This document shows positions 1-5,864 of a stretch of DNA of 5,864 nt, one piece after another. Position 1 is the stretch's first letter; every line of letters begins with the position of its first letter. Below the pieces are notes generated by a model. The model was not told where the DNA came from and ran no database searches. It saw only the letters and a list, made by a program, of their open reading frames with translations. Location of the stretch: IMG/VR virus record IMGVR_UViG_2778261567_000003. The stretch is one strand, 5' to 3'. The stretch comes from a virus (Duplodnaviria > Heunggongvirae > Uroviricota > Caudoviricetes). The position numbers and the translations under genes were made by a program.

Positions 1-87
1 GGTGAAGGCGCGGCGCTGACAGAAAAACATATTAATGCGGCCTTTAAAGAGGTTTATACCAACCCTGAATTACTCTCGCAGGTGTGA
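1..87 (+). CDS. 3' end of an upstream CDS (partial, 28 codons then TGA); possibly the transposition ATPase B by synteny, unverified
   Basis: Frame 1 is open from position 1 to TGA at 85..87 (translation ...GEGAALTEKHINAAFKEVYTNPELLSQV*). Identity is inferred only from position upstream of the kil/gam region; too short to recognise. Confidence 0.35.
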   Translation, partial: GEGAALTEKHINAAFKEVYTNPELLSQV

Positions 88-89
88 TT

Positions 90-311
90 ATGGCTGTATT
101 TAATATTCCTGATATTTACGGACGCTTTTACCTGGTTAATTTCGATAACGTCAAAGCAGTCTCCATGTCTGACAGTGAAGAATGTGGCGATTTACTCTTT
201 GAATTTAATGATCGCACCCGAATGGCAATATCGGCAGGACTTGATCGTGAAGGTGCGAAAGAAGCTTACAGCAATATTTGTCGCTTTATCGGTGCAAGAC
301 GGGTTAGTTAA
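90..311 (+). CDS. hypothetical small early protein (73 aa); occupies the position of kil in Mu, identity unverified
   Basis: ATG at 90 preceded by AGGTG at 79..84; ORF runs to TAA 309..311. An alternative GTG start at 84 overlaps the upstream stop. No recognisable motif. Confidence 0.55.
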   Translation: MAVFNIPDIYGRFYLVNFDNVKAVSMSDSEECGDLLFEFNDRTRMAISAGLDREGAKEAYSNICRFIGARRVS

Positions 312-323
312 ACGAGAGGTTAT

Positions 324-743
324 ATGAAAATGCAGATACAGCAGGAAATCAATGTTCTCCACAGCTTTCGTGAGTTTAACAACAATGACTGTGAGGTTCG
401 TGATTATATCTATGAATTGATGAACGGTGACGGTGTGTGTTTTCTGTTTATCGACCTGTATCAATGGTATGCAGACCAGCAGTGTGAATCTGTCCGGCAG
501 CGTTTTGATTATGAGTGCTTTGATGTGGACGTATGGGAAGGCCTGCGTTTTGGTTTTCTGATCCCGGGTGATTATCGCCGGGAGTGGCGACATAGTTACT
601 CCATTCTTCGGGCAATCATGCGTGGCGAAACCCGAAAAATGCCGGGGATGGGTAAGGTTAATCGCGGCCTCCTGTTAGAGATAGCAGCGGCGCACATGAA
701 TCCATTACTGATACAACCGGAGTTTACTTATGAATTTGTTTGA
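324..743 (+). CDS. hypothetical protein (139 aa)
   Basis: ATG at 324 preceded by GAGAGG at 313..318; aromatic/acidic-rich translation; its 3' end overlaps the next start by 14 nt. Confidence 0.6.
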   Translation: MKMQIQQEINVLHSFREFNNNDCEVRDYIYELMNGDGVCFLFIDLYQWYADQQCESVRQRFDYECFDVDVWEGLRFGFLIPGDYRREWRHSYSILRAIMRGETRKMPGMGKVNRGLLLEIAAAHMNPLLIQPEFTYEFV

Positions 744-960
744 TTCACTGAATAACGCCCGTCGCCTGACCGAGCTTGCCGGTGCGGTACTGGAACGCAG
801 TAAGCGCTATCCGCAACGTTTTGCACTGAAAACCACGCCGCCGGTAGGCGAGGTTCAGGGGAGTGGTGAAGAAATTGAAATCACCGTTAAGACCAACGGC
901 CTGCGCCGCCGTGTGAAGGCCACCCGCATAAGCGGATGCACGGTTTACTGGGAAGTATGA
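730..960 (+). CDS. hypothetical protein (76 aa)
   Basis: ATG at 730 with GGAG at 719..722; start lies inside the 3' end of the previous gene (translational coupling). Confidence 0.55.
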   Translation: MNLFDSLNNARRLTELAGAVLERSKRYPQRFALKTTPPVGEVQGSGEEIEITVKTNGLRRRVKATRISGCTVYWEV

Positions 961-1034
961 AGTTACTTCATGGTTCGGCTCTGTCATCAGGCCAGACGCC
1001 GGGTCAGTTATCCGAACAAAACGAGGACCAGAGG

Positions 1035-1307
1035 ATGAGTAAAGTCGTACGCATTATTTTCGAATACAAGGAGCACGTTATCCATAAAAACGCTGATGGA
1101 ACAGTGCGCATGGGGGTAAGTCTGGACATACGTTCAACCGGGATAAAGCAGAAAGGTGATGGACCCGCCATGATTTTTGGGGTGGTTATGCTCGCGGAAA
1201 GCAGAGACTTTGCTGAACTTGTGGCAATGAAAGCCAGTGCGCTCATGAAAGATATGAGCATGCGTTCCGGGGTTATTAAAGGTAATGAATTTAATCAGCA
1301 GGGGTAA
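1035..1307 (+). CDS. hypothetical protein (90 aa), paralog 1 of a tandem pair
   Basis: ATG at 1035 with GAGGA at 1023..1027 (7-nt spacer). N-terminus MSKVVRIIFEYKEHV matches the N-terminus of the next gene (MSKVRVIFEFEHV), which supports this start over the in-frame ATG at 957. Confidence 0.6.
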   Translation: MSKVVRIIFEYKEHVIHKNADGTVRMGVSLDIRSTGIKQKGDGPAMIFGVVMLAESRDFAELVAMKASALMKDMSMRSGVIKGNEFNQQG

Positions 1308-1311
1308 TTCC

Positions 1312-1605
1312 ATGAGCAAAGTACGCGTTATTTTTGAATTTGAGCATGTTTCGCATGACGAAAAACCGGCAGGCAATGACAGTGTTGAAGTGCATGAAAA
1401 GATTGGAGTGGATGTGAAAACAGAACGTGATACGGATAACAGGCCGACGTCACTCTGTGACGTTTATGCAAGCATTCTCCAGTATCACAGTCCTGTAATT
1501 ATTCAGTTTCTCTCAGCGGAATTTCAGGCATCTGTACAGGCTTTTGGGGCGGATGCCATCATTAAACGCCACCGTGTGCATAAAGCATCAGGCACACTGC
1601 AATAA
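1312..1605 (+). CDS. hypothetical protein (97 aa), paralog 2 of a tandem pair
   Basis: ATG at 1312, 4 nt after the stop of the previous gene, with a G-rich SD (GGGG 1301..1304). N-terminal similarity to 1035..1307 at both protein and DNA level. Confidence 0.6.
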   Translation: MSKVRVIFEFEHVSHDEKPAGNDSVEVHEKIGVDVKTERDTDNRPTSLCDVYASILQYHSPVIIQFLSAEFQASVQAFGADAIIKRHRVHKASGTLQ

Positions 1606-1615
1606 GGAAAACAAA

Positions 1616-2146
1616 ATGGTTAAACGTGTTACAAAATTAAAGGCCGCAGCCGAGGCTGCACCGCAGACCCGCGAAGAAGTCAGCCGCGATATCCGCACCC
1701 TGGGCGATATTCAGCGAGAGGCGCTGCGCCTGGAAACGGCAATGAATGATGAAGTGGCAGAAATCACCGCCCGTTATACGCCGCAGATTGAAAACCTTAA
1801 AAAAGAAATCAAAGTGCTTTTTAAAGGGATTCATGACTGGTGTAAAACCAACCGCAATGAGCTGACGAACGGCGGCGAAACCAAAACTGCCAATCTGACC
1901 ACCGGAACGGTGTCATGGCGGCTGGGAAATCCATCATGCAGCGTCAGTCGTGATGTGGAAGGTGTGATTGAAATGCTGCGTCGTATGGGGCTTGAGCGCT
2001 TCATCCGCACGAAAGAGGAAGTGAATAAGCAAGCTGTCCTGGCAGAGCCGGATGCGGTGAAAGGGATTGCTGGTATTAAGGTGAATAAAGGCGCTGAAAG
2101 TTTTCATGTCGAGCCTTTTGAACAGGACGCCGGACTGAATAAATAA
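1616..2146 (+). CDS. gam: Mu Gam-like host-nuclease inhibitor (Ku-like DNA-end-binding protein), 176 aa
   Basis: ATG at 1616 with AAGGA at 1604..1608. The translation shares long collinear motifs with phage Mu Gam as I recall it (LGDIQREAxRLETxMND, NRxELTNGG, KTANLxTGxVSWR, GLxRFIRTK, PFEQxAG) and is almost the same length (Mu Gam is about 174 aa). Recognition is from memory, not a database hit. Confidence 0.88.
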   Translation: MVKRVTKLKAAAEAAPQTREEVSRDIRTLGDIQREALRLETAMNDEVAEITARYTPQIENLKKEIKVLFKGIHDWCKTNRNELTNGGETKTANLTTGTVSWRLGNPSCSVSRDVEGVIEMLRRMGLERFIRTKEEVNKQAVLAEPDAVKGIAGIKVNKGAESFHVEPFEQDAGLNK

Positions 2147-2230
2147 CACCGCATTAAATCTTTAAATATCACATCGTTTTAATTATGGCGCTTGCGTCAG
2201 GGGACTGCTCGCGCCTGAATGAGGCATATC

Positions 2231-2809
2231 ATGAGTATAAAATATCGTTATTTTAAAATGAATGAGCGCGATTCCCGTCATTATCACAGGGAATGGCTTG
2301 ATTGCGCTGGCAGGGAGTGCAAGAAATTGATTGATGATTTTCTCAGTAATCATAGAGCTAAAGGATACCTTTACTTCTGGTGTTGTGGGCATATTTTTGT
2401 CACATCAATACTGGTTCATGAGGATGTTGATGTCGGAAGAAATAAGCGGGTGCTGTCTGATAAATTTGATGAAGATGGCCGCGTTTTATTTTCAGTTAAG
2501 CCCGACCGCAGATTCAGAGAGGGAAAAAAACTGAACAAAGCACTGAATATCTTAAACGAGAAGTTAAAACAGCTTCCGTCATTCAGTACCTGGATGGTTA
2601 ATAAACTGGACTGCTATTTTGAGGTTTTTGGTGTCAGCAACGGCCGCACAGTTATGGCGTGCTCTTCTGCCGGGTTCTATGGCGACAAAGGGGCTGTTGT
2701 GGTTCGTATTCCTGTCGGTGAATCAGATAATGCCTTTTCCCCTGAAAAGCTGCATCCGTCATTGATGGCAATCAAGCATTCCGAATTCATCGCAATAACG
2801 GAGGAATAA
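2231..2809 (+). CDS. hypothetical protein (192 aa), first gene of a coupled four-gene cassette
   Basis: ATG at 2231 with GAGG at 2221..2224; preceded by an 84-bp AT-rich intergenic gap after gam. Sequence looks AT-richer than its neighbours by eye. No confidently recognised domain. Confidence 0.7.
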   Translation: MSIKYRYFKMNERDSRHYHREWLDCAGRECKKLIDDFLSNHRAKGYLYFWCCGHIFVTSILVHEDVDVGRNKRVLSDKFDEDGRVLFSVKPDRRFREGKKLNKALNILNEKLKQLPSFSTWMVNKLDCYFEVFGVSNGRTVMACSSAGFYGDKGAVVVRIPVGESDNAFSPEKLHPSLMAIKHSEFIAITEE

Positions 2810-2812
2810 TTC

Positions 2813-3346
2813 ATGATTGATGCAAAAGTGCTTGAAGGGGTTAAAAACTGGCTGCGTATTTACGGACGTCTGACCTGCGGTGTTCTGGCTGAAAAAATGA
2901 ATATGCCGCCATCCTCCATGGTTTATTTTCTGCGTGATGCGGTTGATGCAGGCGTGCTGACGGAATGTAACGGTTTTTATGATATTCCGCGTCCCCGCCC
3001 GGTGCAGCCGGTTCGTCGCAAATGCAGCCAGGAGTCTGCGGCTGATGATGTTCAGTGGTGCAGCTTCAGAAAATCCCTGCCGTGGATTGAAGGGCATGAT
3101 ATTCCGTCGATGGCGTGGGAATTTGCTCAGGGCGTGCTGACCTGTGAAACCGTTTATGTGGTGGCTGAAGTTGATGAGCAGGCCATGAAAGAAGGCGTGC
3201 CCCAGTTTGTGATGGCGTATATCGACATACGCCTGGGTGTCATTATCTGCGGTTTAAGCGGCTGGAATATCACCTCGCGCGTTCTGCGTTACCTGATTGT
3301 TGACCGGACGGCCGCGCCTGCCGGGATATCAGCGGAGGTGGCGTAA
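2813..3346 (+). CDS. hypothetical protein with N-terminal winged-helix-like DNA-binding region (177 aa)
   Basis: ATG at 2813 with GGAGGA at 2799..2804, 3 nt after the previous stop. The N-terminal ~55 aa (LEGVKNWLRIYGRLTCGVLAEKMNMPPSSMVYFLRDAVDAGVLTE) has the spacing and hydrophobic pattern of a winged HTH; the C-terminal ~110 aa is unrecognised. Confidence 0.7.
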   Translation: MIDAKVLEGVKNWLRIYGRLTCGVLAEKMNMPPSSMVYFLRDAVDAGVLTECNGFYDIPRPRPVQPVRRKCSQESAADDVQWCSFRKSLPWIEGHDIPSMAWEFAQGVLTCETVYVVAEVDEQAMKEGVPQFVMAYIDIRLGVIICGLSGWNITSRVLRYLIVDRTAAPAGISAEVA

Positions 3347-3861
3347 TGTTCTTTAAAACATCAAACCCTTCCGCGCTGGCCGCGTGGCAAAAATACCAGC
3401 AGGACTGCCAGACGGTAAAAGATGAGGCGAAACGCCTTGAGGCCGTGCTGAATGTTGCGTGCCGGTCGGTATTTGAATTCAGTATCAGTGGTTTTTGTTT
3501 TAAGGGACTGCGTTTTACGGAGGACAAATATCCTTTTCATCGTGATTTATGGCGAAAACCAACTGCGTCGAATGGCTGGAGCTGCACACCGCGCACATCA
3601 CGTATTCCCAAAGCCCTGCGCGTTGCCTCTGACGAACTTAACAGTCTGTGGCGTGAATATTCGCCCGTCACGTATGCCAGAACCGATGCACTGTTGTTCT
3701 GGCTGGGCATTGATTTCTCGGCAATCCTGTTTGGCCCTGTGGAGTGGTTCTGCGTTGACGATGTGATTTACCTTCAGTGCGGCGTAAAACCCGCAAAACA
3801 GAAAATGACCGAAATTCTGTCTGATGAGTTTTATGCTGCTGAAAAGCGAGTCAGGGGGTGA
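3346..3861 (+). CDS. hypothetical protein (171 aa)
   Basis: ATG at 3346 overlaps the TAA of the previous gene (TAATG), with GGAGGTG at 3334..3340. No recognisable motif. Confidence 0.65.
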   Translation: MFFKTSNPSALAAWQKYQQDCQTVKDEAKRLEAVLNVACRSVFEFSISGFCFKGLRFTEDKYPFHRDLWRKPTASNGWSCTPRTSRIPKALRVASDELNSLWREYSPVTYARTDALLFWLGIDFSAILFGPVEWFCVDDVIYLQCGVKPAKQKMTEILSDEFYAAEKRVRG

Positions 3862-3864
3862 TGC

Positions 3865-4416
3865 ATGATGATATTACAACCCATGGGGAGAAAAGGCCGT
3901 GCACCCGCTCATGTTCGCGCATGGACACCTGAAGAAGATGCGCTGCTGATTGCGCTTTATCCATCCACCCCGGTTAAGGATATTGCTGTCAGGATAAAAA
4001 GAAGTTTCTGGGGTGTACATAACCGGATTGTTTTATTACGCGGTACTTACCCGGAGTTGCTCAAATGCAAACGCCTCAGATTTAAACCTGATGAAGATAA
4101 ATTTATCCGAAAAAATGCCAGAACAATGACCGGTAAGCAAATAGGAGAATATCTGGGGCGAGACCGGGATTCTGTCCACAATCGGGCGCGATATATTGGC
4201 GTAAGCATGAAAAAATACGGAGAGTTGCTGCCCTTCACCCGTATACCTGACGATGATGTTCATCTTATTCGTGAATTACGGGATGCTGAATCACCACGAC
4301 GTCTTACCTTCCGGGAAATTGGCGAGAAATTTGAATTATCCGAGAGTACGGTGAGTTTTATTTATCACCATCGCCGGACTGCCGAAGATGTTGTATTACG
4401 GGAGTTAATGCCATGA
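3865..4416 (+). CDS. putative DNA-binding protein with three tandem HTH/Myb-like repeats (183 aa)
   Basis: ATG at 3865 (or 3868), 3 nt after the previous stop, G-rich SD 3854..3860. Internal repeats: WTPEEDALLIALYPSTPVKDIAVRIKRSFWGVHNRIVLL / KPDEDKFIRKNARTMTGKQIGEYLGRDRDSVHNRARYIG / IPDDDVHLIRELRDAESPRRLTFREIGEKFELSESTVSFIYHH. Confidence 0.7.
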   Translation: MMILQPMGRKGRAPAHVRAWTPEEDALLIALYPSTPVKDIAVRIKRSFWGVHNRIVLLRGTYPELLKCKRLRFKPDEDKFIRKNARTMTGKQIGEYLGRDRDSVHNRARYIGVSMKKYGELLPFTRIPDDDVHLIRELRDAESPRRLTFREIGEKFELSESTVSFIYHHRRTAEDVVLRELMP

Positions 4417-4529
4417 TAACGACATTATTTGTTGAATCAGATGAACCCCTTGTATGTGCCGCCGGAATGCCGGTCTGTGGCGGAACGCTGACCGGTGTTT
4501 ATTTCGGGGATTTGCGCGGTTATCCCTAG
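4413..4529 (+). CDS. possible micro-ORF (38 aa)
   Basis: ATG at 4413 overlaps the TGA of the previous gene (ATGA); GGAG at 4401..4404 with an 8-nt spacer. Translation MITTLFVESDEPLVCAAGMPVCGGTLTGVYFGDLRGYP. Below the size cut-off of the supplied ORF track; only the RBS and coupling geometry support it. Confidence 0.3.
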   Translation: MITTLFVESDEPLVCAAGMPVCGGTLTGVYFGDLRGYP

Positions 4530-4559
4530 CATTCACTGGATGACGCATTTCCGCCTGAT

Positions 4560-4745
4560 ATGGAGGCTGTCGTGCTGATTGTTCAGTATGGTGACCAACA
4601 GGAACTGCGCATCGGCCATATGGGGTATGAAGGCTTTTTTGTTGATGAAGAAACCGGAGCCTGCCTTGAAGATGAAGACGGACAGGTGACGCACTGGTGC
4701 CATATTTCATCTTTACCGGAATTACAGGAGACGCCCAATGGATGA
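4560..4745 (+). CDS. hypothetical small acidic protein (61 aa; may start at GTG 4572)
   Basis: Open frame with ATG at 4560; an internal GGAGG (4562..4566) precedes GTG 4572 and could instead be the RBS for that start. Its 3' end overlaps the next ORF by 8 nt. Confidence 0.45.
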   Translation: MEAVVLIVQYGDQQELRIGHMGYEGFFVDEETGACLEDEDGQVTHWCHISSLPELQETPNG

Positions 4746-4878
4746 TCAAATAGTTGAATGTCCCACCTGTGGAAATGAAGCCCCGGAGTATCTGAAAGAG
4801 TGCCCACATTGTGGTGAGGTAAAATGTAATCACTGCGATATGGGCGACGACACTGCATGTATGAATTGTGAGGATTAA
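4738..4878 (+). CDS. zinc-ribbon-like microprotein, 46 aa with four CxxC motifs
   Basis: ATG at 4738 with AGGAG at 4726..4730. Translation MDDQIVECPTCGNEAPEYLKECPHCGEVKCNHCDMGDDTACMNCED contains CPTC, CPHC, CNHC and CMNC. Not in the supplied ORF track (under 60 aa). Confidence 0.55.
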   Translation: MDDQIVECPTCGNEAPEYLKECPHCGEVKCNHCDMGDDTACMNCED

Positions 4879-4882
4879 TAAT

Positions 4883-5170
4883 ATGGAAAAAGAAATCAAA
4901 TTTGCGCCTATAGATATCGACGAAGAACTGGCTAAAATCGGCATGCCTGAACGTATGCGTGACATTATCGAATATGCGATAAAAGAAAATCTTGGAGCCA
5001 GAGAGGCACTGTCGATAATGGAGCGGGAAATTAATCTGATTAATGAAGCGGTTTCTCTGGAAAACAAAATAGCCCGCGAGGAATACGTTCGCCGCAGGCT
5101 TGGTGTTGATGGTTCAGCAATTCTTACATCTGAACATTATGCAAAAATTTTTAATCTTTTTTCGCGGTAA
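4883..5170 (+). CDS. hypothetical protein (95 aa)
   Basis: ATG at 4883 with GAGGA at 4870..4874; charged, helix-like translation (MEKEIKFAPIDIDEELAKIG...). Looks AT-rich by eye. Confidence 0.6.
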   Translation: MEKEIKFAPIDIDEELAKIGMPERMRDIIEYAIKENLGAREALSIMEREINLINEAVSLENKIAREEYVRRRLGVDGSAILTSEHYAKIFNLFSR

Positions 5171-5390
5171 TGCCCATGCAGGCCCGGAGATTGTCGAAAT
5201 GCCAGTTTGTATTAATATATGAGCCATCCTGGTGTCCCTCTGCGCTTTGGGGTGCGGCACTTTTTTGAGCAATATTGATAATATGTGTTGCCTCCTCACG
5301 GGAAATAACCCCCTTATCGAACAGGGTTACCATAAGATTTCCAGCCATTGTGAATGCGGCAACATCAAGGGCATTTTTTATATCTGACAT
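5151..5390 (-). CDS. hypothetical protein (79 aa) on the opposite strand to the rest of the operon
   Basis: Minus-strand ATG (5388..5390) is preceded by AAGGA with a 7-8 nt spacer. The region has no convincing + strand ORF. The N-terminal ~45 aa look protein-like (MSDIKNALDVAAFTMAGNLMVTLFDKGVISREEATHIINIAQK). Overlaps the 3' end of the + strand gene 4883..5170 by 20 nt. Confidence 0.4.
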   Translation of the reverse strand: MSDIKNALDVAAFTMAGNLMVTLFDKGVISREEATHIINIAQKSAAPQSAEGHQDGSYINTNWHFDNLRACMGITAKKD

Positions 5391-5418
5391 AGATTTTTCC
5401 TTTTATGTTAATTGACAT

Positions 5419-5446
5419 GGCGGTGCGGTAACACCGCCCATTTTTT
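5419..5446 (+). terminator. candidate rho-independent terminator or attenuator hairpin (+ strand)
   Basis: Perfect inverted repeat GGCGGTG (5419..5425) / CACCGCC (5432..5438) with a 6-nt loop, followed 2 nt later by TTTTTT (5441..5446). The stem can extend with a single-base bulge so the T-tract abuts it. On the minus strand the hairpin is followed by GTCAATT, so it is directional. Confidence 0.5.
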
Positions 5447-5460
5447 ATGGAGCCACGATA

Positions 5461-5864
5461 ATGAATCGCGCTTCCCTGATTACCTTAATACATGTCGCAA
5501 AACGCGATCTACAGCTTGACCGGGAGACCTATACATCCGCGCTGCTGGCAGCCACCGGCAAAACCAGCTGCCGGGATATGTCACCGGATGAGTTATCCCG
5601 CGTGCTGGATGTTTTAAAAAAACGCGGTTTTAAAGTGCGCCAGAAGCCGGTTAACCGGGCCTTAAAACCGGGTACGGTGACCGCCAAAATTCGTGCCATC
5701 TGGAAGGTGATGCACCGGCAGGGCTTTATCTCTGATGGTGCGGAAACCGCTCTTAACCGCTGGGTGAAATCGCAGACGGCCGCGCAGAACGGCGGCGAAG
5801 GTGTGGCAAACTGGCAGTGGCTGGAGCAACACCCCGCCCTGGCCTCAGATGTGCTGGAGCGTCT
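5461..5864 (+). CDS. gemA: GemA/gp16-like protein (Mu-like prophage DUF1018 family), 3'-truncated by the window edge
   Basis: ATG at 5461 with GGAG at 5449..5452. Translation MNRASLITLIHVAKRDLQLDRETYTSALLAATGKTSCRDMSPDELSRVLDVLKKRGF... fits my recollection of the GemA/gp16 N-terminal pattern, and its position downstream of gam matches Mu synteny. Open to the end of the window. Confidence 0.72.
   Translation, partial: MNRASLITLIHVAKRDLQLDRETYTSALLAATGKTSCRDMSPDELSRVLDVLKKRGFKVRQKPVNRALKPGTVTAKIRAIWKVMHRQGFISDGAETALNRWVKSQTAAQNGGEGVANWQWLEQHPALASDVLER

What the first reader, a model, noticed from the sequence alone, without database searches (positions are those of the whole stretch)
1035..1605. 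Tandem diverged paralogous small genes immediately upstream of gam
Seen in sequence: two adjacent ORFs (90 and 97 aa) begin with near-identical N-termini (MSKVVRIIFEYKEHV vs MSKVRVIFEFEHV), and the first ~50 nt are also similar at the DNA level (atgagtaaagtcgtacgcattattttcgaatac... vs atgagcaaagtacgcgttatttttgaatttgag...). They then diverge completely. This looks like duplication followed by rapid divergence, a pattern often associated with genes under diversifying selection, for example ones that engage host targets.
Basis: seen in the sequence. Interest (0 to 1): 0.5.

Follow-up and report, generated by a model that had tools for sequence, protein, structure and literature searches.

The report
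Diverged tandem paralogs upstream of gam
Two small neighbouring genes in the early region of a Mu-like E. coli prophage are real, intact, anciently diverged copies of one gene family of unknown function, whose only characterised possible relative is phage Mu's E6/Gnarl2 protein, which alters the host O-antigen; this is a modest, fairly ordinary finding that can be tested.

Summary
ORF A (1035-1307, 90 aa) and ORF B (1312-1605, 97 aa) lie 4 nt apart, directly upstream of gam. They share an N-terminus (12/17 aa) and 25/28 nt at the 5' end.

The similarity goes beyond that stretch:
- A B-family profile containing no A sequences scores A at 17.9 bits (0/4845 shuffles).
- It still aligns collinearly without A's first 17 residues (p about 0.002).
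- hhalign aligns 66 columns (E 3.9e-6).
- Both predicted structures have a long beta-hairpin followed by helices.

B is probably the ancestral copy. It occurs alone in the same position in Salmonella, Serratia and a few E. coli prophages. A is an extra copy seen only in E. coli, and it is basic (pI 9.5) where B is acidic (pI 6.0).

Both genes are intact in nearly all of about 45 loci, and both have Shine-Dalgarno sites. dN/dS is 0.29 for A and 0.35 for B, against 0.08-0.09 for kil and gam. That indicates relaxed purifying selection, not gene-wide positive selection.

The short 5' repeat coincides with copy-number variation. One B-only prophage has an A-like first 18 nt joined to a B body.

Function is unknown. 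Weak sequence similarity, the same secondary-structure order and synteny point to Mu E6/Gnarl2.

The parts
730..960 (+). kil homologue, the upstream neighbour in the early operon
   Evidence: phrog_2679 'Kil protein', 3.2e-39. Pfam Kil_protein is recorded on the orthologues.
968..1038 (+). Remnant 3' end of a deleted 93-aa gene (X93, phrog_1518). It forms the kil-A spacer and carries A's ribosome-binding site.
   Evidence: Global alignment with the O157-type locus L001 shows that about 206 bp of X93 are missing and its last ~70 nt are retained. Most E. coli relatives have the 206-bp longer version.
1023..1027 (+). Shine-Dalgarno-like GAGGA, 7-8 nt upstream of the ORF A start codon
   Evidence: Read from the sequence.
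1035..1307 (+). ORF A, 90 aa, basic (pI 9.5). It is the extra paralogue, seen only in E. coli.
   Evidence: phrog_4107, 1.1e-61. Intact in 38 surveyed loci. dN/dS 0.29. pI.
1035..1065 (+). 5' direct repeat, copy 1 (ATGAGTAAAGTCGTACGCATTATTTTCGAAT)
   Evidence: 25/28 identical to copy 2 with a 3-nt gap; 0/2000 shuffles reach it.
1300..1304 (+). Shine-Dalgarno-like AGGGG for ORF B, lying inside the last codons of ORF A. A's stop codon and B's start codon are 4 nt apart.
   Evidence: Read from the sequence.
1312..1605 (+). ORF B, 97 aa, acidic (pI 6.0). It is the syntenic, probably ancestral copy.
   Evidence: phrog_2230, 2.5e-39. A single copy sits in the same position in Salmonella and Serratia Mu-like prophages. 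dN/dS 0.35. AF2 pLDDT 83.
1312..1339 (+). 5' direct repeat, copy 2 (ATGAGCAAAGTACGCGTTATTTTTGAAT)
   Evidence: The STEC299 B-only prophage has its A-like to B-like junction inside this repeat.
1616..2146 (+). gam (host-nuclease inhibitor), the downstream neighbour
   Evidence: PF07352, 2.1e-39. 54% identical to Mu Gam.

Best explanation
ORF A and ORF B are two functional, anciently diverged tandem paralogues. They belong to one family of small (about 90-97 aa) accessory proteins encoded in the early operon of Mu-like transposable prophages of Enterobacterales.

Shown here:
- Both genes are intact and conserved.
- Each has its own Shine-Dalgarno site.
- They are 4 nt apart, with no + strand promoter or terminator motif near them.
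- They are homologous over at least the first two thirds of their length.
- Both are predicted to form a long two-stranded beta-hairpin followed by helices that, in the confident B model, account for residues 48-77.

Inferred:
- B is the ancestral gene, because it is found alone at this position in Salmonella, Serratia and some E. coli prophages.
- A arose in the lineage infecting E. coli by tandem duplication, or by unequal recombination at the conserved 5' end.
- A then evolved faster and changed charge (pI 9.5 against 6.0).
- The two conserved 28-31-nt 5' ends now act as short direct repeats at which the A copy can be lost or gained.

Most likely mode of action (about 0.3-0.35 on its own): the proteins are non-enzymatic binders of host proteins and work like phage Mu E6/Gnarl2. 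That protein is the only characterised candidate relative. It lowers the O-antigen ladder of wild E. coli through an unidentified host target. The two paralogues would then address different host targets or variants, or act as a pair.
For: Paralogy:
- BLASTP N-terminus, E 8e-4.
- Shuffle tests on protein and DNA.
- hhalign gives 33 columns at E 1.4e-5 with the narrow B profile, and 66 columns at E 3.9e-6 once Salmonella and Serratia B-type sequences are added.
- A B-only HMM scores A at 17.9 bits, 0/4845 shuffles. Without A residues 1-17 it scores 5.4 bits, collinear, 9/4744 shuffles.
- AF2 for B: pLDDT 83, E4-21, E24-39, H48-58, H60-77. AF2 for A: same order of elements but pLDDT 55.

Both genes are functional:
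- A-B-gam is intact in 38 of 40 viral contigs, and the A+B region is present in 232 of 5426 complete E. coli genomes (at least 80% of it in 226).
- dN/dS is 0.29 and 0.35.
- Both have Shine-Dalgarno sites.
- No + strand promoter or terminator motif lies nearby.

B as the ancestral copy:
- Salmonella has kil-(X93)-B-DUF3164/Gam, Serratia has kil-B-gam, and E. coli CI5, L037 and STEC299 have B only.

The repeat as a recombination site:
- The STEC299 gene has A-type upstream sequence and A's first 18 nt, including A's extra codon, followed by a B body.

Link to Gnarl2:
- Mu E6 hits B's PHROG, phrog_2230, over its full length at E 0.009.
- The combined A+B HMM scores E6 at 6.9 bits, 17/5000 shuffles, collinear.
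- The E6-family HMM scores the divergent A member P0080 at 9.1 bits, 3/5000 shuffles.
- The authors' AF2 model of E6 has strand 1-13, strand 18-32, helix 38-51 and helix 52-67, the same order as B.
- E6 lies between kil and gam in Mu.
- Gnarl2 phenotype: bioRxiv 10.1101/2023.04.06.535777 and PMC12373910.
Against: - Pairwise identity outside the N-terminus is only 13-20%.
- The last third of the proteins cannot be aligned with confidence.
- The A model has low confidence, pLDDT 55.
- The MSA used for the B model included A sequences.
- A's N-terminus resembles the co-resident E. coli B much more than it resembles Salmonella B (BLOSUM score 45 against 19-26). The rest of A is equally distant from all B types. 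The striking N-terminal identity may therefore partly reflect gene conversion or a recombination joint, not retained ancestry.
- The sequence link to Mu E6 is not significant by standard criteria: BLASTP E 7, or no hit; hhalign E 0.016 with probability 2.8%; the A-only and B-only HMMs give p about 0.2.
- Nothing here tests function.
Confidence: 0.6

Rival explanations
1. A and B are unrelated genes that share only a short 5' module. The common roughly 30 nt (about 12 aa) would be a recombination joint or gene-conversion tract, of the kind that lets phage gene cassettes be swapped, and not a relic of duplication.
For: A's N-terminus is specifically like that of its E. coli neighbour B, and much less like Salmonella B. 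Recombinant junctions lie exactly in this tract. Another B-only phage joins A-type upstream DNA directly to a B-type start. BLASTP sees nothing beyond residue 17.
Against: The B-family HMM still aligns A collinearly after A's first 17 residues are removed (p about 0.002). hhalign extends to 66 columns. The proteins have the same size and the same predicted order of hairpin and helices.
Confidence: 0.13
2. The pair is under diversifying (positive) selection in an arms race with a host target.
For: A and B vary far more than their neighbours: A 79-100% and B 60-100% amino-acid identity, against 91-100% for kil and gam. dN/dS is 3-4 times that of kil and gam. Windows at the hairpin tip of A (residues 16-30, 0.90) and at the C-termini (about 1.0-1.1) approach neutrality. 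B-type alleles within Salmonella are only 32-44% identical to one another.
Against: Gene-wide dN/dS is 0.29 and 0.35. No window clearly exceeds 1. The pattern is what relaxed constraint on loops and tails would give. Alleles reassort by recombination, which inflates apparent divergence. No site model was run.
Confidence: 0.2
3. A and B act together as a heterodimer. The duplication would have turned a homodimer paired through its hairpins into an obligate basic/acidic pair.
For: The charges are opposite, pI 9.5 against 6.0. The 4-nt spacing, with B's Shine-Dalgarno site inside A, suggests coupled translation. A was never seen without B in about 45 loci. A long exposed beta-hairpin is a typical pairing element.
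Against: B occurs and is conserved without A in many prophages. A and B alleles reassort freely, which argues against tight co-adaptation. No complex prediction could be run.
Confidence: 0.2
4. The N-terminal resemblance is chance, or one copy is a decaying pseudogene.
For: Rare frameshifted or truncated variants, and one A/B fusion, exist (P0030, P0036, P0038, P0056, P0061, P0062).
Against: Shuffle tests. Both ORFs are intact in almost all loci, and dN/dS is well below 1. The intact B cluster has 777 member sequences on 436 contigs.
Confidence: 0.02

Closest known systems
Phage Mu E6 / Mup07 = Gnarl2 (NP_050611.1; phrog_10252)
   Same: - Similar size: 87 aa against 90 and 97 aa.
- Located in the early operon between kil and gam.
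- N-terminus M-[AS]-K-V followed by an alternating hydrophobic strand.
- The authors' AF2 model has the same order of long hairpin and two helices.
- Weak collinear profile matches.
- Acidic, like B.
   Different: - The sequence similarity is not statistically secure.
- The hairpin is shorter (13+15 residues against 18+16).
- Mu has one copy, and other genes (E7, E8) lie between it and gam.
- The Gnarl2 phenotype, an O-antigen downshift and sensitisation to T5 (PMC12373910), has not been tested for A or B.
PHROG families phrog_4107 (A) and phrog_2230 (B), both 'unknown function'
   Same: A and B are clear members: 1.1e-61 and 2.5e-39, over the full length.
   Different: PHROGs keeps them as separate families. 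The evidence here joins them into one superfamily.
Other small early 'host-takeover' proteins of transposable phages. From my own knowledge, not tested here: Mu Kil (cell division block), Mu Gam (DNA-end protection), Pseudomonas D3112 Tip and DMS3 Aqs1 (bind PilB/LasR).
   Same: Small, non-essential early genes clustered after transposase B. They are variable between related phages and act by binding host proteins.
   Different: No sequence or fold relationship to any of them was found.

Membership tests
Tandem paralogues (one protein superfamily) | Significant similarity between the two families beyond a short shared motif | tested here: met
   hhalign aligns 66 columns, E 3.9e-6, probability 87%. 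The B-only HMM scores A at 17.9 bits (0/4845 shuffles). A residues 18-90 alone score 5.4 bits (9/4744 shuffles), collinear.
Tandem paralogues (one protein superfamily) | Same fold | tested here: inconclusive
   Secondary-structure order is the same: B has E4-21, E24-39, H48-58, H60-77 at pLDDT 83; A has E4-18, E24-38, H57-73 at pLDDT 55. The models could not be superposed, and the A model is unreliable.
Tandem paralogues (one protein superfamily) | Both copies intact and under selection | tested here: met
   Both are intact in 38 of 40 viral loci. dN/dS is 0.29 and 0.35. Both have Shine-Dalgarno sites.
Gnarl2 (Mu E6/Mup07) | Significant sequence similarity to NP_050611.1 or its family | tested here: inconclusive
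   - BLASTP E 7, or no hit.
- phrog_2230 against E6, E 0.009.
- hhalign E 0.016, probability 2.8%.
- A+B HMM 6.9 bits, p 0.003; A-only and B-only HMMs not significant.
- E6 HMM against P0080: 9.1 bits, p 6e-4 before correcting for 30 tests.
Gnarl2 (Mu E6/Mup07) | Same fold as the E6 model | tested here: inconclusive
   The order and approximate lengths of hairpin and helices agree, from C-alpha coordinates read in the paper's supplement. No superposition was possible. BFVD Foldseek returned no significant hit.
Gnarl2 (Mu E6/Mup07) | Early-operon position between kil and gam in a Mu-like phage | tested here: met
   No locus carrying A or B also had an E6 match.
Gnarl2 (Mu E6/Mup07) | Expression lowers the O-antigen ladder and sensitises wild E. 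coli to T5 | not testable with these tools
   The phenotype is defined in PMC12373910. It needs wet-lab work.
Genes under diversifying selection | dN/dS above 1 gene-wide or at defined sites | tested here: not met
   Gene-wide dN/dS is 0.29 and 0.35. The highest 15-codon windows are 0.9-1.1. Site models were not available.
Known anti-defence, defence or other curated families | Match to Pfam, NCBIfam, PADLOC, PDB sequences or Rfam | tested here: not met
   There were no hits above threshold.

The most novel reading that the evidence does not exclude
A, B and Mu E6/Gnarl2 form one fast-evolving superfamily of hairpin-helix proteins with which transposable phages remodel the host O-antigen or envelope, without any enzyme of their own. 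In this reading, the tandem duplication in E. coli prophages (including the Mu-like prophage common in O157 and other STEC strains) produced a basic and an acidic paralogue. These would hit different host targets or serotype-specific variants, or work as a heterodimer. The conserved 5' ends would act as a built-in recombination site that lets copies be shuffled, lost or gained.
Probability: 0.25. Interest if true: 0.6.

Novelty: new member of a known kind. Interest (0 to 1): 0.38.

Why it matters
The early 'semi-essential' region of Mu-like phages is full of small genes of unknown function that manipulate the host. This analysis does three things:
- It joins two 'unknown' PHROG families into one superfamily.
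- It shows which copy is probably ancestral.
- It gives a concrete hypothesis: an action on the O-antigen or envelope like that of Gnarl2, whose own host target is still unknown.

The prophage is present in about 4% of complete E. coli genomes, many of them O157:H7 and other STEC strains. An effect on O-antigen would therefore bear on serotyping, phage susceptibility and superinfection exclusion.

If the Gnarl2 link fails, this is an ordinary case of duplication and divergence in a phage accessory region.

Tried and rejected
- The genome-contig scan with the window's Gam gave only two distant, uninformative loci. The patterns from a single protein were too specific.
- tblastn of A and B against 50,697 phage records found only two Stx-phage records that carry an inserted Mu-like element.
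- Pfam, NCBIfam, PADLOC, PDB sequence search and Rfam gave no meaningful hit.
- AF2 of A with its shallow family alignment gave pLDDT 55. I use it only for secondary-structure order.
- The full-library HMM search with the B family found only 11 cluster representatives. All are B-type, and none is A or E6 at library-wide significance.
- Searches for more distant E6 relatives, to bridge the families, found only proteins at least 70% identical to E6.
- Rejected: that the extra 93-aa gene in O157-type relatives, and the 90-aa gene preceding B in Salmonella, are third paralogues. They belong to phrog_1518 and are unrelated.
- Rejected: chance similarity and pseudogene status.

Full report
**Context**

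The window is the early ('semi-essential') region of a Mu-like transposable prophage of E. coli. It is 95% identical to a 'Mu-like phage' segment inserted in Stx-phage records. The 900-2200 stretch occurs in 232 of 5426 complete E. coli genomes, many of them O157:H7 or other STEC strains.

The genes on the + strand are:
- a phrog_3375 gene (84-311);
- a homologue of Mu E7 (324-743);
- kil (730-960);
- ORF A (1035-1307);
- ORF B (1312-1605);
- gam (1616-2146);
- then DUF5420, Gp11_C, a Gp12-like gene and an HTH protein.

No + strand promoter or terminator motif lies around A and B, and no Rfam family matches. Both genes therefore sit inside the long early transcript. Each has its own Shine-Dalgarno-like site: GAGGA 7-8 nt before A, and AGGGG 7 nt before B. 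B's site lies inside A's last codons, and A's stop and B's start are 4 nt apart.

**Checking the observation**

- BLASTP aligns only residues 1-17 of A with 1-15 of B (12/17 identical, E 8e-4).
- The Smith-Waterman score of 45 is reached by 10 of 5000 shuffles of B. No other protein pair in the window scores as high.
- At the DNA level the first 31 nt of A and 28 nt of B are 25/28 identical with one codon-sized gap. None of 2000 shuffles reaches this.
- Beyond about nt 31 the DNA similarity is gone, so 'about 50 nt' overstates it.

**Homology beyond the N-terminus**

Homologues of each protein found by word-indexed search are all from E. coli and at least 68% identical. The first profile comparison was therefore shallow: 33 columns, E 1.4e-5.

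An exhaustive HMM search of 1.84 billion representatives with the B family added five distant B-type clusters, 25-34% identical to E. coli B in the later alignment. Three are from Salmonella enterica (P0065, P0068, P0069), one is from Serratia (P0070) and one has no named source (P0067).

With these added, hhalign aligns A residues 1-66 with B 2-71 (E 3.9e-6, probability 87%).

An HMM built from B-type sequences only scores A at 17.9 bits over positions 1-78. The best of 4845 shuffles scores 8.9. With A's first 17 residues removed, the rest still aligns collinearly (HMM 29-78 with A 26-74) at 5.4 bits, reached by 9 of 4744 shuffles.

Motifs shared with distant B members include GVSLDIRSTGI / GISVRVRSQGL and a following G-P.

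AF2 gave a confident model for B using the combined 30-sequence alignment: pLDDT 83, pTM 0.67, a long hairpin E4-21/E24-39, then H48-58 and H60-77. The A model has the same order of elements but only pLDDT 55.

I conclude that A and B are true paralogues (about 0.85). The C-terminal third remains unalignable.

**Which copy is older**

In Salmonella Mu-like prophages a single B-type gene lies after kil, or after kil plus a 90-aa phrog_1518-type gene. It lies before DUF3164 or Gam. In Serratia the order is kil-B-gam.

In E. coli, 38 of 40 viral contigs carry A-B-gam. Three E. coli prophages have B only: CI5, L037 and STEC299. A was never seen without B.

A is 13-20% identical to every B type, whereas B types are 25-60% identical to each other. 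B is thus the syntenic, probably ancestral gene. A is an extra copy in the E. coli lineage that either evolved much faster or is older than its distribution suggests. A is basic (pI 9.5). B, Salmonella B and Mu E6 are acidic (pI 5.5-6.0).

**The shared 5' end as a recombination site**

A's first 12 residues are much closer to the co-resident E. coli B (BLOSUM score 43-45) than to Salmonella or Serratia B (19-26). The rest of A is equally far from all of them.

In STEC299 the single gene has A-type upstream DNA and A's first 18 nt, including A's extra codon. It then switches to B sequence within GTACGC. In CI5, A-type upstream DNA is joined to a B-type start at the ATG.

These are the products expected if A is lost, or gained, by recombination between the two short direct repeats. 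They could equally be ancestral single-copy forms. I cannot tell which. Either way the conspicuous N-terminal identity may be partly maintained by recombination or conversion, and not simply left over from the duplication.

**Selection**

Across about 40 loci, NG86 dN/dS (ratio of mean dN to mean dS) is:

| Gene | dN/dS |
|---|---|
| A | 0.29 |
| B | 0.35 |
| kil | 0.08 |
| gam | 0.09 |
| gp11 | 0.16 |
| the 84-311 gene | 0.25 |

Sliding windows show strong constraint on the N-terminal strand of A and on the helices of both proteins (0.10-0.28). B's first 15 codons are less constrained (0.41). Values approach neutrality only at A's hairpin tip (0.9) and at the C-terminal tails (1.0-1.1).

A alleles (79-100% identity) and B alleles (two classes, about 95% and about 61%) reassort independently, while kil and gam stay at 91-100%.

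This is relaxed purifying selection with recombination. Gene-wide diversifying selection is not demonstrated. Site models could not be run.

**Function**

No curated family, defence or anti-defence model, solved structure or viral predicted structure matches.

The one lead is phage Mu E6/Mup07 (87 aa), which lies between kil and gam in Mu. In a screen of phage accessory genes this protein (orf63, NP_050611.1) was named Gnarl2. Its expression shifts the O-antigen ladder downwards in wild E. coli and sensitises them 10^5-10^6-fold to T5. Its target was not identified (bioRxiv 10.1101/2023.04.06.535777; Nat Commun 2025, PMC12373910).

Evidence that A and B are related to it:
- E6 hits B's PHROG over its full length at E 0.009.
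- E6 is the top-scoring Mu early protein with all three of my HMMs.
- The A+B HMM scores E6 at 6.9 bits, collinear, with 17/5000 shuffles reaching it.
- The E6-family HMM scores the divergent A member P0080 at 9.1 bits, 3/5000 shuffles, before correcting for 30 tests.
- The authors' AF2 model of E6, read from its C-alpha coordinates, has strand 1-13, strand 18-32, helix 38-51 and helix 52-67 running back along the hairpin. This is the same order as in B.

Evidence against:
- BLASTP finds nothing.
- hhalign gives E 0.016 at 2.8% probability.
- The single-family HMMs are not significant.
- No bridging sequences were found.

I put homology with Gnarl2 at about 0.5-0.6, and a Gnarl-like effect on the envelope at about 0.3.

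**Verdict**

The diversifying-selection reading is not supported as stated.

The finding is a new, duplicated member of the class of small early accessory genes of Mu-like phages. It has a testable but unproven link to Gnarl2. Interest is moderate.

Noticed in passing
window 961-1038; L001 3063-3344: The kil-A spacer in the window is the remnant of a deleted gene. Most E. coli relatives carry a 93-aa gene here (phrog_1518, annotated 'host nuclease inhibitor'). About 206 bp of it are missing in the window, and its last ~70 nt are kept, including A's ribosome-binding site.
   Followed up: yes
window 957-1307: An in-frame ATG at 957 overlaps the kil stop codon (ATGA) and would give a 116-aa extended form of A; some gene callers use this start (P0001). 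The same in-frame spacer precedes B in strain CI5. The extension varies mostly by non-synonymous changes, so it is probably not coding.
   Followed up: partly
P0036 (E. coli contig; corresponds to window ~1035-1180 joined to ~1550-1605): A natural A/B fusion protein of 67 aa. It was created by a deletion between the 8-nt microhomology ttttgggg in A (AMIFG) and in B (QAFG).
   Followed up: partly
L046-L052 versus L053-L054 (Salmonella), position equivalent to window 1616-2146: In many Salmonella Mu-like prophages a 212-aa DUF3164 protein occupies the slot taken by Gam. Others have Gam plus an extra 182-aa gene. This is an alternative-gene polymorphism at the gam position.
   Followed up: no
window 324-743 and 730-960: The homologue of Mu E7 (139 aa) overlaps the kil start by 14 nt. 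It is present in only some relatives, and the gene order differs from Mu, where E7 lies after E6. The early region is mosaic.
   Followed up: partly
P0056, P0061, P0062 (variants of window 1312-1605): Rare frameshifted B variants of 103 aa switch to the +1 frame and read through to the gam start region. They come from only one or two contigs each, so they are sporadic pseudogenes or sequencing errors.
   Followed up: no
L029 2476-2996; L043 2017-2649: Two viral contigs appear to lack a separate kil gene, or have it fused to the upstream gene, directly before A. This is further structural variation just upstream of the pair.
   Followed up: no

Follow-up and report, generated by a model that had tools for sequence, protein, structure and literature searches.

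A probable ortholog of bacteriophage Mu gp11 with a winged-helix-like N-terminus and a Gp11_C domain in the early region of a Mu-like prophage

We analyzed a stretch of 5,864 nucleotides from IMG/VR virus record IMGVR_UViG_2778261567_000003 (Caudoviricetes), hereafter referred to as the window, and found that the gene at positions 2813..3346 on its + strand is, judging from sequence comparisons, almost certainly an ortholog of bacteriophage Mu gp11 (Mup11). The product of this gene, here also called gp11, is not essential; in Mu-like transposable prophages of Enterobacterales, it belongs to the semi-essential early region. The protein consists of two independently folding domains that are under purifying selection, and it is encoded within a polycistronic early region.

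Identity and genomic setting of the gp11 ortholog

Mu gp11 aligned with the protein encoded in the window at 68.4% identity across residues 1-177, i.e., over 100% of Mu gp11 (tblastn; Mu positions 6424..6951). The protein also matched phrog_1949 over positions 1-176 of 176 (E = 1e-105), and its residues 90-167 (positions 3080-3313 of the window) matched the Pfam profile PF25754, "Phage Mu Gp11 C-terminal domain" (E = 8e-40; 135.5 bits as compared to a cut-off of 27), covering profile positions 1-78 of 78. All three features that define the Mu gp11 family (i.e., the Gp11_C profile, similarity over the full length and a location between gam and gemA) are present, and a two-domain layout is common to this protein and the orthologs of Mu, D108, SfMu and Yersinia phages. 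Pfam PF25754 and PHROG 1949 are catalogue entries without a function, and they convey family membership rather than activity. Mu gp11 itself (Mup11, NP_050615) is annotated as hypothetical in the Mu record (NC_000929), in which a note states that the old Mu ORFs E10, E11 and E12 were merged into gp11 once frameshift errors had been corrected. No experimental data on gp11 were found in the literature on Mu gp11, Mup11, E10-E12 and the functions of the semi-essential region. Similarly, gp11 was unmatched in NCBIfam, and neither the protein nor the family profile retrieved more than noise from PDB sequences (MIF at E ~1). The family that gp11 does match (PF25754/phrog_1949) is uncharacterised. 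Because identical and near-identical sequences are already public (IMG/VR locus L008, 100%; P0001, 98%), gp11 represents an already known entity; it is not a new one, being catalogued in Pfam and PHROGs with orthologs in Mu, D108 and SfMu.

The coding sequence, which is supported by the open reading frame list, tblastn, the phrog_1949 match and dN/dS, runs from ATG to TAA and specifies 177 aa. A Shine-Dalgarno sequence, GGAGGA (2800..2805, + strand; read from the sequence), is located within the 3' end of the upstream gene (stop codon at 2807-2809), with a spacing of 7 nt to the gp11 ATG, and a second GGAGG (3334-3338) occurs within the 3' end of gp11. The ORF and its TAATG junction with the next gene (3344..3348, + strand) proved to be exactly as initially annotated, in coordinates as well as in the shared base; the last A of the gp11 TAA (3344-3346) is the first base of the gp12 ATG (3346-3348). 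A word-indexed search identified 222 gp11 homologs, and the overall dN/dS ratio was 0.17 (Nei-Gojobori, 60 unique gene sequences), with values of 0.13, 0.33 and 0.14 for the N-terminal domain, the linker and the C-terminal domain, respectively. An antisense ORF (2759..3097, 112 codons) was rejected as a gene, as it is broken by 1 to 6 stops in 34 of 34 divergent homologs. Taken together, the number of homologs, the dN/dS ratio and the interruption of the antisense ORF indicate that gp11 is a real gene rather than a chance ORF. No Rfam families were matched in the window.

The gene content of the window resembles the semi-essential early region of Mu, and a Stx1a phage record contains a sequence, annotated as "region of the inserted Bacteriophage Mu-like phage", with 95% identity to the window. 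Upstream of gp11, the window carries a gp8-like ORF (324..743, + strand) that overlaps by 14 nt a Kil-like gene (730..960, + strand; PF26843-type in relatives), a gene for Gam (1616..2146; PF07352, E = 2e-39) and a DUF5420 gene (2219..2809, + strand; PF17457, phrog_2260) that ends 3 nt upstream of gp11. Downstream, it carries a gp12 ortholog (3346..3861, + strand; 54% identity to Mu gp12; phrog_2314), a gene for a 183-aa Myb/HTH protein with a pI of 10 (3865..4416, + strand), a gp13 ortholog (4738..4878) and a gp14 ortholog (4883..5170), and a GemA-like ORF begins at position 5461. The Myb/HTH protein is partly similar to Mu gp9; its Myb/SANT-like and sigma-70 region-4-like HTH matches were weak, and it matched phrog_323 ("transcriptional regulator, D5-like"). 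In Mu, gp11 likewise follows gam and precedes gp12, with an identical 1-nt stop/start overlap (gp11 at 6424..6954, gp12 at 6954..7484). In contrast to Mu, however, a DUF5420 gene is placed between gam and gp11 in the window, and the Myb/HTH gene comes after gp12. The DUF5420 gene appears to be a facultative cassette, carried by a minority of the 82 gp11 loci examined (80 viral contigs, one Citrobacter genome and locus L006). Neither an interrupting promoter-like site nor a + strand terminator-like site was found between positions 2100 and 4500, and the data are thus consistent with expression of gp11 from a long early (Pe) transcript such as that described for Mu (PMC3820752). According to the literature, the semi-essential early region of Mu comprises approx. 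14 ORFs and is dispensable and largely uncharacterised; those of its functions that have been assigned are host-directed, and the region is lethal to the host (PMC3325207, PMC4553209).

Domain organisation and modularity

In an alignment of 33 non-redundant homologs, residues 1-57 (2813..2983, + strand) were nearly invariant and residues 82-165 (3056..3307, + strand) formed a second conserved block, while the intervening residues 58-81 (2984..3055, + strand) were poorly conserved. The division into approx. 55 and 110 residues proposed in the initial annotation is therefore retained in outline, with a linker set apart, whereas its statement that the C-terminal part has no recognisable motif is contradicted by the PF25754 match. 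The linker is basic (pI 9.5) and rich in Pro and Arg, and it is predicted to be probably disordered, with model pLDDT values below 50 over residues 52-88.

The winged-helix-like N-terminus that had initially been proposed (approx. 55 aa) was borne out for residues 1-57. Helices were predicted at residues 4-17, 22-28 and 33-45, the last of these (positions 2909-2947) being the putative recognition helix, and residues 46-57, with an invariant NGFY turn, represent the putative wing. The domain thereby shows the three-helix bundle and beta-hairpin wing that characterize the winged helix-turn-helix (wHTH) fold, although the wing was modelled with low confidence (pLDDT < 50 from residue 52). L40, R41 and Y56 do not vary within the wider family. 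All Pfam HTH matches of the protein (HTH_20, E = 0.11-0.15; HTH_10; HTH_24) fell below the gathering thresholds; a profile built from 14 diverse N-terminal domains, when compared to PDB sequences, found wHTH regulators only, the best match being DtxR-like (E = 0.0018), followed by CodY, MarR/AdcR, ArsR and SelB. As this profile retrieves only wHTH regulators, we accept the wHTH assignment and keep the caveat on the wing.

The domain nonetheless differs from the Lrp/AsnC, MarR, ArsR and DtxR wHTHs and from Zalpha domains in that it reaches the threshold of none of these families; it has the wHTH fold in common with the first four but cannot be assigned to any of them. It is net acidic, lacks their dimerisation elements and precedes a C-terminal domain unrelated to theirs. 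Specifically, the domain has a pI of 5.1 and contains 6 K/R as compared to 7 D/E, R41 is the single Arg of the putative recognition helix, and the putative wing has no basic residues. DNA binding is thus plausible but not assured. These charge features, as read from the sequence, are unusual for a wHTH that binds DNA and can be reconciled with a winged helix that binds protein. Among the indirect indicators, the invariant R41 points towards nucleic-acid binding, and the acidic pI and the wing point against it.

The C-terminal Gp11_C domain is an acidic alpha/beta domain, and the whole protein is acidic as well (pI 5.2). When modelled alone with 23 diverse sequences, Gp11_C gave a confident fold (pLDDT 89.7, pTM 0.77) with helices at residues 99-104 and 122-126 and strands at residues 113-120, 132-138, 143-146 and 157-162. 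Comparison of this fold with solved structures yielded no structural relative and no likeness to any known inhibitor. The best Foldseek matches in BFVD were DUF551 proteins, which were not significant (E = 0.1-0.25), and the DUF551 profile (PF04448) was unmatched in 23 of 23 Gp11_C members at E values up to 10. Homology to DUF551 was also pursued via YfdS, with an hhalign probability of 0.09 and a scan of viral contigs that gave near-identical YfdS copies only; we thus reject homology and keep the likeness to DUF551 as a loose analogy.

Across the family, the only residues of Gp11_C that never vary are W91, G94, E119 and R159. Distant members have lost the Cys of the "GCES" motif, and the His that frequently precedes "VLRYL" is replaced by Arg in the protein studied here. 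Since neither residue is conserved, an enzymatic role of Gp11_C, e.g., as a papain/CHAP-like cysteine hydrolase, is extremely improbable.

When 1.84 billion representative proteins were searched exhaustively with HMMER, the family proved to comprise only 48 clusters (E <= 0.001), and the named members are, without exception, called either "hypothetical" or "Gp11 C-terminal domain-containing". Members stem from Escherichia, Salmonella, Citrobacter, Serratia, Hafnia and Rahnella and from Shigella and Yersinia phages. Among 5,426 complete E. coli genomes, 232 carry the gp11 gene, which is annotated as "hypothetical protein" throughout; some of these genomes contain up to 4 copies. The commonest architecture has one wHTH N-terminal to Gp11_C, but two tandem wHTH copies (P0125 from Serratia and P0126 from Hafnia), weakly Ead/Ea22-like regions (P0133 and P0137), a coiled coil (P0160) and other unrelated N-termini (P0134, P0138, P0151 and P0165) were also found in front of Gp11_C. 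The protein from the window has no Ead_Ea22 region (PF13935) and shares just the Gp11_C module with P0133 and P0137. All Gp11_C genes with a readable context, including those of the distant loci L003 and L004, are located in a Mu-like early region between gam (or DUF3164) and gemA, and none is lambdoid; P0160, P0151 and P0165 (on contigs of 1.6-3.2 kb) and locus L005 (1.6 kb) fall outside this assignment.

As Gp11_C is found behind many N-termini in Mu-like early regions, it represents a portable C-terminal module of Mu-like phages. Moreover, as some relatives carry non-HTH modules in place of the wHTH, DNA binding is not needed for the role of Gp11_C. A comparable portability has been reported of lambdoid Ea22 proteins, whose C-terminal domains vary, and of the domain DUF551 (PMC10834534). 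Gp11_C resembles these lambdoid exo-xis/Ea22-type modules in being small and in following differing N-termini; unlike them, it occurs in a Mu-like rather than a lambdoid context, and it has no sequence relation to them.

Relationship to gp12 and candidate roles of gp11

The coupling of gp11 to gp12 had initially been taken as a sign that the two proteins are made in a fixed ratio and may interact. An obligate two-subunit complex, maintained by translational coupling, would fit the 1-nt overlap with its internal Shine-Dalgarno sequence, which is kept as TAATG or TGATG in Mu and in 60 of the 82 gp11 loci, and it would also fit the opposite charges of the two proteins, as gp12 (171 aa; unmatched in Pfam and PDB sequences) is basic with a pI of 8.7 and gp11 is acidic. 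However, among the 43 loci in which gp11 is less than 90% identical to that of the window, gp12 is present in 21 and absent from 22, and in the latter gp11 is followed by gp13-like, gp14-like or other small genes. In L006, gp11 instead overlaps (ATGA) the ortholog of the Myb/HTH gene directly, with no gp12 in between, and no gp12 homolog was found in the distant Gp11_C loci examined (L002-L006 and L169-L171). Across distant loci, we found no constant partner gene alongside Gp11_C. In addition, successive intergenic distances along the operon in the window are 12, -14, 74, 4, 10, 72, 3, -1, 3, -4, 30, -8 and 4 nt; as near-zero distances are generic in this operon, the stop/start overlap is the local norm and does not mark a special pair. 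Hence, the coupling itself is real and widely kept, but it does not demonstrate a fixed-ratio, obligate complex, and such a complex is unlikely. gp12 is a facultative neighbor of gp11.

For gp11 itself we tentatively favor an accessory role, in which this small protein would modulate DNA transactions or gene expression during the early part of lytic growth. The protein would act as two independently folded modules with a flexible basic linker between them; the N-terminal winged helix would most likely bind nucleic acid (DNA), and Gp11_C would most likely make protein-protein contacts, either by self-association or by docking onto a host or phage partner. Such a protein would be neither a classical repressor or activator nor an obligate complex partner of gp12. 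A conventional Lrp/AsnC-, MarR- or ArsR-like transcription factor acting on phage or host promoters appears highly doubtful, given that gp11 lacks the C-terminal RAM domain (beta-alpha-beta-beta-alpha-beta) of Lrp/AsnC proteins and has no MarR or HTH_5 match in Pfam, and that its N-terminal domain is a bare wHTH followed by the disordered linker.

The main alternative, conceivable though somewhat unlikely, is that gp11 acts on the host as an effector without binding DNA, in which case Gp11_C and/or the winged helix inhibits or redirects a host protein for takeover or counter-defence, as with Kil, Gam and GemA. The acidity of both the wHTH and the whole protein would suit such a role, as would the host-directed, host-lethal character of the surrounding region, the narrow, host-clade-restricted distribution of the gp11 family and the portability of Gp11_C behind interchangeable N-termini, which recalls the C-terminal domains of lambda-type Ea22 proteins. 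On the other hand, neither gp11 nor gp12 nor the DUF5420 protein matched a PADLOC model at E values up to 1, Gp11_C shows no structural similarity to known inhibitors, and the closest sequence and structure relatives of the N-terminal domain are DNA-binding regulators. A further reading, under which Gp11_C would be an unseen fold serving as a portable effector of Mu-like phages, and gp11 would lie behind an unassigned semi-essential Mu function (e.g., arm or cim) or act as a new inhibitor of a host factor or defence that is held on DNA by the winged helix, seems improbable. With the accessory modulator as with any other role, working out what gp11 does would fill a gap that is left in the Mu gene map, in which the semi-essential early region is still mostly unannotated although the phage has served as a model system for 60 years, and would also provide a role for Gp11_C, a domain without a solved structural relative. 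What still draws attention is Gp11_C, a domain that is predicted with confidence and belongs to a classic model phage.

Other features of the window

The closest phage records, LC727895 and LC727881, are those of Stx1a- and Stx2c-converting phages in which the Mu-like element is annotated as inserted, an arrangement that represents a transposable phage nested in a Shiga-toxin prophage. The order of kil relative to its neighbors differs from that in Mu, where kil directly follows B. One database protein of 105 aa (P0152) begins in the reading frame of gp11 and then passes into the +1 frame of a spurious internal ORF (2979..3140); given this switch, it represents either a gp11 copy with a frameshift or an error in sequencing. 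On the minus strand, a 79-codon ORF (5151..5390) is convergent with the gp14 ortholog, overlapping its 3' end by 20 nt, and in position only it corresponds to Mu gp15, the sole minus-strand gene of the Mu early region.

A gene of approx. 110 codons on the + strand (4413..4745) is broken by an in-frame TAG at 4527-4529, which leaves an ORF of 38 aa (4413..4529), with an ATGA overlap with the preceding gene, and an ORF of 61 aa (4560..4745). The corresponding codon is TGG (Trp) in 30 of 30 related loci, where the ORF is continuous over 103-113 aa, except in one locus that is frameshifted differently; the TAG thus appears to be a nonsense mutation that only this prophage copy carries. In the distant loci L003, L170 and L171, homologs of the interrupted gene adjoin Gp11_C genes.

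Follow-up and report, generated by a model that had tools for sequence, protein, structure and literature searches.

A predicted three-domain helix-turn-helix protein from the early operon of a Mu-like prophage is a short member of phage family PHROG 323

The gene at positions 3865..4416 (+) of the window, by which we mean the whole 5864-bp stretch of DNA analyzed here, encodes a protein of 183 aa (21.5 kDa, pI 10.0; stop codon TGA at 4414-4416) and is a new, shorter member of PHROG 323, a phage protein family that has already been catalogued. The open reading frame is the one given in the first-pass annotation, which had described its product as three tandem helix-turn-helix (HTH)/Myb-like repeats. 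Its architecture and its place in PHROG 323 are both established, and with moderate confidence we read the protein as beads on a string, consisting of a basic N-terminal arm, a duplicated Myb/SANT-like pair of domains (R1 and R2), and an acidic HTH domain (R3), that together would form an accessory early DNA-binding modulator. Recognizing the family links three items that had previously been unconnected, namely Mu gene 9 (E8), T5 D5, and the early accessory gene examined here, which Mu-like and P2-like phages carry. In other respects it is a routine multi-HTH phage protein, and no long-standing question is opened by it.

Domain architecture and fold

AlphaFold2, run on a 24-sequence alignment, yields three three-helix bundles (mean pLDDT 82.6; roughly 83-93 inside the domains). 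The helices lie at residues 22-31, 37-43, and 48-59 in R1 (residues 20-59; 3922..4041, +), at residues 75-84, 90-97, and 101-110 in R2 (residues 73-110; 4081..4194, +), and at residues 129-140, 149-156, and 160-169 in R3 (residues 129-181; 4249..4407, +), which has a fourth helix at residues 173-181. The pTM of 0.44 means that the arrangement of the domains relative to each other is not predicted. The three segments that had originally been aligned by eye (residues 38-58, 91-112, and 150-169) coincide with helix 2, the turn, and helix 3 of the three predicted bundles, and an acidic motif does precede each helix 1, reading W20-T-P-E-E-D (within WTPEEDALL) in R1, F73-K-P-D-E-D in R2, and R125-I-P-D-D-D in R3. 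In all three bundles, the first helix is N-capped by this x-P-[DE]-[DE]-D motif. The N-terminal arm (residues 1-19; 3865..3921, +; pLDDT 46-65) has the consensus MxLKPMGxPGxCPAHVRAW and a pI of 12, is conserved across the family (alignments A1 and A2), and may well contact DNA. In the linker between R2 and R3 (residues 111-128; 4195..4248, +), K117 and G119 of the motif K-x-G-[DE] are invariant in both family alignments. A basic charge (pI 9.7-12) is shared by the arm, the first two domains, and both linkers, and R3 is acidic (pI 5.2 for residues 129-183).

That the three segments align with one another is clear from profile comparison and only partly so from the single sequence. In self-alignments against 1000 shuffles, R1-R2 scored well above chance (z=4.0; 6/1000 shuffles reached the score), R2-R3 was marginal (z=2.7; 28/1000), and R1-R3 was not significant (355/1000). 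When the segments were cut from A2, a diverse family alignment of 26 sequences with 32-71% identity to the query, and compared using hhalign, all pairs were far above chance: R1-R2 gave P=4.2e-17 (probability 98.8%, 43 columns), R2-R3 gave P=1.8e-7 (probability 93.8%, 37 columns covering all three helices), and R1-R3 gave P=3.4e-5 (probability 72%, 21 columns). Reversed-sequence controls were null (P=0.13-0.63, probability 0.1-0.4%, 1 column), and a narrower alignment left the ranking of the pairs unchanged. To judge from these comparisons, R2 is clearly a duplicate of R1, with a 53-residue period as in c-Myb R2R3, and R3 belongs to the same fold class but has diverged further. The AlphaFold2 bundles and the profile statistics together uphold the description of the protein as three HTH modules.

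Searching the PDB sequences with the family profile identified c-Myb R2R3 (1h88_C) at E=3.4e-6 through both R1 and R2 (residues 18-106), in an alignment that is nearly gapless and hence indicates a Myb-like spacing of the repeats; B-Myb, v-Myb, and an archaeal two-HTH CRISPR-repeat-binding protein (2lvs) came next. The tandem repeat of ~50-aa three-helix units that is a feature of Myb/SANT proteins is present, W20 and F73 being 53 residues apart against a period of ~52. The tryptophan triad of Myb is not kept: W20 in R1 and F73 in R2 occupy the first position, and the second and third positions are aliphatic. The Pfam Myb matches, on residues 19-31, fall below the gathering thresholds (PF00249, 16.8 versus 24.4 bits; PF13921, 16.2 versus 22.9 bits); among the 26 family members, 13 and 15 match PF00249 and PF13921, respectively, at E<=0.01, and 19 match Sigma70_r4. 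Because the triad is missing, we describe the domains as homeodomain-like HTH modules of the Myb/SANT/GcrA-DBD kind, not as canonical Myb repeats. Unlike c-Myb R2R3 (1h88, 1mse, and 1gv2) and other R2R3 Myb proteins (WER, 6kks), which have two repeats, the present protein adds a third HTH, is of prokaryotic or phage origin, and retains one of the three Myb tryptophans. The reading of the third repeat as a generic HTH agrees with sub-threshold matches of residues 131-168 to Pfam Sigma70_r4, HTH_11, and AsnC-type HTH models, and a profile of R3 alone found just generic or designed HTH chains in the PDB.

By fold, the closest match was the DNA-binding domain of GcrA, and Myb, SANT, and Tc3 domains ranked next. 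The fold of the Caulobacter GcrA domain (5yiu) is similar, although no sequence relationship appeared in the PDB profile search, and GcrA combines one such domain with a sigma70-binding C-terminal domain that the present protein lacks. Orthology to GcrA (PF07750) was rejected on the grounds that there is neither a Pfam GcrA match nor the C-terminal sigma70-interaction domain. The archaeal CRISPR-repeat-binding protein Cbp2 (2lvs) is likewise small, with linked HTH domains, and was matched by the profile at E=2.3e-4 over residues 29-114 and as the second-ranked Foldseek match (probability 0.75); this is a weak match, and Cbp2 has two domains instead of three and is archaeal, with no phage context. 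Foldseek with the whole model found no PDB match at E<=1e-3 and returned only long, poorly superposed alignments to sigma factors (E>=0.09), a search that is uninformative because the domains are flexibly linked. Assignment as a sigma factor was also rejected, as Sigma70_r4 scores 21.7 versus 24.1 bits and TIGR02937 (NCBIfam sigma70-ECF; residues 146-168) 16.7 versus 42.9 bits, and region 2 is absent.

RefSeq names the product "AsnC family protein", and residues 131-163 do match an HTH_AsnC-type model. The score of 21.2 bits lies below the cut-off of 27, though, and is confined to the HTH; the AsnC ligand-binding (RAM) domain is absent and the model is all-helical. The RefSeq name is therefore a misnomer, which the present assignment corrects. 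Equally, a chance pattern in a non-functional open reading frame is at odds with full-length conservation in E. coli, Salmonella, and Citrobacter, with an overall dN/dS of 0.19-0.30, and with repeat statistics far above chance. An AsnC/Lrp-family regulator or a chance repeat is accordingly hardly credible, and both were rejected: this is a real gene under purifying selection.

Relatives and distribution of the family

The profile of PHROG 323 ("transcriptional regulator, D5-like") recognizes the protein with E=5.7e-58 and 198 bits, aligning residues 2-182 to profile positions 80-256, and recognizes T5 D5 (T5.118, AAS77164.1) with E=1.2e-71. An hhalign comparison of A2 with T5 D5 (probability 97.2%, P=3.8e-11, 164 columns) placed residues 17-183 on D5 residues 71-252. 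Both are early-expressed phage proteins in which R1, R2, and R3 all align, but D5 is longer (255 aa), with a ~70-residue N-terminal extra region, and the pairwise identity is 22%. Moreover, D5 belongs to a virulent phage and is needed for replication and late transcription, whereas the gene described here is carried as an accessory cassette by temperate phages of the Mu-like and P2-like kinds. In the T5 record, D5 is annotated as a DNA-binding protein that is needed for DNA replication and late transcription and has a role in early shutoff. According to a 2026 preprint, D5 is a nucleic-acid-binding HTH protein that has a toxic effect on cells and acts as a trigger of retron-Kva2, and a type IX retron senses D5 via its HTH surface. 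With D5 newly implicated as a retron trigger, the diversified short versions in temperate enterobacterial phages are ready natural variants.

Phage Mu gp9 (E8; AAF01133.2; 95 aa) shares 32% identity with the stretch from R2 through the linker to R3 (E=4e-10) and matches PHROG 323 at E=1.3e-28. Its gene and the present one are both located in the semi-essential early part of a transposable phage, but gp9 lacks the N-terminal arm and R1, and its gene precedes gam instead of following gp12. One of the loci collected here (L068, 1495-1782) is phage Mu gene 9 itself (AF083977, 5494-5781), and the Mu record labels gp9 a hypothetical protein. A blastp search against the Mu proteins matched only gp9, and the Mor/C gene of the prophage is a different open reading frame; membership of the Mor/C family was rejected. 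On sequence comparison, T5 D5, Mu gp9, and the present protein are one family with a variable number (2, 3, or 3-4) of predicted Myb/SANT-like HTH modules. In the literature on Myb-like phage proteins and Mu gp9, we found no functional study of a member of the family besides T5 D5.

The first-pass annotation had considered a triple-repeat DNA-binding architecture unusual for a small phage early protein. This view does not stand, given the membership of PHROG 323, the same three domains in T5 D5, and the wide distribution of the repeat module, for which a profile search of 1.84 billion cluster representatives returned 14,244 matches at E<=1e-3. Among these matches, arrays reach 10 matched stretches, and there is one helicase fusion. 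Three long metagenomic proteins (P0034, P0036, and P0044) contain about 5-9 stretches of a ~48-aa WT-x-EED...GR-x-x-x-x-V-x-x-R HTH repeat, and in P0034 the array is fused to a ResIII/Helicase_C helicase. BFVD likewise holds many multi-HTH phage proteins (17 matches at E<=1e-3), several of them fused to endonucleases. Myb-type HTH transcription factors have already been recognized in phages, where jumbo phages, Bacillus phage G among them, show an expansion of those related to firmicute RsfA (PMC7824862).

Relatives with all three domains at full length are found in E. coli, Salmonella, and Citrobacter, and the family loci fall on two unrelated temperate-phage backbones. On the Mu-like backbone, the gene always follows gp11-like and gp12-like genes; on the P2-like backbone, which includes the cultured Citrobacter phage Shae_phiSM, it lies between cox and the replication gene A. 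A profile scan of genome contigs, with one representative genome per species, added just three distant metagenomic loci. Among complete E. coli genomes, 229 of 5426 carry the gene; this low frequency, and the fact that classical Mu has only the two-domain gp9 relative, indicate that it is dispensable.

Variable recognition helices and proposed function

The third helix is the recognition helix in Myb and other HTH domains. In the present family, the third helices are the most variable structured elements, and conservation is highest in helix 1 of every domain, in the K-x-G-[DE] linker motif, and in helices 1 and 2 of R3 (DDDVHLIRELRD and FREIGEKF, within 4249..4407, +; family patterns D-x-D-V-x-L-I-R-x-L-R-D and F-R-E-I-G-E-K-F), with entropies of 1.07 and 1.18. 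R2 helix 3 (residues 101-110, RDSVHNRARY; 4165..4194, +) has the highest entropy of any structured element (2.75), and R3 helix 3 (residues 160-169; 4342-4371, +) is also variable. Against an allele of 72% identity, 19/32 helix-3 positions differ, compared with 34/151 positions elsewhere (Fisher p=7.6e-5); the differences include 6/12 positions of the fast-evolving predicted recognition helix of R1 (residues 48-59, FWGVHNRIVLLR; 4006..4041, +) and 5/10 of that of R2. Over the same comparison, the third helices have a dN/dS of 0.45-0.95, and helices 1 and 2 have one of 0.08-0.19. Relative to the scaffold, the predicted recognition helices of the three domains have evolved 5-10 times faster.

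In the prophages that carry the 72%-identical allele, most flanking genes are 90-96% identical, and both whole alleles and single domains are swapped between prophages that are otherwise ~95% identical. A dS of about 0.6 implies that the allele was replaced through recombination and did not evolve in place, and one locus (L022) is an apparent intragenic recombinant. We consider it unlikely that the recognition helices are a diversifying surface, whether of a regulator that switches specificity from phage to phage or in an arms race with host immune sensors. If the arms-race version were true, this prophage gene would provide a natural panel of retron-trigger and escape variants.

The function that we propose for the protein is as follows. 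On induction, it would be produced from the early transcript, and the third helices of R1 and R2 would bind duplex DNA in adjacent major grooves, as in Myb R2R3, with the N-terminal arm assisting. R3 might serve as a third reading head or as a conserved protein-contact surface; its acidity (pI 5.2) means that a three-headed contact with DNA is not assured, and R3 may not touch DNA at all. By analogy to T5 D5, its most likely role is to modulate transcription and/or replication early in lytic growth as an accessory, non-core factor. Which DNA sequence it prefers probably depends on the allele, since the exposed residues of the recognition helices differ strongly between alleles. Recognition of a repeated or extended DNA site, as first suggested from the triple-repeat architecture, is plausible. 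The direct repeats that might have represented such sites did not materialize: in the window and in 11.8 kb of a related prophage (its early half, from the repressor gene to past the lysozyme gene), only short two-copy matches at chance level were found.

T5 D5 is an abundant, cooperative, largely non-specific duplex-DNA binder (1979-83 literature), and this counts against sequence specificity. A protein of the same family and the same three-domain layout could similarly accumulate early, coat duplex DNA cooperatively and without specificity, and globally damp or redirect transcription and replication. The poor conservation of the exposed helix-3 residues would be expected if charge and shape alone mattered, the lack of repeated target sites in the window and the early half of the prophage fits as well, and the functions annotated for D5 (replication, late transcription, and early shutoff) and its toxicity when expressed alone point the same way. 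However, the tandem R1-R2 pair matches the sequence-specific R2R3 domains of Myb, the concentration of allele replacement in the recognition helices and the intragenic recombinants look more like specificity switching, and D5 is 70 residues longer, with an N-terminal domain that the present protein lacks. We regard non-specific coating as a serious, though less likely, alternative.

The strong conservation of R3 helices 1 and 2, together with the acidity of R3, could instead reflect docking of R3 on RNA polymerase/sigma or another host or phage protein, with R1-R2 as a mere DNA tether. GcrA as the best fold match and the weak Sigma70_r4 and sigma70-ECF matches at residues 145-168 are consistent with such a protein-targeting factor. 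Nevertheless, every sigma-type match is below its curated threshold (21.7 versus 24.1 and 16.7 versus 42.9 bits), the Foldseek alignments to sigma factors are not significant (E>=0.09), the sigma-binding C-terminal domain of GcrA and a Pfam GcrA match are both absent, and the conserved helices could be a simple hydrophobic or structural scaffold. This explanation seems to us quite unlikely, and we retain the accessory DNA-binding modulator as the preferred reading.

Prophage setting and neighboring genes

Along its entire length, the window shares 95% identity with a region described as "inserted Bacteriophage Mu-like phage" in a Stx-phage record. In the related prophage of E. coli O157:H7 FRIK804, the gene order is repressor, ner-like HTH gene, MuA transposase, MuB ATPase, five small open reading frames, and Gam, followed by three hypothetical genes, the gene for the "AsnC family protein", and five more small open reading frames, and then by gp16 (GemA-like), one Mor/C-family activator, lysozyme, and the late genes. 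The two genes that immediately precede the gene are homologous to Mu gp11 (68% identity; Pfam Gp11_C) and Mu gp12 (54%), and the genes 3' of it in the window include relatives of Mu gp13 and gp14, which places it within the semi-essential early region of a transposable phage. The gene therefore belongs to the early operon of a Mu-like E. coli prophage, with gp12-like and gp13/14-like genes on either side. A Shine-Dalgarno-like AGGGGG (3853..3858, +) stands 6 nt before the ATG, with the stop codon of the upstream gene (TGA, 3859-3861) between them, and the stop codon of the gene overlaps the start of the next in an ATGA (4413..4416, +). From these features, all read from the sequence, it follows that the gene lies within a tightly packed early operon and is translationally coupled to the gene downstream. 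Scans of the window for promoters and terminators detected no promoter in the vicinity of the gene, and shuffled sequences contained more promoter-like sites than the window did; an Rfam scan of the window gave no match. A known defense protein was rejected as a candidate, in that PADLOC matched 0 families at E<=0.01, and the neighboring genes were likewise unmatched.

The single Mor/C-family gene of the related prophage at locus L001 is 39% identical to Mu C versus 27% to Mor, and this phage, unlike Mu, appears to have no separate Mor and middle operon. Upstream of the Mor/C gene and downstream of gp16, a conserved hairpin terminator (AAATCCCGCCACAACGCGGGATTTTTATTTT) is located at L001 14555-14625, which is outside the window. 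It is followed by an AT-rich stretch just 5' of this C-like gene, and the arrangement resembles the early terminator/Pm region of Mu. These features would suit a protein that substitutes for Mor and activates the gene for a middle or late regulator. Such a role is very improbable, since the family is also found in P2-like prophages, where late control operates without Mor, and since Mu has Mor as well as the gp9 relative. Furthermore, the region 5' of the C-like gene is unchanged in phages with very different alleles of the protein. The terminator there is identical across alleles, and the differences downstream of it travel with the C-like gene itself, making a test of allele covariation at this site uninformative.

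The coupled downstream gene (4413-4745, +), which matches PHROG 6925 (unknown function), is interrupted in the window by a TGG-to-TAG change at codon 39 (stop codon at 4527-4529). At L001 and four other loci that were checked, codon 39 encodes Trp and the 103-114 aa protein is intact, and the gene is 80-83% conserved even in Mu-like phages in which the D5-like protein is only about 50% identical.

Compared with related prophages, the window is a mosaic. Positions 335-729, 2218-2770, and 4731-5487 are replaced by unrelated cassettes at L001 and other loci, with flanks that remain about 86-97% identical, and the early accessory region thus exchanges whole genes. The sole sizeable intergenic gap (2147-2230), between Gam and a DUF5420 gene, is AT-rich and kept among related prophages; a simple scan of it found no promoter or terminator consensus. 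Downstream of the coupled gene, a 46-aa open reading frame (4738-4878, +) with a CxxC...CxxC zinc ribbon shares 92% identity with the last 39 residues of Mu gp13, and the next (4868-5170, +) is 49% identical to Mu gp14; Mu gp13 and gp14 are both uncharacterized. On the reverse strand, inside the third variable cassette, a 79-aa open reading frame (5151-5390, -) with an AAGGA ribosome-binding site had no match in Pfam or PADLOC and may be an independently transcribed moron. A strong GC hairpin followed by a T run (5419-5438, +; GGCGGTG-CGGTAA-CACCGCC-TTTTTT) lies right before the start of gp16 (GemA-like) at 5462.

Follow-up and report, generated by a model that had tools for sequence, protein, structure and literature searches.

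Bacteriophage Mu is the paradigm of transposable phages. In its RefSeq record (NC_000929), the slot between gp14 (7655-7957) and gemA (from 8233) holds a gene on the minus strand, Mup15 (gp15, NP_050619.1; 7896..8162, 88 aa, PHROG 8747), and a leftward ORF was already flagged in the gp14-gemA slot in a 1991 record of the Mu left end. The Mu record AF083977 (updated 2022) carries a plus-strand ORF of 55 aa, Mu_54, in place of gp15, and annotates a 'semi-early promoter' at 8151-8217, upstream of gemA. In phage D108, a minus-strand ORF of 119 aa (NC_013594, 7853..8212) matches PHROG 38610 and stands without annotation in the RefSeq record. Literature searches for studies of Mu gp15 returned none. 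A second point of reference is provided by morons, such as bor and lom of lambda or gp15 of HK97, which are independently transcribed accessory genes and often expressed from the prophage.

The window, that is the whole stretch of 5,864 nucleotides analysed here, is the early (semi-essential) region of a Mu-like Escherichia coli prophage. By homology, its plus-strand genes encode Mu Gam (1544-2146), a DUF5420 protein, a protein with a Gp11 C-terminal domain, a PHROG 2314 protein (Pfam Phage_Mu_Gp12 matches the versions of this gene in relatives), an HTH protein, a zinc-ribbon peptide, a PHROG 6075 protein, and GemA. A near-identical prophage resides in E. coli NCCP 13963 (99.8% over 4868-5470), where transposase genes lie upstream and mor and lysis genes downstream. 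The first-pass annotation had pointed to a minus-strand ORF of 79 codons, preceded by AAGGA and overlapping the 3' end of the plus-strand gene 4883..5170 convergently by 20 nt, in the sole stretch without a credible plus-strand gene. This description is accurate in each respect: the ORF listing of the window gives the minus-strand frame 5151..5390 as 79 codons (79 aa) with an ATG start, and the plus-strand ORFs in 5171-5460 reach just 32, 46, and 51 aa, two of them with a GTG or TTG start. We refer to the minus-strand ORF as orf79; the features of the locus are as follows.

4883..5170, plus strand: gp14 homolog, 95 aa, PHROG 6075, convergent with orf79; identified by alignment to Mu gp14
5061-5100, minus strand: predicted leftward intrinsic-terminator-like element, with the stem 5100-5092/5079-5071 followed by AUUUUGUUUU at 5070-5061
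5151..5390, minus strand: orf79 coding sequence, ATG at 5390-5388 and TAA at 5153-5151; in all likelihood a Mu gp15 homolog
5249-5252, minus strand: G-run, in which a GG insertion makes a second frameshift site
5261-5266, minus strand (coding strand): A6 run (A7 in the second haplotype), site of a +1 or -1 frameshift in several database copies
5395-5521, no strand assigned: hyper-conserved segment that takes in the spacer between the divergent starts plus gemA codons 1-20; presumed regulatory for orf79 and/or gemA
5398-5402, minus strand: Shine-Dalgarno-like AAGGA, 7 nt 5' of the orf79 ATG
5419-5438, no strand assigned: perfect palindrome GGCGGTG-N6-CACCGCC, 28 nt 5' of the orf79 ATG and 22 nt 5' of the gemA ATG
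5461..5864, plus strand: 5' part of gemA (Pfam GemA, E 3e-25), divergent from orf79 and running past the end of the window

Around the ribosome binding site and start codon of orf79 the minus strand reads ...ACATAAAAGGAAAAATCTATG, and the corresponding position is occupied by AAGGAAA in D108, L026, and L027, and by GAGGA in Mu and L065. The PGAP annotation of the near-identical E. coli prophage contains both convergent genes at identical relative coordinates, with orf79 as hypothetical protein WP_032204020.1. PGAP called the orf79 gene in the 5 E. coli records that were opened, and two hypothetical proteins lie beneath the match in 14 of the 14 matching E. coli records.

The length of orf79 by itself is no better than chance because longer antisense shadow ORFs occur in the same window (4405..5067, 220 aa; 192..593, 133 aa). 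Natural variation is more informative. An alignment of 15 copies, representing 11 haplotypes and taken from complete E. coli genomes and IMG/VR, shows an open frame in all 15. Among the main haplotypes, the orf79 frame shows a pN/pS of 0.27 (binomial p=0.003), with 12.5 synonymous and 12.5 non-synonymous differences in the part that does not overlap gp14, while the other five frames across orf79 yield values of 0.6-1.9 in the same haplotypes, none of them significant. The gp14 homolog gives a comparable pN/pS of 0.16-0.23 in the same comparisons. Variation is concentrated in a 28-nt patch of orf79 (5233-5260), which carries 19 substitutions between haplotypes. Across 5100-5400, AT skew reverses and GC skew drops to about zero, a reversal of strand composition that fits a gene on the opposite strand.

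Homology searches with the 79-aa product gave a full-length match to PHROG 32893 (E 2.4e-40), a weak match to PHROG 38610 (E 0.0014), and, among 1.8 billion representative proteins searched, relatives that are 67-85 aa long and 29-42% identical. These distant homologs are conserved in both halves of the protein, retaining FDxAAFxxAGNxLxxLxxKGxxSxxEA at the N-terminus and WHLDNLxA at the C-terminus (WHFDNLRA in orf79). Two scans of species-representative genomes found no orf79 homologs, and the allele of the window type is rare, being present in 14 of 5,426 complete E. coli genomes and in 9 IMG/VR contigs. The first-pass annotation had treated the ORF as protein-coding, and frame-specific purifying selection, an open frame in related prophages, and conserved distant homologs of its product all bear this out.

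The same annotation had reasoned that frameshifts in relatives would imply a non-coding region. Such shifts do exist: five database clusters share the first 43-52 residues of orf79 and then change frame, either by gain or loss of 1 nt in the A6/A7 run at 5261-5266 (clusters P0008, P0009, and P0010), by insertion of GG into the G-run at 5249-5252 (P0006), or by a 1-nt deletion near 5230 (P0007). However, intact members far outnumber them (about 66 sequences, compared with about 6), and the shifted copies look defective. Since the frameshifts remove a C-terminal motif that distant homologs keep, we interpret them either as errors or as broken alleles of an accessory gene, and not as a sign of non-coding DNA; for the same reason we rejected the possibility that the frameshifted variants of 88-92 aa represent the true form, given that the WHLDNL motif belongs to the 79-aa frame. 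In one carrier assembly, VOFK01002175, several further genes are split as well, a sign of sequencing errors there, while the frameshifts in the remaining carriers may be real.

How, then, does orf79 relate to gp15 of Mu? Both genes lie between gp14 and gemA, opposite to the early operon, with a 3' end that overlaps gp14; both have identical palindrome arms 28-30 nt 5' of the ATG and a terminator-like hairpin antisense within gp14; and both encode small, acidic, helical proteins whose N-terminal motifs match residue for residue from the start codon (YDVAGYAIASALVRLLVKKAIITAEEGKAI against LDVAAFTMAGNLMVTLFDKGVISREEATHI). They differ in that global identity is only about 17%, Mu gp15 retains hardly a trace of the C-terminal WH(L/F)DNL found in the orf79 branch, and the two proteins are catalogued in separate PHROGs (32893 and 8747). 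Pairwise BLASTP of orf79 against Mu gp15 gave no match. Profile-profile comparison by hhalign links orf79 to Mu gp15 with a probability of 92.9% (E 3.8e-7) and to the D108 ORF with a probability of 95% (E 3.6e-8), and Mu gp15 matches PHROG 32893 at E 5.9e-4. The D108 ORF shares slot, orientation, and the core motif FxxxxFxLxGNLMxxLxxxGVI...A..II with orf79, and differs in that its N-terminus is extended by an acidic stretch of about 30 residues (pI 4.3). Judged by these comparisons, PHROGs 8747, 32893, and 38610 are one family, which we term the Mu gp15 family, and orf79 is a newly recognised, diverged member of a known and already catalogued, yet uncharacterised family. That orf79 is a real gene and a homolog of Mu gp15 is a conclusion we hold with high confidence.

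The arrangement of a convergent gp14-gp15 pair followed by a rightward gemA is found in the window, Mu, D108, L026, L027, L062, L065, and the Yersinia phage Tongde (Muvirus), and the slot and orientation of gp15 recur in several metagenomic Mu-like phages. In phages other than that of the window, gp14 and gp15 overlap by 4-62 nt. For Mu itself, the variation among phages of the Mu type (7 sites) is too small to choose between the frames of gp15 and Mu_54, and L065 was used instead. Mu and L065 share 66% nucleotide identity and display a synonymous excess in the minus frame only (p=0.005). L065 lacks an ATG for the Mu_54 frame, and the ORF listing of the window contains no counterpart of Mu_54. 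Together, the synonymous excess in the minus frame and the missing ATG in L065 favour the minus-strand gp15 over Mu_54.

The first-pass annotation had likened the reverse gene to morons. A sporadic insertion is not what we find, given that orf79 has a homolog at a constant site and in a constant orientation in all major Mu-like lineages examined. Other aspects of the locus do resemble morons. Like them, orf79 is a short gene oriented opposite to the surrounding operon and equipped with a ribosome binding site and a terminator-like element of its own. Its locus varies strongly, and some relatives do without the gene while others carry decaying copies. Among Mu, D108, and L062, GemA is 95-97% identical, compared with 35-57% for gp14 and 20-30% for gp15, and gp15 consistently diverges faster than gp14. 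Near-identical GemA proteins beside divergent gp14 and gp15 show that both genes have been exchanged together as a mosaic module with its right boundary at the palindrome, and these alignments show gp14 plus gp15 to be the most variable module beside the conserved gemA-mor control region. In L052, about 200 nt were deleted between short CTGAT/TTGAT repeats, which removed gp15 but left gp14, palindrome, and gemA in place, and a larger loss has removed gp15 from L064. The absence of gp15 from L052 and L064, together with the frameshifted copies, means that the gene is not essential and shows that it is dispensable in some natural relatives. In contrast to morons, the base composition of orf79 is not atypical (G+C 0.42, against 0.41-0.45 in upstream genes). 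The moron label fits the layout of the unit, the divergent alleles, the losses, and the frameshifts, but neither the typical G+C content nor the presence of a homolog in every major lineage.

A related proposal, that the gene is expressed independently of the early operon, is sustained in part. In its favour are the ribosome binding site of orf79 and the leftward hairpin, which consists of a 9-bp G+C-rich stem and a U-run about 50 nt past the orf79 stop codon, antisense within the gp14 homolog. The hairpin is present in all 10 lineage variants, with 97.8% of cells paired; the stem shows four wobble-preserving changes and one compensatory change from G-C to A-U, and one haplotype has an A.C mismatch. 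Covariation in the stem was not significant (reached by 83 of 500 shuffles), and as the stem encodes a conserved gp14 peptide (AREE..RRRLG), coding constraint alone could account for its conservation. An equivalent exists in Mu, where AF083977 lists a TransTermHP 'terminator' at 7839..7873, inside gene 14 and with its T-tail on the minus strand. The promoter is the part that did not emerge: we found no sigma-70 consensus promoter on the minus strand of 5391-5610, no sigma-70-like promoter within 200 nt upstream on the minus strand in six lineages, and nothing positionally conserved in scans of both strands. Scans of this kind also miss the promoter that is annotated in Mu upstream of gemA, and the negative result therefore carries little weight. 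On balance, orf79 is probably an independent leftward transcription unit.

If so, orf79 would be transcribed leftward as a monocistronic RNA from a promoter within the hyper-conserved segment 5395-5521 (placed at 5440-5520), back-to-back with the promoter annotated 5' of gemA in the Mu record. Since orf79 converges on the strong, Pe-driven early operon, repression of Pe should favour its expression, and lytic growth should work against it. Most expression of the gene would then coincide with little or no early transcription, as in the prophage, and in lytic growth transcriptional collision and sense-antisense pairing would damp it. We advance this prophage bias tentatively, as an arrangement that the layout of the genes makes possible. 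Judging by its title, a study of Mu describes the gem operon as constitutively expressed and as a cause of lysogenic conversion (Paolozzi and Ghelardini, 1992; reference 71 of PMC3820752).

The protein itself offers few pointers to its activity. The orf79 product has a mass of 8.6 kDa, a pI of 5.8, and a GRAVY of -0.21, and all members of the gp15 family (74-119 aa) are acidic, with a pI of 4.3-5.8 and negative GRAVY. An AlphaFold (AF2) model built from an alignment of 12 sequences (pLDDT 77, pTM 0.65) predicts three or four helices, including residues 2-25, 31-45, and 62-71, and a linker (residues 46-60) of low confidence that includes the hypervariable patch. Searches of the PDB with this model returned generic helical bundles only, and a PDB sequence search gave nothing below E 0.5. 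There were no matches of orf79 in Pfam or PADLOC, PGAP supplied no name, and the protein contains no hydrophobic or membrane-spanning segment and no HTH or other DNA-binding domain detectable by Pfam, PDB sequence, or structure searches. Nothing in these results points to a toxin, immunity, or exclusion factor, roles which had been suggested for the gene; the protein is acidic and predicted to be soluble, and neither PADLOC nor Pfam recognises it. Size, charge, and modelled fold suit an accessory factor that would bind a host or phage protein partner better than one that binds DNA or sits in a membrane, and we put this forward as a conjecture about the product. The combined reading, i.e. a gp15 homolog forming a leftward unit with prophage-biased expression and encoding a protein-binding accessory factor, seems to us slightly favoured by the evidence as a whole.

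Alternative readings of the locus draw mainly on the DNA between gp15 and gemA. The two start codons are divergent and 70 nt apart, with the palindrome in between. Across all Mu-like lineages examined its arms do not change, while the spacer around it does, and its distance is 28-33 nt to the gp15 ATG and about 22-25 nt to the gemA ATG; 16 kb of phage DNA contain a single copy. Among 13 haplotypes that are otherwise 12% variable, the 127 nt of 5395-5521 have zero variable sites, wobble positions of gemA included (Poisson probability of about 7e-7, a figure that linkage between sites makes optimistic), which indicates overlapping regulatory constraint on this segment. On the plus strand, the palindrome of the window is followed by CATTTTTTAT, with a T6 run at 5441-5446, leading a terminator scan to label it a rightward terminator; in Mu, the tail reads CCCTTTCC, and the T-run is not conserved. 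A sigma-54 promoter was rejected on inspection, as the GG-to-GC spacing is 3 nt short. The palindrome also remains beside gemA in L052 and L064, which lack gp15, and accordingly belongs to gemA at least as much as to gp15.

One broader reading treats the junction of gp14, gp15, palindrome, and gemA as a conserved regulatory node of transposable phages, at which the fast-evolving gp15, convergent with the early operon and expressed from the prophage, would gate early transcription into gemA-mor, and its protein would be a diversifying factor in host interaction or anti-defence. We regard this as rather unlikely. If it were true, the reference annotation of Mu would have dropped a functional gene in the 2022 update.

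Still less probable, in our assessment, is that gp15 encodes a small regulator of transcription which binds the palindrome and controls gemA-mor (the early-to-middle switch) and/or itself. A regulator gene divergent from its target with an operator in between is a classic arrangement, and the geometry at this locus conforms to it: a perfect 7-6-7 palindrome, unique in the phage DNA searched and embedded in 127 invariant nucleotides, separates the divergent starts and keeps its distance to the gp15 ATG in every lineage. However, the arms stay identical while gp15 falls to 20-30% identity, although a specific pair of operator and regulator would be expected to co-vary, and the palindrome persists where gp15 does not. 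The acidity of the whole family and the lack of any detectable DNA-binding domain also argue against this proposal.

We likewise consider it improbable that the leftward RNA is the main product, acting as antisense of both the early transcript and the gp14 3' end, attenuating or processing early transcripts ahead of gemA-mor and thereby timing middle gene expression, with the peptide being secondary. The convergent overlap (20 nt in the window) and the terminator-like element antisense in gp14 would suit such an RNA, as would the plus-strand hairpin and T-run directly before gemA in the window phage and the joint movement of gp14 and gp15 as one module. Selection, however, acts on the protein: the synonymous excess is confined to one frame, and peptide motifs are kept at 29-42% identity, which is not the case for the nucleotides. 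Moreover, the T-run after the palindrome is not retained in Mu, and Rfam gave no relevant match to the locus.

A third possibility of similarly low standing is that gp14 and gp15 work as a functional pair, such as a module of the toxin-antitoxin-like, abortive-infection, or exclusion type, which diversifies in an arms race. The two genes converge, overlap, and interlock structurally, they are replaced together between phages with near-identical GemA, and the faster divergence of gp15 holds throughout. Nevertheless, neither protein matches PADLOC or a named Pfam family, and frameshifted gp15 alleles coexist with intact gp14. L052 has cleanly lost gp15 and retains gp14, which argues against gp15 being an antidote needed by gp14.

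Finally, the view that orf79 is a chance shadow ORF in a non-coding regulatory spacer of the plus strand (a terminator or promoter before gemA) could appeal to the abundance of long antisense ORFs in the window, to two plus-strand terminator-like hairpins in 5240-5447, to the frameshifts in some database copies, and to the replacement of gp15 by Mu_54 in AF083977, but is very improbable in the face of purifying selection specific to the minus frame (both in the window type and between Mu and L065), a protein family conserved in both halves, profile-profile comparisons that tie the Mu, D108, and window alleles together, the lack of a Mu_54 counterpart in the window and of its ATG in L065, and the fate of the hairpin at 5240-5257, which was rejected as a terminator since the second haplotype changes 7 of its 18 bases and pairing is lost.

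The gene gp15 is the sole leftward one within the early operon of Mu and belongs to an uncharacterised family that is inconsistently annotated: NC_000929 gives a minus-strand gp15, AF083977 a plus-strand ORF, and the D108 RefSeq record is empty at this position, while the comparative evidence backs the minus-strand gene. As a small, uncharacterised protein from a family already catalogued, orf79 is of modest immediate significance; gp15 nonetheless offers a defined starting point for two questions: which genes other than the repressor are expressed in Mu-like prophages, and what insulates the early-to-middle transition. The spacer between gp15 and gemA has also received insertions of IS1, twice and independently.

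Two reference records for phage Mu, AF083977 and NC_000929, conflict in their annotation of the gp15 slot, the counterpart of the minus-strand gene orf79 in the window. The competing entries are listed below, together with an open reading frame of phage D108 that lacks annotation.

NC_000929 7896..8162, minus strand: gp15, as annotated in the RefSeq record of phage Mu
AF083977 7960..8127, plus strand: Mu_54, a 55-aa ORF taking the place of gp15 in the updated GenBank record
NC_013594 7853..8212 (L034 654..1013), minus strand: unannotated 119-aa ORF of D108, gp15 family, hhalign probability 95%

Of the two Mu entries, the minus-strand gp15 is favoured over Mu_54, both by homology between lineages and by selection specific to its frame. 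The D108 ORF, which lies in the 'empty' gap of 376 nt between gene 14 and gemA, is a member of the same family as orf79 and Mu gp15.

Within orf79, the two main haplotypes differ by 19 substitutions in 28 nt (window 5233-5260) without any indel, which converts KSAAPQSAEGH to KNSTPENAEE(I/D) in a predicted flexible linker of the product; either recombination across this tract or diversifying selection may explain the patch. A second feature of the gene is the frame entered by its frameshift alleles.

Window 5114-5299, minus strand: alternative frame, open for 61 codons

Given this open frame, the frameshift alleles encode proteins of 88-92 aa with an unrelated, basic and Cys-containing tail. 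We assume that the frame is open by chance; alternatively, slippage at the A6/A7 run may account for it.

The region between gp14 and gemA has also been subject to loss and insertion. In the Mu-type prophage L052 (1770-1816), gp15 is gone through a deletion of ~200 nt between short CTGAT/TTGAT repeats; gp14, the palindrome GGCGGTG-N6-CACCGCC and gemA are all retained. In the Mu-like contig L064 (IMGVR_UViG_3300045988_125570, ~3450-3980), the palindrome and gemA are directly preceded by DNA unrelated to gp14/gp15, as though a larger part of this variable module had been lost or replaced. Two E. coli genomes carry independent IS1 insertions at different positions of the 70-nt gp15-gemA spacer.

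L013 ~3328-4094: IS1, inserted at ~window 5428
L014 from ~3300: IS1, inserted at ~window 5400 and followed by a large deletion extending to the tail genes

The palindrome (window 5419-5438) lies immediately 5' of the gemA RBS and persists in relatives from which gp15 has been deleted. Its arms are unchanged in the window, Mu, D108 and four further Mu-like lineages (L026, L027, L062 and L065), despite GemA identity of only 42-50%, and it may serve as an operator, an RNA 5' hairpin or an attenuator.

Two other early genes deserve mention.

Window 4413-4745: 110-aa early gene, intact in relatives, split in the window by a stop at 4527-4529
Window 4738-4878: 46-aa protein with CxxC...CxxC...CxxC...CxxC spacing and weak zinc-ribbon matches

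In the former, codon 39 has gone from TGG to TGA at 4528 (W39*), which leaves separate ORFs of 38 aa and 61 aa; this copy of the prophage is therefore at least slightly decayed. The latter has matches to two PHROG families: 5584 and, at the C-terminus of its 231-aa proteins, 6418.
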